From a virus: DNA of 64,000 nt. Each line of letters starts with the position of its first letter. Within the stretch, counting starts at the first letter, position 1. The stretch lies in the IMG/VR virus record IMGVR_UViG_3300029441_000005, positions 12,773-76,772 of that record, one strand, 5' to 3'. A program made the position numbers and the translations under genes. Below are positions 1 through 64,000 of this stretch, one piece after another. The notes below the pieces were generated by a model. That model was not told the origin of the DNA. It worked only from the letters and a program-made list of their open reading frames with translations, and searched no databases.

Positions 1-282
1 CATTGGGTCATCTTTGGGATATCCAGCAAGCTCTAATTGCTGGTCCATCCACTTATCGTATTCATCGATGAGAGCATTATCCGGCTTATTATCCGAATGA
101 TGAATCCACGATGCCAGTCCATTGTAGTCGGCTGAACAAGCATCGGGGAAAGGCATGCCCAGAGCAACTGCTCTTCTCTTCATGTCCTTGTAGGTCATAT
201 TTTCTAACCCACTTCCCATGACCTTTAGCTTCTCCTTGTTGAGCTTTAACGGTCTTTTGTCCTTTTTCTTACTTTTGCGCAT
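1..282 (-). CDS. hypothetical protein, first 94 codons only (ATG at 280-282; ORF runs off the left edge)
   Basis: Own minus-strand translation MRKSKKKDKRPLKLNKEKLKVMGSGLENMTYKDMKRRAVALGMPF... stays open to position 1. A consensus promoter lies about 40 nt upstream. Confidence 0.5.
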   Translation of the reverse strand, partial: MRKSKKKDKRPLKLNKEKLKVMGSGLENMTYKDMKRRAVALGMPFPDACSADYNGLASWIHHSDNKPDNALIDEYDKWMDQQLELAGYPKDDPM

Positions 283-322
283 ATTTATATAGGTATAAAA
301 TTATTTTTCTTATTTCGTTATA

Positions 323-353
323 CAAATATAATTAAATTTCTCGAAGTTGCAAA
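323..353 (-). promoter_or_regulatory. Bacteroidota-type promoter (-33 TTTG at 350-353, 19-nt spacer, -7 TATATTTG at 323-330), firing leftwards
   Basis: Reverse complement reads TTTGcaacttcgagaaatttaatTATATTTGta, matching the TTTG...TAnnTTTG consensus. The same box recurs at 59.4-63.4 kb. Confidence 0.6.
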
Positions 354-370
354 ATAATTATATAAAAATT

Positions 371-1300
371 CTAAGAGTTAGATTTCAAGGTTCTTTTTCT
401 GCGTAACTTATAGGCTGTATCTAGAGTTTCACAGGTAAAGTCCATATTATTTATTGATTTGTAATTAATAGCTTTCTGTATGACCTCCCTGTATTCCTTC
501 CAGAACTTCAAGCCCCCTTTACTGTCCACGGTTTTTTCAAAGTATTGGGTTGCCAATAATCCAAATGTATCTGCAATGGTTTGACTCTCGAATATGTATA
601 TTCTCAAATCTGTTATAGCCTTTATTATATCATCCTCGCGTTTGATGGGCATTACTCCATATCCTTCTTCAGGAAAAAGTTCTTCTGATACAATAGCTGT
701 AAAATACCTTCTACTTGAGGGTCCATTTTTCCAATACTCGGTTATTAACTGCCTTATCTTGAAGTCAGGTATTCTATGTAAGTAAGATAGATATACCTTA
801 TCCTTCTTTGTAGACCTCCTTTTATATGCAGTTGGAGCTTGCAATACTCGGGGCATTATCCTATAATTATTCCACCTATCAAACTCAAGAATCAGAGCAT
901 AAAGGTCTTTGTCCCATTTATCCTCTGATCCCTTCAGCCTTTTCATATTCTTTATGATACGGGGATTGGTTATAGAATTTAATACCCAAGAAGCATCTCC
1001 TGAATGTATTTTAGCTTCTTCTTTGGGTAGTCTTTTAACCATAGCTCCAAATATGTAATCTCTGAATCTAGGTTCTATGGGAGATTTGGGATTTACTAAA
1101 GAAGGATGTAGTTCAAAGTAATCGGAGAATAGTTTGAAGAACTTCTCGGCTCTTGCCTTTAATTCTAAGTACTTGTAATGAGACATCTTGAGAATTTCTC
1201 CAGCTTCCCAAGTTGATAGGCCTTTGCCTTCTATAAACATAAGGCTGGCCCTCTCTTGCTCGGTCAAACAATCCCAAGCCAATTCTTGATGTCGTTCCAT
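371..1300 (-). CDS. putative transcription regulator with a sigma-70 region-4/LuxR-like HTH at the N-terminus
   Basis: LTEQERASLMFIEGKGLSTWEAGEILKMSHYKYLELKARAEKF resembles an r4-type helix-turn-helix. The remaining ~250 aa are not recognised. Confidence 0.4.
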   Translation of the reverse strand: MERHQELAWDCLTEQERASLMFIEGKGLSTWEAGEILKMSHYKYLELKARAEKFFKLFSDYFELHPSLVNPKSPIEPRFRDYIFGAMVKRLPKEEAKIHSGDASWVLNSITNPRIIKNMKRLKGSEDKWDKDLYALILEFDRWNNYRIMPRVLQAPTAYKRRSTKKDKVYLSYLHRIPDFKIRQLITEYWKNGPSSRRYFTAIVSEELFPEEGYGVMPIKREDDIIKAITDLRIYIFESQTIADTFGLLATQYFEKTVDSKGGLKFWKEYREVIQKAINYKSINNMDFTCETLDTAYKLRRKRTLKSNS

Positions 1301-1301
1301 G

Positions 1302-2012
1302 TTAGTATTGTTTGTTCATTAGAATCTCTTCGGTACTACCATCGGGAATTTGAGATAAATCTACCTCATAATCAGCTGAGTACATTTTATATTCATCCGA
1401 TTCGTGATAAGCTGAATAGAGTACATTTTCCATGGGTACTTCTATCTCTAAACTGCCATCCATTTCAGGGTATATCTTTACCAACATCTTTCTCGTATTT
1501 AGATTACTTTCGAGTATTATTGCTGGTATTCCCTCAAACGGATATCCCCTTAATACAACGTAATCTCCAATAGCAACACGAGTAATATCATTTACCGAGA
1601 ATATCTTATTTGCTTTAGACATTCTGCGATATTTCTTTACTTCTTCTTTAGTTATGGTGGCTACCATTGAATAATCATCAAAGTCCTCGGCATTATCTAC
1701 TCTAAGCCTTTTTCTTTTTGGTCTGTAATCCAAAGACTTCATAAATGAAAGTATACCTGGGATATCTCTCTTTAGTTTGTTTAAGTAGTATCGGTCAAAA
1801 GCTTTTTCGGGCTTCATCTTTATGAACCCATAGTTGAATAACAATGGTACATCTTCGTACTCATTCTTACCTTTCCTGGACTTCTTAAGTACGCTTATGG
1901 TTGGTACTATGGCTTTCACATGTTTATACCCCCTACATTTCAAATCAGAATTGATTCTCTTGTAGAATTTCCTGTCAAGCCTGAATATACAGTATACATA
2001 GGGGGTCTTCAT
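1302..2012 (-). CDS. NusG/UpxY-like transcription elongation/antitermination factor (NGN + KOW)
   Basis: NGN-like N-terminus (VPLLFNYGFIKM ... IPGILSFM). KOW-like IGDYVVLRGYPFEGIPAIILESNLNTRKMLVKI. Confidence 0.55.
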   Translation of the reverse strand: MKTPYVYCIFRLDRKFYKRINSDLKCRGYKHVKAIVPTISVLKKSRKGKNEYEDVPLLFNYGFIKMKPEKAFDRYYLNKLKRDIPGILSFMKSLDYRPKRKRLRVDNAEDFDDYSMVATITKEEVKKYRRMSKANKIFSVNDITRVAIGDYVVLRGYPFEGIPAIILESNLNTRKMLVKIYPEMDGSLEIEVPMENVLYSAYHESDEYKMYSADYEVDLSQIPDGSTEEILMNKQY

Positions 2013-2013
2013 A

Positions 2014-2541
2014 TTATTTTAATAATTTACGTACATACTTATGTAAATCGCTGTAATCTACCAGTCTCTGTACTTCTCTGAACATATAAACAAAAATATG
2101 TATTTTGGGAGTACTTACTTCCATCCGAGACATTTCGGGAGATTGGGATTTTAAGAAAGAATCTACTTCCTCATTTACCATAAAGAATGCTTCGCCTTTA
2201 GGCATAGAATTATACCTCATAATAAGTACGGGTATCTTATTAGCTCTTTCAGCATCCCTATTAGCTTGAGTCCAGAAGCTATTTATCTTACAACTCTTCA
2301 AACCCAACAGTAAATGTTCAAATTTTATATCCTGGTAACTTTTGCATTCGATAGATAGAGTAAATCTTTTGGCATGCTTTGGGTCAGAGCATACCACATC
2401 TGATGATATATTATCGGCTTTTTTCCATCTTAATCCCCCACTAGCAGGTGTTCTAGAAAATTCATATCCAGACCAATTTTGGAAAGCTTTACAAACGGAT
2501 CTCTCAAATCTATTTCCCTTACTTTTACTATTCTTTCTCAT
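2014..2541 (-). CDS. PD-(D/E)XK-type nuclease, possible Holliday-junction resolvase
   Basis: KGNRFERSVCKAF ... SGG ... SDVV ... SIECKS pattern. Lies next to the Rad50/Mre11-like pair. Confidence 0.4.
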   Translation of the reverse strand: MRKNSKSKGNRFERSVCKAFQNWSGYEFSRTPASGGLRWKKADNISSDVVCSDPKHAKRFTLSIECKSYQDIKFEHLLLGLKSCKINSFWTQANRDAERANKIPVLIMRYNSMPKGEAFFMVNEEVDSFLKSQSPEMSRMEVSTPKIHIFVYMFREVQRLVDYSDLHKYVRKLLK

Positions 2542-2569
2542 GATTTTATACCTTTATGACCAATAGTCA

Positions 2570-4285
2570 CTAGTGGTATTGTGAAAGGCCCCTTTCTCTG
2601 GTCACAGTAAGCACCCTGGCATTAGGAATTGGCAATGATTCCTGGTGAGATATGAGGTATAGAGTTTTGTCCTTATATATCTTTCTAATTAACCCTATAA
2701 CCAACTCTACATATTCTGAACTGAGGTTTTCAAATACCTCATCCAAGAAAGCTATATTTAACCCCTTGGCTTTGGTCATCACATCGTTCATAGCAAATGC
2801 TATAGCTAAGTTCACCAAAGTTTTTTGACCACCAGATAATTCCTCGTATGATACCTCTATACCATCCATTATTATCTGGGTATTGAAGTCCTTCTTTACT
2901 CCTTGTATATCTACATAGAATAGGATACTGAACCCAAGTACGTCAGAATATGATTCGAGAGTTTCATTCAAAATATCCATTGAGCTCTCAAATAAAAATG
3001 CTTTTATACCTCGGTTCCCAAGAGGGTCATCCATTACCCATTTGTAATTATCAACCTTTCCCTTCTGACTTTTCATTCTTTCTTCTACAGTTGATAATTT
3101 CTTGGTTAAGGTTGAAAGCTGTGCTTTATATTTAGTTATTAACCCATTATTTACTCCCACTTTCTTTTCTGAAGAAAGCCTTTTGATTTCAGATTCTACT
3201 TGTTCTATCTCTCTTTGTATCTTCTTTACTTCATATTCCTTATCCCTGAGTTCTTCCAGTTCATCTCGATAATTGGATATTCTGTCAGATACCCTGGAAT
3301 ATTTACCTTGTAACCTTTCGATATCTCCAAAGGCTTTCTTTACCTCGATTAGGTGTTTCAAAGAGTTCTTAATATCACCCCTCTTCAGTAACTTTATTAT
3401 TCCCTCAATAAACTCTTCTAGAGATACCTTAGTTTTCTTCCTGGCATCATTTATCTTATTGAGAATATCCCTTTGATTTTCCTTTGCCTCTGATAGCTTC
3501 TGTTCAATTCTGTTTTTCTGAGTTACTGTCTCCTTAAGCTCACTTGACTTTTTTGCCTTAGCTAGCAGTGATAATCTCTTCTCGAGAACCTTAACCTTTG
3601 AAGATATGTCGTCTTTTACCGTACTGGCTTGCTTCTTTAAGTCATCAACCATTCTTTGAATGGACTGCTTCTTACCTTCTAAGGTTCGATATCTTTGAGA
3701 GATGTCTTGATACTCCTTCAGGGCTTCTGTATAGTAGCCCTTAGCAATATCTCTAGCTTTAGATATATATTCTAACTCAAAAATCTCCTCAAACAGTTCT
3801 TTCTTGTCAGAGGAAGATTCCTGTATCAGTCTTTTCATGCCTTGACCGAAAAGTACTGAGTTCATAAAAAGGCTATACGACATACCCAAATCAGCGATTA
3901 TAAGCGCCTGTATCTCCCCCTTACTTTTCTCTTGTACTTCAACAGCATCTATCTCATAGATAAGTCTATCTTTGCCCTTGGCTCCATTTACTTCACCCTT
4001 ATATTTAAGACATCTGGTTATCTTATGAGTCCTACCATTCTTACCGAAGTATAATTCTACCTTGGTTCCTTGATAAGACTTTGGTCTGTATTTCTCCCAG
4101 GTATTCACATCTGACTTACCTTTTAGATTCTTACCATAAGCACCCCAAACTAAAGCGGATAAGATGGTAGTCTTACCTTCTCCTGTAGCTCCTCGAATTA
4201 CGGTTATTCCCTTTGAACTTAGGTTTAATTCCAAATGGGATATTGAACAGAAGCCATCGATTATAATATTGCCAAACTGTATCAT
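2570..4285 (-). CDS. Rad50/SbcC/T4 gp46-like recombination ATPase
   Basis: Walker A GATGEGKTT, long coiled-coil middle, ABC signature LSGGQKTLV, Walker B IAFLDEVF. Overlaps the Mre11-like gene. Confidence 0.85.
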   Translation of the reverse strand: MIQFGNIIIDGFCSISHLELNLSSKGITVIRGATGEGKTTILSALVWGAYGKNLKGKSDVNTWEKYRPKSYQGTKVELYFGKNGRTHKITRCLKYKGEVNGAKGKDRLIYEIDAVEVQEKSKGEIQALIIADLGMSYSLFMNSVLFGQGMKRLIQESSSDKKELFEEIFELEYISKARDIAKGYYTEALKEYQDISQRYRTLEGKKQSIQRMVDDLKKQASTVKDDISSKVKVLEKRLSLLAKAKKSSELKETVTQKNRIEQKLSEAKENQRDILNKINDARKKTKVSLEEFIEGIIKLLKRGDIKNSLKHLIEVKKAFGDIERLQGKYSRVSDRISNYRDELEELRDKEYEVKKIQREIEQVESEIKRLSSEKKVGVNNGLITKYKAQLSTLTKKLSTVEERMKSQKGKVDNYKWVMDDPLGNRGIKAFLFESSMDILNETLESYSDVLGFSILFYVDIQGVKKDFNTQIIMDGIEVSYEELSGGQKTLVNLAIAFAMNDVMTKAKGLNIAFLDEVFENLSSEYVELVIGLIRKIYKDKTLYLISHQESLPIPNARVLTVTRERGLSQYH

Positions 4286-5244
4286 TCTGCCTCCTTAATT
4301 ACTTTTAATAATGTGGCCTTTTTATTTTGGTCTTTTATGCCCTTTGCCCTCATATACCTCCTTACCATAGTTTTCTTAGTAAGTTCCCGAGTTATTTGCG
4401 GGGCATCTTCCACCGCCACAACCCGATACTTGCTAGCAATGACAGTATAATAATTGCCATCATCCTTAATTTCATCTTCTGATGATACATCCACAAATTT
4501 AGGAAAGCCTTTGAATGGCTTGAATTCCATTGAGAAGTCCTCATATATTTTCCAATATCCAAGTTTACAATTACGGTCTGTTCTCCTTTGTTGTAAAGGA
4601 GCTCCTACCATGTATATCTTCTTTCCAAGCCTCTGAGGTTTATGTATATGGCCTATCAATACTAACTTGAACTTAGATAGAAGATTCACATTCAGATTCT
4701 CTACTGTTCCAACTTCAGTATTATCAGTATCTTTAGCTCCCGGGTAGTCAGTATGCAATAATAGGATTGTTGGCTTTAACATAGCTTCTTTCAACTCAGC
4801 TTTGATTAACCCATCTAACCCCTTGTTATGGTCTAAATAGGGAATACCTACTACTCTGAACTTATCAAACTCATGATAAGAGAAGTCCAGATTGTGTAAG
4901 AACGAATACCTACGACATAAGTTTGCCCAGTGTGATGGAGATTGATTAGTTATCGAATTGCTTTTCTGTAGGTCATGGTTTCCAGATATACCATAGATGT
5001 TAAATTCCTCGCACCTATTTAACTCTTCGAACTGTTCAATTATAATTTCATCAAGTGAAGTACTTATATACTCTGGACGGTGCATAAAATCCCCGCAAAA
5101 AAATGCCGGGCATTTATACTTAATACATAAGTCTTTAATCAAAGAGAGGACCCTGAAAATACTTAGGGTCCTCTTATTATCCTCATTGAACTTAGAGAAT
5201 TCCCCTAAGTGCAAATCGGAGAATGCTATACCTATCACCTTCAT
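4282..5244 (-). CDS. Mre11/SbcD/T4 gp47-like nuclease
   Basis: Metallophosphoesterase motifs SDLHLG, GDFMH, GNHD, GHIH. Confidence 0.85.
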   Translation of the reverse strand: MKVIGIAFSDLHLGEFSKFNEDNKRTLSIFRVLSLIKDLCIKYKCPAFFCGDFMHRPEYISTSLDEIIIEQFEELNRCEEFNIYGISGNHDLQKSNSITNQSPSHWANLCRRYSFLHNLDFSYHEFDKFRVVGIPYLDHNKGLDGLIKAELKEAMLKPTILLLHTDYPGAKDTDNTEVGTVENLNVNLLSKFKLVLIGHIHKPQRLGKKIYMVGAPLQQRRTDRNCKLGYWKIYEDFSMEFKPFKGFPKFVDVSSEDEIKDDGNYYTVIASKYRVVAVEDAPQITRELTKKTMVRRYMRAKGIKDQNKKATLLKVIKEAE

Positions 5245-5903
5245 AACTGAAGAAATTTCTTGATAAGGTGTTTTCTCTTCTCGTAGTTCATCTCATCCAG
5301 TATCATGACTTTTATCTTGTAACCCATAATTTCCAGTGTACCGGTATTAGGTATACCATTTACATACTGGAGTATATTTGAATCGGGTTTATATCCCCAC
5401 AGGTCAAGTATACCATACATTACCTGCGATACCTGGAATTGATAATACCGAGATAATACTCGTTTACCATTGTCTTCTGTTACCCATTCATTAAAGAAGC
5501 TTGCTGAAAAAGGTATGAAAATTAGGTGAGTACACTGTTGACCCAGTAACATACGACATAAGTCTACTGCATGGTCTAAGTCGCATTCGGCTATCCTGTG
5601 AGAAAGTTTGTTGATGAAGTATGCTGCCGAATCAAAGTATGACCGGTCAGTTACAAAGCTATCTTCTCCCCTGAAAGCTTTGTTACGCAGATTAAGTACT
5701 TGCATATCCTGAGCAAATACTGTACTGGCATCTTGCTGAATCATATCAGCATGAGGCATGTCTCTTGTTTCAGGTACCAAGTCCGAATATGACCCGGATA
5801 TGAAAGGTATCTTTAACATATCCGCTACTTCCTTGGCAATGGTTGTTTTTCCAACCCCAGAAACACCGGTGAACATAATTTGATATTTCCTACCGTTGTA
5901 CAT
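5241..5903 (-). CDS. P-loop nucleoside/nucleotide kinase (dNK/dNMP-kinase-like)
   Basis: P-loop GVSGVGKTT. VTDRSYFDSAAYF resembles the (E/D)RS motif of deoxynucleoside kinases. Confidence 0.5.
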   Translation of the reverse strand: MYNGRKYQIMFTGVSGVGKTTIAKEVADMLKIPFISGSYSDLVPETRDMPHADMIQQDASTVFAQDMQVLNLRNKAFRGEDSFVTDRSYFDSAAYFINKLSHRIAECDLDHAVDLCRMLLGQQCTHLIFIPFSASFFNEWVTEDNGKRVLSRYYQFQVSQVMYGILDLWGYKPDSNILQYVNGIPNTGTLEIMGYKIKVMILDEMNYEKRKHLIKKFLQL

Positions 5904-6837
5904 AATGTTGTAGTTTTTTGAAAGGTTCCAAAAAATCGGGTATCTTGAAAGACCTTAAGTTAAACTTGTCAAGTACCATGAATAACCTGTCTTTCCTTAT
6001 ATTATTAGTACATCCTTTTACCCAAGGGACTTTCTTGATAGGGTGAAGAGTTAATGCAGTTCTCAAGTCTATAAGAGGCTTGTTCTTCTTGTATAACTCT
6101 TCTAGCTGGTCCCTTTCAATGCCCTTGAACTCTGCTCCTTTTGCATCTATGAAGTCTGCTATGCTCCCGTATTGTTTCAGGAAAGCCTTAGTCTTCACTT
6201 CTCCCATACCATAATAACCAGGTATATCATCCGATTTATCTCCATTAAATATTAGGTAGTCAACGCATTCCTCAGCAGAGTAACCCATTATATCCTTACA
6301 GGTTTGACTAAGGATTAGGGTATCTTTGTTAGGATTGAATATCTTGACTCTTTTGTCTAGTAATTGACAGAAGTCTTTGTCAGAGGATATTATGAGAGAT
6401 TTACCCGGGTGGTTTATTGCCAACCAAGCAATGTAGTCATCAGATTCATATCCCAAGCCTTTTCTATCGATAATCATCTGAACTCCGAGTAACCTTAGAA
6501 TCCTTCTCAACAGTGATAGCTGTTTATTGAAATCTTCATAATCCATACTTATCTTACTCCTATGTGCTTTGTAACCCTCGAGTAGACCATTACGGAAATT
6601 AGACTCTTTGCTCTCATGAGTATCGAATGTAATTACTACATGGCTTGGTTTAAACCGAGTTAAGTATGAACCGAGGATTCTTAAGAACCCATACACCAAC
6701 CCGGTACCAGCTCCATTGTTGGCTTTAAGATTCTTAAACTTATGGTATGAACGGTGAGCAAGATTACTCCCGTCCACTACCATAAGCATCCTCGGTTTTC
6801 TACCCCTCGTCCGGGATGTATTCGTCTTCTTCTGCAT
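5890..6837 (-). CDS. 5'-3' exonuclease / flap endonuclease (T4 RNase H-like)
   Basis: VVDGSNLAHRS, ESDDYIA, SSDKDFCQL, GDKSDDIPG motifs of the FEN/PIN family. Confidence 0.85.
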   Translation of the reverse strand: MQKKTNTSRTRGRKPRMLMVVDGSNLAHRSYHKFKNLKANNGAGTGLVYGFLRILGSYLTRFKPSHVVITFDTHESKESNFRNGLLEGYKAHRSKISMDYEDFNKQLSLLRRILRLLGVQMIIDRKGLGYESDDYIAWLAINHPGKSLIISSDKDFCQLLDKRVKIFNPNKDTLILSQTCKDIMGYSAEECVDYLIFNGDKSDDIPGYYGMGEVKTKAFLKQYGSIADFIDAKGAEFKGIERDQLEELYKKNKPLIDLRTALTLHPIKKVPWVKGCTNNIRKDRLFMVLDKFNLRSFKIPDFLEPFKKLQHYVQR

Positions 6838-7990
6838 CTTCAGATTCTATTTGAGATTCATAGTCTAAGTCTGCATCAACAGGGAACATGTTTCGTGTAA
6901 TCTTCTTGAGCTTTCGCTTAGTGGTTCCTATGGTATTTATTCCAGCAGCCTTTAATAGCTTTTTCCTTAACTCACCATCTTCCTCGATTAACCTGTGGAA
7001 AGCCTCTTCACCTCGACAGAGTTTCTTTCCTTCAAACATGTATGTTCCACCACCGAGCTTCTCTATCACTCCAGCATCCTCCAGAGATTCCTCTAACCAG
7101 AAGTATCGGTCGAAGCCAACTTCATGGTATTTTGGGTTGAAGTATATAGGGGCTTTGGATATGGTTTCTCGAGGAGGAGATACCTTATTCTTTTTCATCT
7201 GAACAGTTACATATTTACCTGCTCGTCTTTCCTTACCCTTATACTTAATCTTGAGAGTCTTACCGGAATAGAAAGCTAACCGGATTGAAGCATAGAACTT
7301 GAGTGCTGCTCCACCAGGAGTTGTACTGGTATCTTGACCAAACCCTGCACCCAGTTTACTACGTAATTGATTGATACATACCATGGTTACTCCGAGTCGA
7401 TAGAACAATTCGTTCCTTATTCGGAACATCTTGTATATCTGCTTTGCCCGGTTTCCCATCTCGGCCTTGCTATCCGCCATCTTTGCATCAATGGCTTCTA
7501 TAGAATCCAGAGCTGCTATGGAGTCTATCACAACTATGATAGGCTCATTATTAGTTAGCTTTGACCTCCAGTATATGGCTAAATCAGCAATAGCATCCGA
7601 AATAGTTTCTATTCTGGTATCATTTAATACTGTTACTCGTTCAGGGTCCAGACCATTTTCCTCTGCCCATGAATTCATCCATGCTTGTTCTGCATCCACC
7701 CATATTACATGACCCCCGAGTTGTTGTGCAGCATAAGCAAAGTTGTAAGCTATCAGGGACTTGCCTGAGGATTCTTCTCCCATGATTTCAATTATCTTCC
7801 CGAATGGTACACCACCACCCATTTGATAATTGAGAGCAAAGAATGTGGATGGAATCCATAGTCCATGGTGATTTATAGTACTGGCCTTGAACTGGAGAGA
7901 TGACCCGTATTTTTTGAGTATCTCATTCTGTGTGGGTATCTTAAACTTTTTGCCACCCGATTTTCGGGTAGCTTTAGGTTTTCTTGCCAT
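6800..7990 (-). CDS. RecA/UvsX-family recombinase
   Basis: Walker A GEESSGKS, Walker B VVIDSIAAL, RecA core layout, acidic C-terminal tail. Confidence 0.85.
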   Translation of the reverse strand: MARKPKATRKSGGKKFKIPTQNEILKKYGSSLQFKASTINHHGLWIPSTFFALNYQMGGGVPFGKIIEIMGEESSGKSLIAYNFAYAAQQLGGHVIWVDAEQAWMNSWAEENGLDPERVTVLNDTRIETISDAIADLAIYWRSKLTNNEPIIVVIDSIAALDSIEAIDAKMADSKAEMGNRAKQIYKMFRIRNELFYRLGVTMVCINQLRSKLGAGFGQDTSTTPGGAALKFYASIRLAFYSGKTLKIKYKGKERRAGKYVTVQMKKNKVSPPRETISKAPIYFNPKYHEVGFDRYFWLEESLEDAGVIEKLGGGTYMFEGKKLCRGEEAFHRLIEEDGELRKKLLKAAGINTIGTTKRKLKKITRNMFPVDADLDYESQIESEDAEEDEYIPDEG

Positions 7991-8013
7991 ACTTGTAATT
8001 TATAATATGAAAA

Positions 8014-8040
8014 GAGTGGGATATAAACTATACCCCACTC
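8014..8040 (-). terminator. hairpin plus T-run after the 8070-8858 gene
   Basis: GAGTGGG...CCCACTC 7-bp stem. On the minus strand it is followed by TTTTCATATTAT. Confidence 0.4.
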
Positions 8041-8069
8041 CTACTTTAGGTATATATATCTAGAAAATC

Positions 8070-8858
8070 TTAGATATCACTCTTATATTTCTTTCCCTTT
8101 TTCTTTTTCTTGTCCTCTAGCTTGCTTTTGGAAGAGGACTTCTTACGTGGTCTTTCATCCTCATCGTCATCATCCCCCTCATTGAGGAATGAAGCCAGCT
8201 TCTCCTCGAGTTCGTCGTAGGAAAGGATATTTGCCCGGATTGCTTTCTCCAGGTCTACCTCTCCCCGATACTTCTTGTCCAGCTTGGTTTTCTGGCAGGG
8301 TGATACCGAATAACTGGTATCATTCTTACCGGTACCAGTACGGGTGATTTTGATATCGTATCCCTCTACGGGGTCGGTCATATCTCCCCAGTCCTCTTCA
8401 TCGAGGTAAAGGTCGATAATATCCTGATATACCGAACGGGGTACCATCATGGGTTTATCTACCCGGTCTGGGTCAATTTCCTTACCCTTGGTATCTTTGT
8501 ACCCGAGTACCCCGATGAGATACTTTCTCTTCGGTACCAGTTTCGAGGCCAAGGCCTTGTCATCGGGGTCATCGGAGTTTTTAAGCTCCTGGAACTTCTC
8601 CATGAAAGGGCATGGCTCATCGAAAGTTGCCGGAGATATAATACCTCCCTCCTTTGGTCCAAGATAGAATTGAATAATCTCTATTCCTAATTCCTCGTCT
8701 GCACCACGAGATTTGATACGTACTCGGGTAGTTCCTTCTTTCGGGTAGATTATTCCACCACCTCCACTACGCTTTTCCAGGTCCTTCTTCCTGGCAAGCA
8801 TCTTTTCTCGGGTAGTCATTACACTGCCCTTTTTCTTGGTTGTTTTTTCCTTTTTCAT
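8070..8858 (-). CDS. candidate single-stranded DNA-binding protein (gp32-like placement)
   Basis: Sits between the RecA-like and GroES-like genes. Has a DDDDEDE acidic segment and a Lys-rich tail. Only loose resemblance to the gp32 N-terminal strand pattern (GTTRVRI). Confidence 0.35.
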   Translation of the reverse strand: MKKEKTTKKKGSVMTTREKMLARKKDLEKRSGGGGIIYPKEGTTRVRIKSRGADEELGIEIIQFYLGPKEGGIISPATFDEPCPFMEKFQELKNSDDPDDKALASKLVPKRKYLIGVLGYKDTKGKEIDPDRVDKPMMVPRSVYQDIIDLYLDEEDWGDMTDPVEGYDIKITRTGTGKNDTSYSVSPCQKTKLDKKYRGEVDLEKAIRANILSYDELEEKLASFLNEGDDDDEDERPRKKSSSKSKLEDKKKKKGKKYKSDI

Positions 8859-8862
8859 GGCT

Positions 8863-9237
8863 TTATTTATTGGTTTCGATATAAAGTATCTCGTTCAGAG
8901 ATAATATAGTTGTTACTTGATTGGGAAGGTCTACTACATCTAGTTCTTTACCAGCATACAGACCGTATGTAACTACTGCTCCAACCTGAAGACCGGGATA
9001 TTCTTCACATTGTTCATCGGTGACTGGTCCTACCTGAATTACTACTCCCTTGCGAGGTACTGTATCTTTATCGTGTTCCTGAGGGATATAAAGTCCTCCT
9101 TTGGTTTTGGTATCTGCAGTTACTACCGGTGATACAATAAGTACTCGACTTCCTGTGGGAGTTCCTAAACCGTTCAGTTTCTCATTCAACTCCCTTGCTT
9201 CTTTGACCGAAATAAGGTCTAACTCAATTCTTGACAT
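8863..9237 (-). CDS. GroES/Cpn10-like co-chaperonin
   Basis: KTKGGLYIPQ ... RKGVVIQVGP ... LQVGAVVTYGLYAGKEL matches the Cpn10 layout and size. Confidence 0.6.
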   Translation of the reverse strand: MSRIELDLISVKEARELNEKLNGLGTPTGSRVLIVSPVVTADTKTKGGLYIPQEHDKDTVPRKGVVIQVGPVTDEQCEEYPGLQVGAVVTYGLYAGKELDVVDLPNQVTTILSLNEILYIETNK

Positions 9238-9239
9238 AG

Positions 9240-9686
9240 TTACTGTTGTTTACGTAAGTTTGCTGATATCGTTCTTAATATATTCTCTCTTGATTCATAA
9301 GCTTTACATATACTTATCATCTTACTCGCATTGTACTCAGCCTTCATATATCTTTTCAATGCTCCTTGATAAGCTTGGTTGTTCTCTGCTTTGTGTGCTG
9401 CAGCATCATTATTGATATTACCCGATTCTTTGTAGTAAAGCCATGCCTTGCTATATGCTTGGTCCTTTGCCTTTTCAAGTTTATCCCTTTTATATATAAG
9501 CCTATCCCTTACCATCACCAATAGAGCATAATTAGATGGACTTCTACGTAAAGACTGATTGACCAGGTTCTCGTCAATCATGAGTTCCTGGTCTAAATCA
9601 ATCTCATAGGTTTTCCCTTGAAATAGAATCTTTAGTGTGTTTTTCTTAATCTGGGATAGACGTACTATCTTTTGCCTTTTTTCCAT
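9240..9686 (-). CDS. hypothetical protein (size, helical pattern and position are compatible with a UvsY-like recombination mediator; unproven)
   Basis: 148-aa ORF tightly packed in the recombination module. No diagnostic motif. Confidence 0.4.
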   Translation of the reverse strand: MEKRQKIVRLSQIKKNTLKILFQGKTYEIDLDQELMIDENLVNQSLRRSPSNYALLVMVRDRLIYKRDKLEKAKDQAYSKAWLYYKESGNINNDAAAHKAENNQAYQGALKRYMKAEYNASKMISICKAYESRENILRTISANLRKQQ

Positions 9687-10159
9687 ATAACACCTCTTTC
9701 ACTGAAGTATTTATACATGGTCATAATGCTTATTCCATATTTGACCTTTATCTGTAGGTTACTCATACCACTCTCATAATCTTCTATCATCTTATTTATA
9801 GACTCCTCACTCAACTTAGGGCTTGGTATATTAAATCTACCGTCTCTTATACATTGTTGAGTATTCTCTTGGTTAGTACACCAATATAGATTTTCTACTT
9901 TATTATTTTCTCGATTATTATCCTTATGACCCACACACGGTTTATTATCTGGGTTTGGAATGTAGATTAAAGCTACCAACCTATGTATATTAAACGTATA
10001 CTTAATCCCCTTATTATTTCTTAGGCTTACTATCAAGTAACCATTGTTCTTCTTTCTCTTAGCCATTTTCCTCCAAGTAACTCTATCTCTATACTTAGAG
10101 TACACATTACCTTCTCGAGTAACATGGTAACAATCAAAATCTGGTATATTACCTTTCAT
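9665..10159 (-). CDS. free-standing HNH homing endonuclease (NUMOD4-like + HNH_3-like + C-terminal HTH)
   Basis: YHVTREGNVYS, HRLVALIYIPNPDNKPCVGHKDNNRENNKVENLYWCTNQEN. Overlaps both neighbouring genes. Confidence 0.75.
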   Translation of the reverse strand: MKGNIPDFDCYHVTREGNVYSKYRDRVTWRKMAKRKKNNGYLIVSLRNNKGIKYTFNIHRLVALIYIPNPDNKPCVGHKDNNRENNKVENLYWCTNQENTQQCIRDGRFNIPSPKLSEESINKMIEDYESGMSNLQIKVKYGISIMTMYKYFSERGVIWKKGKR

Positions 10160-12443
10160 ACATTCTCTTCCTAAACTCTCTCTTATTTTTCTCTATCTCT
10201 TCTGGATATAACTTAGGATAATCTTCTATTTCAATACCTTTGAACTTACGATGTTCCTCTAAGTACTCATCAGGATTAAAATCTGGTTCAAGCATTTTCC
10301 TATAATCATATCCAGGAATAAAAGGTAGTTCCTCTGCCATAGAACGCCCGATAACGAAGTCCATTGACATACTTACGTCGTCTATCTGGAAGTTGAAGTA
10401 TTCTTTAGTATTTGGGTTACGGCAAGTTTCCCAAATCTCGTATACTACCCAGGTATTTATATATTCGGGACTTACCAAGTAATAGGTAGCATCATGAACA
10501 TTACAAGTCTCTTGCATAAATGGTAACTTACCTTGCCTCATTTTCCAATAGTTTAGGATTGAAGCGAATAAGTTCATATCAGATGCAGCTGATTGACAAG
10601 GCATATTAACTGATAATCTTACTGCGTATGCAGCTTCTTGCTCATTATCAGAATATACTTGAGGTAACCTTCTTTTCCTGCCAAACAAAGATTTAATATA
10701 TCCATGTCTTACCAACACTTTCTCCTGGTTAATCATGAACTTCTTAATCTTTGGATGCTCTTGGAAGAACTCATTCAACTGTTGTTGAGCTTCGTCAGGG
10801 GTTACGATAATACCTGCTTTTGGGTCAGATAGTTTAACTGCAAGCAGTTTCTTCTGAATACCGTAGATAATACCGAAACATATCTGCTTTGCCTGCTTCC
10901 TTCGATTTTTCCAAAGCTTATAATCTGGATGTTGTTCATCGCTGTAAGCTTTGTTTGCTTCCTCGTATGATACACCATACTTGTTTGCTGCAATAGCAAG
11001 GTGAGGGTCCTGACCCTTAGCAAATGCCTCAAGATAAGTCTCATCTCCCGATAGGTGTGCCATGATTCTTAACTCTGCCTGAGAGTAGTCAAGTGCCATG
11101 TATAATTTCCCCTTTGGAGCTACTAACTGTTTCTTAATATTAGCATCTACTGAAGTCTTTGGTATCTGCTGAAGATTTGGTTCAGAACTACTTAGTCGGC
11201 CAGAAGTAGTACCAATAATTTTGAATTGCCCGTGAATTCTATCATCATCCTGAACTTTATCATGCCATCCCTCAATATAGGTTGTATACATTTTCTTTAA
11301 CCCTCTCAACTCGAGAAGATTATCCAGGAAAATTGCTTTGGGATTTTCGGGATTTTTAACCGTTAGTCGAAGTTCTACCAATGTATCTTCATCGGTACTC
11401 GGCTTATCAGTATCACGATTAGTTTTCTTATCCTTGGTATATTTTATGATAGGGAATTTGAACCCCTTTTCAGAATACAACAGTAGAGGTAAATCAATTG
11501 TACTTCCCAAGTTTACTTCTCGGGTTAATTCCAATTCTTTTTTAGTGGTGAATACACCAGCTCGTATATTGGATATTTTTTGCTCCCTGCTTGCTATTTT
11601 CCGTGCGTCCTTTGGGTTATGATAATCCAGGTCTTCAAGTTCACTTTCAATAGATGCAAGGTACTTGCTTATTCTTTCTTGAACAAGCCATCTAGAGAAT
11701 TTTTTCACTCGTGGAAGATTCAAGCAATTAGAAGTTGCTTGTTCAATCTTTGGCTTGTAAGATTCAAGCAGTTCCTGATTGAATTTCCTATCGAGGTATA
11801 ATCCGGTTTTTTCAGCATGCTGCAATACCCTAGAAGCTGGCATAATCAAATGCCTAAACAAGGGGTACATGCCAATCTCTATTAGCTTACTTTCAAAGAA
11901 CATAGCTAACCTAAGAGTATAATCGGTATCCTGACAACCATACTTGCATAATGGTTCCAAGGGTTTCTTATCCCAAGGTATCTTGTCAAACTTCTCTGCC
12001 TTCTCGTAATCGCCATGCTCTGGTAGATACCTTCTAACCATTGACTTCAGGTCATTGGGTTTCTCTTCATTTAGAAGATACTTCATAAGCATTCCATCCA
12101 GAACAGTACCTCTAACATATATCCCATACAACTCGAATATCTGAAGGTCAAACTTCAGATTCCATCCCACTTTAGTTATATTGGGATTCTCAACCACCTT
12201 TCTACCAAAATACTTTAACCAACGTTTCCAATGAGGGTTTTCATATTCGTGGTGACATAATGGAATAGATACACCAGAACCAACTTGAAAGGTTACAGAT
12301 AAAATTGTGGGTTTGAAGGTTTTATTATAAATACCTTCTGCATTTGTCTCGAAGTCGACGGAAGCTATGCCGGTTTTCAAACAAGCTTTCACAAGCCGCT
12401 TGACTTGTGAGAAACTTTTGATTATGTCATATCTTGACTCCAT
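10149..12443 (-). CDS. family-A DNA polymerase with 3'-5' exonuclease domain
   Basis: Exo motifs SVDFETN, NLKFDL, YGCQDTDYT. Pol motif A DYSQAELRIMAHLSGD, motif B RRKQAKQICFGIIYG, motif C NVHDA. Confidence 0.9.
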   Translation of the reverse strand: MESRYDIIKSFSQVKRLVKACLKTGIASVDFETNAEGIYNKTFKPTILSVTFQVGSGVSIPLCHHEYENPHWKRWLKYFGRKVVENPNITKVGWNLKFDLQIFELYGIYVRGTVLDGMLMKYLLNEEKPNDLKSMVRRYLPEHGDYEKAEKFDKIPWDKKPLEPLCKYGCQDTDYTLRLAMFFESKLIEIGMYPLFRHLIMPASRVLQHAEKTGLYLDRKFNQELLESYKPKIEQATSNCLNLPRVKKFSRWLVQERISKYLASIESELEDLDYHNPKDARKIASREQKISNIRAGVFTTKKELELTREVNLGSTIDLPLLLYSEKGFKFPIIKYTKDKKTNRDTDKPSTDEDTLVELRLTVKNPENPKAIFLDNLLELRGLKKMYTTYIEGWHDKVQDDDRIHGQFKIIGTTSGRLSSSEPNLQQIPKTSVDANIKKQLVAPKGKLYMALDYSQAELRIMAHLSGDETYLEAFAKGQDPHLAIAANKYGVSYEEANKAYSDEQHPDYKLWKNRRKQAKQICFGIIYGIQKKLLAVKLSDPKAGIIVTPDEAQQQLNEFFQEHPKIKKFMINQEKVLVRHGYIKSLFGRKRRLPQVYSDNEQEAAYAVRLSVNMPCQSAASDMNLFASILNYWKMRQGKLPFMQETCNVHDATYYLVSPEYINTWVVYEIWETCRNPNTKEYFNFQIDDVSMSMDFVIGRSMAEELPFIPGYDYRKMLEPDFNPDEYLEEHRKFKGIEIEDYPKLYPEEIEKNKREFRKRMYER

Positions 12444-12690
12444 GTTTATTCTTATTATATGCAGTATAGAATAGATTTTTACATGACCCTAAGTCTGATG
12501 TATTCTTTACTACTTGAAAGATACCGTTCTTTACTCTTTTTATATACCCTGCTCTACAAAGAAGACAGCATAACCAATATAAATATGCTGTCTTAGCTCC
12601 TGTACTTTGTAAGTAAGTATACCTAAATGTCTGACCAACTTCTTTATTTTGTAGAAGTTTTATCAAGTTATATATAATGTCTCCTTTCAT
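12427..12690 (-). CDS. hypothetical small protein (start moved to MKGDIIYNL; the longer ORF-track start overlaps tRNA-Leu)
   Basis: ATG at 12688-12690. The N-terminal extension 12691-12741 is tRNA sequence. Confidence 0.4.
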   Translation of the reverse strand: MKGDIIYNLIKLLQNKEVGQTFRYTYLQSTGAKTAYLYWLCCLLCRAGYIKRVKNGIFQVVKNTSDLGSCKNLFYTAYNKNKHGVKI

Positions 12691-12708
12691 AAGAATTATA
12701 AAATCATG

Positions 12709-12791
12709 TACTCGGAGCGGGAATCGAACCCGCAAGGTCAATGACCGTCAGAGCTTAAATCTGATGAGTTTACCTATTTCTCCATCCGAGC
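12709..12791 (-). tRNA. tRNA-Leu (anticodon TAA), type II with long variable arm
   Basis: Hand-folded: acceptor GCTCGGA/TCCGAGT, anticodon loop TTTAAGC, variable arm CGGTCATTGACCTTG, T-arm GCGGG-TTCGATT-CCCGC. Confidence 0.85.
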
Positions 12792-12800
12792 AATAAAAAT

Positions 12801-12821
12801 GAGGAGTTATCAGTACTCCTC
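12801..12821 (-). terminator. hairpin GAGGAGT-N7-ACTCCTC followed (minus strand) by ATTTTTATT, immediately 5' of tRNA-Leu
   Basis: Perfect 7-bp stem read directly. Could be a terminator or a processing signal. Confidence 0.35.
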
Positions 12822-13002
12822 TAAACTGGCCGCTGACAAGATATTACCTCTAGAAAGATATCTCACCATTACAGTATCAATTAAGCATCTTATACTTTAT
12901 ACTTATTTAGGTGTTTTTCCTAAAGGGAGATACTTACCTTTAGTAATATGATTGATCAGTTCATATTCTCACCCAAATATACCATCTGCTTTTCAATGGT
13001 AG

Positions 13003-13077
13003 TACGGAAGACAGGATTCGAACCTGCGACCCCTTGCTCCCAAAGCAAGTACACTAACCGGACTGTGCTACTTCCGT
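13003..13077 (-). tRNA. tRNA-Pro (anticodon TGG)
   Basis: Hand-folded: acceptor ACGGAAG/CTTCCGT, anticodon stem-loop CTTGC-TTTGGGA-GCAAG, T-loop TTCGAAT. Confidence 0.85.
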
Positions 13078-13166
13078 AAATTAGGTACCAGTCTATATCC
13101 CTACCGTCCAGTACCTGGGAATGAATCAGGACTCGTTGTCCACAGCGCAAAATAAAGATTCATTAG

Positions 13167-13240
<74 letters not shown>

Positions 13241-13318
13241 GGTTGAAGGTAACGGCCTTTACTACTAATCTCGGTATGACAGAAAAGAAACTAAGTTCAA
13301 CCACCGTTACCTTCTTTG

Positions 13319-14092
13319 TTACCTTAATTCGGTCTGGATAGAAGTTTTGAGTTTTACCCAGTCCTTTTTATAACTATGCAAACTATCAATAGTATGATAG
13401 AGATAACCAGGTTTGGTACCCACTTCTCTAGCTACGTATTCCATTAGTTTCCATGCCAAGTATACATCATTTCCAAAGTGAGTTACAAAATCTGATGATC
13501 TTTGGTGATAGCAAATATTTAATTGCTTTTCACCTCGGGCATTCTCCCGTATTAGGAAGTCGTAGTACATTGAACATGGGATGCGCATCTTACCATCCAG
13601 GCTTTCAGCATCTGAATATTCTACCTGCCCATCTTCACCATAGATATTAAGTATGGCTTTACGAGTATCGTTATCATCCTTGAGCAGACCTATAACAGCC
13701 TGTAACTTGGTCATTACAATCCCATTATACCTTACTACCTCATTCATTCTCTCTGAATAAGTATAGTCGAAGTACCTACCATTTACAAGAAACTCCCCCC
13801 ATATTTCAGGACGTAATTTCCAAGCTTCTCCTGGGTTAATTTGTCCCGGATGGATCCTTTCCTGGAACTCGGCATCTGCCCAATCTTTGGATTGGGTGAA
13901 TACAAATAGGGGAGCCGGGTCTTCCATGTGAGTTAAACAGTACTGTTCACATATCAATTCTTTAGTAATAAAGTCATCTTTGCCTTCGATAACTTTATTC
14001 TGATAGGTACGGGGTTTTACCTCATTACCCATCTCACAAAGATTACGAGCTGTTTCTGACATTAACTCATACGGGTTCGAATATATTCTCAT
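13319..14092 (-). CDS. thymidylate synthase / dCMP hydroxymethylase superfamily enzyme (Asp at the base-specificity position, as in T4 gp42)
   Basis: DTRKAILNIY, nucleophile IPCSMYYDF, HQRSSDFVTHFGND, DSLHSY align with the TS and dCMP-HMase core motifs. Confidence 0.75.
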   Translation of the reverse strand: MRIYSNPYELMSETARNLCEMGNEVKPRTYQNKVIEGKDDFITKELICEQYCLTHMEDPAPLFVFTQSKDWADAEFQERIHPGQINPGEAWKLRPEIWGEFLVNGRYFDYTYSERMNEVVRYNGIVMTKLQAVIGLLKDDNDTRKAILNIYGEDGQVEYSDAESLDGKMRIPCSMYYDFLIRENARGEKQLNICYHQRSSDFVTHFGNDVYLAWKLMEYVAREVGTKPGYLYHTIDSLHSYKKDWVKLKTSIQTELR

Positions 14093-14289
14093 TGTTCGTG
14101 ATTTTTAATATATTTTCTTATAGATTTTCGTAGTTCTTTTAGGTCCTGAATATTCATGTTGGGAAGACCTACCCAATAATTAACATTGGTACATACATAT
14201 AACTCTATGTCCCTGCCATTCCTATCAGGATATTTACCCTTGAATATCTTTACTCCAAAATAGGGTTTATCTTTCCTCTCGTACTTCAC
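14089..14289 (-). CDS. small hypothetical protein (GTG start)
   Basis: 66-aa ORF. C-terminal NMNIQDLKELRKSIRKYI is shared with the adjacent unlisted ORF. Confidence 0.4.
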   Translation of the reverse strand: MKYERKDKPYFGVKIFKGKYPDRNGRDIELYVCTNVNYWVGLPNMNIQDLKELRKSIRKYIKNHEQ

Positions 14290-14446
14290 TTAGATACCTC
14301 CTTATCTTTCTTTTAAGTTGCCTTAAATCCTTTACACTGATATTGGCCACGGTATTGAATAACCACCCATCATCCGTGGAGAAAGTTATATCTATATCTC
14401 CTCCGAGTTTACTGGTGTAAGGAGATTTCTTTACCTCTATTTTCAT
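14267..14446 (-). CDS. small hypothetical protein (59 aa), tandem paralog of 14089-14289; below the ORF-track cutoff
   Basis: Own translation MKIEVKKSPYTSKLGGDIDITFSTDDGWLFNTVANISVKDLRQLKRKIRRYLSEVREER. Shares the DL(R/K)xL(K/R)xxIRxY(L/I) tail. Confidence 0.35.
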   Translation of the reverse strand: MKIEVKKSPYTSKLGGDIDITFSTDDGWLFNTVANISVKDLRQLKRKIRRYLSEVREER

Positions 14447-14482
14447 TGCATTGGTATTTGCAATTCAATAGACTTCCCTATA

Positions 14483-15271
14483 TTAGAATGGTAGCCAGTC
14501 TTCACTACCGAGTGTACAATCCTTTGCCAGTGTTTTGGGATATTTGAATAATTCTGGTCTGAGTACTTTCAATGCTCTTTTATGTACCTTATACTTTATC
14601 TTGTCAGGGTCTACTTTAAGTAGATACTTCAACCTATCATACCAATTACCATCATATATACCAAGCTTATCACTAAGCTTTAATAGGTCTTCATGAGCAT
14701 GATACATTAGTAATACAGTATCATCGTTGAATATCTGACTGAAGTGTATTGATACATGGAATTTCTGTCCGATAGGGAATAAGTATTCCCCTATCCTTTG
14801 AATCAGTAATAGGTCACAGATAAGTCTTTTGGTTACCTCTGATGCCCTCATGAATACCGTTATCATAGGGTAATCCATACCTGCTTTCTTTGATACAGTT
14901 AGAGACAACAAGCAATTCTTGCCATGAGCATGCTTATTATCAAACTGATAGCCTATGTTGAATATCTTCCTTGAGTTTAAGGCTTTTACTACTTCCTGCC
15001 TTAAATCAATTATACCGTTTTCATTCACATAATTTGCTACCAAAGACTTCCACTTAGCTGAAGTGTAATTGAAATGCCTGCCGAAATCGAATTCAGGATC
15101 TACCAGAGGTTCTTTAATATAGATGACTAAATCATTTAAGTATTGTGCTTTACCAATTCTTTCAATATCCAAACCGGGAGTATTGAAAAGGAATAATCTG
15201 TTAAGTCCCTCCCAAGCTTTCATACTTGTTTTGAACTTCAACAGGTTATTCTTTAACTTAAACTTACTCAT
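14483..15271 (-). CDS. divergent thymidylate-synthase-fold paralog, function unknown
   Basis: FNYTSAKWKSLVANY, NSRKIFNIGY, GKNC then MRASEV 22 residues later, Asp at +11 from the Arg. Same motif order and spacing as TS. Confidence 0.5.
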   Translation of the reverse strand: MSKFKLKNNLLKFKTSMKAWEGLNRLFLFNTPGLDIERIGKAQYLNDLVIYIKEPLVDPEFDFGRHFNYTSAKWKSLVANYVNENGIIDLRQEVVKALNSRKIFNIGYQFDNKHAHGKNCLLSLTVSKKAGMDYPMITVFMRASEVTKRLICDLLLIQRIGEYLFPIGQKFHVSIHFSQIFNDDTVLLMYHAHEDLLKLSDKLGIYDGNWYDRLKYLLKVDPDKIKYKVHKRALKVLRPELFKYPKTLAKDCTLGSEDWLPF

Positions 15272-16253
15272 CTGTTTCAGGAGTTAATTCACTGTCATCC
15301 ATATCGTCTTCTTCTGAAGAGGAGAATGATATCAACTTCTTCCTTTTCTTCTCCCCACTTTCCTCTAGCTTTAGTTTGAGACCATACTTTTCGGTGAACT
15401 TTAAGTAGGTCTTTTTTATCATGTTACGCTTGAGGATAGAGGGACATACCTCGGGCAATGGGATACCATCCCAATCTCCAATTTCTAAGGCTGAGGCTAA
15501 CATAGATTTCTGTTTATACCCCAAATCTTTCCTTAATACCTTGAAAGCTCTGAAACTGTTACCATAGGTTTTATAACCTGCTTCATCGCTTGTCATAAGT
15601 TTTTTGAGAGATTTACGTATCTTCTTTCTACGTACTTCATCGGTACAGTTCTCTTTCAATAACTCCTTAATATCTTTTCGATTCTGATACAGCAAGATTG
15701 TAGTATCATTTGCCCAAGCTGCTTTGATAACCAACTTTAGAGAGAAGTTATCATGGCCATAAATATACTGACCCATACGGCAGAATAGTAGCATATCTAT
15801 GGGCAACCTTGTAACTATCTCTGAAGATCGGAGTATTACTGTTATATCAGGATTTTCAACTCCTATCTTACGAGAGAATATACCGCCCACCAAGCATCCC
15901 TTACCACTGCCATGATTATCAGCAAAATGGAATCCAATGTGATAATTCCTGTTTACTGTCTTGTTCTCTTCTAACTTCCTTATCATCAGTTTGGCCTGAT
16001 CAAGTACATCCAAATCCAAGTAGTTGGTAATTAAACCAGTCCACTTAGTCATGGTGTACCCAAACATCTTACCGAAGTCAAAGTCAGGGTTAAATTTAGC
16101 CTCAGCTATTTCTACCATCAAGTCGTATGTAAAAAGAGAATCGGTTAAGTTATAACCAATTCCTTCACAAAACCAGTCGGGTTTCTTGATTAAGAAATTT
16201 TCCAGTATCTTTTCCCAAGCTTCTATTGGGTTCTTAGCTTTTACCAAATTCAT
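15264..16253 (-). CDS. second divergent thymidylate-synthase-fold paralog with acidic C-terminal tail (start moved to MNLVKAKNP)
   Basis: FGYTMTKWTGLITNY, GKGC then LRSSEI 22 residues later, Asp at +11. Clear paralog of 14483-15271. ATG 16251-16253 abuts the upstream stop. Confidence 0.5.
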   Translation of the reverse strand: MNLVKAKNPIEAWEKILENFLIKKPDWFCEGIGYNLTDSLFTYDLMVEIAEAKFNPDFDFGKMFGYTMTKWTGLITNYLDLDVLDQAKLMIRKLEENKTVNRNYHIGFHFADNHGSGKGCLVGGIFSRKIGVENPDITVILRSSEIVTRLPIDMLLFCRMGQYIYGHDNFSLKLVIKAAWANDTTILLYQNRKDIKELLKENCTDEVRRKKIRKSLKKLMTSDEAGYKTYGNSFRAFKVLRKDLGYKQKSMLASALEIGDWDGIPLPEVCPSILKRNMIKKTYLKFTEKYGLKLKLEESGEKKRKKLISFSSSEEDDMDDSELTPETDE

Positions 16254-16254
16254 A

Positions 16255-17166
16255 CTAATACTTCGATTTTTGACGGAACATATTGATACGGTTCTTCTTG
16301 AAATAGATGTAGAATACATCATCTGAACCCATACCTATCCATCCCAAATACCCACAGAAGTAGATGAAGGCCTTCACTAATTCCGACTGATACTTTAACT
16401 CCTGAGTCATTACCTGGGATTGCTTCCAGGGTTTATTCTTCAGGAAGTTACGAGCAATGTTCAGATGATGGGTTATCTTCCATAACAGATATGGGTAGTT
16501 TACTAAGTACTCTACATAATTGAAGTATCTACCTCCCTCGAGTAACTTTGTGTTATAGTCCAGATGTGTTTCTGAATCCATGTTCTCGTACCACTTGATA
16601 AGGTCTGTGGCATTGTTGTGTAAGATAACACTGATATCTCCCTTGACCATTATCCACATTACCCCGAGATTCATTGCTGTACGCAGAATATCATCGTGGT
16701 TCTTGTTTAGAGAATCTACCACTGATTGAGTACAATGGTTGTCCTTTACCCACTTCTCCATATATGTCATTATATCCTCTGGTTGGATATTGGCATATAT
16801 AAGCAGTTCTATAAAGAAGTGGATTGCATCGGCGTTCTCTTCGTTAGCATTCTGCAGATTATTGAGTATCTCTGTATACTCTATGCAATCTCCTTGGGTT
16901 TGTACCAACTTGGCATGATTGGCTTCGAATAAAGCCATAACATTTTCGAAAGATTCATATCCTTCGGATAACTCCTCAATAACCCGGGCAGTAAAGTCCT
17001 TCAATAGTGTTTGAGAAGCCTTTGTATTGATGTCTACCGGATACTGTGGTAGCCCCTCTATGCCTATATACCCAGACAAGAGGTTCTTTTGCATTTGATA
17101 TATCTCTTCTAGATACTTATGGTCGGGAATTATACCCGGTTCTTCTTTTATATCGCGACTATCCAT
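16255..17166 (-). CDS. all-alpha MazG-like / dimeric-dUTPase-like NTP pyrophosphatase (start moved to MDSRDIKEE)
   Basis: EELSEGYESFE and EENADAIHFFIELLIY resemble the paired EExxE/D metal motifs of the MazG superfamily. Confidence 0.45.
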   Translation of the reverse strand: MDSRDIKEEPGIIPDHKYLEEIYQMQKNLLSGYIGIEGLPQYPVDINTKASQTLLKDFTARVIEELSEGYESFENVMALFEANHAKLVQTQGDCIEYTEILNNLQNANEENADAIHFFIELLIYANIQPEDIMTYMEKWVKDNHCTQSVVDSLNKNHDDILRTAMNLGVMWIMVKGDISVILHNNATDLIKWYENMDSETHLDYNTKLLEGGRYFNYVEYLVNYPYLLWKITHHLNIARNFLKNKPWKQSQVMTQELKYQSELVKAFIYFCGYLGWIGMGSDDVFYIYFKKNRINMFRQKSKY

Positions 17167-17170
17167 GGTC

Positions 17171-17746
17171 TTACTTGTTATCGTGTGCTCCGAATCCTTT
17201 GTCTCCTCTTGTACCCCAGTTCTTTGCCTTCTCTTCGTACTCTTCATTGGTAATCTCTACCGGAGTTGAAAGTATGATGGGAACGTGTACGAATTGCATT
17301 ATTTTCTTACCTTGGTTCAGAGGAATACAAACCTCTTCGGGTGAACCGTTATGAATACCTATGTGCATTTCCCCAGTATAAGGGCTATCCACTATCTCGG
17401 CAGTGAACGACAAACCCTCTTTAGTTGCAATCCCAGATTTATTTGCTGCCATGAGCATGGACTCTTTTGGATTGATAAGTACCTTTATACCAGAAGGGAT
17501 GAGAAGTCTTCCACCTGGCTTAATTACCACATGTACATCATCAGTACCCAACCCATTTAGTTTGATGTAACCTTTACCTAACATCTTCCGATTGATACCG
17601 GAAAAGTCATCCTTACCTTTCTCCCCAACCTTAAGAATATCTTGGTCGGATAACTGAGGAATGTAGAAATCAAGCCCTGCATCCCCCTCATTTGCTCGGT
17701 TAGGGGATTTAACCTCTCGAATCTTTGTGAACTCTAATTGTACCAT
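17171..17746 (-). CDS. dut: trimeric dUTPase-family pyrophosphatase
   Basis: GDAGLDFY, KSGIATKEG, IVDSPYTGEMHIGIHN, C-terminal RGDKGFGAHD (motifs 1-5). Confidence 0.8.
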   Translation of the reverse strand: MVQLEFTKIREVKSPNRANEGDAGLDFYIPQLSDQDILKVGEKGKDDFSGINRKMLGKGYIKLNGLGTDDVHVVIKPGGRLLIPSGIKVLINPKESMLMAANKSGIATKEGLSFTAEIVDSPYTGEMHIGIHNGSPEEVCIPLNQGKKIMQFVHVPIILSTPVEITNEEYEEKAKNWGTRGDKGFGAHDNK

Positions 17747-17747
17747 G

Positions 17748-18149
17748 TTATTTACTGTTGAATTTACGATAAATGTCTCTTGCTTCCTTTCGGGATAACT
17801 CGAACTTACTCTGAAGCTTATCGAGTATTTCCTTCTTACCCAGTTTTTCTCTTACCAATTTACGGTAGTACTTTTTACAACCTTCTATATCTACCAAAGG
17901 TTCCAAATCCTTGAACTGGGTTTCTGCTTCCAGCTCTTTACGAGTCTTACCCATAAGAGCTGTGAACTTAATACAACAGAGTTCGGAATCTCCGCACATC
18001 TTACATTCCTTGGTTGAAAGGTCATAGTGTTTACCGAAACATGGATCTTGTCCTGAACCAAGTTTGGTGATGTCTATAGGTTCAAGAATATCCCCAGTCT
18101 CTAACTCCTTTCTTACTTCCTTAAGTTTGTCTTTCTTTTTCTTCGCCAT
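17748..18149 (-). CDS. hypothetical Cys-rich protein
   Basis: 133-aa ORF with CFGKH...CKMCGDSELCC. Confidence 0.45.
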   Translation of the reverse strand: MAKKKKDKLKEVRKELETGDILEPIDITKLGSGQDPCFGKHYDLSTKECKMCGDSELCCIKFTALMGKTRKELEAETQFKDLEPLVDIEGCKKYYRKLVREKLGKKEILDKLQSKFELSRKEARDIYRKFNSK

Positions 18150-18310
18150 ATATTTGATAGTTTGATATCAAGTGATAGTTAATAGGTATTTCAGTGTCAT
18201 TGATGTAGAATAGTATATGCACTAACTTTCTGGTTCACCCTTATACGTGCGTGCGTATTTATATTTAAGCTTTAGCTTAAGTTAATACTTACTAAGTAAG
18301 TTAAGTATAA

Positions 18311-18372
18311 GTTTATATAGCTTTAGCTATATAAACCTCTATTAGTATTTAGTATACTAAATACTAATAGAG
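18311..18372. repeat. two abutting perfect palindromes (26 bp at 18311-18336, 36 bp at 18337-18372) inside a 260-bp AT-rich gap
   Basis: gtttatatagc-ttta-gctatataaac, then ctctattagtatttagta/tactaaatactaatagag, both verified by hand. Confidence 0.9.
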
Positions 18373-18409
18373 TTATAAGTGTGGGTATATACGTGCGCAT
18401 ATATGCGTA

Positions 18410-19840
18410 TTACCCTTCCACTCTGATTACCTTTAATTTTTCTTTCTGATAATACATTCGTCTATGGTTACCATGTCTCTTTAGATAATTACCCGGGAAT
18501 TGAAGATCGTCAAGATAGGCTTTTTTCTTGTTCATGTGAGTTCGTGCAAGACGTCCCAATATCTGTATGGATTTTTCATTAGAATCCATTGATGCAGTAT
18601 TCTGCAGATATTTTAATTCAGGGAAGTTTTGACCTCTAGAAATAATCGTGGTAGCTATTAGTATATCGATTTTACCTTCTCTAAAAGCTTGTAGAATTTC
18701 ATCACGCCCTTTGGTATTATGATGTACATATTGTATGTTGTATTGATTCCCGAGATGTTTAACATAATACCGGTAAAGATTTTCACAATGACCTATAAAC
18801 TTACATACTATCAAAGCTGGTAATCTCTTTCTACCAATGTTATACTTGGTACGATCAAGGGATAGTTTCCAAGCTTTAACATTATCTGATATCACTTCCT
18901 TGTATTCTGTTGAGTAATCCACATCTTTAGAGTACTTAAAGGGAGCATATACCAACTTGCAAGTAATAGGGGTAGAATACCCTTTCTCTATCATATCACT
19001 TAATTTTATCTGGTTAACCTTATCACCAATAAATGACATGATATTCAGGTTATGTATTAACTTCTTCTTCTGATTACTCATGTAGATGGTACCACTCAAA
19101 CCTACTCGTATTCTAGAGTTATACAGATGTTGTATTACTGTTTTATATGTTTTATTATCTATCACGTCAGCCTCATCTATAAGTACCATATCTATTTCTG
19201 ATAAGAATTTTTGGTACCTACTTATATTTGAGGCAAGAGACTGTACCATGCACACATTAAAGTTACCCCAGTCATTGCACTTACTTCCCTGTATGAATGC
19301 AACCTTTTCACCGGGTAACAGTTCTGGAATCTCTTTTTTGAACTGCTTAAATAAGTCTGCACTGTTCAACAACAATACAGTTTTCAATTTCCTCTTGAAA
19401 GCCTGGTGTAATCCACAGAACACCAAAGTCTTTCCGAAATTAACTGCCAAATCAGATGCACAGATAAGAAAAGGAGTATCTCCAACTCGATTATTTAGAA
19501 TCTTTTCTAGAGCTTCTTTTTGTACTTCCCGTAATTCTTTATCTCCAAGTATTGTTGGAATTACTGGTTTAACTCCTAACTGGGGTCTATTATCTATGAT
19601 TTTAACCTCCTGTCCCGTTTTAAGGCATTCATTGTAAACCCTATTTAGAAGACCTATTTTGAATTGCCCATAATCAGAGATATATTTTACGTAACCATCC
19701 CAGTTCTTTGCCCTGCTATACATCATTATATGCCAAGCGTCCGGATGCTTAATCCGGAACATTTCATACAACTTATTTGTGAACTTAGCAGGGCCAGATA
19801 ATTCACAAACATTGCAATTCTTTATGGTTATAGTTATCAT
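18410..19840 (-). CDS. SF2 DEAD-box-type DNA helicase (UvsW-like)
   Basis: NFGKT (motif I), LIDEADV (motif II), GLSGT (motif III), QILGRLAR (motif VI). Confidence 0.75.
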   Translation of the reverse strand: MITITIKNCNVCELSGPAKFTNKLYEMFRIKHPDAWHIMMYSRAKNWDGYVKYISDYGQFKIGLLNRVYNECLKTGQEVKIIDNRPQLGVKPVIPTILGDKELREVQKEALEKILNNRVGDTPFLICASDLAVNFGKTLVFCGLHQAFKRKLKTVLLLNSADLFKQFKKEIPELLPGEKVAFIQGSKCNDWGNFNVCMVQSLASNISRYQKFLSEIDMVLIDEADVIDNKTYKTVIQHLYNSRIRVGLSGTIYMSNQKKKLIHNLNIMSFIGDKVNQIKLSDMIEKGYSTPITCKLVYAPFKYSKDVDYSTEYKEVISDNVKAWKLSLDRTKYNIGRKRLPALIVCKFIGHCENLYRYYVKHLGNQYNIQYVHHNTKGRDEILQAFREGKIDILIATTIISRGQNFPELKYLQNTASMDSNEKSIQILGRLARTHMNKKKAYLDDLQFPGNYLKRHGNHRRMYYQKEKLKVIRVEG

Positions 19841-19843
19841 ACC

Positions 19844-20680
19844 TTATTTCTTGAAAGCATCCCAATCTACATGTTCCGATTTAGGCCGAGATACTATATT
19901 AAATCTTGCCATATAATTAATAACTCTTTGTCTAGCCTTGTCATTAGATAGATCTTCTATCTTAGGTATACCATTACAGAATTCTAAAGCATAGAACTGA
20001 GCTTGAACAAAGGTTTCATAGTCAACTCCAACTTCATCGGCTAATTTTCTTGCTCTTACAAACCATACATACTCTTGAGGGTTTTTATCGTAAGTATTGT
20101 TAATCCCTATTCTGTCAAGAATCTCTTTAGTATAATATTCATATATTTCTCGGGTATACTGGGGAGCTGAATCTTCTTTTACTTCTCTATCTGCTTCGTA
20201 TACATCCATAATCCAATTAACTCTCTGATGTAACCAATTAGCACAGAAGTTATAGTTAACCCTCTTTGCTTGAGACATGAGCTTAATACCAGTTGTTACA
20301 AACTCAATATATCCTTGACGAGGTTCAAACCCAAACTTTTGACAGAACTCGTTTACAACAGGTACTAATTCTTTTACTGATGCCCATTGTAAATCTGTTT
20401 GCTTTATTTTAGTTACTCCGATGTGTTTGAGTTGGACTCTAGTAGAATAGATGATATCTGCTAATAAGTTTGCATCTCCTATACTTCCTGAAGCTCTACG
20501 AACAGCTTGAGTTTGTACCCTTTTATCATCTCCTACCACTGAACGATGGTCCAAAGAGTATTGCCTGGCTTTAGTGAAGAACTCATCTACGAATTCTTCA
20601 GATACTCTACCCCCCATTTCCTTCCATAATTTACGGAATAAAGTTTTAGAGATATGTATAGAAGGTTCTCGTTGTGCCAT
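19844..20680 (-). CDS. hypothetical protein in the replication module
   Basis: 278-aa ORF between helicase and primase. No motif recognised. Confidence 0.45.
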   Translation of the reverse strand: MAQREPSIHISKTLFRKLWKEMGGRVSEEFVDEFFTKARQYSLDHRSVVGDDKRVQTQAVRRASGSIGDANLLADIIYSTRVQLKHIGVTKIKQTDLQWASVKELVPVVNEFCQKFGFEPRQGYIEFVTTGIKLMSQAKRVNYNFCANWLHQRVNWIMDVYEADREVKEDSAPQYTREIYEYYTKEILDRIGINNTYDKNPQEYVWFVRARKLADEVGVDYETFVQAQFYALEFCNGIPKIEDLSNDKARQRVINYMARFNIVSRPKSEHVDWDAFKK

Positions 20681-21633
20681 TATAATTTTAACTGTGATTT
20701 TATAGTTAAAAGTTCTTGATAAGTCTGATATGTCGTCTCTCGTACATATTCTAAAGTCCTCTGTTTACCCAGTGAATTGACATCCTCATTATCTGGGAGG
20801 AATACTACCTTTACCTTTTTGAAGGGCACCAACTTAAATGCCAGGTCCAATGCCTTATCTTTAGCATCAGGGTCAATCAGTATGATGAACTTCTCTACCG
20901 GACTCTTGATGAACTTGTTTACTTGATATCTGCTGACTGCCTTACCTCCGGTTGCAATCCCATTCTCTCCCAAAGTTTCAGCATTGATTGCACCCTCACA
21001 AATATAAATGGTTCGGTATATTTCTAGAGCATCTGCATTATATATAATAAAACTCTTTCCCAAACCAGTTACATCTACTTCTGGATTGTTATATTTGGGG
21101 CCAGCGCCCATATATAATCGGGCATTGAAGTAAGTTAATTGCCCATGCTCTGTAAAAGGAATAATGATATATCCAAGATACTTACCTGTATTACAATATC
21201 CCCATCCTTTACGAGCTAACTCCTCTATCTTAAATCCTCGTTTCTTAAGATAATTCCTGGCAGACCTTGCCAATAGAGAAGTACCCATGGATATATTCTT
21301 AAAGCCATCAGGAAGGAAGAACTCTTTCTTACCCTTTAACTCAACCTTCTCTTCTTTGAATACATATCCAGAATAATCTCCCGATTCGAGTATAGATAAT
21401 ACTTCTTGAAAACTATCAGTACTCTCTAGATACATTACCAGACTTAAGGGAGATGGATGCTCACCACACTTAAAACAATTACATCGATTGTTTGAAAGAT
21501 TAATGCCAAACTTCTTTTCTCCTCCACAGTAGGGACAGTCTGACTTCATCCATGAATTGCGGTAGTCGAAGGCTCCGATCTTCTTAATGAAGTACTGGTG
21601 CATCTTACCTTTTATATTGCTGTTAAGTCTCAT
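20680..21633 (-). CDS. DNA primase (CHC2 zinc finger + TOPRIM)
   Basis: CPYCGGEKKFGINLSNNRCNCFKCG. TOPRIM YICEGAINAETL ... ILIDPDAKD. Confidence 0.8.
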   Translation of the reverse strand: MRLNSNIKGKMHQYFIKKIGAFDYRNSWMKSDCPYCGGEKKFGINLSNNRCNCFKCGEHPSPLSLVMYLESTDSFQEVLSILESGDYSGYVFKEEKVELKGKKEFFLPDGFKNISMGTSLLARSARNYLKKRGFKIEELARKGWGYCNTGKYLGYIIIPFTEHGQLTYFNARLYMGAGPKYNNPEVDVTGLGKSFIIYNADALEIYRTIYICEGAINAETLGENGIATGGKAVSRYQVNKFIKSPVEKFIILIDPDAKDKALDLAFKLVPFKKVKVVFLPDNEDVNSLGKQRTLEYVRETTYQTYQELLTIKSQLKL

Positions 21634-21680
21634 ATCGTAAACGAAAATACCCGACCATGAATAACATAGCCGGGTAATTA

Positions 21681-22037
21681 TTACTTATTAACTGGTAACT
21701 TCTGACATAATTCAGGAACTAGATGATGGATTATATATCCTCTACGAATCTTCACTAATTCTACTTTGGCTTCTTCTAACCTTAGGAAAGAATTCTTATA
21801 AGGTACCTCATACCTATCTATATCTTTATACCCCATAGTCCTATGGTTAGGAGTAACCTTATTCCAATTTATAGAGGCCTTTTCTGAAGAGATTGGTACC
21901 CACTCACGGAAGAATACTCCTAAACTATACCTCTCTTCAATTGGACATACAACTTGATATCTGTTACCTGGTTGCCTTCTTAAACATATCTCTTTGGAAG
22001 CTCTCCTACGAAATATCTTCAATAATCTTACATTCAT
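21681..22037 (-). CDS. hypothetical protein
   Basis: 118-aa ORF, tightly packed. Confidence 0.4.
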   Translation of the reverse strand: MNVRLLKIFRRRASKEICLRRQPGNRYQVVCPIEERYSLGVFFREWVPISSEKASINWNKVTPNHRTMGYKDIDRYEVPYKNSFLRLEEAKVELVKIRRGYIIHHLVPELCQKLPVNK

Positions 22038-22039
22038 AA

Positions 22040-22249
22040 CTACATGTGTTCAGTAGCTTGGAATACGCCAATATGAATATTATAATGACAGTTAGGGCAA
22101 GTGATGCACTCTTCTCCATTATGATCTGGACCATAACTTAAATCCAAGAATACTTCCTTCTCATTGAAAGCTACCTTGGAATTACAATTTTTACAAACTG
22201 TAGTCCTCTCCTGAATTTTAAGAGGCTCTGTAGTAATAACTCGTGCCAT
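22040..22249 (-). CDS. small zinc-ribbon protein
   Basis: CKNC ... CPNC pairs. Confidence 0.45.
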   Translation of the reverse strand: MARVITTEPLKIQERTTVCKNCNSKVAFNEKEVFLDLSYGPDHNGEECITCPNCHYNIHIGVFQATEHM

Positions 22250-22274
22250 ACAATTTTAATTATTTAAGGTTTAA

Positions 22275-23741
22275 CTAAATATCACCTGAGGTTTTACTTC
22301 TCTTTTCTGGGTCTGCGTTGGGATTACTTACCCTTTTCTTTTTCTTAAGTAAATCATCTACCTGTTTACCCATGGACTCATCATATTTTGCTCTGGCCTC
22401 TTTAGAGAACTCCTTCATACGTTGTCTTTCTGGGTCCATATTAAACATTACTCTACCAGATGGAACTCCATCACGTTGAACTACAACTTCCATTCTCATG
22501 ATGTTATGTTCTTCTTCGTCCTGAGTAGAATTTAATCCCATGACGCATTTTGCATTTCTTATTATAGAAATAGCTGATGCTATATCATTATCCTCGTATC
22601 GGGTTTCTTGATGCTTAGCACCTTCTCTAGTAACATGTTGGGCAGTCCAAATAGCATCTAGTCCCAACTCATCTCCCATATTATCTATATCTATATATAC
22701 ATTGTTGATACGTTCTACATCGTCCCTATCTCGAGCAATAGAAGCCAACTTTGCAGCATAGTCAATCATGATAACATTGACCTTAATACCCTTCTCTGTT
22801 TCTAATTTCCTAACTAGATTAGTGATGGTATTACAATCTGCAATGGTTGCAGGTACACGCTCCACAATAAACTCTACACCAAGACGTTTATATTTACGCA
22901 TGTGCCTTTGCTCCATCTTATCATAATCACCAGTTAACATCTCCCTCTTGGTCTTATTGAGAGTAGACTGTATCATACGATCCATTAACTGGTTCTTACC
23001 ATTTTCAGTATCTATGTATAGAACATTCTTCTTCATTGCCAGATATCCCCGGGCAATATTGATAAGTGCAAATGTCTTTCTCCGTTTAGGGCGATCAATC
23101 AAAACGAAAAGAGAATTCTTGGGATATCCATCTCCATTACCCAACCTATTCAACTGCCAAAATGGAGTAGGAACTACATCTGGGTCAACCTTTCTCATGA
23201 GTTGTCTCATTGCAGTTCCACTAACCATAAGCAAAGGCTCGTCTTTCTTTTGTGGTTTTGAATTTTGTAATATTTTGGTTAACTTAACCTGATAAGTTTC
23301 ATAGGAATTGTAATCCGAAAAATCCATACCTTCATTCAAAGCTTTCAACTCAATGTAGGCAATGAATTTATGTATATTTTCCAGGACAATATCTACATCT
23401 TTTAGGGGTTTATTGTAAAGCTCAGATATTAAACTATGAATATTAGGAATATCATCTTTAGTAACCAAATCAACATAATCCTTACCTTCTAGCAAGGTTT
23501 TAACTTGCTCTACCATTAAAACCTCACTTGGTATTCGTTGGTATTTCTTTACGAATTTTACCAAGGCTTCTACTACTATCGAGTGTTCAATTAAAGTAAA
23601 GTACCCAGGTTTTATCTTTGGAATATATAGAAGAGCTTCCTTCCCTTGTACCAAGAACCTAAGTACTTCTAGTTGAAACTCTATAGAGAACGTAAACTTA
23701 TCACAGGAGTTTAACCTCTTCTTTACCTTATTTGGTTTCAT
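22275..23741 (-). CDS. DnaB/gp41-like replicative helicase
   Basis: LIDRPKRRKTFALINIARG (degenerate Walker A), VIMIDYAAKL (Walker B), TAQHVTREG. Confidence 0.7.
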   Translation of the reverse strand: MKPNKVKKRLNSCDKFTFSIEFQLEVLRFLVQGKEALLYIPKIKPGYFTLIEHSIVVEALVKFVKKYQRIPSEVLMVEQVKTLLEGKDYVDLVTKDDIPNIHSLISELYNKPLKDVDIVLENIHKFIAYIELKALNEGMDFSDYNSYETYQVKLTKILQNSKPQKKDEPLLMVSGTAMRQLMRKVDPDVVPTPFWQLNRLGNGDGYPKNSLFVLIDRPKRRKTFALINIARGYLAMKKNVLYIDTENGKNQLMDRMIQSTLNKTKREMLTGDYDKMEQRHMRKYKRLGVEFIVERVPATIADCNTITNLVRKLETEKGIKVNVIMIDYAAKLASIARDRDDVERINNVYIDIDNMGDELGLDAIWTAQHVTREGAKHQETRYEDNDIASAISIIRNAKCVMGLNSTQDEEEHNIMRMEVVVQRDGVPSGRVMFNMDPERQRMKEFSKEARAKYDESMGKQVDDLLKKKKRVSNPNADPEKRSKTSGDI

Positions 23742-23880
23742 ATATTATATAATATTCATGAGTGTATAATCAATAGTATCTGCTAGATAATATAGTTCTC
23801 CAAGCTCATTCTCGAACATACTTGAACACTAACGGTGAAATATTTTGATAAAAATTCATACAAGTTGTTACTTTATTATT

Positions 23881-23888
23881 TATATTTG
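23881..23888 (+). promoter_or_regulatory. -7 box TATATTTG upstream of the plus-strand sigma-like gene
   Basis: Exact TAnnTTTG 23 nt before ATG 23912. No well-spaced -33 TTTG. Confidence 0.4.
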
Positions 23889-23911
23889 CATTGTTAAATA
23901 TATTTACTACT

Positions 23912-24559
23912 ATGAAAGGCAATAACGGGAGTGAACTACATCGTTTGACAGAATTAAAACCCTATGATGAGGACTTGTTTAATAGGTTATACAAAACCTG
24001 CAAACCTTTAATCCGTAGACTGGTAAGAGGGGTTGATTCTAGAAGATTCAATCTTACGCCAGATATAATTAACTCTTTCTTCTGGGATAAGTTCTTGTAT
24101 GTATTTAATAAATATCAAGACGAATACGATGAAGAAAGGTTGAAAGCAACTCTCTTATCTTCCCTGCAAACTTATAAAAGTAAGTTGTTAAGAAATGCTT
24201 ATACTAAGCAGGCAGAATTCAATCAAGAGTTAACATCATTCGAGGTATTATTTGACAATAATAAAGAATTACTCGATGACTCGGATGAAACTCGGATTAA
24301 GGAAGAGCAATCCCAAATATTTCATCAATACATGAAGGAACACCTTACTCCGGATGAATACTTGGTTATGCAGATACAACTTGAACCTCCCAAGTGGTTT
24401 GAATCTCGTATCAAAGATTCTCACGGTAAGTTATCTATCCTTCACCTGATAGATTACTTTGAGTTGCCTAGAGATAAGTTTGCAGTTAATATGTTCTCCA
24501 GAATGAGAAAGACCATACAGAAAACTTTAGAACAAGCTGCAGTAGATCTTAAACAATGA
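23912..24559 (+). CDS. putative phage sigma factor (ECF-like region 2 + region 4); start taken at ATG 23912 rather than TTG 23891
   Basis: DEDLFNRLYKTCKPLIRRLV ... TPDIINSFFWDKFLYVFNKY resembles sigma region 2. LTPDEYLVMQIQL resembles region 4. Confidence 0.45.
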   Translation: MKGNNGSELHRLTELKPYDEDLFNRLYKTCKPLIRRLVRGVDSRRFNLTPDIINSFFWDKFLYVFNKYQDEYDEERLKATLLSSLQTYKSKLLRNAYTKQAEFNQELTSFEVLFDNNKELLDDSDETRIKEEQSQIFHQYMKEHLTPDEYLVMQIQLEPPKWFESRIKDSHGKLSILHLIDYFELPRDKFAVNMFSRMRKTIQKTLEQAAVDLKQ

Positions 24560-24563
24560 AAAA

Positions 24564-24599
24564 GGCCAGAGCAAGGTTATTGATAACCTCACTCCGGCC
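24564..24599. terminator. imperfect GC-clamped hairpin between convergent genes
   Basis: GGCCAGAGC-AGGTTA-TTGA-TAACCT-CACTCCGGCC. Confidence 0.35.
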
Positions 24600-24628
24600 C
24601 CACTTAACCAACTCAACTATGGTTCAGT

Positions 24629-26437
24629 TTAGAAAGGATATGAGGGACGATTGATACAATTAGTGAATAACTCCAACATATCTTCTGGAGCAGTAAAGGT
24701 CGTAACAGTTCTAATAGAAAAAATAGTTATACTAGTTTCACTTGAAGCCTTGTGTTGTATATACGGGCTTAACTTAAGCTTAGGATAAACTCCACTAGTG
24801 CCAGTGGTTTGAGCAAATATCTGGTACTTAAAAGTATTAACATTACCACTCGAAGGCCAGGTTTCACCTCTTACCAAGAGTAGGTTACTCATCATTCCTA
24901 AGTTCTTAACTATCCTTTTGACTATATTGGAAGCTAATTTAGCCTCTACACCAGAATCGACTAACCAAGTTTCTAAATCTATATCGATATCTTCTGAATT
25001 ACCTGCGAGATTCTTAAGGTTAAGAGAAGTTACCAGAGTTATAGAAAATGATGATACTATAATCTTACCACTTATGGAATGTAATTGGGACCCTGAACCT
25101 AAGTACTTCTCCAAAAGAGATCTACTATAAACCCGGTCAAAGTTATCGAATACCGAACATACAGCAGTACCAAATCTTGTAAGCCCATCCACTTTGGTGG
25201 TATTAACCAAACTAATAGCATGACCAGGTAATATCTTCTCCCCGTTGCCCCGTACAGACACTATCTCAAAGAAAGCCATAGGATAGGCCTGACTTGGTAA
25301 ACTACTCAGATCCAGAGTACCGTCCCATACTTGATCTTTACTGATAGGTATATTTAGAGCTGCATTAGCCAAACCCCAATTTTCGGGATTAAGAGTGGAT
25401 TGATTTATATATGGCCTGGTTGAATAAATTACTAGCCCTCCACCAGCTTCATACCACTGATAGTTTATCCTTTTTGTTACTGGACTAGAACTTGTAGCTA
25501 ATACACAACCACTGATTATCAGTTTAGTAAATACGAATTCGTCTTCTTCACCAAAACTGTTTATGGTGTATTCGGCTTCTACTCCAAAGCCCCAACTACG
25601 CATTTGATTACTTACTCGTCTAGCTAAGTCCCCTACTTCGATTGGTACAGTACTCTGTTCTAATACCCTTACCCTATTATCCAGTCTCATCAAAGAAAAA
25701 GGATTCATTCCAAGGGGTTTAGCAGGTAATATACCCTGATATGGGTTGATACAGAGTTGATATCCAATAGATTGCATTAATTCCTTCCAACCGGGCAAAA
25801 AAGTATTCCAGGAGGGTATCCAACCTATCATGTATACCCCTAATAATGTATCAGTATTAGAATTAATAGATACACTACTTTTTTTGGTTACCCAGTCCAA
25901 TATTTGAGGGTAGTTCATATCGACTATCTTGTCGATATAATACTCTGGTTCTACATGGGCATTTGTTAACCACGCTACTTTGAAATTAGATAGGCTCGGG
26001 ACTGGTTCATCCTTATTAGCACTATACCTATGAGTAGCTATTAAAGCAAATGTTACCATTTTAGATGGGTTAGACATATCTGGCCAACCTCCAGGAGGGT
26101 TTTGACCAGTGAGAGTCAGTATATCTGGTGCTATTGAAAGAAGCCCATCGGGAGTAATAAAGGCATTGAACACCTGACCAGCCGTATTATCTTTATTAGA
26201 AAGAAATACTCTTCTTGCACCCCTTTTCATATCCTCACGATCGGATGAGAATATACTACCTATAGTCAGGGTATTTTTAGTAGTATCAACCCAGTCGAAT
26301 CCACATACGGGACCAGTTCCATTGGCTATGGCTATGGGTTCCATCACCTCTTTGGACTCTATAAGATCTCCGTATACCTGATAAAGTCTCGGTTGTACTA
26401 CTCCATTAACAACCTGAGTTTCGTTATTCTGTGCCAT
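24629..26437 (-). CDS. large virion protein, possible tail fibre / receptor-binding protein (start moved to MAQNNETQ)
   Basis: 602-aa ORF at the distal end of the baseplate/lysis operon. No motif recognised. Confidence 0.35.
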   Translation of the reverse strand: MAQNNETQVVNGVVQPRLYQVYGDLIESKEVMEPIAIANGTGPVCGFDWVDTTKNTLTIGSIFSSDREDMKRGARRVFLSNKDNTAGQVFNAFITPDGLLSIAPDILTLTGQNPPGGWPDMSNPSKMVTFALIATHRYSANKDEPVPSLSNFKVAWLTNAHVEPEYYIDKIVDMNYPQILDWVTKKSSVSINSNTDTLLGVYMIGWIPSWNTFLPGWKELMQSIGYQLCINPYQGILPAKPLGMNPFSLMRLDNRVRVLEQSTVPIEVGDLARRVSNQMRSWGFGVEAEYTINSFGEEDEFVFTKLIISGCVLATSSSPVTKRINYQWYEAGGGLVIYSTRPYINQSTLNPENWGLANAALNIPISKDQVWDGTLDLSSLPSQAYPMAFFEIVSVRGNGEKILPGHAISLVNTTKVDGLTRFGTAVCSVFDNFDRVYSRSLLEKYLGSGSQLHSISGKIIVSSFSITLVTSLNLKNLAGNSEDIDIDLETWLVDSGVEAKLASNIVKRIVKNLGMMSNLLLVRGETWPSSGNVNTFKYQIFAQTTGTSGVYPKLKLSPYIQHKASSETSITIFSIRTVTTFTAPEDMLELFTNCINRPSYPF

Positions 26438-26439
26438 GA

Positions 26440-27066
26440 TTATAATTTTAACCAATCGAGATTATCATCGATAAAAATTAAAGCTTTAGTTAATGACTCC
26501 ACCAGTCTCTGGTTCACTGAATCGTCCCCTAATAACTCCACATCGTCGGGATTATCCTGGAATAACCACTCAAGAAGTACTCCCCAGTAATTATTACCCA
26601 TCAGTACAGTGAAGTTAGCTTCCTTATCTGGGTCACTATCCGAGAAATCGGTTCGGTGTTTATATCCGTCGGTAGTAGGGAAGTCCTTCTGAAGTTGTTC
26701 GAATATTACCGTGGCAAATAAATCCGAACGGGTTTGTCCTTTGGTGGTATATATTTCAAATCCCCGGGCAGTGCACCATTCATTTCCCATGCCTGCGGCA
26801 TTGTTATGAAGTGAGAGCAGAAATTTAGTTCCCCCTCGAGGAGTATCTAAATTATTTGCAATCTCTTTTCTTCTAGACAACCCGATTTCGGTGTCTTTGG
26901 TATTGGTGAATGCTACTTCAAAACCCTCATGTTTGAGACTTTCAGCTAACATTTTACCTACTTTCCTACTCCACAGGTATTCCTTGTGTCTACCGTCTGG
27001 AGATTGTTTCCCGGCCACATCTGACCCATGAGCAAAGTCAATGATGGGCAATAATCTTCGTGCCAT
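26440..27066 (-). CDS. N-acetylmuramoyl-L-alanine amidase (Amidase_3-type endolysin)
   Basis: IIDFAHGSDVAGK ... LSRRKEIANN ... FLLSLHNNAAG ... GFEIYT. Confidence 0.75.
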   Translation of the reverse strand: MARRLLPIIDFAHGSDVAGKQSPDGRHKEYLWSRKVGKMLAESLKHEGFEVAFTNTKDTEIGLSRRKEIANNLDTPRGGTKFLLSLHNNAAGMGNEWCTARGFEIYTTKGQTRSDLFATVIFEQLQKDFPTTDGYKHRTDFSDSDPDKEANFTVLMGNNYWGVLLEWLFQDNPDDVELLGDDSVNQRLVESLTKALIFIDDNLDWLKL

Positions 27067-27067
27067 G

Positions 27068-27718
27068 TTATAGTTTTTTAAGATACATTAACTTTAATCC
27101 ATTTAGATACATACCCACTGATTGGTCCATATTGGATATTGTGAATTGGTCCTTCGGTATATATATCTGTTCTATTACCATATCTTTAATTGCCTCGTTA
27201 TCTTGAGGCTCAAAGATATTTACCAGAGATTTTCCATTACAGGTGAAGTTTGATAGTAATCCACATAGTTCGGAATACTCATTATTCACCAAGCTCTCTA
27301 CCTTCTTTACAGTTGACTCTTTGTTGTCTATATGATTCTCAAATCTGATTCGCAGTATCGCATACTTCAGGATGTGCCCCAAGCAATTGAATTCCCTACG
27401 TATCAGTATCTGAGCTTCAGTTATACCTATGGTAGAGTCAGCAGCTCCATCAAAGAATTCCTTTACCTGTTGTGATGATTCTGATACCACGGTTACCTTT
27501 TTATTTAGGTTCCAGATGGTATATATAAACATTACTACCATCACTAAAACCATTACCATGAATATACCGAATATCACTTTGAGTGCCCCATAATTAGAGG
27601 CAGCTTCAGCCAGTTCAATCGAAGATTTAGTTAGAGATTGAACTACATGGTCAAGTTTGGGGTCTTCTTGAGCAAAAGAAGATAGTAGAGTTATTAGAGG
27701 GAGGTTAAGCATATACAA
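27068..27718 (-). CDS. membrane protein next to the endolysin (holin/lysis-accessory candidate)
   Basis: Single strong TM segment ALKVIFGIFMVMVLVMVVMFIYTIW. Confidence 0.35.
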   Translation of the reverse strand: MYMLNLPLITLLSSFAQEDPKLDHVVQSLTKSSIELAEAASNYGALKVIFGIFMVMVLVMVVMFIYTIWNLNKKVTVVSESSQQVKEFFDGAADSTIGITEAQILIRREFNCLGHILKYAILRIRFENHIDNKESTVKKVESLVNNEYSELCGLLSNFTCNGKSLVNIFEPQDNEAIKDMVIEQIYIPKDQFTISNMDQSVGMYLNGLKLMYLKKL

Positions 27719-28601
27719 TATAGATTACGGCAGTAGTTTGTTCAAATACAACAGAACTGTCCTCGGGTTCAAAATATTTTACATTTACGGGTAGGTACTT
27801 GTTGACAATATTTACCAGAGTCTCTCTTACCTTATCACTATAGTCGGATGGATGTTCTGATTGTATTTGTTCCCTTTCAGCCTTTATCTCTTCTTCGGTT
27901 GCATCGGGATTCATCAGCTTCCACTCTTCCAATAGTTGTTCTTGAATCTCATGGTCTTTCATTACCATAAAGTCCCACTGACCCTTTGGTATACCAATAG
28001 TGAGAATCATTGGGACACATTCCCAACAATCTGTCCCGGTATCATAAGTAACTGAAGAAGTATCGAAGTGAGAGATAGTATCATAGTTTACAGAACCATC
28101 ACCTATAGCTTGAGCTATTGAGGCTTTGGTACTTTCATCTACTTCAGTTAGAGTAAATGTCACTCCGTAAAAACGGCCTAATATTTCATAAAACCGTCGA
28201 GTACCTCTTATCTTGTACAAAGATATGGCGTATCTTAGAACTAACCGGTAATCAGCAGTGGGAAAACCCCTGTCCTCTTTTACCCAATTCTCTAGATTCT
28301 TCTCTGTATAAGGTTCTCCCTTAGTTAATACGCCATAGGCATACGGTATGAACCCAAAGTATTCCCATAGATAGTTCAGGAATATAGGATTAGCTTTATC
28401 CACATCCAAACATTTCATGAAATTATCTATATCGGGCATTACCTCAGTATCGAAATAACCCGAACATACATCTATGAACCTTTCGAATATACCTTTGCCT
28501 TCTGAATCCTGGTAGGTATCATTGGATTTATAGTAATGGTCGAAAAGGTTACTGAAGATGTAATCCCTGAAGAATGTCTTCGCTGGATTAAACCACTTCA
28601 T
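27705..28601 (-). CDS. P2 gpI-like baseplate/tail protein
   Basis: Directly follows the J-like gene. FERFIDV ... NPIFLNYLWEYFG resembles the Tail_P2_I pattern. Confidence 0.45.
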   Translation of the reverse strand: MKWFNPAKTFFRDYIFSNLFDHYYKSNDTYQDSEGKGIFERFIDVCSGYFDTEVMPDIDNFMKCLDVDKANPIFLNYLWEYFGFIPYAYGVLTKGEPYTEKNLENWVKEDRGFPTADYRLVLRYAISLYKIRGTRRFYEILGRFYGVTFTLTEVDESTKASIAQAIGDGSVNYDTISHFDTSSVTYDTGTDCWECVPMILTIGIPKGQWDFMVMKDHEIQEQLLEEWKLMNPDATEEEIKAEREQIQSEHPSDYSDKVRETLVNIVNKYLPVNVKYFEPEDSSVVFEQTTAVIYIVYA

Positions 28602-30363
28602 TGATTATGAGTGTTATGTTATCCGAACTGATAGTGGGGATATTGTAGTTGTGAGGAATCAGGTCTATCAATCTGCCGTTGCTTCCCATCGGTTGGGTGG
28701 TTAATTGATATACTGTTCCGTTTTCGTAGTTTGCATTTTCAACCGGTAAGTTGATTGTAAGGCTGAACTTTGACTTGGTCAGAGTTACCTCGAGAGGTTT
28801 ACCATATTGACCAGAGTATAGAGCATTACCCGACAAGTCCTTGTTAGCATACACCTTGTAGAAGGCATTGCCGTTTTCTATTACGGTCTGTATGTAACAA
28901 TTCTCAAAATCAAATTCCGGAGTAGAGGCTGTAAATGATATCATCTTGAAGTAGGTGATATTCAGTGCGGGCACTAATACTATCTCTTCCGTATTCTGAG
29001 AGTTGATATTTATGGCTATCGGGTACGGCAGTAAGTACAGCTCGGTTATGGTAAGGAAATCAACCATGGGCTGATTATCCATGAGAGCATACAAGTCAGA
29101 CTGTCTTACCGGTTTATTGATATCAGAGTTCTGATAGTTATAAGCGTCCAACAATGCTTTCTTTACCTGGTTGCTTATATCTATGGATTTGAAAGACTTC
29201 CTACCAGTAATTTCAGCCGAAAGGTAAATCTTGGCTGCATGTGTAGAATACACACTTACTCGAGTGGTTAACACCTTAGAAAATTCCATCCTTTGCTTTA
29301 CATTGTTAATAAGCTCGGTGCTTGCTTCTGAACCACCATCTGGAGTGATATATACTTCTACATATTTTCCACAGATGTAGTTACAGTAAGCTTTATCTAC
29401 TCCATCTATTAACATGGCTATGGCCTCATAATCTTCTTTGGTGATGGCCACTCCCAGAGTCTTAATACTTAATGGTATATGCTCTTTGAGGGTATCAAAA
29501 TCCTCATAGTCAGAGCCCCCGGTAGCAGCTATAGTATTGGTTAGAGTAAGGCCAGAAGTTACATCGGTCATTACATCTGGAACTTTGTCGAATTGGTTTG
29601 CCGGTATATTACCGTTTGCACCATACGTAAGATAGTACTGCCCCTTGATGAGTGAACCTATGGTTGGTTTCCTACCAAACTGACCATCACCAAATACCAG
29701 GTACGGAGTGAGAGTAGTATCAAGTTCTACCTTGTACACCTTATCACCAGAACCTGAATAAGCAAAAGTATTCACCAAGGTCCAAGCTTCTCCACCAATA
29801 GTAAGTACCATAGAACCTTCTACATACTTCTTATCCATGGGCAAATCTCCCAAGGTTATGATAATGTCATGAGAAGTATAAGTACCCAGTTCTACTTCCT
29901 CCACAGCCTCCTTTTGAGCTACTGGTACTTTATAAGTATAAGTACCCCTTTTGATAGTTACATTACGAGTATTTATCCACTGTTTACCATCCTTTGAATT
30001 AAAAATGGTGTTCTGCGGTACTTGTATATCTACAGGGAAAGGACTTCCATCTTGCATGTAAACAGTTAAGTCTACTGAAGAGGGGATGGCTGATTTTATA
30101 TGATAATCCACCAGCTTAGCATGTTTGTACAGAGATGAATACCTTCGACAAGTTGGGAGGAAAGCTTCCCTTGCCATACCGTCGATGTAGTAATGTATTA
30201 CCTCGGCAATACCTGCAAATATTGAGAGTGTAAGGATGAAGATATTACCTTCACTCATATCCGTTATCTCTGGAACCCTTTCATTCAGAGATTGAATCAG
30301 TTTGGCTTTTATGTCATTATATGACCTCTGAAAAGGGGTGAGCCAAGGGTTGCTAGTAGACAT
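28588..30363 (-). CDS. baseplate J-like wedge protein (P2 gpJ / T4 gp6 class)
   Basis: 591 aa, follows the gp25-like gene as in the W-J-I order of P2/Mu. Confidence 0.55.
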   Translation of the reverse strand: MSTSNPWLTPFQRSYNDIKAKLIQSLNERVPEITDMSEGNIFILTLSIFAGIAEVIHYYIDGMAREAFLPTCRRYSSLYKHAKLVDYHIKSAIPSSVDLTVYMQDGSPFPVDIQVPQNTIFNSKDGKQWINTRNVTIKRGTYTYKVPVAQKEAVEEVELGTYTSHDIIITLGDLPMDKKYVEGSMVLTIGGEAWTLVNTFAYSGSGDKVYKVELDTTLTPYLVFGDGQFGRKPTIGSLIKGQYYLTYGANGNIPANQFDKVPDVMTDVTSGLTLTNTIAATGGSDYEDFDTLKEHIPLSIKTLGVAITKEDYEAIAMLIDGVDKAYCNYICGKYVEVYITPDGGSEASTELINNVKQRMEFSKVLTTRVSVYSTHAAKIYLSAEITGRKSFKSIDISNQVKKALLDAYNYQNSDINKPVRQSDLYALMDNQPMVDFLTITELYLLPYPIAININSQNTEEIVLVPALNITYFKMISFTASTPEFDFENCYIQTVIENGNAFYKVYANKDLSGNALYSGQYGKPLEVTLTKSKFSLTINLPVENANYENGTVYQLTTQPMGSNGRLIDLIPHNYNIPTISSDNITLIINEVV

Positions 30364-30829
30364 TTGTTGTAGAGTTATTTAAGTTATACTGAAAGTTTAA
30401 CTCTTCTACCCTTTGAGAGTTCTGTACCTTGAAATATATCAAGAGTCTTATAGATTCCTTGGTGGGTTTCAGAGCGAATACCTTTAATGCAGTTATCCGA
30501 GGTTCCCAAGCTGCTATGCCATCCTTCACGAAATTTTTAATCATGAGATTGAGAGCACTGGTGTTAGGTTCTTCCAAACATTCCCAAGTTCGAGAACCAA
30601 AGTCCTCTTGCCTGAACCTTTGGCCTATCTGATAGGTTAGGATAGCTGTGAGATTCTGCTTTATTAAAGCAACATCCCCTCGGAGTATATACCACCCTAT
30701 CTTTGGTACTACTCTTCCATCTGGCAGCTGTACTGATTCTGGTTTCCCATCACTCCCGAGGGCTTGTTCAAGCTTTATCGGGAAATAGGCACCACTACCA
30801 ATAGTGTTGAGTTGATTATAGTTTGCCAT
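30353..30829 (-). CDS. gp25/GPW-like baseplate wedge protein
   Basis: GSGAYFPIKL ... IKQNLTAILTYQIGQRFRQEDFGSRTWECLEEP ... AAWEPRI. Confidence 0.75.
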   Translation of the reverse strand: MANYNQLNTIGSGAYFPIKLEQALGSDGKPESVQLPDGRVVPKIGWYILRGDVALIKQNLTAILTYQIGQRFRQEDFGSRTWECLEEPNTSALNLMIKNFVKDGIAAWEPRITALKVFALKPTKESIRLLIYFKVQNSQRVEELNFQYNLNNSTTNVY

Positions 30830-31524
30830 TAGTTAGGTTGTTTAATTGTTTCACTTTCAATATCCTCCACCTTGGTCTCTTCCAATTTAGAACCAGCCCA
30901 AGATGCAGCAGCAGTCTTCAAAGCACCACCACCGTCCTGAGGTTTAGGTACCCAGTTAGTAAATGTCTGCTTTATTTTATTTAGGTCTTGCTCAATTTTA
31001 TTTAACCTCCCTACTACCGAATTGGATTCAGGAATACCAACTTCTCCCCCCTGCATTATAATGTTATTCGCATCGACGTTTATGTTACCGTCTAGAGACT
31101 TAACAATTATATCTTGTTGGATTATTGCAGTTAATACTCCCGATTCACTTTCATCCAGTATAATCCTATTGCCTTTGGGTGTAATAAACCCAAGTACATG
31201 GGGTTTGTCTAAGTCAGGAGGCATCTCTCCGATTGCCCAGCCATGATAAGACCAGAGGGGGTGTCTTGGGTCTCCATTTTCAAATTCTACATATACTATA
31301 GAACCTTCACGAGGAGATAACCATTTGAATCCAGAACCAGGACCTCCTTGTTGATGCTTAGGATAGGCCCATACTTCTACACCTCTTAGTATACTCGGGA
31401 GATGTACACATACCTTGTTTTGAGAGTCAGGGTCATTAGAAGTTATTACTATACCTCGATAGGTAGAATAGAATCTTCCAATGGCCTCTATACCTCTTTG
31501 TTGAATTATTTCGTATAAGGTCAT
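30829..31524 (-). CDS. baseplate central spike (gpV / gp5 OB-fold class)
   Basis: GIVITSNDPDSQNKVCVHLPSILRGVEVWAYP pattern and synteny. Confidence 0.55.
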   Translation of the reverse strand: MTLYEIIQQRGIEAIGRFYSTYRGIVITSNDPDSQNKVCVHLPSILRGVEVWAYPKHQQGGPGSGFKWLSPREGSIVYVEFENGDPRHPLWSYHGWAIGEMPPDLDKPHVLGFITPKGNRIILDESESGVLTAIIQQDIIVKSLDGNINVDANNIIMQGGEVGIPESNSVVGRLNKIEQDLNKIKQTFTNWVPKPQDGGGALKTAAASWAGSKLEETKVEDIESETIKQPN

Positions 31525-33164
31525 TATTCTCTTGGGCTTATGTTCCTACCTACTTGAAAGTCAATTCTTGAATCTACCTCTACTTTATAATCAGCAGGGT
31601 TGTCGGGGTTCTGACGTACCACAATTTGACGACCAGCTCTTTGAGGATTCTCCTTGTCCTCTTCTGTCCAAGTTGAAGCTCGGTATCTAGCCACCTCAGC
31701 CTTAATCTTACTTGGTATTTTCCAAGCACCCGTAGTATAAGACTCTTCAGCTATGTCATGAGCTTTTTGGAATACTTCCTGAGTATTGACAGAAGTAGAT
31801 ATTCGATTCAGTATAGAGTTACGTGACTTCTTCTCAAAAGTAACCTCAGTGAAATATCCCCCGGTATCAAAGCTATGTTCAACCTCTTTTGCATACCAGT
31901 CACCAGAGTACTTTTTACCGACATTCTTTATCTCAATGATTTGAGAAGACTTCATATCGGGGTTACCAACGAACTTGGCTTTTGCTTTAATTTGACTATT
32001 CACCGATTCGATGATGTCATTAGACATGAAGCTTCCCATGGTTGTGAATAAAGGGTCAGCTACTACTCGTACACCTGGTACTTGTATTTCTAATTCCATT
32101 TCGGCTAATACCTTAGAACGGTCTGAACCGGGATGGTCATAAGGATAATCTCCGTAAGGTCTCTCCTGAGAAGACCCCTGGATGACCAAGCTTACATCGG
32201 TTCTCTTCTTCAAAGCATTGTAACCTTGTCTCCATCGATTTTGCCACTGAGCTGTGCTACTGTTAGGAGCATAATCTATGGGATTCAGCTTTACCAACAC
32301 CTTTCTCCGAATGACAAAGTTAGATACCTCATCTGGTGGTGGTGGAAGACTTACATCAGTTTTACCTGAACGTATTGCATCTTCGAACCCCTTAAGTCCA
32401 TCTTGATACTTTTTCCACTCGGCTTCTATCTGAGAATTGTAAGCTTTAACTTCATCCTCAGTTAATGAGGGATTTGAAGCTATCTTCTGTTTAGCATCAG
32501 TTACAGAGTTATATACTGGAGGCTTTTTAGAAGAATTGTTTACCTGACGACATGTAGAGGTACTTGGTATTATAGCCCTTTCGAACTTTGCCATACGAGT
32601 AACATCTCTTGGCTCCATAAGTATCTCAGGCTTATTCCTTCTAACATAAGCATCCGGCTTACATGGGTCATCGTTGGTAGGTATACATTGAACTACCTCT
32701 GTTTCCACAGTTTTAGTATCAGGGTCTATACTTGAAGCTTTACCAGCTTCTATACTTTGTACGTATTTAGTTTGAACCCTGAACTCTAACAGTTCTCCAG
32801 TTCCACCAGCATAGGTATATGCAAATACCGTTTTACCTGACTGCTTTCCATTGTGTATCTCTATCTTGTTATCACGAGTGTCTACAAAGTTAGGACCTCC
32901 TGGCATAGCCTTAACTATACCCACTAACTGAGAGTATTTGTTTAAGAATGTAGCCGAACCTGCAATTACAGTACCTTCTGCAAATGTGGCCGGTATCATC
33001 TTTAACTTATATCTATCAGGGTCCTGAGCAGGTTTAGAAAGGTTCTCTGGAGTCAATTCAAGTATTTTTACTCCTACTAACCCATCATCTATCTCCTCAG
33101 AGTTTTGTATTTTTGTATAACAAGGTAAGCAAGGCTTACTTTTCTCTTTGCTCTGTTTTGCCAT
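31524..33164 (-). CDS. baseplate hub, gpD-like C-terminal part with a long insertion
   Basis: SGDWYAKEVEHSFDTGGYFTEVTFEK resembles the conserved gpD/VgrG-core strand. Start taken at ATG 33162-33164. Confidence 0.4.
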   Translation of the reverse strand: MAKQSKEKSKPCLPCYTKIQNSEEIDDGLVGVKILELTPENLSKPAQDPDRYKLKMIPATFAEGTVIAGSATFLNKYSQLVGIVKAMPGGPNFVDTRDNKIEIHNGKQSGKTVFAYTYAGGTGELLEFRVQTKYVQSIEAGKASSIDPDTKTVETEVVQCIPTNDDPCKPDAYVRRNKPEILMEPRDVTRMAKFERAIIPSTSTCRQVNNSSKKPPVYNSVTDAKQKIASNPSLTEDEVKAYNSQIEAEWKKYQDGLKGFEDAIRSGKTDVSLPPPPDEVSNFVIRRKVLVKLNPIDYAPNSSTAQWQNRWRQGYNALKKRTDVSLVIQGSSQERPYGDYPYDHPGSDRSKVLAEMELEIQVPGVRVVADPLFTTMGSFMSNDIIESVNSQIKAKAKFVGNPDMKSSQIIEIKNVGKKYSGDWYAKEVEHSFDTGGYFTEVTFEKKSRNSILNRISTSVNTQEVFQKAHDIAEESYTTGAWKIPSKIKAEVARYRASTWTEEDKENPQRAGRQIVVRQNPDNPADYKVEVDSRIDFQVGRNISPRE

Positions 33165-33690
33165 CACATGGTTGATTATCGGTTATTACCAGAGCTGTAC
33201 CAGCTTTCTGAGAGTAATCCGTTACAATTAAAGGCATCTTACCCAAGGCTAATTCCTTGAATACCTCCAAGTACTCGGTTTTATTACCCACAAATTTTGA
33301 AGGTTCGGCTTCCAAGAACATCTTTGCATCAGCAAATTCTATGGTAAACTTTACTCCCTCTGGTGTAAACTCTATCTGATGACTCTTTATGTTGACCAAT
33401 CTTACAGGACCGGATTTGAAAGAGCTGTCACTGAATATCCATCCCCACTGTATCTTCAAGGGCATCTTGAATTGTAAAGAGGGATGGTCCACTATTCCTA
33501 CAAAGTCAGTTACTATAGTAAACTTACCTTTGTCTCCTTTACCTTCTGTGTACTTGTAGTTGAAGTTCTCGACTTCCATACCGATGGGAATGCCATTGAA
33601 CTCGTCCATAATAGGAGAGCCAGCTCCATCGAATATGGCAAGGTATGGAGTACCATTACCGTTTACGAGAATGGGTTTACTATCCTCCAT
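33136..33690 (-). CDS. gpD-like N-terminal domain protein
   Basis: VENFNYKYTEGKGDKGKFTIV ... LKIQWGW ... VRLVNIKSHQIEFTPEGVKFTIEF. Overlaps the next ORF by 29 nt. Confidence 0.4.
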   Translation of the reverse strand: MEDSKPILVNGNGTPYLAIFDGAGSPIMDEFNGIPIGMEVENFNYKYTEGKGDKGKFTIVTDFVGIVDHPSLQFKMPLKIQWGWIFSDSSFKSGPVRLVNIKSHQIEFTPEGVKFTIEFADAKMFLEAEPSKFVGNKTEYLEVFKELALGKMPLIVTDYSQKAGTALVITDNQPCDGKTEQREK

Positions 33691-33952
33691 AATTCGGTAT
33701 GATTAACTCCATATCCTCATGAACATCTTCGAAAGGATTGAGAATATCATTGGCATCCGCAATTACTCCCCACATTCCAGAATCTCCATAGTATTTGAAG
33801 GCGATGTTTTGGATTGTTTCTCCTTCAAGTACCGAATGAATTATATGGTCTGAAGATATTGCAGATATATTCCTTTCCAAAGATACATCCCCGTCTGGGA
33901 ACTTTATTACATAACTGTCCTCATAGGGACTTGTTCCTGGGATAGTAACCAT
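33680..33952 (-). CDS. LysM-domain tail protein X
   Basis: HSVLEGETIQNIAFKYYGDSGMWGVIADANDI ... LIIP is a LysM motif. Sits at the gpX position. Confidence 0.7.
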   Translation of the reverse strand: MVTIPGTSPYEDSYVIKFPDGDVSLERNISAISSDHIIHSVLEGETIQNIAFKYYGDSGMWGVIADANDILNPFEDVHEDMELIIPNYGG

Positions 33953-33958
33953 AAGTAT

Positions 33959-34948
33959 TTAATTTTGTGTGCCTACTCTCTCCGTATCGGAGTTTTCTAG
34001 AGAATTTACTTCCCCACCATCATAGATTACTCCAGGCGTATACTGCAACTTACTAGCAGGGATTATTTCTTCCCAAGTCCGATTGTTTTTAGTTACCCTT
34101 TTGAAGGTGAGTGTTTGGGTTGCACAATTAGGTAGTAGCTTAAGGTCAAAAGGTTGACTTACAGTACTTGCAATCCTCTGACCAGTCTCTGGGTCATTAT
34201 CATACCTTTTCCTCATACGAGCTGCATTTTGAAAATGAGTTAATTCATATGGAGCTGAAGCTAGTATGAAAAGGTCGTCTTCAAATAATCCAGAATTACC
34301 CCACTGAATTCTTAGGGTAGGGGGTGATGCAGAATAACCGTCAGCTCTTGCCCAGGATTCGAGCAATCTACATTTATTCACCACATCGTCTCTGTGTTCA
34401 GCATCTACTGAATACCAAGAGATGTCGAATGTTATTGTATCTTCTCCTCCAGTGTAGAAATAAAAGGGGTTATTACGTCCCATGGATTTAACTGCAGCCC
34501 AAGTAGCATTAGGTTCTACTCGTAATCTGTCAGGCCTGTTTTGAATCACTAAACTTACAGCGGGTGATACATTCAGGTTAGCAATAACAATGTCGTTCTT
34601 TATCAGTTCAGAAGTCAACTTGTTTGCTACAGTATAATCTATGGACTTAGCCTTCAAAATCTGTTCAGGAGAAACCCCAGCTGTTTCAGCAGCTATACGA
34701 TTCTGAGTCCAAGGGTCCTGAGCCTGAGCTAAAGAGAACGAACCCTTTCGGGCTACATGCAGATTCTTTGCGTCATAGGCTTTACCCATCTTATTGGGTT
34801 CTGCCTTAGCCATTGGAGAAGTAGCCCTGTTTATGAGTATCAGGGCTCTCCATACTTTATTGAGAGGAGATTGGAATATCCTCCCTTGCTCAAGGTCAAC
34901 TACTTCTTGAGCTACTTTTCCTAAAGGTTTTCCTATGAGCGATGCCAT
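33959..34948 (-). CDS. tail/baseplate-module protein (position of Mu DNA-circulation protein)
   Basis: Synteny only (between tape measure and LysM/hub genes). Confidence 0.35.
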   Translation of the reverse strand: MASLIGKPLGKVAQEVVDLEQGRIFQSPLNKVWRALILINRATSPMAKAEPNKMGKAYDAKNLHVARKGSFSLAQAQDPWTQNRIAAETAGVSPEQILKAKSIDYTVANKLTSELIKNDIVIANLNVSPAVSLVIQNRPDRLRVEPNATWAAVKSMGRNNPFYFYTGGEDTITFDISWYSVDAEHRDDVVNKCRLLESWARADGYSASPPTLRIQWGNSGLFEDDLFILASAPYELTHFQNAARMRKRYDNDPETGQRIASTVSQPFDLKLLPNCATQTLTFKRVTKNNRTWEEIIPASKLQYTPGVIYDGGEVNSLENSDTERVGTQN

Positions 34949-34954
34949 GATTTA

Positions 34955-37045
34955 TTAGTTTACTCCAGCAGCTACATTTATCTCTGAATCTCTTTCACCA
35001 AGGTACTCTTCCAGGAACTTCTTACCATCCATATTGATAGTTAAGTGAGTACCTCTATTTTCCCGATTGTTGAGCTTATCAGTATAAACTCCGAGCATCT
35101 GTACTAACCACCGTATCTCTTGGATAGTTAACATTTGGAGATTATCCTTTTGTTTATAACCCTCTCGGCTGGCTTTGATAGCAGATGCCAGGTCATTTGT
35201 AGCCCTGGTATTTTCATCTTGAGCAGACTTGTTACCTTTAATAGCACTGTATATCATGGGCCCAAATATGGATATACCAGTAATAGCTAACCCAAGTGGA
35301 CCTCCGAATAACCCGAGTAATCTAGAACCAAATCCCAGTATGCCTCTACCCACAGAAGCCAAAGCTCCTCGGGATGCCGCACCTGCTGCTGCCCCTGCAG
35401 CGGTACCCATTAAACCCCGAGTCATCTGACCCGCATTAGTAGTAGTAACCATTGCAGCAGGTACTGGAGTCCATCCAGAAGCTCCTCTACCAGTTTGGGC
35501 ATAGTATCTACCATTGGCTCCCATTTTTGCTGGAATATTACCATTATAGAAATAACCGGGTAATCCAGCCATACCCGCAACGGTAGCCGCACTTGCTCCG
35601 ATACCAGCCTTCCTTTGAGCTATGATGGCTCTTTCCATGTTTAAGTAACCCTGAGCAGACATAGTGGCTTGAGACCAGCCGCCCATCATTAACCTTATCA
35701 TGGTTTTGAAGGATACTTGAGAGTCACCATTCAGTAATAACCAACGTGCTCTCAGTCCCATCCAAATAGAACCTATCTTTAAACCAACTGCAGCTATAGC
35801 AGCAAATCCCGCTATCCATGGACCAAATGGAGTTGCCATTAGGTCACGAAGCTGAGATATGGCCCAACCGAGCATATCCAGAAATCCCATTATAATAGGA
35901 TTCTTACCCAGGGCTTCACTGAAAGTAGTCATAAGGTTCTCGGCAGCAGATTGGATAATATCAATTTTACCTGCAAGGGTTTCCATTCGTTTCCCTACTA
36001 CCTCTTCAGCAAATCCCGCAGAATTGTTTTGTATCTTATTTAACAGGTCAAAGTAACTTTCAGTATCACGCATGATTGCAACTGCAGCACGCATACCACG
36101 TACACCGAAGATACTCTTGAATACGGCATTCTGGTCTACAGTTGATAAACCTTGAGTAGCTTCACCAATCTTCTCCAGAATTACTGCAAAATCCTGAAGG
36201 TCTCCGTTAGCATCTACAAAATCCTGTTTTCCCAGTCCTAACTTGGCTAAAGCCTTAGCTCCCTTGAAGTTAGGGTTGGTTAATGACTGAGTCAAGTAGT
36301 CTGCCATGTTTCTTATAGAAGTACCTGCCATAGAACCCTGAATACCTGCATTACCCAGAGTACCTATCATGGCAGCTACTTGTGGTAACTGCTGTCTCAG
36401 AGTTACCATGGATGCAGCTGAGTATTTTATAGATTCAGCTAAGTCTGCCATGGATACATTTGATGACATAGCCGCCTTAGTAAGCTGGTCTCCAACTACA
36501 TTAGCTGCATTTTGACCCTCTAATTTGAAGGTCCTCATAATATTGGTCAGTAAGTCAGCTGTGCCTCCTTTACCTCCCAACTCCATGCCCGTGGCATTAG
36601 CCATCATGGCTGCACCAGATATCATTTGCTGAATCTGGTTTGCATCATTACCTGCCATTGCCAAGTATTTCATACCTGAAGCTATATCCCTTGACATGAA
36701 CATGGTCCTTAAACCTAATGTTTGGGCAGTTTCGGATAACCCAGACATTTGATTTTCGGTAGCTCCAGATATAACTCCCACTGAAGTCATCATGTCTATG
36801 AAATCAGCTCCGGTTTCGATAGTAGTGGTTAATGTTGATACTATCGAACTGGCCACACCACTGGCTATATTAGCGTACGACTGAACTGCGGTTAAGTTAG
36901 CCTGTACAGCATTTTTAGCATCCCTATGTAAACCTCTGATAACTGAGCTAGCTTCCCTTGCTTGGTTTGAAAACCTATCTTGAAGGACAAGAGCCACACC
37001 TATCTCGAGTTGTCCTGCAGAAGGACTACCACTTGTAAAAGCCAT
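34955..37045 (-). CDS. tail tape measure protein
   Basis: 696 aa, Gly/Ala-rich hydrophobic segments, TP901-type core-like MSGLSETAQTLGLRTMFMSRDIASGMKYLAMAG. Follows the frameshifted chaperone. Confidence 0.8.
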   Translation of the reverse strand: MAFTSGSPSAGQLEIGVALVLQDRFSNQAREASSVIRGLHRDAKNAVQANLTAVQSYANIASGVASSIVSTLTTTIETGADFIDMMTSVGVISGATENQMSGLSETAQTLGLRTMFMSRDIASGMKYLAMAGNDANQIQQMISGAAMMANATGMELGGKGGTADLLTNIMRTFKLEGQNAANVVGDQLTKAAMSSNVSMADLAESIKYSAASMVTLRQQLPQVAAMIGTLGNAGIQGSMAGTSIRNMADYLTQSLTNPNFKGAKALAKLGLGKQDFVDANGDLQDFAVILEKIGEATQGLSTVDQNAVFKSIFGVRGMRAAVAIMRDTESYFDLLNKIQNNSAGFAEEVVGKRMETLAGKIDIIQSAAENLMTTFSEALGKNPIIMGFLDMLGWAISQLRDLMATPFGPWIAGFAAIAAVGLKIGSIWMGLRARWLLLNGDSQVSFKTMIRLMMGGWSQATMSAQGYLNMERAIIAQRKAGIGASAATVAGMAGLPGYFYNGNIPAKMGANGRYYAQTGRGASGWTPVPAAMVTTTNAGQMTRGLMGTAAGAAAGAASRGALASVGRGILGFGSRLLGLFGGPLGLAITGISIFGPMIYSAIKGNKSAQDENTRATNDLASAIKASREGYKQKDNLQMLTIQEIRWLVQMLGVYTDKLNNRENRGTHLTINMDGKKFLEEYLGERDSEINVAAGVN

Positions 37046-37072
37046 ATAGTTTCAGATTTATCGAACAAAAGA

Positions 37073-37101
37073 GAGCTGCCCTACTTTCCTTTGGGCAGCT
37101 C
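37073..37101 (-). terminator. 9-bp GC-rich hairpin plus T-run 25 nt before the tape-measure ATG (attenuator candidate)
   Basis: GAGCTGCCC-N11-GGGCAGCTC. On the minus strand it is followed by TCTTTTGTT. Confidence 0.4.
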
Positions 37102-37254
37102 TTTCTCAAGGGCATTGTAATATGCTTCGGCGGCTTCTATAAATTTCTTCCTTCGCCGCCAGGGGAGCTTTGCTAGAGTGTTAAAGTCAATACTAATATT
37201 AGCTTTAACAATGTATAGATATACATCTTCTAGTTCTCCCGTGGGTAGAAAAAA
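37081..37254 (-). other. -1 programmed ribosomal frameshift: slippery heptamer T_TTT_TTC (37248-37254) and a 55-codon -1 extension ending at TAG 37081-37083
   Basis: Hand translation: frame 0 ...AVDNFFYPREN*. The -1 frame reads ...DNFFLPTGELEDVYLYIVKANISIDFNTLAKLPWRRRKKFIEAAEAYYNALEKELPKGK*. Confidence 0.65.
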
Positions 37255-38018
37255 TTATCTACCGCCATCACTGGTACCATAATCTTCTGTCCCGTTTCGG
37301 GGTCTTCGATTTGAGTAGTACCGTGGAATAGGGGGTCAAACCCTTTGATAGCAGACCTTATGTCCATCATATCTTTTGGGCTGAACATCCGGAAGTTCTT
37401 CACGGGTTCATAGTTGTCACCAACCCTCAGTTTGAGATTACGAGCGACTAACTCCTGATTTTTGGTACGTTCACTTGCGGGGAGATTTAAGACGTAGGCT
37501 TCCCCGCGGGCATTGAGGAGGTCGAAGCACATCTCTTTCCCACTTTTAGTAGTGAACTGTATTTCCGAGGTTTGTTTAGGTACTGGGTAGAATGGGATAG
37601 CGTTAGGTTTTGCTTCCATCTCTTCCATAGTTGGAACTACACCGTAGTCGAAAAGGAACTCTTCCTGAAGGTTTATTTCATAATCTACTTCACGAACTTG
37701 ACCATCGGCTGGACCATCCCAAGCATACCTGAAGTCAAGTATTTCCCCAAGAGAAAACACCCTGGAATTTACCATGATTGCATACCTGTCGAGTGAGGGC
37801 ATTTTCTGCACATCTTCGGGGGTAAGCAATCGAGTTGCTGTTATATCAGTATCAGTTACAATGCCTGCAATGAACTTTGATATGTTCATGAAGGTTTTGG
37901 CATCTACCGGATTAGAAAGGATATCATCATCCTCTCCATTCTGTTCCCTTATAGTTACCTCGTAACCACTGGGGAGTTTGAAGGTAAGTTTCTTACCATA
38001 AAGTGTTTTGTCTTCCAT
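37230..38018 (-). CDS. tail assembly chaperone (gpG/gpE analogue, short form)
   Basis: Lies between tube and tape measure. Carries the canonical slippery site 5 codons before its stop. Confidence 0.55.
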   Translation of the reverse strand: MEDKTLYGKKLTFKLPSGYEVTIREQNGEDDDILSNPVDAKTFMNISKFIAGIVTDTDITATRLLTPEDVQKMPSLDRYAIMVNSRVFSLGEILDFRYAWDGPADGQVREVDYEINLQEEFLFDYGVVPTMEEMEAKPNAIPFYPVPKQTSEIQFTTKSGKEMCFDLLNARGEAYVLNLPASERTKNQELVARNLKLRVGDNYEPVKNFRMFSPKDMMDIRSAIKGFDPLFHGTTQIEDPETGQKIMVPVMAVDNFFYPREN

Positions 38019-38110
38019 GTTGTTGAGTTGTTAAGTGTATTCTTCTGAATATAGTCTTGGATACGAAAAAGGGAGAGTTCATTGCTGAGCTCTCCCTTGG
38101 TGATTCACTA

Positions 38111-38578
38111 TTACAGCTTCTCGCAGGTGTCTACTGAGAACTCCAAATCCTCCAGAGTGTTGTCCGAACTCATTCGGTCTAAGTCCTGTCCGTTTACCTT
38201 GCAAGGCCATACTCCGGTACAAGTCCAGGAATTAAGGATAGATACTCCATCCTCGGCCAGCTCATTGATAAGTACGGTTTCCTTGTACTGACTTGGGGTT
38301 AAACCTCCCCCGAGCAGCATATCCTGTACTGACATCAGCCAATCCCATAACCAGGTATCTGAACCAGAAGTTGTCTCCAGCTTAGATGCAGTTAAGTTAC
38401 CAACTGATACCCTGCCACCGGTCTTTACGTCGTAGTTTACATCCCCGTGTGCAACCTGTTCGATACTTATCTCAGGTACAGTTACCTTCTGAAAGAGGAA
38501 GGGGTTGATGGGGTGCTTGACAAATATTATTTGCCATAAGAACTTCTTCCTCGGGTTTTTTACTTTAGCTCCTGCCAT
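38111..38578 (-). CDS. tail tube protein (T4 gp19-like)
   Basis: 155 aa directly after the sheath gene. FLWQIIF ... VTVPEISIE ... WLWDW ... pattern. Confidence 0.6.
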   Translation of the reverse strand: MAGAKVKNPRKKFLWQIIFVKHPINPFLFQKVTVPEISIEQVAHGDVNYDVKTGGRVSVGNLTASKLETTSGSDTWLWDWLMSVQDMLLGGGLTPSQYKETVLINELAEDGVSILNSWTCTGVWPCKVNGQDLDRMSSDNTLEDLEFSVDTCEKL

Positions 38579-38599
38579 AGTATTTATCGTATTTATTTG

Positions 38600-40480
38600 T
38601 TAGTTATTCTGGGCAGAGATGGATACTTCACCGGTGCTCTTGTTTACAGCAATGTCGATGATAACATCCATTTCGATATCCTGCATTGGAACAACCTCCT
38701 TATACTTCAGCTGAGCCCGATATTTACCCTGGCGAACGTCGGCCTCATTGTTTATCTGAAGCTCTTCGTAACTCTGGGCATCCTGGTCACCTATCCACTC
38801 ATAGGAAGTGATGGCATTGCGGGTCTGCAGGTCATCCAGAATTTCTTTTGCTTCGTGATAAATGAGTTTCCACGTATCGAAGGTATTGGGCTCTTCGATG
38901 TAGCTCTCTAAAATCGGCCGGAGGTTTTTCTTCAGATAGAGATTGAGACGAACTATGGAGATGAATTTCTCCAAATCGTCTACTGGGTTCGAAGTGAAAC
39001 CATGCCAGAGCATAGTGCGCTGACCCTGGGTCCTGGTGTTCTTTATTACGAACAGGTTCATGTACCACTGAGCGAACTCGTTAAGAGTATCCACTTCAGC
39101 AGGTCCTCCCAAGTTCTTCATCACCGGACCGAGTGCCGATACGATTACACCCCGGTTCATACCGGAGAACGAATACCAGGGACCGTAGGTAGAAGCGCAG
39201 ATGGCATCGAGTCCCACTACCGAACCCAGCACATCGCATTTCTGGAGAGAGCCATTCTCGTTGTAATACTTGATACCACCTCCGAAATATGCCACTTCTT
39301 TCTTGGCACCAATGGTCTGTACCAGAGTCTTCAGTGCCGAAAGGGTCTCTTCGGGAGTTGCTGGGGTACGAGTGTCAGGAGCATACTTAGGCACTTCCAC
39401 ATACAACATCTGTTCGAAGATGTTGTGTACATCGGCAGCTACAGAGGTATATACCTTGGTATAATCCGTAGGCAGATGCTGATGTATGTGAGAAAGGATT
39501 ACCGAATATGCCTCGTAGTAGGCCTTGCTTGCCTGATATGCCGAGAGCCATTCGTCTGCCGTAGGAGTAGCCCCTGCATTACCCTCAGTACACTGCATGT
39601 ATATGTTGGTATCGGAAATTTCCTCGGCATCCACGGTACCTTCCGTTATCTTACCCACAGTAATCATCGAGTTCCAGTTGGAGAACTGACGAAGAATGGA
39701 TATGATATCTTCCATGGTCTGAATACCGGTTGCCAGATTTGCCATGGTACCCTGACCATCGCCTGCCTTACCCTGGATTGCCTCAAAAGTGATGTTGGGA
39801 GCATTATCCAGGAAGTTCTGCAGAGTATTCACATTTATAGAGGGATTGGTTACTCCCTCGGAAGTGTTTTCAGATACTGCCGAGAAGAACAGCATTTCGT
39901 TGAGCATGCTGTCGTACGTCGGAATATTGGTAATATCATCCCGGCCACCATACTGAATGATGCTTGCACGGAGTGTTGGTTCCGTGGATACATTCAGCTT
40001 CAGGTAAAAAGGACGATTGAGATTAACTCCCGTATCATCCAATACCGGAGAACCAGCCTCTCGAGTACGTATGGCCATGTGCATAGAGAGACTGTTCTCA
40101 GCCCCACTCGGGTCGGAAATAGTAATGGAAATAACCGAAGAACCGTCTGGTACCGATACCGAGGGAACTGCCTGAGAAGAAGCCGGTGTTACCGACATAG
40201 GCTTTGCCCAACCATAAGTAGCCCCAACTCCAGCTACTCGTGATACCCGGACTTTTGCACCCATTTCCAGGGCTTTCATGATGTTTGATACCGAACCATC
40301 CGGAACTATTTCCGAACCGAAGATGCGAGTGAACTGTGAGGGAGTTGCAATCAAGTCCTTCGGGTCTTCGAATGGACCCTTAGTAGTACGGGCTACTACA
40401 TTGATTACACCCAACAGAGGTACACTTGATTGTACATTCAGGTCCTTAAAATTGAACCTTACTCTTGGAGTCTGTGGCAT
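38600..40480 (-). CDS. contractile tail sheath protein (start moved to MPQTPRVRF)
   Basis: 626 aa, sheath-tube order, GC-richer codon usage typical of highly expressed virion genes. Confidence 0.75.
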   Translation of the reverse strand: MPQTPRVRFNFKDLNVQSSVPLLGVINVVARTTKGPFEDPKDLIATPSQFTRIFGSEIVPDGSVSNIMKALEMGAKVRVSRVAGVGATYGWAKPMSVTPASSQAVPSVSVPDGSSVISITISDPSGAENSLSMHMAIRTREAGSPVLDDTGVNLNRPFYLKLNVSTEPTLRASIIQYGGRDDITNIPTYDSMLNEMLFFSAVSENTSEGVTNPSINVNTLQNFLDNAPNITFEAIQGKAGDGQGTMANLATGIQTMEDIISILRQFSNWNSMITVGKITEGTVDAEEISDTNIYMQCTEGNAGATPTADEWLSAYQASKAYYEAYSVILSHIHQHLPTDYTKVYTSVAADVHNIFEQMLYVEVPKYAPDTRTPATPEETLSALKTLVQTIGAKKEVAYFGGGIKYYNENGSLQKCDVLGSVVGLDAICASTYGPWYSFSGMNRGVIVSALGPVMKNLGGPAEVDTLNEFAQWYMNLFVIKNTRTQGQRTMLWHGFTSNPVDDLEKFISIVRLNLYLKKNLRPILESYIEEPNTFDTWKLIYHEAKEILDDLQTRNAITSYEWIGDQDAQSYEELQINNEADVRQGKYRAQLKYKEVVPMQDIEMDVIIDIAVNKSTGEVSISAQNN

Positions 40481-40571
40481 ATAATTATTGATTAAGGTTA
40501 TGATAGTAAAAAAGAATCCACCTCCACGTACCCTCAAGTAAGAACCAGGGTCGATTGGAGGTATAGGTGGG

Positions 40572-41246
40572 TCAGGCTCCTTGGGGAACCTTCAGAGTGT
40601 AATCGGCATTTTCTAGAAGCACGGAAATATCTCTTATTGGAGTAATTACCTCTGGAGGAGTGTTACCATCTAAGAGGCAATCCTGTACTTCAAATTGGTA
40701 TACCTTTTCCATCAACCCATTATCCAAATCCGGCATGTTATAAAAATTAACTATCCGGAGGAATATATTTCCTGTGAATAGAAATTTGGGTTCTTCGTAT
40801 GGTTTTAGGTAGCCTCTTTGAGGAACTGACCAGAACATAATCTGATGCAACAGTCTCATGTGTTCTGCAGAATGAGCACACAGTCTTATGTTCATGTATT
40901 GTGATAGGGTTTCATAAGGTACTTCAGTTGCAGTGTAACCTATGCCCTCTTCTTTCTCTATTATCTGTCTCGGTAGTCCAATATCTCCAGGATAGAATCC
41001 TTCGGAATCAACCACGATACGGGGGGTTTCTTTTATACCTTTTGAGTGATTGTTACCCACTCCGAATATACTGACGTAGAAACCCTTTTCGTCAGTGATC
41101 TTTTTCAGGTCTTCTTTAAACCGTTCAGCATTTGCTGCACTGGTTGGAAGATAGTCTTCTGGATTTATAGTGTAGCCCAACTTGATAGCCATATTTAATA
41201 TAGCCACGTATATGGACCTCTCTATAATTTCCTGAGAATTTACCAT
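40572..41246 (-). CDS. hypothetical neck/tail-completion protein
   Basis: Position between the head-tail joining genes and the sheath. Confidence 0.35.
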   Translation of the reverse strand: MVNSQEIIERSIYVAILNMAIKLGYTINPEDYLPTSAANAERFKEDLKKITDEKGFYVSIFGVGNNHSKGIKETPRIVVDSEGFYPGDIGLPRQIIEKEEGIGYTATEVPYETLSQYMNIRLCAHSAEHMRLLHQIMFWSVPQRGYLKPYEEPKFLFTGNIFLRIVNFYNMPDLDNGLMEKVYQFEVQDCLLDGNTPPEVITPIRDISVLLENADYTLKVPQGA

Positions 41247-41806
41247 TTTACTTGATTGGGTCTTACACCATACTTTTGAAGTTCTTTACGTATCTCCGTT
41301 AGGATAAGTTGCTTGAGCTTATTCTTACCACCAGCGGCTTTAAGAGATGGTGCCCATACGGGCCGGGGTGGAATCCTACCATCGCTGGAACCGAATTCCA
41401 ACATCATGGCTAGTTGGTTTAGTGTTAGCTTCTTCTGAGAAGAGCGTCTGGTTCCGATTGGTAATCCTATTAGAACCCTCGATTTATACCTATATAACCC
41501 AACTGACCTCGAATAGAGACCAGTCAGGTTATAAATAGGATGTTGTCCCCACCTTTCAATGGTAGCTGGAGATAATGGTTGCCAAGTTACTCCACCACCC
41601 ATCGGCGGTATACCCAAAGTTAATGACTTCTTTACGATTGCAAGGAGGTTACGTGAGAATTGACTCACAGCTTTATCATATCCCCTCTGCATACTTGGCC
41701 CAAGGTTACTGACTAAAGATTCTACCTTTTGCCATTCACCGTTTAGCTTTACCTGAAGTACAAGGTCAGATACTTTGGGAAGTGTGATATTTACCTTCCT
41801 TGCCAT
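41240..41806 (-). CDS. HK97 gp10-like head-tail joining protein
   Basis: GRIPPRPVWAPSLK resembles the conserved (I)PARPF motif of this family. Confidence 0.4.
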   Translation of the reverse strand: MARKVNITLPKVSDLVLQVKLNGEWQKVESLVSNLGPSMQRGYDKAVSQFSRNLLAIVKKSLTLGIPPMGGGVTWQPLSPATIERWGQHPIYNLTGLYSRSVGLYRYKSRVLIGLPIGTRRSSQKKLTLNQLAMMLEFGSSDGRIPPRPVWAPSLKAAGGKNKLKQLILTEIRKELQKYGVRPNQVKW

Positions 41807-41809
41807 TTG

Positions 41810-42322
41810 TTAGAAGTATTTATTGTAAAAAGCCTTCAGTTCATCGTAAACAGTCCTGATAATACCATCTTTGTGATAGTGGTACTCGCCAGCATAACCT
41901 TCTATTCCTCCGAGTTTATTTGCCCACTTCTCTGTCCAAAAATCGTAGTAGTTATTAGTACGTTTGTGTAGCATACAATGTAATCCACTACATAAGCCCA
42001 CGATTGGTAAGTATAATGGACCAAGAATTCGAGATTGAATACAATGACCAAACTCGTGATTATATACTGGTTCTCTTAATCCTGACTTCTCTGATAGGAA
42101 GATATAGTTTCCTAAACTTACTCCTCCATTCATTGTTGGAGCCACATAGAAAGCAGTACTCCTTTGTTTTAGGATTCTTTTCTCACCCCGTAGGATTATT
42201 TTATAACCGAGTCCGGCAAGGTTTTGAGGTAATTGCCAAATATACAAAATGATATGCCCAAGAATATGCAGGAACTTACCAAACTTAGTTTTATGTTGGT
42301 GTTCTTTTAAGATACTGGACAT
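41810..42322 (-). CDS. HExxH zinc-metallopeptidase-like membrane protein (DUF4157-like pattern)
   Basis: GGVSLGNYIFLSEK ... VYNHEFGHCIQSRILG. Hydrophobic segments FLHILGHIILYIW and LYLPIVGLCSGL. Confidence 0.45.
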   Translation of the reverse strand: MSSILKEHQHKTKFGKFLHILGHIILYIWQLPQNLAGLGYKIILRGEKRILKQRSTAFYVAPTMNGGVSLGNYIFLSEKSGLREPVYNHEFGHCIQSRILGPLYLPIVGLCSGLHCMLHKRTNNYYDFWTEKWANKLGGIEGYAGEYHYHKDGIIRTVYDELKAFYNKYF

Positions 42323-42325
42323 TGC

Positions 42326-42517
42326 CTATTCTTTCTTAAGAGATGCCTTTACTTTGAGATAGTGAACAAAATAACCGGTAATGAAATACACTATCGGGTA
42401 TAAGATGAGCAAGAAAGCTACCAACCCATTGTCCAACCATCTCCAAATGCAGGAGAAGATAATTACTGAAGCTATGGCCAAGGAAATGTATAGCCATCCA
42501 AGTTTTGTAATGTTCAT
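42326..42517 (-). CDS. small two-TM membrane protein
   Basis: WLYISLAIASVIIFSCIW and LVAFLLILYPIVYFITGYFV. Preferred over the overlapping 42336-42548 ORF. Confidence 0.45.
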   Translation of the reverse strand: MNITKLGWLYISLAIASVIIFSCIWRWLDNGLVAFLLILYPIVYFITGYFVHYLKVKASLKKE

Positions 42518-42528
42518 GGTTTATAGTT

Positions 42529-43635
42529 TTAGTTGTATGGAGCCACATTTATAAAGAAATGTTTTACACTTCCCACTACTTGGCAGAGTATGGTGTACAC
42601 CTTATAACCGGAGGTAGGTGCTACATCGGCTGCATTCTGGTGCATGTGTATCACACTTGTACTATTTTGTTTACTAAATGTAGGAGTTACATTATATGCA
42701 CATATAAGTGAAGCTGTTGGGGCTAGGTTATTGAAAGTATGTTCTAGTAGGGTCAGTGTGGGATTACTTGAACCAGTATACCAAAGAGACTCTTTACCTC
42801 TTAGATTCCTAACTACATTTGTACCAGATGTATACTCTATCAAACTGGTTGTACCTATATATACCGCATTACCCTCTTTTATAATGTATCTAATGATTTG
42901 GTTTTCTGTAGCATGGTCACCTAAATCGCTAAAAGTAGCCTCGAATAGGAAATATATCTCACGAGTTTCTATCATGAGATAGAATGCAGTAAATAAGTCA
43001 TTCTGAGTATCACCGTTCCACCACATCATACCTATTCCAGAAGAATCTCCAAGGGTTTTAACAGTATTATTACCTGTCATCCATTGTAACTTCCTTAGAG
43101 CATCTACTAGAGTATCACCGTTTTGGATATAAGGGTCTTGGACATCACCATACCTAATGATATCTGACCAACTAGATATCCTTAGGTCAGAAAGACTTCC
43201 ACCACCGCTTACCTCTTCCCAACCAGAACCGGCACTTACTTTACCAGATATATACACTTTATACCCACGGAATAAGGTTTTCTTGCCTTGTACCCATAGT
43301 AAATATTCTACTCGTCCTATAGTAGGCATTAAACCCGTGGCTATGGCTATACCATAATAATTACCAGAAGTTATACCTGTATTAGATGGTCCATTTACTA
43401 CAGTAGCAGCATCAGCCACGAAGAACTTTACCTTAGTATTTTGAGTACCATCAGAAAAGGGGGCTGAATCATTAAAATCAGTTATTACTAAACTATTAAT
43501 GTCAGCCTTACCTTTGAAAAGGTTGGCTATATTCTGCAGTGTAGTCCTTTGACTAGCCGATATCTGAATTTTCTCTTTACCTGTTGGAGTTACATCAGTA
43601 AACTGAGAACTACCTATCTCATGAAATTCTGCCAT
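42529..43635 (-). CDS. hypothetical virion protein
   Basis: 368-aa ORF in the head/neck module. Confidence 0.4.
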   Translation of the reverse strand: MAEFHEIGSSQFTDVTPTGKEKIQISASQRTTLQNIANLFKGKADINSLVITDFNDSAPFSDGTQNTKVKFFVADAATVVNGPSNTGITSGNYYGIAIATGLMPTIGRVEYLLWVQGKKTLFRGYKVYISGKVSAGSGWEEVSGGGSLSDLRISSWSDIIRYGDVQDPYIQNGDTLVDALRKLQWMTGNNTVKTLGDSSGIGMMWWNGDTQNDLFTAFYLMIETREIYFLFEATFSDLGDHATENQIIRYIIKEGNAVYIGTTSLIEYTSGTNVVRNLRGKESLWYTGSSNPTLTLLEHTFNNLAPTASLICAYNVTPTFSKQNSTSVIHMHQNAADVAPTSGYKVYTILCQVVGSVKHFFINVAPYN

Positions 43636-43655
43636 GATATCTTAATGTTTTACTT

Positions 43656-43955
43656 TTATTTTGCATTCTGTTGCCTATACCCAGCTTTAACATCGTCATA
43701 AAGAGATACGATATTATAGAATGTAGCTACAATTAGACTATCAGTCATCTGAACTACTGTAAGATAGGCTTCAGCCTGTTGAGCAGTTGCTACTGTATCA
43801 GTTGTAGTCCTAAATACCAAAGTCTTCCTTCTCTCTACTCCAGTAAGATTAGTGTCTGAAGTTATTAGGGATTCAGAACTTCCTCCTATTCCGGTATAAT
43901 CTATATAAAAATTATCACCAGAGCCGTCATCCCAAGGTATAGTAACTTTTGCCAT
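43656..43955 (-). CDS. hypothetical protein
   Basis: 99-aa ORF, tightly packed. Confidence 0.4.
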   Translation of the reverse strand: MAKVTIPWDDGSGDNFYIDYTGIGGSSESLITSDTNLTGVERRKTLVFRTTTDTVATAQQAEAYLTVVQMTDSLIVATFYNIVSLYDDVKAGYRQQNAK

Positions 43956-44022
43956 ACGTTAGTTATTAAATTTAGCGATATAGATGGGATATCCCACCCA
44001 TCTATACCAAGACTCCTTAGCC

Positions 44023-44655
44023 CTATGCCTTTGGAGTAACCGTAAATGTAGTGTTGGTGTCCACAGTGACCTGAACTGCCGAGCCATCCTGAGGCACATC
44101 GATTGTAGTCGGAGTAACTTCGATGAAGGGGTCACCTGCAGTCTGGTTAAGAGTAGTTGTTGCCTTCTGACCACCACTGGCCGTAGCAATAATCTGCTGT
44201 TTACGAGCTTCAATGGTTTCGTTAGCTGCAGCATTCAGTGTAAGAATGAATACATACTTAGCTTTTGCACCTGGGTCACCACTAATTGCAGTACCTGAAG
44301 TGGCACTTGAACCATTAGCTTGGAACTGTATTGCAGCTATATCGGCAGCAATAATATCACCAATACCTTTGCTAAAGGTTATTTTTGAAGTATTGGACTT
44401 ACCAGTTAAAGTTATCGTACCGCCTTCTTTATCTACTGCAGGACGGGTATTATCGAACTGGATAAACTCAGCTGCAGGAAGGTGGTTAGCAACAAACTGT
44501 TTCTTCTCAGCTACTCCTATACCCTCTACCTCAAATGTAGCACTTTGGGCTACACGATTGCCACGATCGGCAACTTCAGCTTTTACCTGTAAAGTGGTAT
44601 CACCTGAACCAGATGAAGGATTGACAACAATGCCGTTTTGTTTTACTTCAGCCAT
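44023..44655 (-). CDS. Ig-like/BACON-like repeat protein (virion surface candidate)
   Basis: Two beta-rich repeats (GDTTLQVKAEV ... GGTITLTGKSN ... VQVTVDTNTTFTVTPK). Confidence 0.4.
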   Translation of the reverse strand: MAEVKQNGIVVNPSSGSGDTTLQVKAEVADRGNRVAQSATFEVEGIGVAEKKQFVANHLPAAEFIQFDNTRPAVDKEGGTITLTGKSNTSKITFSKGIGDIIAADIAAIQFQANGSSATSGTAISGDPGAKAKYVFILTLNAAANETIEARKQQIIATASGGQKATTTLNQTAGDPFIEVTPTTIDVPQDGSAVQVTVDTNTTFTVTPKA

Positions 44656-44662
44656 TTTTTAT

Positions 44663-45259
44663 TTATTTGGGTCTTACCTTAAATGTAGTATTGGTCTTTA
44701 CGGTAGTTTCATCCTCATAAGAATTAATTTCGCTTAGTTGAAGGATATACTTGGTCAATTCTACATACCTATCGATATTCTCCATGTAAGAGAGTATCTT
44801 TTTTGTTTCTTCTGGAGTTTCTCTCTTCAGTACTACAAAAAAGAGCAAAGCTTCATCATGTGCTTGAGCTACTTGAGTATCACCTGTGGGAGAATAGACC
44901 TTACCATTGATTACGAACTTGTCCTGTGCCCAGTCAAAGTTCCAATAACCCTCTTTGGTTAAATGACCATTCTCTTCAAGTGACCTCTTAGTTACATATA
45001 ACACAATGTTGATACCGTCCAGTTCACCTGAAACAGTCTCTTTTAATGAAGGCCAAGTTCTTATGTAGTTATACTGAATTAATCCGTCCAGAAAATACGG
45101 TTCGTAGTTATTACCAGTATCTTCACCGTAAGACAGAATCTGGTCAAATCTCTTTAACCAGATTAGAGGTTGTTTACCTGCATCCACTTCAACAAAGTCA
45201 TTTACAATGGCCTTGTATCGGTCCCATACTCCTTTTGTAATCCTTTTCCTCCGTGCCAT
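44663..45259 (-). CDS. hypothetical head/neck-module protein
   Basis: 198-aa ORF. Confidence 0.4.
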   Translation of the reverse strand: MARRKRITKGVWDRYKAIVNDFVEVDAGKQPLIWLKRFDQILSYGEDTGNNYEPYFLDGLIQYNYIRTWPSLKETVSGELDGINIVLYVTKRSLEENGHLTKEGYWNFDWAQDKFVINGKVYSPTGDTQVAQAHDEALLFFVVLKRETPEETKKILSYMENIDRYVELTKYILQLSEINSYEDETTVKTNTTFKVRPK

Positions 45260-45262
45260 ACC

Positions 45263-46126
45263 CTATCTCTTTACAGGGAAGCCTGGGTCTGGGCCATCTA
45301 ATGGTCCTGGCCTCCGGTGGTTGACTACTTTTGGAACTACTACCTTCTTCACTGTTCGGCAAATGGGTAGATAGATGGAAAGTCTTTCAGCAAGCATACA
45401 CAGATTTTGTTTAAGTATATCAATAACTCCACCTGGTTGCATTGCTTTTATGACATTTGATGAGGTTTTAGATTCAGAGTCAGTATCGTTGAAGAATTCT
45501 ACCTCAGTTGGACCTGTTTGTATTCGCTTAACCTCACCTGAACCCCGGCTTGACTCTGAAGACTCGGATTCAGATGTAGAGGATGAGTTACTCTCTTTAA
45601 CTGATTCTGCAGTGGCACCAACCATCAATGAAATCTGCACTACCATATAATCATAGGCTGCCAATTCCATAATTAGCTGGTTTTCTAGAGCTTCGTAATA
45701 CAACTCATTATTAAATTCCTCTATAGGTACTTCATGATTTACTAGCGGCTGAATATATAGCTGCCATTTTTCAATAAACTGTTGCTTCTCTTTAAGCGTA
45801 AGTTTACCGAAGATATCCTCAGGGATATAAGTGTCTATCAGCTCGTAGATACTGCCAGACAACTGGGTCTTTACCTCTTCACTAACCCCAATAACCTGAG
45901 TCTTGGATAATGCAACTCCTCCGACGTTGTTAGTTATGGTCATCTTGACCACGTAGTCACCAGAAGCTTCATAAAGATGGGAAGCAGTTACCACACCAAC
46001 GTGTGATTCTGTCTTCCCATCACCAAATACCCATGTTACTGTAAAGTCGTGGGGTAGTTCATCAGCGAATCCCCTAAACCTTGCATTGAGTCCAACTACG
46101 GTAGATAAAAAATCTACCTCTTTCAT
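45263..46126 (-). CDS. PKD-domain-containing protein
   Basis: FTVTWVFGDGKTESHVGVVTASHLYEASGDYVVKMTITNNVGG is a PKD-type motif. Confidence 0.55.
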   Translation of the reverse strand: MKEVDFLSTVVGLNARFRGFADELPHDFTVTWVFGDGKTESHVGVVTASHLYEASGDYVVKMTITNNVGGVALSKTQVIGVSEEVKTQLSGSIYELIDTYIPEDIFGKLTLKEKQQFIEKWQLYIQPLVNHEVPIEEFNNELYYEALENQLIMELAAYDYMVVQISLMVGATAESVKESNSSSTSESESSESSRGSGEVKRIQTGPTEVEFFNDTDSESKTSSNVIKAMQPGGVIDILKQNLCMLAERLSIYLPICRTVKKVVVPKVVNHRRPGPLDGPDPGFPVKR

Positions 46127-46129
46127 AGT

Positions 46130-46555
46130 TTACTCGTCGTCTTCGTCCTTCAGCTCATCGAGGATAGCATTTACCAAGTCAAGCTTAGTGTCACCATCCT
46201 CCGGCTCAATCTCCAATGAGATAGCCAAAGCCTTCAGCTCTTCAGTATTGAACTGTTCTTTGATTTTCTCGGGAGCTTCCTCAGCTTCCACGAGTTCATC
46301 GAACTTCTTCCGAACTGCTTCCAGGTCAACCTCTTTCTTGGGAGCAGGTGAGCTTTCTTTCTGGCCGGGTGCCTTGAATTCCTCGGCCTTGGCCTCGATG
46401 AGATATCCGTTTGCCAAGGCTGCTTTGATAACCCGCAGATTAAACTGCTTGTCGGTTAATTCCACAACATCTTTGCAGAGAACCTTAATCTTTGAGGCCT
46501 GGTCATAGAAGATACTTGCCTTAGGACTCAGTTTTACATATCGTTTACTTGCCAT
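46130..46555 (-). CDS. hypothetical acidic protein
   Basis: 141-aa ORF directly after the capsid-gene terminator. Confidence 0.4.
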   Translation of the reverse strand: MASKRYVKLSPKASIFYDQASKIKVLCKDVVELTDKQFNLRVIKAALANGYLIEAKAEEFKAPGQKESSPAPKKEVDLEAVRKKFDELVEAEEAPEKIKEQFNTEELKALAISLEIEPEDGDTKLDLVNAILDELKDEDDE

Positions 46556-46570
46556 AGTTAAATTAGTTAA

Positions 46571-46593
46571 GGGGGCGGTATTAAGCCGCCCCC
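46571..46593 (-). terminator. strong GC hairpin after the major capsid gene
   Basis: GGGGGCGG-N7-CCGCCCCC, 20 nt after the capsid stop. Confidence 0.6.
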
Positions 46594-46612
46594 AGGTTTG
46601 AGTTGTTGGGTG

Positions 46613-47722
46613 TTACTCGATGATACCGGTCAGGTACTTGTCTACGTCCATGTAGTCGGGGAATCCTTTGGTAGCGAAATCCTTCATCGCATCGATGAGG
46701 ATGGAAGCATCCTGATACATCTTCGAGAAGCCCGTCGTCAGCGAAGCATAGATAGCCTCGGTCTGATTCGAAACTATACGTTCCGACTCCAGCATCAACT
46801 GTTTTGCAGTCAGCTTTATCATGGCTGCTGCCGGGTCTACGAGCATTACCTCGTCTGCCGGAGTACCACCATGGATATAGAAGTCTGCCGAGTTGGGAAC
46901 CGGAGTCTTCAGGTTCAGGCGGGCATCGGTAGTACCCGACGAACGCAGTTTGAACTCGGGGAGGTCGAGAAGGTCGAGTGCCTGCTCTTCACCGCCGATG
47001 ATGGTACGGAACTGACGGCCGAGGCGTGATGCTCGAATCCATACCCGGAGGAGGTCACGATACTGTATACCCTTTGTGGTATCTCCCACACCGATGACCG
47101 GAGCCGATTCCGAACCGTCCAGCTTGTTGCCCTTTACGAGGACATCCATAGCCAGAGCATCCATTGCATAACCCAGCTGAACGCCGAAGTCACGAAGGAA
47201 GATTGCCATTACGTCCATCGATACATAGCTTCGTACCTCGTCGGTAACCTTGAAACCCTTGCCGATTTTGAAGAGGTTGACCGACTTCTGGCCGAAGGAT
47301 ACGGTACCCAGAGGAATGGTCTCGGCCTCGTTCACCCGTGCAGGGTTAGCGTCGGACATGTTGACGAGCGGCATGATTGCGGTCAGCCCGTTGATAGGCT
47401 GGTCGGATGCGATGATGTTGGGATAGAACGGTGCTTCACGCATACCCAGATAGATTGCCTCACGGACAATCTCCGGAACGAGCCAGCGGAGTTCGGGATT
47501 CGGCATGGAGTATATATTCTCCATCGTGTCGACTTTGGGATTGAACCCGACGGCTTTGAAGTAATCCTCCTTGGTAATGCCGTATTTCTCCTGGAGCATA
47601 TCACCCAGATGAATGTCTACCGGGAGACTCTTGTTGCTTCCCTGTCGGAAGCCGTCCATATTCTTTACGATTTCGGGAAGCTCCTTTAAGTACTGGTCCC
47701 GAGTGAAAGTTTTTTCTGCCAT
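46613..47722 (-). CDS. major capsid protein
   Basis: 369 aa, last gene of the portal-protease-decoration-capsid order. Markedly GC-richer codon usage, followed by a strong terminator. Confidence 0.7.
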   Translation of the reverse strand: MAEKTFTRDQYLKELPEIVKNMDGFRQGSNKSLPVDIHLGDMLQEKYGITKEDYFKAVGFNPKVDTMENIYSMPNPELRWLVPEIVREAIYLGMREAPFYPNIIASDQPINGLTAIMPLVNMSDANPARVNEAETIPLGTVSFGQKSVNLFKIGKGFKVTDEVRSYVSMDVMAIFLRDFGVQLGYAMDALAMDVLVKGNKLDGSESAPVIGVGDTTKGIQYRDLLRVWIRASRLGRQFRTIIGGEEQALDLLDLPEFKLRSSGTTDARLNLKTPVPNSADFYIHGGTPADEVMLVDPAAAMIKLTAKQLMLESERIVSNQTEAIYASLTTGFSKMYQDASILIDAMKDFATKGFPDYMDVDKYLTGIIE

Positions 47723-47746
47723 GTTATAAAATGTTTTTTTTTCTTG

Positions 47747-48199
47747 TTATTTTGCAAGGATTCGTACCAGTTCGCCCACCCCTGCCGTGTTGATGGCCAG
47801 GAAAGGAGTCTCGGCATTCGAAGCCGACGGACTGTAGTTAGGATATGTACCACTGTCATCCAGTGTACCGTCTGTCTGAACATAGCCAGTAGTAGCTATG
47901 GTGGCTTTTGCGATACCGTGAATAACGGTGTAACCCTGGACCATAACCGTTACCTCTACGCCAGCTGCCGAAGGTGGATAGGCGGGGTACTGACTGTAAC
48001 CGATAGCGATACCTATATACATTTCGCCCTCTGCTCCGGTATATGGAGAGATTGAACCATCGGTGTTCAGTTTTACAGGCTGACCCTGAACGATGATATC
48101 GTTTTTCTTTACCGGGAATACCTGATGAAGCTTGTGCGATTCACTTTTGTAAATCACAGCCTGCGGGGTTCGGGAACCCACTTTGTGTAAGTCTGCCAT
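47747..48199 (-). CDS. head decoration/cement protein (DUF2190-like)
   Basis: 150 aa, immediately upstream of the capsid gene. GQPVKLNTDGS ... YIGIAIG ... VMVQGY pattern. Confidence 0.45.
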   Translation of the reverse strand: MADLHKVGSRTPQAVIYKSESHKLHQVFPVKKNDIIVQGQPVKLNTDGSISPYTGAEGEMYIGIAIGYSQYPAYPPSAAGVEVTVMVQGYTVIHGIAKATIATTGYVQTDGTLDDSGTYPNYSPSASNAETPFLAINTAGVGELVRILAK

Positions 48200-48231
48200 A
48201 ATTTAATTTGAAATTTAAGTTACTTTCTCTG

Positions 48232-49758
48232 TTATTTCTTTTCTCCTCGAAGTTTCCGGTCGGCCAAAGCCTGGGCAACTGCCTGAGTGGATTTGTCTCC
48301 GTTCTTCGTTTCATCTTCTCCCCCCGGATTGATAGAAGATGCCCGGCCCACGTCCTGAGAACCGCAATGGTTGCAGTGCATCGGGAATTTGTCCTCCAGC
48401 TGTGCATCGTAGGTCTTACGCAGAGCACTGAGTGTCTCCATGGTAGTTCCTTCGTTCTCCAGGAGTGCCAGGATATTCTGGTCTACGTTCTCCTCGCCGG
48501 AAACTTTCTTGTAGGCAGCCACCGTCTCCTCACGGAAGGATTTGATATGACCATCCCAGTTTTTCTTTGCTTCCTTGTAAGACTCTACATCCTTCTCGAG
48601 ATTTGCTTTCTCTTCTTTAAGAGTCTGAATCTCGGTGTCTTTGGAAGCCACGGCCTCTGTGAGGCTCTGATTCTGCTGTACCAGGTTTTTAATCTGGGTG
48701 ATAGCCAGCTCTGCCGAAACTTCCTGACCTTCAGAAAGGGTCAAAAGATTTTCACCAAAGAGGCTCGCCAGCACTTGCTGCAATTCTTTGTCCATGTTTG
48801 TTTTATTTGTTTGGTTATTGTGGTTACCCTTTCCGGCACCCTTTTCATTATTAGATTGGGTGGTATTGTACTTTATATCTTTTTCAGAAAGAACCTTGAA
48901 GTCGAACATAGATACCCTCTTTGCTGGGTCATTTGCTTCGGCAGCTTTTTCTTCAGAGAAAGAATAATACTGACTTCCTGCATAAGCAGGACTGTTTAAC
49001 TTACCGCTTTTGATAAGCTGGGCGAACGGGTCTGCCCCATGCCATACCAGAGATGTCTCTTTATAAGAAATAATCTTGGTAACAACCCTACGAATCAACT
49101 CTCCATTCTCGTTATAGGTACCAAGTTTAGAATAGAACTCCCATATATCTTCAAATACATGAGAGGGTTCCCATGCAAACTCTACAGTTACAGAGTTAGA
49201 ATGTATGGACGGAGGGTCCATTTGAATACCACGGGCTATACGAGGATTTGAAAGCCCGTCTATCTTCATGATACCGTTGATACCAGCAGGGATAATTATC
49301 CCGGTCTTTTCATCCTGATAAGCTTCTTGCCACTCTACAGACTTAACTGCCCCAATGGCATTAGCCACATCCGTTTCATGGTCTAGGTTAACTGATTGAC
49401 CTACCAACAATGGCATTGATTCCTTCAGTACTGCTTCGGGAAACTCAGTAGGATTATACTTCTTTGCCACTATTGCGGCAGAAAGCATTCGGAACATTGG
49501 CTCTATAAAGTCACTGTCCTTTGGCTTTAACATTTCTGGAGTTACTTCTGGCATGAACTGGTTGACATTCAAAGTGCCTCCCCACATACCAAACCTTTCC
49601 AGGGACTTCTTAGGGTCTTCACTGAAGTTGCCAGTGCCCTTATAGAAGTTTTCAGAGAGAGAGTGAGCATCTATAACTATTTCTGGCACATCTGATACCA
49701 TCAAGCTATGAGCTGCACTTAACACCATTACATCGGTGTTCTGCTGAGTCATTGGCAT
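48232..49758 (-). CDS. prohead protease / scaffolding fusion candidate
   Basis: Lies between portal and capsid. C-terminal coiled coil (LVQQNQSLTEAVASKDTEIQTLKEEKANLEKDVESYKE). Confidence 0.45.
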   Translation of the reverse strand: MPMTQQNTDVMVLSAAHSLMVSDVPEIVIDAHSLSENFYKGTGNFSEDPKKSLERFGMWGGTLNVNQFMPEVTPEMLKPKDSDFIEPMFRMLSAAIVAKKYNPTEFPEAVLKESMPLLVGQSVNLDHETDVANAIGAVKSVEWQEAYQDEKTGIIIPAGINGIMKIDGLSNPRIARGIQMDPPSIHSNSVTVEFAWEPSHVFEDIWEFYSKLGTYNENGELIRRVVTKIISYKETSLVWHGADPFAQLIKSGKLNSPAYAGSQYYSFSEEKAAEANDPAKRVSMFDFKVLSEKDIKYNTTQSNNEKGAGKGNHNNQTNKTNMDKELQQVLASLFGENLLTLSEGQEVSAELAITQIKNLVQQNQSLTEAVASKDTEIQTLKEEKANLEKDVESYKEAKKNWDGHIKSFREETVAAYKKVSGEENVDQNILALLENEGTTMETLSALRKTYDAQLEDKFPMHCNHCGSQDVGRASSINPGGEDETKNGDKSTQAVAQALADRKLRGEKK

Positions 49759-49761
49759 AAT

Positions 49762-51246
49762 TTATCTTGGTTTACTGTCTTGGTCTTTCCTTTTGGGATT
49801 AGGATTTGCTTTATCACGGGTTCTACGGTCTGACTTATCTTTATCGTCTTCTCGTTTCTTTTTCTTCTGACCGGTATCTGAATCACCCGTACCATCTGAA
49901 TCATCAGATTCTACAGGAGTTCTTGGTTCTGGTTGGTCTGGGGTTTCATAGCCCATATCCCGTGCAAACTGGTCCTGACTTATTATACCCTGATTGTACA
50001 AGGTTACATTTACCCGAGCACGGTATTCACGAGCTTGTTGTAACTTGATATCGTCTGAAACAGTTGAAGTTCCAAACTTGATAGTGATTCCCTTGTTGTT
50101 AAACCCAGCCAGGCGCAGTTCTAGAGAATAAAAGAACTCCAGTACAAAGATTACCAACGTTTGGATATTCTTTAACTGGGATATCATCTTAGACAGCTGT
50201 ATACCAGCTCCACCTTCAGTACCACTCTGTGATGCAGATACTCCGATAATAGAACCATTTACTCCCAAGCCGTTTGCCACAGATTGTTGATTCATATTCC
50301 AGGGAAGGTTTATATTCTGCATGGAAGCTGAAGTAGACCTTAGTTCGAATTCGTGGTCATCAATGTAACCAACCACTACTCCATCAGACATACCTCCAAC
50401 AATATTGGTCTTCATCTTCCTTAGAGTACTTTCCAAACGAGCAGCATAGGCTTTTTCACTCTCTCCAGCAGTACGTGGAGGTTTAGCCATCTTAGCTTCA
50501 AGGAAACCAACCATACCCATTACCTCCATGATATGTTTGAAATTCTTTCTCATGGTATGCTGACCAGCTATAGAATCCAAAGCAGACATAAATGGAGGTA
50601 CCCCGTAGGGTTCATCGGTATCATTGTACATACCTACATAACAATAGGTCTCTGTATTCAATCGTATGAATGAATCTTTGAGACCATCTACCAAACGTGG
50701 GTTTCTTTGATATGGGTGATATACTCCATTGTTCTCTCTCTTAAACCTTATAGTTTCTGGTTTTATGAAGAGTATGGTTTCCAGTCCTGTTAACTTCTTG
50801 TTTGGTACTCCTTCTACTGATATAGCACCACCAACGAGAAGCTGAACTATGAATTTATTCACTAACCCGTCAATACCAGCCGTATACTTAGACCACTTTT
50901 TTGATACATCCCTCAAGTGCTCCCTCATCTTGGTAGACTCTTCTGGAGTATTGTTTGGGAAGTCGATAGTATGACCTGTATTCGACAGCTTGAACATGTC
51001 CTGCAATGCAATGCTGACGTCCGGGTTTATCTTGTACAGGTCCCGAATGATAGGTATTAGTTCTGTTCTGAACGTTGGGGTAACTAAGTTCGTCATACCA
51101 TTAAGAGTGGTAATGAGTTCAGAGTTCCCCACACCATCATCTGGTTGAGAAACTCTGCCCGGACTTATTGAACCCTTTCCCTCATCTTTGTTCTGAGATT
51201 CCACAGGCTTAGACCTGGTGAACCAACTGATAGGATTAAGTTTCAT
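49762..51246 (-). CDS. portal protein
   Basis: 494 aa directly after the large terminase. Basic/acidic C-terminal tail. Confidence 0.65.
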   Translation of the reverse strand: MKLNPISWFTRSKPVESQNKDEGKGSISPGRVSQPDDGVGNSELITTLNGMTNLVTPTFRTELIPIIRDLYKINPDVSIALQDMFKLSNTGHTIDFPNNTPEESTKMREHLRDVSKKWSKYTAGIDGLVNKFIVQLLVGGAISVEGVPNKKLTGLETILFIKPETIRFKRENNGVYHPYQRNPRLVDGLKDSFIRLNTETYCYVGMYNDTDEPYGVPPFMSALDSIAGQHTMRKNFKHIMEVMGMVGFLEAKMAKPPRTAGESEKAYAARLESTLRKMKTNIVGGMSDGVVVGYIDDHEFELRSTSASMQNINLPWNMNQQSVANGLGVNGSIIGVSASQSGTEGGAGIQLSKMISQLKNIQTLVIFVLEFFYSLELRLAGFNNKGITIKFGTSTVSDDIKLQQAREYRARVNVTLYNQGIISQDQFARDMGYETPDQPEPRTPVESDDSDGTGDSDTGQKKKKREDDKDKSDRRTRDKANPNPKRKDQDSKPR

Positions 51247-51267
51247 GTTATATTGAATGGTTTATGC

Positions 51268-53763
51268 TTACTGAGGAATTACTACAGTACCAGATGGACT
51301 GTGAGACCTGATATGATTAGTGATAGCTTTACCGAATATCGCATCATCAGAATATGTTTCACCTTCCAAATCCAGGTCCATAGAGGAGTTATTCATTCTA
51401 TGCTTACCACGAGCAATAGGTCTTCCAGCACCGTCATAAATAAAGGTGTATGCTTCTTGTACAAAGAACGGGTCTTTTATAATTACGTTCTCTTCCCTGA
51501 TATCCTTCTCTAAGTTCTCGATTATTACAGAACGGTTCTTGGTTGTGGTCAACCATCCCGGGAACTTATCTTCTTCTGGTCTATTCTTCCTCTTCTTACG
51601 TAAGAGCTTAGTATAGAAGTATAGATTAGGATATCCCTCATCTTGAAGTATGGTAGTTACCGTCATACCAACATCATTGGTCTCGGGAGCTAACTTAGCA
51701 AAATTGAACTTCTCTCCAACATCACCAAGGAGTCGGGCATACTTGTTCAGGGGTATTCTCCCCTTATATACTGCAGCCTCTTCCCCTTCTTTATCCATAC
51801 AGGTGAAAGCAGAGTAGTCAGTACCTCTACCAGTAGCACAGTCACCACCAATAAAGTATTCTTTGTTCGGGTCAGGTTCATTGAACTCTTTATACTGACC
51901 CTTGAGACGAGTATTGATAACAGGGTAGTCAAATAAGCATTCCTCTATAGCTTTAATATCAGCTAAGTCGAATACTGTATTACCAGATGATAAGAAGTCA
52001 CCATCTATCTCCTGAGCAGTTCTCTTGGGACCAAGAGCAGCAGACATTTCTTCATACCATTTCTCATCTCTGTCAGGGTGCATCTGCCAATACAATCGTA
52101 TGGGGTTAAACGGATTACCCCCAGATATAGCATCTACCCAAGTACTATGGAAGAAGTTCCCGACGCCATAGGGGGTGTTATGAGACACGTAGTCTTCGTT
52201 GATGAGGTAAGATTCATCGTTTTCAACGCAAATATCATAAATGGTGTCGTAATACTTCCTGACTACTTTCAGCTTAGAAAGGTAGATACTTGTACATCTT
52301 TTACCAGATACAATACGTTGAATATATGGTTTGTTCAGCTTAACTCCGAACTTATCTTCAACCTCTTTAGATATCTTCTCTAACACTCCATAATAGTAAC
52401 CAAGTTCTTGATAACGATACCTTATGTAAGCTACTACTCTTAAGTCGTAGTTGAATCCACCTTTCAGCTTAGACCCAAGCTTCATGCCATAAGAGTATTT
52501 TGCAGCTTTTTGACTGTTCTCAGCTACTGTAACTATCTGGAGATTGGTTACATAGTTGTCTGAAGGATTGTTGTTAATGTGGTCAACTACATATCCTTCT
52601 GGAATTTCTCCTAAGAATACTTTAGCCACCAGATTGTGGACACATATCTTTTTCTTTTGACCCTTATTCCACAACCTTATATTTAGGTATCTCTCCCTAT
52701 TATTACAAGGTCTTGGTAACTTCTCTACCCTCGTCCCATTCTTTACAATGAAGATTCTTCCCCAGTTGGAGACTTCATAGTTTGGATAACCAGGTATGGG
52801 TTTGCATATCTCTTTCTTGGGTTTTACGGTTACTGGATTCTGCTCCAGACCGCTTATACCAGTATGATAGAAGATAGCAGGTATATCTCGTTTGATTATC
52901 TCTGAAACAGGTAACCAACCTTCAAGAGTATACAACTTATGTTTTGGAGTACATTTAATAACCCTACCTTGTTCATTGTGAACTTCCCAGGTTTTCAGTA
53001 CACCCTTGTTTACAGAACCAAGTACTCTCTGCCACTTTCCGGTATGTGATAATACTCTCAACCCGAGATGAGATATATCCATCTTACCAAAGGTCTTAGG
53101 ACATATAGAATCAACTCTGAAAGGTCCATCTTCACCTATTATCTGAGTGTCACCCGTGATACATGAGTTTACTATAGCAGCACCACCAGTTGATAGAGTA
53201 GGGAAGGCTGATGCCCAGATAGTTGAAGCCCATCTTACGATTGCTGCTTCATCAATCACCAACAACGACAAAGATTCAGAACGACCAGCTTGGTCAGAGG
53301 TTGGAATAGATTCTATTACAGAACCATTTGCAAACTCTATAGTTGATACAGAACCGAACTCCCCTGCACGACCGTTAATGATAGGCTCTTGCAAGTATGA
53401 AGGAAGGTTCTTGTACATGAATTTAATCTTCTTTAGTACCTTCTTTGCTACGGTGTCCTTGATTGAGATAATGTTTATCTTCTTGTTAGGATGATACATT
53501 GCTAACCAAAGACAGTAGAGAGAGATTAGCTCAGTAATACCAGCCTGACGAAACTTTAGGATGATATTGAACCTGTTGAGCATGAATTGGTATAGCACTG
53601 CCTTCTGAAAAGGATAAAACAAGAACTTTACCATACCCAACACGGGGTTTATCACGTAGCAGAAAGTAGAAAAGAAGAAAGGGTCTTTCATCACCCGAAC
53701 CAATGTCTTAAGTTGTTCTGGTGTAAGACTTGCATCTTCAACTAATGTCTTCTTTCTTGCCAT
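51268..53763 (-). CDS. terminase large subunit gene: terminase large subunit, interrupted in-frame by an intein
   Basis: Walker B LLVIDEAA and nuclease-domain FIGGDCATGRGTDYSAF. Extein total 502 aa. Confidence 0.85.
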   Translation of the reverse strand: MARKKTLVEDASLTPEQLKTLVRVMKDPFFFSTFCYVINPVLGMVKFLFYPFQKAVLYQFMLNRFNIILKFRQAGITELISLYCLWLAMYHPNKKINIISIKDTVAKKVLKKIKFMYKNLPSYLQEPIINGRAGEFGSVSTIEFANGSVIESIPTSDQAGRSESLSLLVIDEAAIVRWASTIWASAFPTLSTGGAAIVNSCITGDTQIIGEDGPFRVDSICPKTFGKMDISHLGLRVLSHTGKWQRVLGSVNKGVLKTWEVHNEQGRVIKCTPKHKLYTLEGWLPVSEIIKRDIPAIFYHTGISGLEQNPVTVKPKKEICKPIPGYPNYEVSNWGRIFIVKNGTRVEKLPRPCNNRERYLNIRLWNKGQKKKICVHNLVAKVFLGEIPEGYVVDHINNNPSDNYVTNLQIVTVAENSQKAAKYSYGMKLGSKLKGGFNYDLRVVAYIRYRYQELGYYYGVLEKISKEVEDKFGVKLNKPYIQRIVSGKRCTSIYLSKLKVVRKYYDTIYDICVENDESYLINEDYVSHNTPYGVGNFFHSTWVDAISGGNPFNPIRLYWQMHPDRDEKWYEEMSAALGPKRTAQEIDGDFLSSGNTVFDLADIKAIEECLFDYPVINTRLKGQYKEFNEPDPNKEYFIGGDCATGRGTDYSAFTCMDKEGEEAAVYKGRIPLNKYARLLGDVGEKFNFAKLAPETNDVGMTVTTILQDEGYPNLYFYTKLLRKKRKNRPEEDKFPGWLTTTKNRSVIIENLEKDIREENVIIKDPFFVQEAYTFIYDGAGRPIARGKHRMNNSSMDLDLEGETYSDDAIFGKAITNHIRSHSPSGTVVIPQ
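52177..53163 (-). mobile_element. 329-aa class-1 intein with a nested NUMOD4/HNH homing endonuclease
   Basis: N-splice ...AAIVNS|CITGDTQIIGEDG (Cys codon 53161-53163). C-splice ...EDYVSHN|T (Asn codon 52177-52179, +1 Thr). Internal YPNYEVSNWGRIF ... VHNLVAKVFLGEIPEGYVVDHINNNPSDNYVTNLQ. Confidence 0.8.
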
Positions 53764-53764
53764 G

Positions 53765-54424
53765 TCAGAAATTGTATGAAATTCTTAGGTACGGGTCGAG
53801 ACCTAAATTATCCCGAAGTTTAGGATAATAGTTGATATTCAACCCGGCTTCATAATTAAATTTACTGGTATTGTATTTCAAGCCTAAATCCAAATCATGG
53901 AAGTTATGTACTGGTCGTATGGTATACTGAGCTACTGGATTAAATCTTTTTAAGAAAGATGTTTTCTTATGGGTTAATTTACCATCCAGGTAGTTATATT
54001 GATAACGAAAGTAATTAACTGAATACTCCTCAGTAATAAGCTTACAATCAGTATTGAATGTAGTGATAGATAGTTTATCACCACCAGATAGTATTTGCAA
54101 CAACTTAGGAGCTTGGGGATAATTGGTCAAGAACAATTCATTGTATTCAATTTTAGTTGAATCTTTCTGAATGATAGTGACCACTCTATCAACATATTCT
54201 ATTCGTTCAATGGGAACAGAATCAACCCGATATAGGAACACCATTCGGGGTAATTGAATCTTATGGAATTCAACTTTGGGTACAAATGGATTATTAACCA
54301 CAACAGTATCAACCCGACGAGAAGAATTTTTAAGGTCATGACTTAATTCAGAATTTCGGTTCCATAACCAGAATATTGTTAAGGCCATAAATATGAAGGC
54401 CGAGGTTAGGATTACATTTTTCAT
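53765..54424 (-). CDS. secreted or membrane-anchored beta-rich protein ending in an outer-membrane-barrel-like C-terminal signature
   Basis: N-terminal hydrophobic MKNVILTSAFIFMALTIFWLW. Alternating-hydrophobic C-terminus ...DPYLRISYNF with terminal Phe. Confidence 0.35.
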   Translation of the reverse strand: MKNVILTSAFIFMALTIFWLWNRNSELSHDLKNSSRRVDTVVVNNPFVPKVEFHKIQLPRMVFLYRVDSVPIERIEYVDRVVTIIQKDSTKIEYNELFLTNYPQAPKLLQILSGGDKLSITTFNTDCKLITEEYSVNYFRYQYNYLDGKLTHKKTSFLKRFNPVAQYTIRPVHNFHDLDLGLKYNTSKFNYEAGLNINYYPKLRDNLGLDPYLRISYNF

Positions 54425-54594
54425 GGTTCAGGGTTTATGAAAACAATTAGGGGGGATTATAGGGGGGTTAAAGAAAGTAAATCTTAAAACTAATACTTAA
54501 AAGCTAAGTACTCCAGCAAGCTGGAGGTTATTTTCGTATTTTTCTAAAGAAAAATACTCAATAACTGCGCATATACGTACGCGATAGGGGATAT

Positions 54595-55593
54595 TCATTT
54601 TGATATTAGACCAGCCTTTTGTAAACAGGATTTTAACCACAATGAATTCTCATATACGGCACCCTTAGTTAGGGTATTTCTCCCTTTATTCAACCAATAA
54701 GTCGGATTAGCATTGTCAAAATATACCTTGAATGATTTGGGAAAACCCATAATCACCCTATATTCATCAAGTCCCATTATTCTACCGTGGGGATTAAATT
54801 GCCTTGATGAAGGTCTTACGGTTAATGGGTAGCTCTTTTTCTTATTTCGATATACTCCAGGAAGAGTCTTCATCTTTTGAGTTCTCATGGGCCATTTGTA
54901 ATCATTTTTGAACTCAGTTTTCCATAGCTTTCTCACTTGAGCTACTGTCAAAGTAGTTTTTGACTTATCTGCATAATGATACATGGCCAATTTTTTATCG
55001 TCAGCTTCTCTATAGTTTATGTCTCTCCTTACTCCTTTCTTCAGTTGACACAGATTTTTGGGTTTAGTAACTCTAAAAGTATGATCAAAGATCTGAGGAT
55101 TGATCTTGGAGTCTTTTCTGACTCCTATTAACACCAAACGTTTCCTACTTTGTTGAGAATTACCAAATACCGTAACGGAGTGACAGTGCACTATAAGTTT
55201 GTAATCGGGTAAATTATGTTCCCATTCCCCGATAGGGATAAAATCTAGAAGTTTTGGGAGGTTCTCAAGCATAAATATTGCTGGTTTGAACTTCTTAATA
55301 CTAGAAAGATACAGATTAAGAGTAACATCTTCCCGGGGTTTGCCCAGGGATTTTTTCCTGGAATATGAGAATACCGAGCTATGCCCACATGATGGAGAGC
55401 CGAGTATTAGGTCTATTTTGGAAGTTTTTACCTCTTCCAGTGACTTTACAAACGGTATATCACCAAAATTAAGCTTCCATTGCTCTTCTTTTTTGGAATG
55501 GAATACTGCTCTGGGTTCTACATTAGCTATAAGATGTTCCTTAAACTCAAAAAGAAGCGCTCCTTGGGCTCCACAGATACCTAAGACATTCAT
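54595..55593 (-). CDS. C5-cytosine methyltransferase-fold enzyme with a variant catalytic motif (start moved to MNVLGICG)
   Basis: Motif I GICGAQG, IV GSPSCGHSS (PCQ becomes SCG), VI MLENLPKL, VIII QQSRKRLVLIG, IX RIMGLDEYRVIMGFPKSF, X KGAV. Confidence 0.7.
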   Translation of the reverse strand: MNVLGICGAQGALLFEFKEHLIANVEPRAVFHSKKEEQWKLNFGDIPFVKSLEEVKTSKIDLILGSPSCGHSSVFSYSRKKSLGKPREDVTLNLYLSSIKKFKPAIFMLENLPKLLDFIPIGEWEHNLPDYKLIVHCHSVTVFGNSQQSRKRLVLIGVRKDSKINPQIFDHTFRVTKPKNLCQLKKGVRRDINYREADDKKLAMYHYADKSKTTLTVAQVRKLWKTEFKNDYKWPMRTQKMKTLPGVYRNKKKSYPLTVRPSSRQFNPHGRIMGLDEYRVIMGFPKSFKVYFDNANPTYWLNKGRNTLTKGAVYENSLWLKSCLQKAGLISK

Positions 55594-55671
55594 TGAAAAT
55601 AGAATTTTATAATATATACCGGAAGGTCTTGCAAAGACTACTTTAATATACAAATTTAATATCAAAACTAC

Positions 55672-55986
55672 ATGAAAGTTGGTGATTTATTACTGGTAAC
55701 AGGTCCTGCCTTCTTTGAAAAGACGGCAATTAAGGAGAGGAAAAAGGGGGTTTATACTCTCGAGAATGGTATTAAGACAGATAGAGATCTCAATCCTATC
55801 AATTCTAAGTATCAAATCGAGGTTTTTAACGAAGAAAAGTATAAAACTCTGGTAGCACAGAGAACTTTGAACCATGATTTGGAGAAATTGGCCGCTATCA
55901 ACAAGAAAGGGATTAAAAATCCTGATATAATCCGGTATGCAGCTGCCAAAATCAGTCGTATTATCGAAAAAATAGAAGGAAAATGA
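55672..55986 (+). CDS. hypothetical protein
   Basis: 104-aa ORF, first gene of the plus-strand island. Confidence 0.45.
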   Translation: MKVGDLLLVTGPAFFEKTAIKERKKGVYTLENGIKTDRDLNPINSKYQIEVFNEEKYKTLVAQRTLNHDLEKLAAINKKGIKNPDIIRYAAAKISRIIEKIEGK

Positions 55987-56186
55987 TACGTTTCTTATTA
56001 CATTGGATTACAGTAAACGTTATTAGTTACTCTGCATATTGTGGAGGTATGACTTGGAAAGCTTTGAAAGGAGTAAACAAGGAATATGAAGGTAATGAAT
56101 CTTGGTCCAAAGGTAAGAAAGAAACTATTCAAACACTCATAATTTGTATCACCATCATAATAATCATATCATGTCTGATATCTTAA
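55983..56186 (+). CDS. small membrane protein
   Basis: Hydrophobic N- and C-termini (LIICITIIIIISCLI). ATGA start/stop overlap. Confidence 0.4.
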   Translation: MIRFLLHWITVNVISYSAYCGGMTWKALKGVNKEYEGNESWSKGKKETIQTLIICITIIIIISCLIS

Positions 56187-56431
56187 TGACTGCTAATCCT
56201 GCTCCGGCTTGGTTGGGTTATACCCTTTTAGTGTTCTACACCCTCGGATTTATCTTCTGCCTATTTATCAGAAGTGTAATCGAAGAAACTCCTCTTAAAA
56301 AAGCCTCCAACCCAGTTAGATATGGAGTTTTATTCCTTATATGGGCAGTTAGTCCGGCAGTAATAACTGGATTATTTATACTAACCCTCAAAATTCTTTT
56401 CAAGAATGATACTCGAGTTAAACGACATTGA
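56171..56431 (+). CDS. small two-TM membrane protein (start at ATG 56171)
   Basis: WLGYTLLVFYTLGFIFCLFI and VLFLIWAVSPAVITGLFILTL. Confidence 0.45.
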   Translation: MSDILMTANPAPAWLGYTLLVFYTLGFIFCLFIRSVIEETPLKKASNPVRYGVLFLIWAVSPAVITGLFILTLKILFKNDTRVKRH

Positions 56432-56756
56432 AATAATTTTAAGGAAAGCCAGTGATGAAGAGAAGCAATCCATTCCGGTTTGGGATGCTTATATAGAGAA
56501 AGTAATCATAGACGGGAATATTCCTTCCCTTTTACGGGATAAACTCACTGGTAAGATAAATAATCTTACTCAGGGATTCACCCAAAAGTTCAGTGGTCAA
56601 TTAAAGGGTAATATTGAAAATGAGATATTGTCCTTAGAGGAATATGTATACCGTAAACATGACCTAACCTTTACTAAGCTAAGAGTAGTAAGAGAACATT
56701 ATTCATTAAGAATAACTACAGCTAAAGGTCAAACATTCGATATTTGGGAACCTTAA
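56406..56756 (+). CDS. hypothetical protein
   Basis: 116-aa ORF. Confidence 0.45.
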   Translation: MILELNDIEIILRKASDEEKQSIPVWDAYIEKVIIDGNIPSLLRDKLTGKINNLTQGFTQKFSGQLKGNIENEILSLEEYVYRKHDLTFTKLRVVREHYSLRITTAKGQTFDIWEP

Positions 56757-56769
56757 TAAAAATATCTAT

Positions 56770-57084
56770 ATGTCAGTAAAAGTTTATACTCCGGGTCAGT
56801 TCTATGCTGCTGGTGGAGTAGTAGAGGAAATGTTTTACCAAGAAGTTGGTAGAACAAAGAAGTACTTAAGGAAGAGAGTTGGTTTTGTACGTTCTTTTAA
56901 ACAAGTAATCAAGAATCTAAAGGACGAAGCTTGGAGAAAGTTTCATTACATGAAAGCTAACGTTAGAGGGGTAGATTATACCTTGGTATATGACCCCGAT
57001 AATGAGGAATACCCCTATCTTTTCGTAGAAACCAAGTTCTACTTCAAACAAAAGGCCAAGGTTAAAGAACCAGACCAAAAGTAG
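56770..57084 (+). CDS. hypothetical protein
   Basis: 104-aa ORF followed by a strong terminator. Confidence 0.45.
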   Translation: MSVKVYTPGQFYAAGGVVEEMFYQEVGRTKKYLRKRVGFVRSFKQVIKNLKDEAWRKFHYMKANVRGVDYTLVYDPDNEEYPYLFVETKFYFKQKAKVKEPDQK

Positions 57085-57100
57085 TAAATGTAATCACACA

Positions 57101-57129
57101 AAAGAGGTCAGATAAATACTGACCTCTTT
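57101..57129. terminator. bidirectional intrinsic terminator at a convergent junction
   Basis: AAAGAGGTCAG-ATAAATA-CTGACCTCTTT, an 11-bp perfect stem flanked by A-run and T-run. Confidence 0.7.
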
Positions 57130-57140
57130 TCCCTTTTATA

Positions 57141-57545
57141 TTATTTCAAGCTGTGGTATTGATAAAAAAGTATTCCTTTAGATGAGATAGTAACGGTGAC
57201 TATGGCTCTAGTTTGGTCGTTGTTAACGAAACCTTCTCCAATGGGTTGATTACCGTCTACAGAATAACTATGACTAAAGTGAAACTCTACTCTTGAATTA
57301 TTAAATCTGAACCCCGTGGATATGGCTTTCTGTTCATATTGACCACCATAATCTTGACTATCTACTATCATAATGCCATCTATCTGTTCATTTTTAACTT
57401 GATTGTAGATAGTTATCAGTTCAACTGTAGATAGTACATTGGTCATCCAACTTCCCATATCAGTGCTTGGTAAGGGTAATTTTGCGAATTTCATATCATC
57501 TTCTTCTATTATGATTGGTACGTTTTGAGAATGGAATCCTAACAT
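57141..57545 (-). CDS. hypothetical protein, paralog A of a divergent pair
   Basis: N-terminus FHSQNVPIIIEEDDMKFAKL matches FHQGNVPIIEDDMKFAEI of 57617-58027, with synonymous nucleotide differences. Confidence 0.55.
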   Translation of the reverse strand: MLGFHSQNVPIIIEEDDMKFAKLPLPSTDMGSWMTNVLSTVELITIYNQVKNEQIDGIMIVDSQDYGGQYEQKAISTGFRFNNSRVEFHFSHSYSVDGNQPIGEGFVNNDQTRAIVTVTISSKGILFYQYHSLK

Positions 57546-57570
57546 AGCCGTATTGTATGTGTTTAATGGT

Positions 57571-57597
57571 AAAAGTATATCTTAGAGATATACTTTT
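57571..57597. promoter_or_regulatory. perfect 12-3-12 palindrome centred in the 71-bp divergent intergenic region (operator candidate)
   Basis: AAAAGTATATCT-TAG-AGATATACTTTT verified by hand. Its centre, 57584, is about 3 nt from the gap centre, 57581. Confidence 0.55.
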
Positions 57598-57616
57598 AAT
57601 CCATAAACCATACGAT

Positions 57617-58027
57617 ATGAGTTTACTTTTATTTCACCAAGGTAATGTACCTATAATCGAAGATGATATGAAATTTGCAGAAATTAAGTTAGAGAACAAC
57701 AAGACATCGGGTAAAAGCTGGGCATTCATTGGGTTTGTTACTGAGAAGGATGTACTCTCCCAAATTGTAGTGGACCTCATCTATAGTAGGATAGATGGTA
57801 TTAAACTGGTAATGGACCTGACAGCTTTCCAAAGTTCAAGTTCTTCAAAAGGAACCCACATTGTAGGGTTTCCCTATTACCATTTAGACTTTGACAATCA
57901 GAAGCTGACTATAAAGGTAAATAACTCCGGTATACAAATGCCAACAGACGACCAATCACAGATAATAGACTACATTACCATATATGCCAATGGAAATTTA
58001 GATATCCGGTTATTAGATAAGCAATAA
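57617..58027 (+). CDS. hypothetical protein, paralog B of the divergent pair (start moved to ATG 57617; the longer ORF would cover the palindrome)
   Basis: MSLLLFHQGNVPIIEDDMKFAEIKL... Shares the N-terminal and IDGI motifs with paralog A. Confidence 0.55.
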   Translation: MSLLLFHQGNVPIIEDDMKFAEIKLENNKTSGKSWAFIGFVTEKDVLSQIVVDLIYSRIDGIKLVMDLTAFQSSSSSKGTHIVGFPYYHLDFDNQKLTIKVNNSGIQMPTDDQSQIIDYITIYANGNLDIRLLDKQ

Positions 58028-58118
58028 TCCTAAGATGGGCTCACTACCAAGGGTCCCTCTTATTGTGTGTATACCTTGATACCGAAACGATATCTTCAGG
58101 TCTATATCCCTTAAATTC

Positions 58119-58325
58119 ATGAATACTATGTTAAAGGTTTTATTTCATATCCTTTTCTTCCTTATTGGATTCACACTTACATTGGGAATAATGGGTGGGG
58201 TCCTTTGCTCGTTGCAGAAACATTCTAGTAAATTATTACAAATAATAGGTGAGTTATTCATATTCGGAATAATTTGCATTCTGGTAGTCACTCTTACAAT
58301 AGTTATAATTAAACCCTATGCCTAA
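58119..58325 (+). CDS. small two-TM membrane protein
   Basis: VLFHILFFLIGFTLTLGIMGGVL and LFIFGIICILVVTLTIVII. Confidence 0.45.
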   Translation: MNTMLKVLFHILFFLIGFTLTLGIMGGVLCSLQKHSSKLLQIIGELFIFGIICILVVTLTIVIIKPYA

Positions 58326-58327
58326 TC

Positions 58328-58729
58328 ATGGAACAGAAAGAAAAGAATAAGATTATCCTGGAATGGATAACCAAAGCTAAGGATGTTTATGTGAATACCA
58401 TTATTAATTGTGGAATGTGCAAGTCATTCAAATTGGCTATATTAAGGGATTCAGAATTAGAGAAGTCTTTGATTTGTATCTTACAGGATATGGGACATGA
58501 GTCAGAGATACTTGATGGTAAACTATTGTATAATCCTGAATGGCCTTTTATACTTATCCCTGAATTTAACTTTGAGTTCTTGGGTGGAGATAAAACTACT
58601 GAGGCTTATAGGGAAGTTCAAAACCATAAGTTGACCCTTCGAGAAATATTTTGGTGGAGCAAGTGGGATAGTGAAGTAAGGGTTAAGGCTTTTGATAGAC
58701 TTATAGGGATATATAAGGCTAAATCATAG
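58328..58729 (+). CDS. hypothetical protein
   Basis: 133-aa ORF. Confidence 0.45.
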   Translation: MEQKEKNKIILEWITKAKDVYVNTIINCGMCKSFKLAILRDSELEKSLICILQDMGHESEILDGKLLYNPEWPFILIPEFNFEFLGGDKTTEAYREVQNHKLTLREIFWWSKWDSEVRVKAFDRLIGIYKAKS

Positions 58730-58738
58730 GCCTTATAA

Positions 58739-58936
58739 TTGGAGCCAAAAAATATCCCGGAAAAATTTTATGAAGAGCCTTTAGATGGGTTCTTCATTTT
58801 GTGTAGGGAGAGGGGGGATGTGGCATGTGCCTTTCAGGAAGAGCTTAAGGAGAGGTTTCTTTGGGAGCTGGCAGTAAAAAGGTTTTGGTACCTTAAAGAG
58901 TCTTATCACGAGGTCTTCAAAAACATCTGGCAGTAA
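58739..58936 (+). CDS. hypothetical small protein (only a TTG start is available)
   Basis: 65-aa ORF with no in-frame ATG. Confidence 0.3.
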   Translation: MEPKNIPEKFYEEPLDGFFILCRERGDVACAFQEELKERFLWELAVKRFWYLKESYHEVFKNIWQ

Positions 58937-58980
58937 AAGGGGGCCACGGTGTCCCTATCGCAAAATTAAATTTTATTAAA

Positions 58981-59007
58981 AATAGGGGACAAATTTTGTC
59001 CCCTATT
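58981..59007. terminator. bidirectional terminator at a convergent junction
   Basis: AATAGGGGACAAA-T-TTTGTCCCCTATT, 13-nt arms flanked by A/T runs. Confidence 0.65.
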
Positions 59008-59016
59008 CGATTTTAT

Positions 59017-59355
59017 TTACTTGCTTTCTTTTTCATTCATTGCAAGTAAGAAATTTTTGATTGTGTCCCTTTTTTCTGTATTTGCATTTGCATCGACGAT
59101 GCAATTTGCATTTATATATACTTGCTTTGCATATTCTTGCCATGCTTTTTTTAGTGCTTTCCTTTTTTCTATATTTTTATTGCTTGCAATAAATTCTGCT
59201 ATGAACGCATCTAACTTTTTACGCAACTTCATTCGCAGATTCTTTTTTTCTTTGTCGGTTTTACATTCTGCAAAGATTTCTTTTTTGTAGATGCTTTTTC
59301 TTTCGTTGGTCGAAAAAATTTCGTTGCCGATTGCTAAAATTTCATTTGCTTTCAT
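59017..59355 (-). CDS. hypothetical Lys-rich early protein
   Basis: 112-aa ORF with its own consensus promoter. Starts MKAN, like the next early gene. Confidence 0.5.
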   Translation of the reverse strand: MKANEILAIGNEIFSTNERKSIYKKEIFAECKTDKEKKNLRMKLRKKLDAFIAEFIASNKNIEKRKALKKAWQEYAKQVYINANCIVDANANTEKRDTIKNFLLAMNEKESK

Positions 59356-59406
59356 AGTAGTAAAATTTTTAATTGGTTTAACTTTTATTAGTTCTTTTCT
59401 GTATTA

Positions 59407-59437
59407 CAAATATACAACAAATATTTTCAATTACAAA
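59407..59437 (-). promoter_or_regulatory. early promoter (TTTG-19 nt-TATATTTG)
   Basis: Reverse complement TTTGtaattgaaaatatttgttgTATATTTGtaatac. Confidence 0.6.
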
Positions 59438-59473
59438 ATTTTAGACATAAATTTTGATTATATTTTCCTATAA

Positions 59474-59966
59474 TAGAACAAATTAGGATAAATATTGCCT
59501 ATTAGGGAATTAGGGTGTTAAGGTAGGTGGGTTTAATGGTAAGTTGAGTATAAGGTTATTGTTGGTGGGATGGTTTGTTGGTATAAGGTTGGATTGAAAT
59601 TAGGCCTTAGCTGGCACCTTTGGGTACCTCAACTCCTCGGGTTATGGCCTTTAATGTTCCTTTTCATTTTCGGCCTTGGTCCTTGGGAATCTAGAACTAT
59701 ATAATTTTATAACTAAGTAAACTTATATTCCGTAAGTACTAAGTTTCTATGATATGCCCCTACTTGCAAATGGGAACACTTTATTTTGCATTGCACTTTA
59801 GGAAAATTTTGAATACAGGGTTGGGATTGGTGCCAAGAGGTGCCTGCATGGCCTATAATATAAAAGGCCTATAAGCCAAGCCACTAAAAGCGATATAAGG
59901 CCTTAACCCTATACATATCTAAAAGGCCCCCTATAAGGTAGGCCTAAGTTTAGGTTTAACCTGGGT
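59474..59966. repeat. non-coding spacer: 104-nt C-free tract followed by a GGCC-palindrome-rich segment
   Basis: No ORF of 60 aa or more. 8 GGCC sites hand-counted in 59600-59966. Confidence 0.7.
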
Positions 59967-60332
59967 TTATTCCAGGTAGGATATATTTAGGAGAATAAGC
60001 CCGTCGGCGATATTTGATGAGGTTATTCGGATAGAGCCCAGGTCTGAGTTAAGTTCGAAGTTGAGTTTTTCGATTATGGGAGTTTCGAAGTCCCGGTCGG
60101 ATTCCTGGTAGGAGGTATCCAGGATAAGGGAGGTGATTTCGGCACCGTGGGCAGAATCGAGAGTCCAATTGTGAGAGTGATAGAAGGAGAGTTCCTCGGG
60201 TTGAGGGAGAAGGTCGGTGAGGGTTTGAGCAATTTGGGAGATTGCAGGGAGTGCAGAGTTGAGCATGGAGAAGGTTGCAAGTTGGTTTTGCAGTTGGTTC
60301 TCAATTTGATTTTTAATTTGATTTGCTTTCAT
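59967..60332 (-). CDS. hypothetical early protein
   Basis: 121-aa ORF with consensus promoter. Confidence 0.5.
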   Translation of the reverse strand: MKANQIKNQIENQLQNQLATFSMLNSALPAISQIAQTLTDLLPQPEELSFYHSHNWTLDSAHGAEITSLILDTSYQESDRDFETPIIEKLNFELNSDLGSIRITSSNIADGLILLNISYLE

Positions 60333-60374
60333 AATTGTAAGAATTAAATATTAGTTATTTCTTTTTCTACATTA

Positions 60375-60406
60375 CAAATATAATCATAATATTTAATATA
60401 CACAAA
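60375..60406 (-). promoter_or_regulatory. early promoter (TTTG-20 nt-TATATTTG)
   Basis: Reverse complement TTTGtgtatattaaatattatgatTATATTTGtaatg. Confidence 0.6.
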
Positions 60407-60503
60407 TTAAATATTAGGGCCTTCAAGTGGGCCTAAGGTTTATGGCCACTATAAGGCACCAGAGGGTACCCAGGTTGAATCCCTAAAGGCCTTATAAGCT
60501 CAT

Positions 60504-60532
60504 AAATAAAAAAGGCCTGGGTTGGCAGGCCT
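60504..60532 (-). terminator. intrinsic terminator after 60577-60963
   Basis: The minus strand reads AGGCCTG-CCAACC-CAGGCCT followed by TTTTTTATTTAT. Confidence 0.6.
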
Positions 60533-60576
60533 AACAGAAAAGAGAAATGAAAGCAAATAGGTGGGCCAACCCCCAC

Positions 60577-60963
60577 CTATGCCAATGTCTCCATATAGGT
60601 TATATACATTCCCAAATCACTATCCGCAAAGGTTAATGCAATCCCAGCCCGGTTCGAAGTTACCATGGTAATCCCGTTACCAACTTCGTTTACCTTGTAA
60701 TCACCTTGAACATATTCCTTGAATTGCTCGGTTAACCTACCGGTTAAATCCTGGCTTGCCTCGCATAACTTATCAATCCCATCATAATCCTCGTTATACA
60801 GAGTCGGATTATATTCCAGGAACATAGCCTGCCAACTATCACCACTGCGAGGGTTAAACTCCTGGGACATACCCGGAATAAAATACGAAGCCCCGTTACC
60901 TGCCTCGTAAGCCTTATCCTTAATTAACCCCTTAACCGATGCAATTAAATCAAATCTTTTCAT
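60577..60963 (-). CDS. hypothetical early protein
   Basis: 128-aa ORF with a promoter and a terminator. Confidence 0.5.
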   Translation of the reverse strand: MKRFDLIASVKGLIKDKAYEAGNGASYFIPGMSQEFNPRSGDSWQAMFLEYNPTLYNEDYDGIDKLCEASQDLTGRLTEQFKEYVQGDYKVNEVGNGITMVTSNRAGIALTFADSDLGMYITYMETLA

Positions 60964-61000
60964 AACCTTAAAATTAGTTAATTATTATTATACTGTATTA

Positions 61001-61032
61001 CAAGTATAATATAATTATACTATATATGCAAA
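61001..61032 (-). promoter_or_regulatory. early promoter variant (TTTG-20 nt-TATACTTG)
   Basis: Reverse complement TTTGcatatatagtataattatatTATACTTGtaatac. Confidence 0.5.
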
Positions 61033-61055
61033 TTAAAGATGAAGGCCTTTGAAGG

Positions 61056-61280
61056 TTAGATTTTATCGACCTCCAAACCTTCCGGACCCATATTCAGGAT
61101 ATAACCTGCCTGAATCAAATTATTAACTACCGAGGGTACACATTTCTTAATATGCAACCTGAATTCCGATTGGCCCATATACCCTACGAAGTTATCCTTG
61201 GGAGTATTGATTGCCAATTCGGTGGAATGGTGTTTGGAGATAATTTCCAGGGCAGTGGTAAAATCTTTAGAATTAAGCAT
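61056..61280 (-). CDS. hypothetical early protein
   Basis: 74-aa ORF. Leader ends TTAAGGCC-ATG, as for 62992-63342. Confidence 0.5.
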   Translation of the reverse strand: MLNSKDFTTALEIISKHHSTELAINTPKDNFVGYMGQSEFRLHIKKCVPSVVNNLIQAGYILNMGPEGLEVDKI

Positions 61281-61322
61281 GGCCTTAAATGTTTTGGGGT
61301 TTATTATTTATCTTTCTTTATA

Positions 61323-61354
61323 CAAATATAAGAATAATATATAATATATGCAAA
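61323..61354 (-). promoter_or_regulatory. early promoter (TTTG-20 nt-TATATTTG)
   Basis: Reverse complement TTTGcatatattatatattattctTATATTTGtataa. Confidence 0.6.
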
Positions 61355-62181
61355 TAAATATTCTGGGCCCTCATTAGGCCTTGGGCCCTTAATCCTAAAG
61401 GCCACTAAAAGCTAATCCTTATATAATATAAAGGCTATATTAAGGTACCTTAACCTACCATAAAAGGCCTTAAAAGGTACCTTAAATGTGCCCTAACTAA
61501 GCCTTAACTTGAGAAATCAAATCTCCAATACTCTATTCCTGGCATATCGATTTTAGACACCTGTTCCAAAATCCCCTAAAATACTCGCATATATATATAT
61601 AATATAGATTGTATTCTTTAGGGATTGGGATTAAGGCCCTTAAAGGCACCTAAGTGTACCAATGAAGTTATTCATCTATTCTCAGATATAGACCTGTAGA
61701 GAGGCTATAAGTCTCTTTATCGAAAAGGCCTTAGCTAAGGGCCTTAACCTTACCTTAAAAGACTTATGATTATATATAATATAGACTTGATTGAGATGGG
61801 ATTTAGGGTACCTTAAAGGCTGCCTTTAGGGCTCTCTTTGGGTCTTAGGGCCCTAAGTCTGGTTAGCTACTACGTATAGTAACAAAGATAGCTCCAGAGC
61901 TCTTAGGGTACACAGTAAGGCCCTACCCTTGCCTTAACCAAAATTTTTTCCTCACCCCGATTTTATGGCCCTTGGACTTTTTCGTCGTCCGGACCCGTAT
62001 TACCGACTGCCTGTTAACTTTTGCCCTATCTGAACACACAAATAAAAGGCCTCTAAGATAAAAGCCAACCTTAAAAGCCTTATATGATTGATGATTATAA
62101 GTATATGTATTTATATAAGGGCTTATATATAGGATGATGTTATGGATATTTGATTTCTTTTGTGTTTTGGGGTAGAGGGTA
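61355..62181. repeat. ~830-bp non-coding region dense in short palindromes (AAGGCCTT, TTAAGGTACCTTAA, CTTAGGGCCCTAAG) with a ~176-nt periodic TATATAATATA box
   Basis: No ORF of 60 aa or more on either strand. 12 GGCC sites hand-counted in 61361-62080. Confidence 0.75.
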
Positions 62182-62334
62182 TTAGAATCCTGGCTTTAGG
62201 TTGAGATGCCTTAATACTTCCCTTAGTTCGGAATCTGTATAAGCCTTTGCCTTTTGGATTGGGATGTTGTTATGGTTTGAGGCTATGATGATGGCCTTTT
62301 CTTTTGATACCTTAATTGGTTTTCTTTGTTTCAT
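62182..62334 (-). CDS. small hypothetical protein (50 aa, below the ORF-track cutoff)
   Basis: Own translation MKQRKPIKVSKEKAIIIASNHNNIPIQKAKAYTDSELREVLRHLNLKPGF. The ATG is 3 nt after the upstream stop. Confidence 0.4.
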   Translation of the reverse strand: MKQRKPIKVSKEKAIIIASNHNNIPIQKAKAYTDSELREVLRHLNLKPGF

Positions 62335-62337
62335 AGG

Positions 62338-62550
62338 TTATTCTTTGGTTGTGGGCATATCTTCTTTTTCTACCCAGATTTTATCTATGGTGGTTCTATG
62401 GAACTTGCCTTCGGTATTTAGGATTATGGCCATTTGATAACCTGAACCACAGTGCCAATGTTGGATATATCCTTTGTATACAACATCAGTGTAAAGCCCA
62501 GTATCTTCATCCCTTTCTTGACTGGTGTAATGTACTAAAATGTCTTTCAT
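62338..62550 (-). CDS. hypothetical early protein
   Basis: 70-aa ORF. Confidence 0.45.
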   Translation of the reverse strand: MKDILVHYTSQERDEDTGLYTDVVYKGYIQHWHCGSGYQMAIILNTEGKFHRTTIDKIWVEKEDMPTTKE

Positions 62551-62705
62551 AGCTTTATTTGGATTTAGGGTAGAACTTATTCTTGAGAGCGGTGTAATTC
62601 CTTGTAGAGTTCAGATAACTTTGCATTGAGTTGATTCATTGAGAGATCTCTTAATTCTCTGGATTCAGTGCATTTCATAGTATAGATGATTATGAGTAAT
62701 AAGTA

Positions 62706-62867
62706 TCATCTGCCCAGTTTTCTCCTACGACATCCTGGATGTTTTGGATTTTCTTCTGGGATTGGTAGGAAGTTCTTTCCATTACAGAAGGTATAGCATC
62801 CTCCTCCCTCTTCTAAGGGTCTCTGACATTTTGTGCAGATATGGGTTGAATTGGATTTAGGTTTCAT
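62706..62867 (-). CDS. small zinc-ribbon protein (start taken at MKPKSNSTH)
   Basis: CTKC ... CYTFC. The longer ORF-track version overlaps a better-looking TM ORF. Confidence 0.4.
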   Translation of the reverse strand: MKPKSNSTHICTKCQRPLEEGGGCYTFCNGKNFLPIPEENPKHPGCRRRKLGR

Positions 62868-62869
62868 GA

Positions 62870-62971
62870 TTAGTATTTTATTTGGATGATTACCCAAGAA
62901 ACTATCAGTATTACAGCTACCAGGATTATCCATTCCAGTAATGCTTGCAATAATAACTTAAGTGTTTTCAT
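62870..62971 (-). CDS. 33-aa single-TM peptide (below the ORF-track cutoff)
   Basis: Own translation MKTLKLLLQALLEWIILVAVILIVSWVIIQIKY. The stop lies 2 nt before the next ATG. Confidence 0.35.
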   Translation of the reverse strand: MKTLKLLLQALLEWIILVAVILIVSWVIIQIKY

Positions 62972-62991
62972 ATCCAGCTATCTTTGAGTTA

Positions 62992-63342
62992 CTAGATTGG
63001 GTAGTAGCAGCGGATAGAGATGATACCTCCGTGATTGCGGATTACCCATGTTTGTTCGTATTCGAAATAATCCAGAGACTCGTAAATATCGAATACTGAT
63101 TCCAGTTCTGTATTTGTACCACCAAATATTTCCGTACCCGGAGCCGGTGTGAAGGTGAAAGTATGATGACCACCATACTGATTGTTTCTGGTCTCTATCT
63201 TAGTGAGGAGCATACCATATCTCCGGAGAAATTCCCTGAATGTGCATTGGAAATACATTTCGGGGTCTGTCATGCCTTGTCTTTTGCACCATCCGTGAAC
63301 TTTCTTCAGGAGGTATAAGTAATTGTCTGATTGTTTTTTCAT
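62992..63342 (-). CDS. hypothetical early protein
   Basis: 116-aa ORF with consensus promoter. Confidence 0.5.
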   Translation of the reverse strand: MKKQSDNYLYLLKKVHGWCKRQGMTDPEMYFQCTFREFLRRYGMLLTKIETRNNQYGGHHTFTFTPAPGTEIFGGTNTELESVFDIYESLDYFEYEQTWVIRNHGGIISIRCYYPI

Positions 63343-63385
63343 GGCCTTAATTTATTTAATTAATTATTATCTTATTTCCTATATA

Positions 63386-63417
63386 CAAATATAGCAAATA
63401 TTTTGTAATTATGCAAA
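63386..63417 (-). promoter_or_regulatory. early promoter (TTTG-20 nt-TATATTTG)
   Basis: Reverse complement TTTGcataattacaaaatatttgcTATATTTGtatat. Confidence 0.6.
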
Positions 63418-63433
63418 TAAATATTGAAGGCCT

Positions 63434-63733
63434 TTACCAGCGTTCGTCTTCGATAGTGATGCGAATGTGGACATTTTGTTGAGGATGCTCCTTTAACCAT
63501 CTCTCAATCTCTCCAGCCCTTTCGAGACTGTCGATATAGTCTGGAGCTAAAGCCTTAACTGTTTCATAAGGTAAGCTCCCATCGGGATTTATCCAGGGTT
63601 TAGCAGGTGGCTCTTTTTCCTGGTTTTTATTCTCGATTACTGCCATAATAACTACAATTAGAACAATGGCAATAGCTAACCACATGAATATGATTAGAGT
63701 ACTGCCTTCTGAGTTTTTGTCTTGAGTTTTCAT
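63434..63733 (-). CDS. single-TM membrane protein
   Basis: LIIFMWLAIAIVLIVVIMAVI. Confidence 0.45.
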   Translation of the reverse strand: MKTQDKNSEGSTLIIFMWLAIAIVLIVVIMAVIENKNQEKEPPAKPWINPDGSLPYETVKALAPDYIDSLERAGEIERWLKEHPQQNVHIRITIEDERW

Positions 63734-63981
63734 GAGACTTTATCTTTTAGTTGAACATTGTGAGCTGACATGAGTTCAGCTTTTGACATGAACTCTTTCA
63801 TGTGACTCTCTTTAATGAGAGTGAGTACCTTCTCTCCTGTCTTGGTGTTGACCATCATTGTGGGAAATACTTTAGACATCTTGGGAAGTCCATCTGGACC
63901 TGGTTCTAAGTCTTCTATCAGCATTATTTCTGCTTCCGAGTTTAATGCCAGTATATACGGAACCAATTCAAACATTTTCAT
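63730..63981 (-). CDS. hypothetical protein
   Basis: 83-aa ORF, ATGA overlap with the next gene. Confidence 0.45.
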   Translation of the reverse strand: MKMFELVPYILALNSEAEIMLIEDLEPGPDGLPKMSKVFPTMMVNTKTGEKVLTLIKESHMKEFMSKAELMSAHNVQLKDKVS

Positions 63982-64000
63982 AACTTTGATTTTATGATAT

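Follow-up and report, generated by a model that had tools for sequence, protein, structure and literature searches.

Gene content of the locus

The window analysed here, a 64,000-nucleotide stretch of gut-phage DNA (IMGVR_UViG_3300029441_000005:12773-76772), carries five open reading frames, ORF1 to ORF5, on the minus strand, where the other window genes listed below with coordinates also lie. The initial annotation had assigned thymidylate synthase (TS) core motifs to three of them, and the coordinates and all quoted peptides were verified. ORF1 (13319..14092) encodes a TS-family protein of a distinct clade, and ORF2 (14483..15271) and ORF3 (15264..16253) encode paralogs with a modelled TS fold; the ORF3 start at 16253 is backed by orthologs of 329 aa. 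ORF4 (16255..17166) encodes an all-alpha NTP pyrophosphatase of the MazG/dimeric-dUTPase type, matching Pfam dUTPase_2 (E 2.9e-7; 31.3 bits, cut-off 22.9) and PHROG 12184, nucleotide pyrophosphohydrolase (E 1e-20). Its reading frame is open to 17247, and 17166 is the likely start; the orthologs, of 286-296 aa, adjoin ORF2-like genes in every context. By analogy with T4 gp56, ORF4 is a candidate dCTPase. ORF5 (17171..17746) is a homolog of trimeric dUTPases (Pfam PF00692, E 5e-9; NCBIfam dut, E 2e-16; PDB dUTPases, E 5e-9), and directly upstream lies p133 (17748..18149), a gene for a Cys-rich, basic protein of 133 aa.

Two small frames lie between ORF1 and ORF2. The first, s66 (14089..14289; 66 aa, GTG start), has a stop that overlaps the ORF1 start (ATGA), and among 80 IMG/VR loci it is present in some relatives and absent in others. 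It is a paralog of s59 (14267..14446; 59 aa; BLASTP E 4e-8), which in a single pairwise comparison resembles the C-terminal extension fused to the ORF2-like protein P0361 (BLASTP E 3e-5). The operon junctions are tight throughout, and only three tRNA genes separate the cassette from a downstream family A DNA polymerase (PolA, 10149..12443), recognised from its reading frame and translation. The locus is best explained as a translationally coupled operon directly upstream of the phage DNA polymerase.

A P-loop protein resembling dNMP and thymidylate kinases (5241..5903) matches PHROG 2107, thymidylate kinase (E 8e-9). Its Pfam matches (AAA_28, AAA_18 and Cytidylate_kin2) are weak, and so is its resemblance to the kinases encoded in the cassettes of other phages; it is a candidate for acting on a modified dNMP. 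The MazG-like, dUTPase and kinase assignments made earlier were thus borne out by Pfam, PHROG and PDB matches. Outside the operon, the window encodes a homolog of C5 cytosine-specific DNA methylases (54595..55593; Pfam PF00145, E 1.1e-16) with the motifs LGICGAQG, SPSCG and ENL. In the window, a dCMP deaminase was not found and no DHFR was seen, and genes for sugar activation or glycosyl transfer were not found near the cassette.

ORF1 and the ORF2/ORF3 family

Judged by sequence, ORF1 is a true member of the TS family within a special clade. It matches Pfam PF00303 Thymidylat_synt (E 1.5e-15; 57.5 bits, cut-off 24.3) and the PHROG TS profile (E 1.7e-25), and the PDB sequences closest to it are those of AfhB (9iqu, E 1e-6) and MilA (E 3e-4). 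Residues were mapped in an alignment with E. coli ThyA and T4 gp42 (A2) and are given in E. coli numbering. As in gp42, the equivalents of Cys146, Asp169, Glu58, Tyr94 and Arg166 are kept; Asn177 is changed to Asp, Leu143 to Arg and His147 to Ser, and the C-terminal lid of ThyA is missing. The Cys-to-Arg spacing of 25 residues (C173 to R198), compared with 20 in E. coli ThyA (C146 to R166) and T4 gp42 (C148 to R168), was reproduced, as was the Asp 11 residues past the Arg (D209). Asp177, Ser or Thr at 147 and the missing lid are common to all ORF1-like TS compared.

The N177D exchange in TS homologs has been linked to dCMP use and to cytosine-modified viral contigs (PMC13326640, PMC8670742), and ORF1 is predicted to act as a C5 one-carbon transferase on dCMP, probably as a hydroxymethylase. 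The likeness to dCMP hydroxymethylases proposed in the initial annotation held for Asp177 but not for the Leu143 position, where verified hydroxymethylases have Asp or Glu; because ORF1 has Arg here, it fails the published signature of these enzymes. It differs in this respect from T4 gp42, which has Asp and shares ~22% identity with ORF1. Since the hydride-transfer lid is missing and no DHFR was seen, the product would most likely be 5-hydroxymethyl-dCMP.

ORF2 and ORF3 are 32% identical (BLASTP E 3e-40), in keeping with their description as mutual paralogs. Searches of both against Pfam and NCBIfam gave zero matches, and ORF2 falls into PHROG 34294, annotated 'unknown function'. The AF2 models reached a pLDDT of 90.4 for ORF2 and 82 for ORF3, and Foldseek searches of the PDB returned, for either model, a top 50 composed entirely of the TS superfamily. 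The ORF2 model was closest to AfhB (9iqu, E 1e-7, target-normalised TM 0.57), followed by MilA (E 9e-7), T4 dCH (E 7e-5) and ThyA (~1e-3); the only match near the best from outside the superfamily proper was a designed protein on the TS fold, at rank 31, and the model also found matches in BFVD. Sequence-only links to TS are weak (PDB HMM search, E 0.04 with AfhB best; first hhalign, 12% probability), and a comparison of the broad ORF2-like family with TS by hhalign gave 63% probability at E 6.9e-5. Together with the AlphaFold models, this alignment indicates that the TS fold proposed earlier for ORF2 and ORF3 is not due to chance. In it, C120 pairs with E. coli C146, R142 with R166, E145 with D169 and D153 with N177, which places Cys120 at the predicted active-site position, in line with the original claim that it corresponds to the catalytic Cys of TS. 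The spacing of 22 residues (C120 to R142) and D153, 11 residues past Arg142, recur in both ORF2 and ORF3 (the latter in alignment A3), again as first described.

At ~20% mean identity, K73, L77, Y81, C120, R142 and D153 are invariant in the broad family (alignments A1 and A4), also in Muddy gp47, Emalyn gp47 and KimJongPhill gp77, and Y69, W74, F110 and E145 show conservation of 90% or more; in the actinophage clade Glu145 is Tyr. Of the TS residues, Tyr94, Cys146 and Arg166 have equivalents in ORF2 and ORF3, as do Asn177, which is Asp here, and Asp169, which is Glu or Asp; in the family alignment and hhalign no conserved equivalents of Arg126'/Arg127', Arg21, His207/Tyr209 and Glu58 were found, so TS-like nucleotide binding is not assured. 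A basic loop directly before the Cys (F-x-S/K-R-R/K, or K118 in the gut clade) is common. ORF3 has an additional conserved C-terminal motif (GDWDGIPLPxxCPSIxxRN..K..YLKF) followed by KKRKK and an acidic tail, and other members have basic tails that are AT-hook-like (GRPPK in P0368 and P0397, KRGRPRK in P0408) or Lys-rich (P0419, P0376). The family comprises 248 clusters among 1.84 billion representatives, and its GTDB occurrences are confined to phage-sized contigs mis-binned into metagenome bins. ORF2 and ORF3 therefore represent a small, virus-only, unannotated TS-fold family. The description of the three genes as tandem TS paralogs applies to ORF2 and ORF3, but not to ORF1, which belongs to a separate, anciently diverged family.

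The cassette in other phages

Hundreds of phages, cultured ones included, carry the cassette, a distribution that the initial annotation did not cover. In every context examined the ORF2/ORF3 family belongs to a single cassette of kinase, all-alpha NTP pyrophosphatase, ORF2-like protein, Asp177-TS, often dCMP deaminase, and then PolA, and ORF2-like proteins are always accompanied by an ORF1-like TS. The cassette is carried by phages of the gut and of Clostridium perfringens as well as by those of Gordonia, Streptomyces and Mycobacterium, Muddy among them; besides the IMG/VR set, the loci are L002, L004, CPAS-15, L007-L011, KimJongPhill, Emalyn and Muddy. The kinase, the pyrophosphatase, the ORF2-like protein and the Asp177-TS are thus kept together across very distant phages.

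The fullest order (helicase, p133, dUTPase, MazG, ORF3, ORF2, TS, PolA) occurs in 70 of the 80 IMG/VR loci, 28 of which have s59/s66 interspersed; the remaining ten comprise five with an extra ThyA and five that are cut short. With respect to the cassette, PolA is placed identically in 76 of the 80, the other four stopping at the contig end, and in every distant context but the 2-kb contig L008. The 133-aa protein always adjoins the cassette upstream in the gut-phage clade (79/80 loci, the exception being truncated), with orthologs also in L002 and L004. In the five relatives with an extra ThyA, this enzyme is canonical (Leu143, Asn177, C-terminal KAPLSVG) and stands beside ORF1 and ORF2, so ORF1 is not the dTMP synthase there. 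Three of the five keep ORF3 too, and in L081 and L082 ThyA takes the place of ORF3 with ORF2 retained, showing that the ORF2-ORF3 pair is not obligatory. MW202455 encodes a ThyX in addition to the cassette TS.

The cassette of Gordonia CT phages has been published as 'thymine synthesis' (PMC10353413), a current reading absent from the initial annotation. In these phages, as in Muddy (gp49-gp44), it is the cassette of the window with homologous genes, for kinase, MazG-type 'dUTPase', ORF2-like protein, Asp177/Arg143 TS, dCMP deaminase and PolA. Compared with them, the window carries a second ORF2-like gene, a trimeric dUTPase and two small ORFs in addition, and lacks the deaminase. The published reading leaves out both the ORF2-like gene, labelled 'hypothetical protein' in Muddy and Emalyn (gp47 in each), and the Asp177 signature. 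Muddy and the Gordonia CT cluster phages are cultured and routinely sequenced.

Proposed pathway and its alternatives

The T4 dCMP hydroxymethylase pathway combines the gp56 dCTPase/dUTPase, gp42, the gp1 dNMP kinase and the cd dCMP deaminase. The window shares with it an NTP pyrophosphatase, a lid-less Asp177 TS homolog, a dNMP kinase and adjoining replication genes; unlike T4, the cassette encodes additional TS-fold proteins, one or two in number (ORF2, ORF3), and the phage has a C5 DNA methylase and no detected glucosyltransferase. By analogy with the T4 dCTPase, gp42 and gp1, the operon may, we tentatively suggest, reshape the deoxynucleotide pool with the help of one extra enzymatic component. 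ORF4 would hydrolyse dCTP to dCMP, ORF1 would use methylene-tetrahydrofolate as the donor of a one-carbon unit placed on C5 of dCMP, the kinase and the host NDP kinase would convert the ORF1 product into the triphosphate, and PolA would incorporate it. ORF2 and ORF3, as homodimers or a heterodimer, would be active enzymes in which the Cys serves as the nucleophile towards C6 of a cytosine nucleotide, most plausibly the ORF1 product. Our best guess is a second covalent-catalysis step, folate-independent because the folate-binding helix, the C-terminus and the SRR motif are lost; as to its chemistry, we can only guess that an exocyclic methylene intermediate is re-formed and another nucleophile added, or a 5,6-dihydro adduct otherwise exploited. 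The pathway as a whole is the best explanation we can offer, at a confidence somewhat short of even. As noted earlier, every described pathway leaves ORF2 and ORF3 unexplained.

The further claim that the virion DNA is modified or hypermodified did not gain ground and is still an inference. C-containing palindromes are strongly avoided in the window, namely GATC (29 observed against 233 expected, O/E 0.12), ATGCAT (0 against 13.6), CATATG (1 against 15) and CTAG, suggesting that these sites contain unprotected cytosines, and the C5 DNA methylase would have no substrate if every cytosine were C5-substituted. Both observations argue against complete or bulky substitution at cytosine C5, and no report of unusual DNA in the cultured cassette phages (Muddy, Gordonia CT cluster) was found in the literature searched. 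The methylase and the site avoidance, which imply ordinary cytosines, also speak for a plain thymidylate supply without any modified base, in which dCTP or dUTP is turned into dTTP for a phage whose AT content exceeds that of its host: MazG or dUTPase would yield dCMP or dUMP, a dCMP deaminase, where present, would feed TS, and thymidylate kinase would finish the route, or dCMP would pass through 5-methyl-dCMP to dTMP by deamination, with ORF2 and ORF3 as accessories. This agrees with the published reading of the Gordonia cassette and with the dCMP deaminase inside the cassettes of Muddy, Emalyn, KimJongPhill, L007, L009 and L010, but the window has neither this enzyme nor a visible DHFR. All three proteins share the fold and covalent-catalysis core of canonical ThyA and differ from it in Asp177, the absent lid and, in ORF1, Arg143; ORF1 passes the Pfam threshold, and the Pfam model does not detect ORF2 and ORF3 at all. 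Asp177, Ser or Thr147 and the missing lid of every ORF1-like TS speak against this reading. An ORF1 of this kind would be redundant beside the ThyA of five relatives or the ThyX of one, and the strictly conserved catalytic residues of the ORF2-like proteins would be unaccounted for; we consider a plain thymidylate supply unlikely, if by no means far-fetched.

TS enzymes function only as dimers, whose active sites are shared between the subunits, and hmU phages are known to make host-TS inhibitors. ORF2 and ORF3 might accordingly be non-catalytic: regulatory or scaffold subunits heterodimerising with ORF1, replisome tethers of a dNTP-synthesis complex, or subunits that poison host ThyA dimers. 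The constant company of an ORF1-like TS, the loss of canonical phosphate- and sugar-binding residues and the tails of many members, acidic or basic as is typical of tethers to proteins or nucleic acids, fit such a role. What is invariant at ~20% identity, however, is catalytic and base-binding (Cys, Arg, Asp, Tyr) rather than interfacial, and the dispensable pairing in L081 and L082 points the same way, which makes a non-catalytic function decidedly unlikely. The AT-hook-like and Lys-rich tails, the KKRKK of ORF3 and the missing SRR, Arg21 and His207/Tyr209, which grip the free dNMP in TS, could instead indicate an enzyme modifying pyrimidines in DNA after replication. Yet some members, ORF2 among them, have no such tail, the invariant Arg166 equivalent and the basic loop fit phosphate binding, and the gene always lies between NTP pyrophosphatase and TS, beside a dNMP kinase, the layout of a pre-replicative pathway; with no TS-fold enzyme acting on DNA known to us, this has only a slim prospect of being correct.

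Flavin-dependent 5-hydroxy-dCMP synthases (HY126 AfhB, PDB 9iqu/9iqc; RB69 gp48; DLP3 gp80) are a further model for ORF2 and ORF3, for this or another flavin C5 reaction. AfhB is the top structural match of ORF2 and the top PDB match of the family profile, including an N-terminal strand-helix motif, and is likewise a compact TS fold without the folate C-terminus and with Asn177 changed to Asp. The identity is 12-14%, neither of the two diagnostic changes, Asp169-to-Asn and Leu143-to-Glu, occurs in ORF1, ORF2 or ORF3, no arabinose/UDP-sugar gene set accompanies the cassette, and hydroxylation needs O2, which is at odds with a family flourishing in anaerobic settings (phages of the gut and of Clostridium perfringens); a flavin mechanism is thus very improbable. 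The CMP hydroxymethylase MilA (PDB 5jnh, 5b6d), the best structural match of ORF3, is also cytosine-specific with Asp at 177, but it is larger, acts on a ribonucleotide in antibiotic biosynthesis, has Asp143 and keeps an SRR-type motif.

Under the pathway that we favour, a cassette whose carriers include the therapeutic phage Muddy may conceal a novel step in DNA-base chemistry, and the ORF2-like proteins that would perform it form a virus-only family that has never been studied.

ORF1 and its residue signature

ORF1, the TS-family enzyme encoded on the minus strand at 13319-14092, scored above the gathering threshold of Pfam PF00303 (57.5 bits, cut-off 24.3, E 1.5e-15), and among solved structures it was closest to AfhB, the dCMP hydroxylase of phage HY126 (E 1e-6), and then to MilA, a CMP hydroxymethylase (E 3e-4), rather than to ThyA. 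The enzyme was aligned with E. coli ThyA and T4 gp42, whose sequences were validated via known residue numbers. ORF1 retained Cys146, Arg166, Ser167, Asp169, Glu58, Tyr94, Trp80, Arg126, His207 and Tyr209 (ThyA numbering), with Asn177 replaced by Asp, His147 by Ser and Leu143 by Arg. The Tyr209 equivalent is followed by ~16 residues, compared with 55 in E. coli ThyA, and the C-terminal lid, which ThyA requires for hydride transfer, is missing. None of the four features of a canonical ThyA (Asn177, Leu143, His147 and a C-terminal KAP..I/V lid) is found in ORF1.

In published work (PMC13326640), N177D goes with the use of dCMP, L143D/E with hydroxymethyl products and D169N with 5-hydroxylation that depends on flavin, and a metavirome association study (PMC8670742) singled out N177D and position 147 as showing the strongest association with viral contigs whose cytosine is modified. 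D209 of ORF1 aligns to ThyA N177 and gp42 D179, as in dCMP-specific TS homologs. Position 143 is Arg in ORF1 and in all ORF1-like TS (motif R-[IV]-P-C), not the acidic residue of hydroxymethylases, and position 169 is Asp, not the Asn that marks 5-hydroxy-dCMP synthases. Based on this residue pattern and the published associations of N177D, L143 and D169, we predict dCMP as the substrate of ORF1 and folate as its cofactor. Judged from its sequence, the enzyme is not a hydroxylase, and its Arg143 matches neither published product signature. Neither a DHFR gene nor a dCMP deaminase was found in the window; given the missing lid and the absence of a DHFR gene, we lean towards hydroxymethylation.

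Fold and catalytic core of ORF2 and ORF3

The peptides and spacings quoted for ORF1-ORF3 in the initial annotation were all correct when checked against the ORF translations and alignments. ORF2 (14483-15271) and ORF3 (15264-16253), both on the minus strand, are paralogs (32% identity, E 3e-40). Pfam, PF00303 included, gave no match for either protein or for ten distant relatives, NCBIfam gave none for ORF2 or ORF3, and the sole ORF2 match in PHROG was a family without known function. AlphaFold models built using family alignments reached pLDDT values of 90.4 (ORF2) and 82.3 (ORF3), and the top 50 Foldseek matches of each in the PDB all belonged to the TS superfamily (TS, dCH, MilA and AfhB; best E 1e-7 for ORF2 and 1.6e-5 for ORF3), bearing out the fold initially proposed. 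ORF2 matched AfhB (9iqu, E 1e-7), MilA (E 9e-7), T4 dCMP hydroxymethylase (E 7e-5) and ThyA (E about 1e-3). Among viral models (BFVD), its nearest neighbours were gut-phage proteins that are uncharacterised and a protein of Pseudomonas phage PMBT14, with TS and gp42 ranking next.

In a broad alignment of the ORF2-like family (36 sequences, ~20% mean identity), K73, L77, Y81, C120, R142 and D153 (ORF2/ORF3 numbering) are invariant, and conservation is 90% or higher at Y69, W74, F110 and E145. Profile-profile comparison of this alignment with that of ORF1, ThyA and gp42 (hhalign, 63% probability, E 6.9e-5) paired C120 with Cys146, R142 with Arg166, E145 with Asp169 and D153 with Asn177 exactly. 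The Cys likened earlier to the TS nucleophile is thereby placed at the active-site position by alignment, and all three proteins indeed carry Asp where ThyA has Asn177, D153 of both ORF2 and ORF3 aligning also to gp42 D179; an Asp here is the mark of dCMP-specific homologs (PMC13326640, PMC8670742). A narrow family alignment gave a probability of only 12% against TS in hhalign. The family profile matched AfhB weakly in the PDB (E 0.04), partly via a common N-terminal strand-helix motif, as well as the catalytic hairpin of ORF1-like TS proteins, also weakly, while a single hotdog-fold match of the narrow profile in the PDB was judged spurious. The link to TS is convincing only after structure prediction and with the broader family profile, searches by sequence only being insufficient.

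Much of the remaining TS machinery is not conserved. The broad alignment contains no conserved equivalents of the SRR motif (Arg126'/Arg127', the phosphate clamp from the partner subunit), Arg21, the 3'-OH ligands His207/Tyr209, the Glu58 helix, Trp80/Trp83 or the C-terminus. A basic loop directly before the Cys is common in the family and, we infer, may substitute as phosphate binder. The Asp169 equivalent is Glu in ORF2 and in ORF3 of the window, more commonly Asp among ORF3 orthologs and Tyr in actinophage members; none of ORF2, ORF3 and the actinophage proteins has the Asn of AfhB and RB69 gp48. Long family members have no Pfam domain, only low-complexity, basic or AT-hook-like tails. Overall, the models support assignment of ORF2 and ORF3 to the TS superfamily and the profiles support their catalytic alignment with TS, from which we infer the active-site geometry, Cys120 included. 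One family member already bears an automated label, 'pyrimidine hmase synthase' (GenBank MW202455); our literature search found no functional study or paper on the ORF2-like family.

A conserved cassette in diverse phages

The genes between 13319 and 18149 are all on the minus strand, with stop and start codons that overlap or nearly abut. The order is p133, ORF5, ORF4, ORF3, ORF2, s59 and s66, ORF1, three tRNA genes and a family A DNA polymerase (PolA). The ATG of ORF4 (at 17166) lies 4 nt beyond the TAA stop of ORF5 and that of ORF3 1 nt beyond the TAG stop of ORF4, while ORF3 and ORF2 overlap by ATGAGTAA and s66 and ORF1 by ATGA. Scans of the operon gave promoter-like sites at chance level (21 vs 20.6 expected) and terminator-like sites not clearly above chance (7 vs 3.6 +/- 1.9 expected). 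ORF4 (16255-17166) exceeded the threshold of Pfam dUTPase_2 (31.3 bits, cut-off 22.9) and matched PHROG 12184 (E 1e-20), and ORF5 (17171-17746) exceeded that of PF00692 (36.4 bits, cut-off 22) and matched dUTPases in the PDB (E 5e-9); by homology, the former is an all-alpha NTP pyrophosphatase of the MazG/dUTPase_2 type and the latter a trimeric dUTPase. Between ORF2 and ORF1 lie s66 (66 aa, 14089-14289) and s59 (59 aa, 14267-14446), both on the minus strand, which are mutual paralogs (E 4e-8) and whose presence varies among close relatives. They resemble the C-terminal extension that one ORF2-like protein, P0361, carries as a fusion (E 3e-5, pairwise), and another, P0368, ends in a similar motif; a functional link may exist between this small domain and the ORF2-like family.

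The tRNA genes, for Leu(TAA), Pro(TGG) and Met(CAT), occupy 12708-13240 (minus strand) between ORF1 and the polymerase gene, and 36 nt of the tRNA-Met region are 97% identical to a tRNA-Met of Acinetobacter phage ZZ1. Just upstream of the cassette, p133 (17748-18149, minus strand) encodes a Cys-rich, basic 133-aa protein (CFGK..C..C..CC) conserved in the gut-phage clade; it is preceded by a perfect hairpin with a 16-bp stem (18337-18372), located between p133 and the helicase gene. Mobile elements occur around the replication genes in the window and in two other cassette-bearing loci: an HNH endonuclease gene (9665-10159, minus strand) overlaps the 3' end of PolA in the window, a DUF559-type endonuclease gene interrupts PolA in L004 (9852-13484), and the RecA/UvsX homolog of L002 (13496-15703) has an intein containing a LAGLIDADG domain. 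A Cpn10/GroES-like co-chaperonin (8863-9237, minus strand, Pfam E 4e-12) is encoded between the gene for a gp32-like ssDNA-binding protein and PolA, and is also conserved in L002 and L004.

The ORF2-like family is small and viral, comprising 248 clusters at 50% identity among 1.84 billion representatives and 564 IMG/VR loci in a profile scan with the narrow alignment; in GTDB its only occurrences were on contigs of phage size, wrongly placed in metagenome bins with inconsistent taxa. Among the best 80 of the 564 loci, the order helicase, p133, dUTPase, MazG, ORF3, ORF2, (s59/s66), TS, PolA is nearly invariant, and ORF3 is missing from three loci that do have ORF2. In a more distant relative there is just one copy, of 304 aa, which resembles ORF2 and ORF3 to the same degree. 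An ORF1-like TS partner accompanies the ORF2-like gene in all contexts examined, except at one IMG/VR locus truncated by a contig end. Five loci (L079, L081, L082, L086 and L088) encode an extra, canonical ThyA (Leu143, Asn177, His147 and a C-terminal KAPLSVG lid), inserted in the cassette in three of them, giving four TS-superfamily genes in a row, and taking the place of ORF3 in the other two. The ORF2-ORF3 pair is therefore not obligatory, and ORF1 is not the dTMP synthase of the phage, a role ruled out both by its lidless Asp177/Arg143 signature and by the ThyA or ThyX encoded alongside in relatives.

Far outside this clade, a core recurs that consists of a P-loop kinase, an all-alpha NTP pyrophosphatase, an ORF2-like protein, an Arg143/Asp177 TS, often a dCMP deaminase, and PolA. 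Carriers are CPAS-15-type phages of Clostridium perfringens, several phages from metagenomes in which UDG and PolA are fused, a freshwater phage (MW202455) in which ThyX is also present, and the actinophages KimJongPhill (Streptomyces, L098), Emalyn (Gordonia, L099) and Muddy (Mycobacterium, L100, gp49-gp44). The cassette of these three actinophages encodes a kinase, a MazG-type pyrophosphatase, an ORF2-like 'hypothetical protein', an Arg143/Asp177 TS, a dCMP deaminase and PolA; it has been interpreted as 'thymine synthesis' in the literature (PMC10353413). Genes like Emalyn gp47 occur in 85 phage records, annotated as 'hypothetical protein'. A substitute role of ORF2 and ORF3 as zinc-type dCMP deaminase was ruled out, as many cassettes also carry a real dCMP deaminase. 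The nearest cultured relatives of the window's PolA are only about 27% identical. In three loci (L007, L009 and L010) PolA is fused to a uracil-DNA glycosylase domain, as are the SPO1/SP-10-like polymerases found in phages whose thymine is modified, and a dCMP deaminase gene directly follows the Asp177 TS. No paper was found on DNA modification in CPAS-15-type C. perfringens phages or on the record MT121964, an 81%-identical relative.

Proposed pathway and the cytosine state of the DNA

Because the gene set fits the logic of pre-replicative modification, we favour, by analogy, a T4-like cytosine pathway. The pyrophosphatase would return the canonical dNTP to the monophosphate, ORF1 would act as the first enzyme and modify it, the kinase would phosphorylate the modified dNMP, and the phage's own polymerase would complete the pathway. 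ORF2 and ORF3 appear to keep just the residues for cytosine-type base binding, C6 attack and C5 chemistry and to have lost the folate site, so they are most simply read as catalysing a second step at the nucleotide level, covalent in mechanism and independent of folate. Their tight coupling to ORF1-like TS suggests that their substrate is the product of ORF1 or that they work in a complex with it. Candidate reactions would be a substitution at the 5-methylene of that product or further chemistry of the 5,6-dihydro adduct under covalent catalysis; a flavin-bound, O2-dependent hydroxylation of the AfhB/RB69 gp48 type is argued against by the anaerobic habitats. That the ORF2-like proteins form a new catalytic TS-fold branch with an undescribed folate-independent reaction on a cytosine nucleotide, placing an unrecognised non-canonical pyrimidine in the DNA of hundreds of phages, is a tentative proposal that we consider rather unlikely to hold.

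The window also encodes a homolog of C5 cytosine-specific DNA methylases (54595-55593, minus strand, PF00145 E 1e-16), with motif I 'LGICGAQG', motif VI 'ENL' and, unusually, 'SPSCG' as motif IV where a P-C dipeptide is the norm; an annotated cytosine methyltransferase is likewise present in MT121964. Short palindromes are strongly counter-selected: GATC occurs 29 times vs 233 expected (O/E 0.12), ATGCAT 0 vs 13.6, CATATG 1 vs 15 and TTTAAA 4 vs 29.7, with O/E values of 0.49 for CTAG and 0.57 for CpG. GATC is nearly absent also from L002 (3 vs 49 expected), L009 (1 vs 38) and L010 (1 vs 28); this depletion was not seen in L004 or CPAS-15. A full, bulky cytosine modification would make both a C5 methylase and site avoidance needless, and given their occurrence in the window, any modification is probably small or partial, gives no effective protection from the host enzymes concerned, or does not exist. 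The novel hypermodification module of the initial annotation is thus plausible but unproven, its fold and catalytic alignment being supported while the methylase and site avoidance weigh against full, bulky modification.

The TS fold was long thought to be limited to folate-dependent one-carbon transfer, and in 2025-26 flavin-dependent hydroxylation was also shown on it. The main addition made here is a conserved, unannotated TS-fold family that accompanies the Asp177/Arg143 TS clade in phages of widely differing kinds, several of which have been cultured. As a putative third, virus-only TS clade that has kept the covalent-catalysis core, shed the folate apparatus and become fixed beside an Asp177 TS in a conserved cassette, the ORF2-like proteins are a concrete candidate for further new base chemistry, and the question is directly testable since cultured phages carry the cassette. 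Even without a new base, the annotation of the cassette is corrected, the TS not being a standard thymidylate synthase and the 'hypothetical protein' being a predicted TS-fold enzyme. If the proposal is true, human-gut phages that are abundant, phages of Clostridium perfringens and the mycobacteriophage Muddy, which is used in therapy, would all be among the carriers. The consequences of a new base would extend to the evasion of restriction and CRISPR, to the sequencing and engineering of these phages and to how gut viromes are interpreted, and would matter for the biology of phages already given to patients, Muddy among them.

What the first reader, a model, noticed from the sequence alone, without database searches (positions are those of the whole stretch)
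59474..62181. Early region with oversized non-coding spacers saturated with GGCC/GGTACC-core palindromes built on TTAAGG/CCTTAA half-sites
Seen:
- Intergenic gaps elsewhere in this phage are usually under 30 bp. Here four spacers (59474-59966, 60333-60576, 60964-61055, 61281-62181) total about 1.7 kb without ORFs.
- Hand count of GGCC: 8 in 59600-59966, 7 in 60411-60576 and 12 in 61361-62080.
- By a rough composition-based estimate, about one GGCC per kb would be expected. This was not computed genome-wide.
- The sites nearly always sit in an A/T-flanked palindromic context. Examples are AAGGCCTT, TAAGGCCTTA (59898), TTAAGGTACCTTAA (61448, 14 bp), AAGGTACCTT, CTTAGGGCCCTAAG (61844-61857, 14 bp), GGGCCC-N12-GGGCCC (61364-61387) and AAAGGC-T-GCCTTT.
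- Four of the early promoters are directly preceded by such an element (GGCC[CT]T...AATATTTAWTTTG).
- Two leaders end TTAAGGCC-ATG.

Inference, several non-exclusive readings:
- An array of binding sites for a dimeric DNA-binding protein (origin, partition, packaging or early-to-middle switch).
- RNA hairpins acting as terminators or insulators between independently promoted early genes. One copy, 60504-60532, is a textbook terminator.
- A deliberate cluster of R-M/methylation target sites.

I know of no described element matching this.
Basis: partly seen in the sequence, partly recalled or inferred. Interest (0 to 1): 0.68.

Follow-up and report, generated by a model that had tools for sequence, protein, structure and literature searches.

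The report
GGCC-word punctuation of phage early cassettes
The far end of the early region of a T4-like gut (Bacteroidetes-type) phage is packed with short GGCC-centred palindromes that form the gene terminators, sit just upstream of the promoters and mark where small gene cassettes are swapped between related phages; it resembles the known "PeSL" cassettes of T4-type phages, but two long, conserved, gene-free stretches are still unexplained.

Summary
**Observation: confirmed.** The four spacers hold 29 GGCC against about 2 expected, and all hand counts and example sites check out. The enrichment is confined to this roughly 3-kb zone. Other intergenic gaps of the window have almost none. Every relative found shows it, including one whose neighbouring early protein is only 47% identical.

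**What the phage is.** It is a roughly 77-80 kb T4-type myovirus with Bacteroidetes-type promoters (gp17-like terminase, gp32, UvsX, gp46/47).

**Best reading (about 0.5).** This is a hyperplastic early region punctuated by PeSL-like composite motifs built on an A/T-flanked GG(N0-2)CC word:
- Pairs of words form the stems of intrinsic terminators.
- One word lies exactly 11 nt upstream of the -33 box of every promoter in the zone.
- The word ends two leaders (TTAAGGCC-ATG).
- The three commonest mosaic breakpoints fall within 5 nt of a word.
- One relative has lost a cassette by recombination between two promoter-leader repeats.

**Not explained.**
- Isolated loop-less 10-14 bp palindromes.
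- Two gene-free modules, which are not coding under any genetic code.
  - One of them, the big spacer, is better conserved than the genes around it.
  - It shows no convincing RNA covariation.
- A DNA-binding factor or an origin-like element remains possible.

**Novelty:** new variant of a known kind. **Interest:** moderate.

The parts
59474..59966 (-). Spacer 1: gene-free module between the 121-aa and 112-aa early genes, with 8 GGCC and 4 GGYRCC
   Evidence: Counts. All frames are closed. The module is homologous in all relatives and contains invariant blocks.
59919..59945 (-). Intrinsic terminator of the 121-aa gene: AGGCC-loop-GGCCU followed by UUUUAG, with both stem arms being GGCC words
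   Evidence: Sequence. In relatives the stems differ (AAGGCCTA..TAGGCCTT, GGGCCCC..GGGGCC, AAGGCCTACC..GGTAGGCTT), but a hairpin plus T-run is always present.
59861..59906 (-). Second hairpin (AAGGCCU ... AGGCCUU + UUUUAU) enclosing the near-invariant block CGCTTTTAGTGGCTTGGCTTATAGGCCTTTTA
   Evidence: The terminator scan finds a hit at 59882-59866. Block conservation is shown. GCTTTTAGTGGC recurs at 61401-61412.
59741..59768 (-). Invariant non-coding block TGCAAG..GGGGCATATCATAGAAACTT, function unknown
   Evidence: Invariant across 15 diverse relatives, including L026. The pattern retrieved 35 viral contigs.
59603..59628 (.). Composite triple GGCC-11-GGCACC-10-GGTACC. The same composite recurs at 60444-60470 and 61635-61660.
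   Evidence: (family D4). GGTGCCAGCTAAGGCC is invariant even in L026. The centre of GGYRCC varies without strand preference.
59505..59599 (-). C-rich, G-poor tract on the transcribed strand (rut-like), upstream of the last early promoter
   Evidence: Sequence. Relatives keep a C-rich, G-poor tract with different sequence. This is an inference only.
59395..59473 (-). Early promoter of the 112-aa gene (Bacteroidetes -33 TTTG / -7 TAnnTTTG). It is the only promoter of the zone without a GGCC word.
   Evidence: (D2).
60513..60580 (-). Two intrinsic terminators after the 128-aa gene (60580-60557 and 60532-60513). The second has AGGCCUG/CAGGCCU arms followed by UUUUUU.
60353..60436 (-). PeSL-like unit: GGCC-N8-GGCC stem-loop (60414-60436) abutting the early promoter of the 121-aa gene, with GGCC 11 nt before the -33 TTTG
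   Evidence: (D1).
60979..61050 (-). Early promoter of the 128-aa gene with a single GGCC word (61044) 11 nt upstream of the -33 box. Also a recurrent mosaic breakpoint at 61050.
   Evidence: The breakpoint is seen in 25 loci.
61281..61388 (-). PeSL-like unit: GGGCCC-N12-GGGCCC stem-loop (61365-61388), early promoter (61301-61369) and a leader ending TTAAGGCC-ATG (61281)
   Evidence: The breakpoint at 61287 is seen in 47 loci. In L008 this leader is fused to the ATG of the 128-aa gene, which deletes one cassette.
61439..61486 (.). Two copies of the self-complementary word TTAAGGTACCTT 32 nt apart (able to form a 12-bp stem) with a GGCC word between them. Also a mosaic breakpoint at 61466.
   Evidence: (D14, I11). 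The breakpoint is seen in 32 loci.
61508..61608 (-). Near-invariant 80-nt non-coding block preceded by TCTATATTATATA and a (TA)n tract of variable length. A second TCTATATTATATATA lies at 61771-61785.
61609..62045 (-). Rest of the conserved gene-free module. It contains invariant GG..CC-centred blocks: GGTGCC..GGGCCTTAATCC; the terminator-like pair 61721-61747; GACTTAGGGCCCTAAG at 61844-61859; and AAGGGCCATAAAATC at 61959-61973.
   Evidence: Alignments give per-column conservation of 0.8-0.99 across 81 relatives, higher than in the flanking genes.
62046..62081 (-). Intrinsic terminator after the 50-aa gene, marking the upstream edge of the GGCC-rich zone
63343..63433 (-). Outlying unit of the same kind: a single GGCC word (63429) 11 nt before the -33 box, a promoter, and a leader ending TTAAGGCC-ATG (63343)
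   Evidence: (D1).

Best explanation
This is the distal part of a hyperplastic early region of a T4-type myovirus that uses Bacteroidetes-type host promoters. It is built from small cassettes of the form early promoter, leader, small orphan gene, terminator.

A short A/T-flanked GG(N0-2)CC word (GGCC, GGYRCC or GGGCCC; consensus TWARGGCCYTWW on the transcribed strand) serves as the common punctuation of these cassettes:
1. Two copies a few to about 25 nt apart pair in the early transcript. They form the G+C clamp of intrinsic terminators or attenuators that insulate each strong early promoter from the next.
2. The 3' arm of such a stem-loop, or a lone copy, lies 11 nt upstream of the -33 box. 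This gives a composite terminator/promoter unit like a PeSL.
3. The word also ends two leaders just before the ATG.
4. The words and the roughly 70-nt promoter units are repeated, so they act as linkers for homologous or microhomology recombination by the phage's own UvsX/gp46-47-type machinery. That recombination inserts, deletes and replaces cassettes.

Shown: the enrichment, the terminators, the fixed promoter offset, the cassette polymorphisms and one recombinant junction.

Inferred: that transcription really stops at these sites, and that the words rather than the promoter repeats guide recombination. It is also inferred, and weakly, that the two long gene-free modules are non-coding cassettes of the same system and not something else. 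That last step is the weakest.
For: **Phage type**
- The phage carries a gp17-like large terminase (PDB 3ezk, E 5e-20).
- It has tail sheath and baseplate wedge proteins.
- It has gp32-like, RecA/UvsX-like and SbcCD/gp46-47-like proteins and a DnaB-like helicase.

**Promoters**
- Five promoter units of the TTTG...TAnnTTTG type make a 69-nt repeat family of 64-72% identity.
- The genes they serve are small orphans.

**Terminators built on GGCC pairs**
- The scan finds them at 60532-60513, 62081-62046 and 59882-59866.
- Manual inspection adds 59919-59945 and 61721-61747.
- At the homologous position after the upstream gene, relatives carry different stems, always of the form AAGGCC..loop..GGCCTTTT.
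- Terminators outside the zone, for example 58981-59007, do not use GGCC.

**Fixed promoter offset**
- GGCC lies exactly 11 nt before the -33 TTTG in promoters of the zone in the window, L029, L031, L026 and MT121964.
- Early promoters with the same core outside the zone lack it.

**Cassette turnover**
- L008 lacks the 74-aa gene. Its junction is the P61330 leader TTTAAGGCC fused to the ATG of the 128-aa gene.
- L009-L013 and L015 replace 61466-61287 with another promoter plus a 53-aa membrane ORF.
- The three commonest breakpoints in the zone, 61287 (47 loci), 61466 (32) and 61050 (25), lie 1.5-4.5 nt from a GGCC word.

**Folding**
- Local folding potential exceeds that of shuffles in all 10 spacers of three lineages.
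- The excess is slightly greater on the transcribed strand (z -0.2 to -3.3 against +0.5 to -2.2).

**Literature**
- PeSLs are strong early promoters plus stem-loops, often GGGG..CCCC, in hyperplastic regions.
- They were shown to terminate transcription and to recombine.
- T4 deletions occur at GGGC/GCCC motifs (PMC2839356; PMC4122927).
Against: **Many words are isolated or part of loop-less palindromes**
- By my manual tally of the site list, roughly a third to a half of the words fall in this class.
- Examples are TTAAGGTACCTTAA, CTTAGGGCCCTAAG and AAGGGCCAT.
- These cannot be hairpins on their own and lie far from any gene end or promoter.

**The gene-free modules do not fit simple punctuation**
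- The big spacer is more conserved than the flanking genes across 81 relatives. Simple punctuation would not require that.
- In spacer 1 only some short blocks are invariant.

**RNA structure is weakly supported**
- The folding excess is modest. Spacer 1 has z about -0.2 to -1.0.
- A consensus fold of 57 relatives is no better on the sense strand than on the antisense strand.
- In the GGYRCC pairs, wobble-compatible variants favour sometimes one strand and sometimes the other. This points to a DNA-level GGYRCC constraint.

**The link to recombination is only suggestive**
- Taking all breakpoint clusters seen in at least 3 loci, only 4 of 13 lie within about 5 nt of a word, against about 19% expected.

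**One promoter lacks the word**
- The promoter at 59414 has no GGCC word.
Confidence: 0.5

Rival explanations
1. The words are operator-like sites on double-stranded DNA for an unidentified phage or host dimeric DNA-binding protein. That protein coats this sub-region and co-regulates (shuts off, activates or insulates) the promoters of the zone. The terminators merely reuse the word.
For: - There are perfect 10-14 bp palindromes without loops.
- Nearest-neighbour centre spacing is mostly 10-12 bp. The periodicity of about 11-11.75 bp beats a jitter null in 2000 of 2000 trials.
- One site sits at a fixed 11-nt offset from the -33 box in every promoter of the zone, even in relatives that have diverged strongly. 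Promoters outside the zone lack it.
- GGYRCC cores vary as T/C and A/G without strand preference.
- Sequence is conserved without covariation.
- GGCC core columns are slightly more conserved than other G/C columns (0.836 against 0.785, p = 0.003).
- The PeSL authors themselves speculated that a protein binds the stem-loop motif.
Against: - Half-site spacing varies (0, 1 or 2 bp), which a single rigid dimer would not tolerate.
- The flanks are asymmetric (CCTTAA 14 against TTAAGG 3).
- L026 keeps only one half of some palindromes.
- The periodicity is largely accounted for by the nearest-neighbour gaps, which also fit stem-plus-loop geometry (gap-shuffle p = 0.054).
- No DNA-binding domain was found in the neighbouring genes.
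- The conserved 112-aa Lys-rich protein gave only a low-confidence helical model.
Confidence: 0.25
2. The big gene-free module (61470-62130) is a replication origin. It would consist of short repeated protein-binding words flanking an easily melted (TA)n tract. Alternatively it would be a T4-style R-loop origin.
For: - A (TA)n tract of variable length is flanked by near-invariant non-coding blocks and GG..CC word clusters.
- The phage has T4-type replication and recombination genes.
- The module is more conserved than the neighbouring genes.
- It lies close to strong early promoters.
Against: - There are no iterons of the usual 17-22 bp.
- There are no DnaA boxes in the region.
- No initiator gene was recognised.
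- No canonical promoter reads into the (TA)n tract.
- Word clusters also fill three other spacers and are interleaved with genes.
- The GC-skew change lies near 54 kb, not here, and is confounded by gene orientation.
Confidence: 0.1
3. The gene-free modules encode structured non-coding RNAs (decoys, sRNA precursors or long 3' UTRs) in which the self-complementary words make the helices.
For: - Any two copies of a palindromic word can pair. A 12-bp stem is predicted between 61439-61454 and 61472-61486.
- The big spacer folds better than shuffles on the sense strand (z -4.4 global, -2.5 to -3.3 local).
- In L026, TTAAGG has become TTAGGG in both copies of that pair, which would give G-U pairs on the sense strand only (manual reading).
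Against: - There is no Rfam match.
- No internal canonical promoter exists, and an intrinsic terminator lies upstream of the big module.
- The alignment fold gives equal energy and more compensatory pairs on the antisense strand.
- Spacer 1 shows no folding excess.
- The direction of wobble pairing is inconsistent.
Confidence: 0.08
4. The cluster is a set of restriction-modification or methylation targets (GGCC, GGYRCC, GGGCCC). It would be read by the phage C5-methyltransferase or a host system, for example as a methylation-gated switch.
For: - All core variants are classical type II palindromes.
- The phage encodes a C5-cytosine methyltransferase at 54595-55665, just upstream of the terminase genes.
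Against: - GGCC is neither avoided nor enriched in the rest of the genome (1.3 per kb against about 1.45 expected).
- The methyltransferase has no detectable similarity to any solved C5-methyltransferase, so its target is unknown.
- No mechanism explains why targets should be concentrated here.
Confidence: 0.05
5. The region marks a physical genome end or a packaging or injection signal. It would resemble the untranslated palindrome-rich injection-stop region of T5, or, from my memory and not checked here, the short-repeat arrays next to the T7 terminal repeat.
For: - It is a large untranslated, repeat- and palindrome-rich region among early genes, as in T5 (bioRxiv 10.1101/866236).
- Many metagenomic contigs end within a few hundred bp of 61460-61600.
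Against: - The terminase is T4 gp17-like, which argues for headful packaging of a permuted genome without fixed ends.
- There are no DnaA boxes.
- Contig ends coincide with the (TA)n tract and with the strain-variable cassette boundary. Both are ordinary causes of assembly breaks.
- The one full-length contig examined simply closes on itself there.
Confidence: 0.03

Closest known systems
PeSL (promoter-early stem-loop) regulatory cassettes of T4-type phage hyperplastic regions (Arbiol et al. 2010, PMC2839356; Comeau et al. 2014, PMC4122927)
   Same: - The host phage is a T4-type myovirus.
- Clusters of small orphan early genes each have their own strong host-type promoter with an A/T-rich upstream part.
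- An adjacent G..C stem-loop terminates or attenuates transcription.
- The units are repeated and similar to each other.
- Insertions, deletions and replacements between close relatives are bounded by the units.
   Different: - The promoters are of the Bacteroidetes -33/-7 type, not sigma-70 -35/-10.
- The stem is built from a specific short palindromic word (GGCC, GGYRCC or GGGCCC with A/T flanks) rather than G-runs paired with C-runs.
- The stem-loop always lies upstream of the -33 box at a fixed 11-nt offset.
- Dozens of extra words fill two long gene-free modules, which PeSLs do not have. At least the larger module is highly conserved.
Intrinsic (Rho-independent) terminators
   Same: A subset of word pairs are G+C stems followed by U-runs, placed directly after stop codons on the transcribed strand.
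   Different: - Most words are not followed by a U-run or have no partner at hairpin distance.
- The same 4-6 nt core is reused in every stem of the zone, and in no terminator outside it.
Untranslated injection-stop (iss) region of the phage T5 left terminal repeat (Davison, bioRxiv 10.1101/866236)
   Same: It is a large conserved untranslated stretch among the earliest genes, crowded with repeats, inverted repeats and palindromes.
   Different: - There are no DnaA boxes here.
- There is no evidence for a terminal repeat or two-step injection.
- The terminase is gp17-like.
Iteron-plus-A/T-rich phage origins (lambda type) and T4 R-loop origins
   Same: Clusters of short repeated, partly dyad-symmetric words lie next to an A/T-rich (TA)n tract in non-coding DNA near early promoters.
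   Different: - The repeat unit is far shorter than an iteron.
- No initiator gene was found.
- No promoter is aimed at the A/T tract.
- The words are spread over four spacers.

Membership tests
PeSL cassettes | Located in a hyperplastic region of small orphan early genes of a T4-type myovirus | tested here: met
   - T4-type core genes are present.
- The early proteins have no family matches.
- The 121-aa early protein has a narrow distribution.
- Gene content varies between relatives.
PeSL cassettes | Composite of a strong host-type early promoter, an A/T-rich upstream region and an adjacent stem-loop | tested here: met
   - Fully met at 60353-60436 and 61301-61388.
- Only a single word with no partner at 61044 and 63429.
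- Absent at the 59414 promoter.
PeSL cassettes | Promoter is sigma-70 type (-35/-10) | tested here: not met
   The promoters are TTTG...TAnnTTTG (Bacteroidetes -33/-7). A sigma-70 scan does no better than shuffles.
PeSL cassettes | Copies within one genome share sequence over tens of bases | tested here: met
   A 69-nt family has 4 copies at 64-72% identity plus a fifth partial copy.
PeSL cassettes | Indels and replacements between close relatives are bounded by the motifs | tested here: met
   - The L008 deletion junction lies in the promoter-leader repeat.
- The replacement 61466-61287 is bounded by GGCC words.
- The top three breakpoints lie within 5 nt of a word, but only 4 of 13 recurrent breakpoints overall.
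PeSL cassettes | Stem-loops terminate transcription, and the units form mini-circles | not testable with these tools
   Requires reporter assays, 3'-end mapping and inverse PCR on infected cells.
Intrinsic terminators | G+C-rich hairpin followed by a U-run on the transcribed strand, downstream of a stop codon | tested here: met
   - Scan hits at 60580-60557, 60532-60513, 62081-62046 and 59882-59866.
- 59919-59945 and 61721-61747 by inspection.
- This applies to about 10-12 of the roughly 45 words only.
T5-type injection-stop region | Ordered series of DnaA boxes | tested here: not met
   No TTATCCACA-like site (up to 1 mismatch) lies in 55-64 kb, and the genome-wide count is at chance level.
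T5-type injection-stop region | Lies in a long terminal repeat of a genome with fixed ends | tested here: inconclusive
   The gp17-like terminase argues against fixed ends. Contig ends near the region have other explanations. No read data were available.
Iteron-type replication origin | Three or more direct repeats of about 17-22 bp, with an initiator gene nearby | tested here: not met
   No such repeat family was found, and no initiator was found among the annotated genes.
Iteron-type replication origin | Adjacent A/T-rich unwinding element | tested here: met
   (TA)n at 61589-61608, of variable length in relatives.
Known structured RNA families (Rfam) | Match to a curated covariance model, or covariation supporting a fold | tested here: not met
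   The only hit is a chance-level microRNA match (E 0.83). The alignment fold is equal on both strands.
R-M / methylation target cluster | A cognate enzyme recognises GGCC or GGYRCC, and the sites are counter-selected elsewhere | tested here: inconclusive
   The methyltransferase specificity is not inferable. GGCC is at its expected frequency outside the zone, so there is no counter-selection.

The most novel reading that the evidence does not exclude
The A/T-flanked GG(N0-2)CC word is the recognition site of a dedicated, still unidentified DNA-binding factor. That factor assembles on the two conserved gene-free modules and at every cassette boundary of this zone. Candidates include a recombination 'cassette-capture' protein of the kind the PeSL authors speculated about, or the organiser of an origin-like nucleoprotein complex. 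The region would then be a new type of cis-acting phage locus rather than passive transcriptional punctuation.
Probability: 0.25. Interest if true: 0.7.

Novelty: new variant of a known kind. Interest (0 to 1): 0.45.

Why it matters
**If the main reading holds**
- PeSL-type modular shuffling would not be confined to T4-like phages of Proteobacteria and cyanobacteria.
- It would also operate in an abundant human-gut phage lineage that uses a quite different (Bacteroidetes) promoter grammar.
- It would do so with a sharply defined linker word.
- That gives a concrete, sequence-searchable marker for the plastic, host-adaptation part of such genomes.
- It also gives ready-made promoter and terminator parts for Bacteroides engineering.

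**If the words bind a protein**
- The two gene-free modules would make this a tractable entry point to an unknown early-infection mechanism. The larger one is better conserved than the genes around it.

Tried and rejected
**Hidden genes or an alternative genetic code: rejected.**
- Every frame of every spacer has many TAA and TAG codons.
- Relatives carry frame-breaking indels.

**tRNA or known RNA families: none in the region**.

**Extra promoters inside the spacers**
- There are no further TTTG/TAnnTTTG promoters.
- The TCTATATTATATATA box occurs only twice, both times inside the big spacer. It is therefore not a general middle or late promoter.

**Methyltransferase specificity: failed.**
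- The enzyme has no PDB match, even at E up to 10.

**Genome termini**
- One full-length contig closes on itself at a repeated word.
- The terminase is gp17-like.

**Candidate binding protein**
- The strongly conserved 112-aa Lys-rich early protein has no informative homologues.
- Its AlphaFold model reaches only pLDDT 65, so no fold search was run.

**Host identification: uninformative.**
- The only hits were mis-binned MAG contigs and a 421-bp contig.

**Literature**
- Searches for the phage name and for the AAGGCCTT motif found nothing relevant.
- A Bacteroides methylome paper does not mention GGCC.

**Other ideas considered from the sequence**
- Integron attC-like core sites (GTTRRRY) and CRISPR-repeat or ToxI-like tandem arrays were considered.
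- They were dropped because only one or two chance-like matches exist and there is no regular repeat.

Full report
**1. What the window is**

All large genes from 1 to 55.6 kb lie on the minus strand.
- They encode a DNA polymerase A, a tape measure protein, a tail sheath, a baseplate wedge, a portal, a head protease and a large terminase split by an intein/HNH insert.
- The terminase matches T4 gp17 (PDB 3ezk, E 5e-20).
- Further genes are gp32-like, RecA/UvsX-like and SbcCD (gp46/47)-like, plus a 5'-3' exonuclease, a DnaB-like helicase and a thymidylate-synthase-like enzyme.

The phage is therefore a small T4-type myovirus. Related contigs are about 76-82 kb and all come from human gut samples.

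The strong promoters are of the Bacteroidetes type (TTTG about 20 nt upstream of TAnnTTTG), not sigma-70. From 64 kb down to 59 kb the minus strand carries small genes without recognisable families. This is the early region.

**2.

- The four spacers (1730 bp) hold 29 GGCC. The rest of the window predicts 2.2 (p about 1e-22). Shuffles give 1.8 (mononucleotide) and 9.1, maximum 18 (dinucleotide).
- GGYRCC is enriched in the same way, but CCGG, GCGC and CGCG are not.
- The enrichment is not a general intergenic or terminator property. Outside this early region the other gaps of at least 50 bp hold 5 GGCC in all. A terminator just outside the zone (58981-59007) uses other stems.
- Nothing in the spacers can be coding, whatever the genetic code.

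**3. Anatomy of the word**

- On the transcribed strand the consensus is T-W-A-R-GGCC-Y-T-W-W.
- It is nearly palindromic, but the TTAA flank is stronger on the 5' side.
- The core can be GGCC, GGGCCC or GGYRCC.
- Centre-to-centre distances between neighbours are mostly 10-12 bp.
- A composite GGCC-11-GGCACC-10-GGTACC-22-GGCC-26-GGCC occurs twice, at 59604 and at 60445.
- The roughly 11-bp periodicity beats a jitter control in 2000 of 2000 trials. It is largely carried by nearest-neighbour gaps (gap-shuffle p = 0.054). It therefore fits either one helical turn of DNA or a 4-6 bp stem with a 4-8 nt loop.

**4. Where the words sit relative to genes**

*(a) After stop codons.*
- Pairs of words make hairpins followed by U-runs on the transcribed strand: 60532-60513, 62081-62046, 59882-59866, 59919-59945 and 61721-61747.
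- Where relatives have a different upstream gene or a diverged sequence, the stem differs. It is still AAGGCC..loop..GGCCTTTT.

*(b) Before promoters.*
- In the window, in moderately diverged relatives (L029, L031), in MT121964 (about 71% identical) and in L026, a GGCC lies exactly 11 nt before the -33 TTTG of the zone's promoters. In L026 the neighbouring early protein is only 47% identical.
- In several cases this GGCC is the 3' arm of a stem-loop (60414-60436, 61365-61388).
- Early promoters with the same core further upstream, outside the zone, lack it.

*(c) Before start codons.* Two leaders end TTAAGGCC-ATG.

*(d) Elsewhere.* The remaining words, by my manual tally roughly a third to a half, are scattered through two gene-free modules.

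**5. Relatives**

About 140 loci were collected from viral, metagenome and assembly collections.
- All real relatives have the same oversized spacers saturated with the same words.
- In L026 many word positions have turned over while the density is kept.
- The big spacer is better conserved across 81 distinct relatives (0.8-0.99 per column between 62130 and 61470) than the genes on either side.
  - Caveat: these loci were retrieved by an exact pattern inside this spacer, so part of this contrast may be selection bias.
- It contains a near-invariant 80-nt block after a (TA)n tract of variable length.
- GGCC core columns are only slightly more conserved than other G/C columns (0.836 against 0.785, p = 0.003).
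- Spacer 1 also has invariant blocks, for example 59741-59768 and 59861-59892.

**6. Cassette turnover**

- L008 lacks the 74-aa gene. Its junction is the leader of promoter P61330 (TTTAAGGCC) joined to the ATG of the 128-aa gene. This is a deletion by recombination between two promoter-leader repeats.
- Six other loci replace 61466-61287 with a different promoter and a 53-aa membrane ORF.
- Across all loci, the three commonest breakpoints in the zone (61287, 61466, 61050) lie within 5 nt of a word.
- Taking all recurrent breakpoints, only 4 of 13 do, against about 19% expected. The link to the words themselves is therefore suggestive, not proven. The link to the promoter-leader repeats is direct.

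**7. RNA or DNA?**

- Local folding exceeds that of shuffles in all ten spacers of three lineages, slightly more on the sense strand. The effect is modest.
- Spacer 1 shows no global folding excess.
- A consensus fold of 57 relatives is no better on the sense strand than on the antisense strand.
- In the two GGYRCC pairs examined, variants keep the GGYRCC pattern, while wobble compatibility flips between strands.
- Conclusion: RNA hairpins explain the terminators, while the remaining words behave like a DNA-level sequence constraint.

**8. Explanation**

The best-supported reading is a hyperplastic early region punctuated by PeSL-like composite terminator/promoter units. These are known from T4-type phages.
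- In those phages the stem-loops, often GGGG..CCCC, terminate transcription, and the repeated units mediate cassette shuffling.
- T4 deletions were seen at GGGC/GCCC motifs (PMC2839356; PMC4122927).
- This locus differs in its promoter grammar, in having a sharply defined word, in the fixed 11-nt offset, and above all in the two conserved gene-free modules.
- I give this reading about 0.5.

The main rival, at about 0.25, is that the words are binding sites for an unidentified protein. An origin-like element, non-coding RNAs, a methylation cluster and a terminus or injection signal follow with lower weights.
- DnaA boxes are absent.
- The gp17-like terminase argues against fixed ends.
- Contig ends near the region are explained by the (TA)n tract and by strain-variable cassette boundaries.

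**9. Verdict**

- The binding-site reading stays open.
- The R-M reading has no support.
- A described analogue does exist (PeSLs).
- This is a new variant of a known kind, of moderate interest.
- It leaves a real unexplained remainder: the conserved gene-free modules.

Noticed in passing
window 51268-53763 (-): The large terminase (T4 gp17-like) is interrupted by an intein-like segment carrying an HNH homing endonuclease. Relatives show products of 777 or 831 aa.
   Followed up: partly
window 59017-59355 (-): A 112-aa Lys-rich early protein is far more conserved than its neighbours: at least 83% identity among the 120 listed hits, and by my reading of the L026 sequence about 75% identity there. 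It has no family match. The AlphaFold model is helical but low-confidence (pLDDT 65).
   Followed up: partly
window 61589-61608: A (TA)n microsatellite differs in length among relatives. Many metagenomic contigs end exactly at it, so it probably causes assembly breaks.
   Followed up: partly
window 59505-59599 and 62132-62181 (- strand): These are C-rich, almost G-free tracts on the transcribed strand. Relatives keep them in composition but not in sequence. They look like Rho-utilisation (rut) sites.
   Followed up: no
window 62182-62334 (-): A conserved 50-aa protein directly upstream of the big spacer has weak SAP/LEM (helix-extension-helix) matches (E about 0.04-0.1). It is a possible small DNA-binding protein and is also present in L026.
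   Followed up: no
window 13319-14092, 16255-17746 (-): Thymidylate-synthase-like, dUTPase_2 (Pfam) and dUTPase-like genes lie together. They could make a modified pyrimidine in the phage DNA, which would bear on any restriction or methylation reading.
   Followed up: no
window 54595-55665 (-): A C5-cytosine methyltransferase lies just upstream of the putative terminase genes. It is too divergent for any match to solved methyltransferases, so its target is unknown.
   Followed up: partly
window 12708-13240 (-): A cluster of three tRNA genes: Leu-TAA, Pro-TGG and Met-CAT.
   Followed up: no
window 60689-60892; loci L013-L015: Some relatives carry an in-frame-looking internal deletion of about 200 bp within the 128-aa early gene. 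MT121964 has only a short version of this gene.
   Followed up: no
window 1-53000 versus 59000-64000: GC skew on the + strand is clearly negative over the minus-strand late and replication genes. It is near zero or positive over the minus-strand early genes. The early region therefore has a different strand composition relative to its coding strand.
   Followed up: no
loci L145-L147: Copies of this phage sit in genome bins labelled Dysosmobacter and Clostridium and in an Atlantibacter assembly. These look like mis-binning or contamination, so public host labels for this phage are unreliable.
   Followed up: no
window 62112-62129: An 18-bp near-perfect A/T-rich palindrome (TATATAAGGGCTTATATA on the + strand) lies just upstream of the 62081-62046 terminator. 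Its centre varies among relatives.
   Followed up: no
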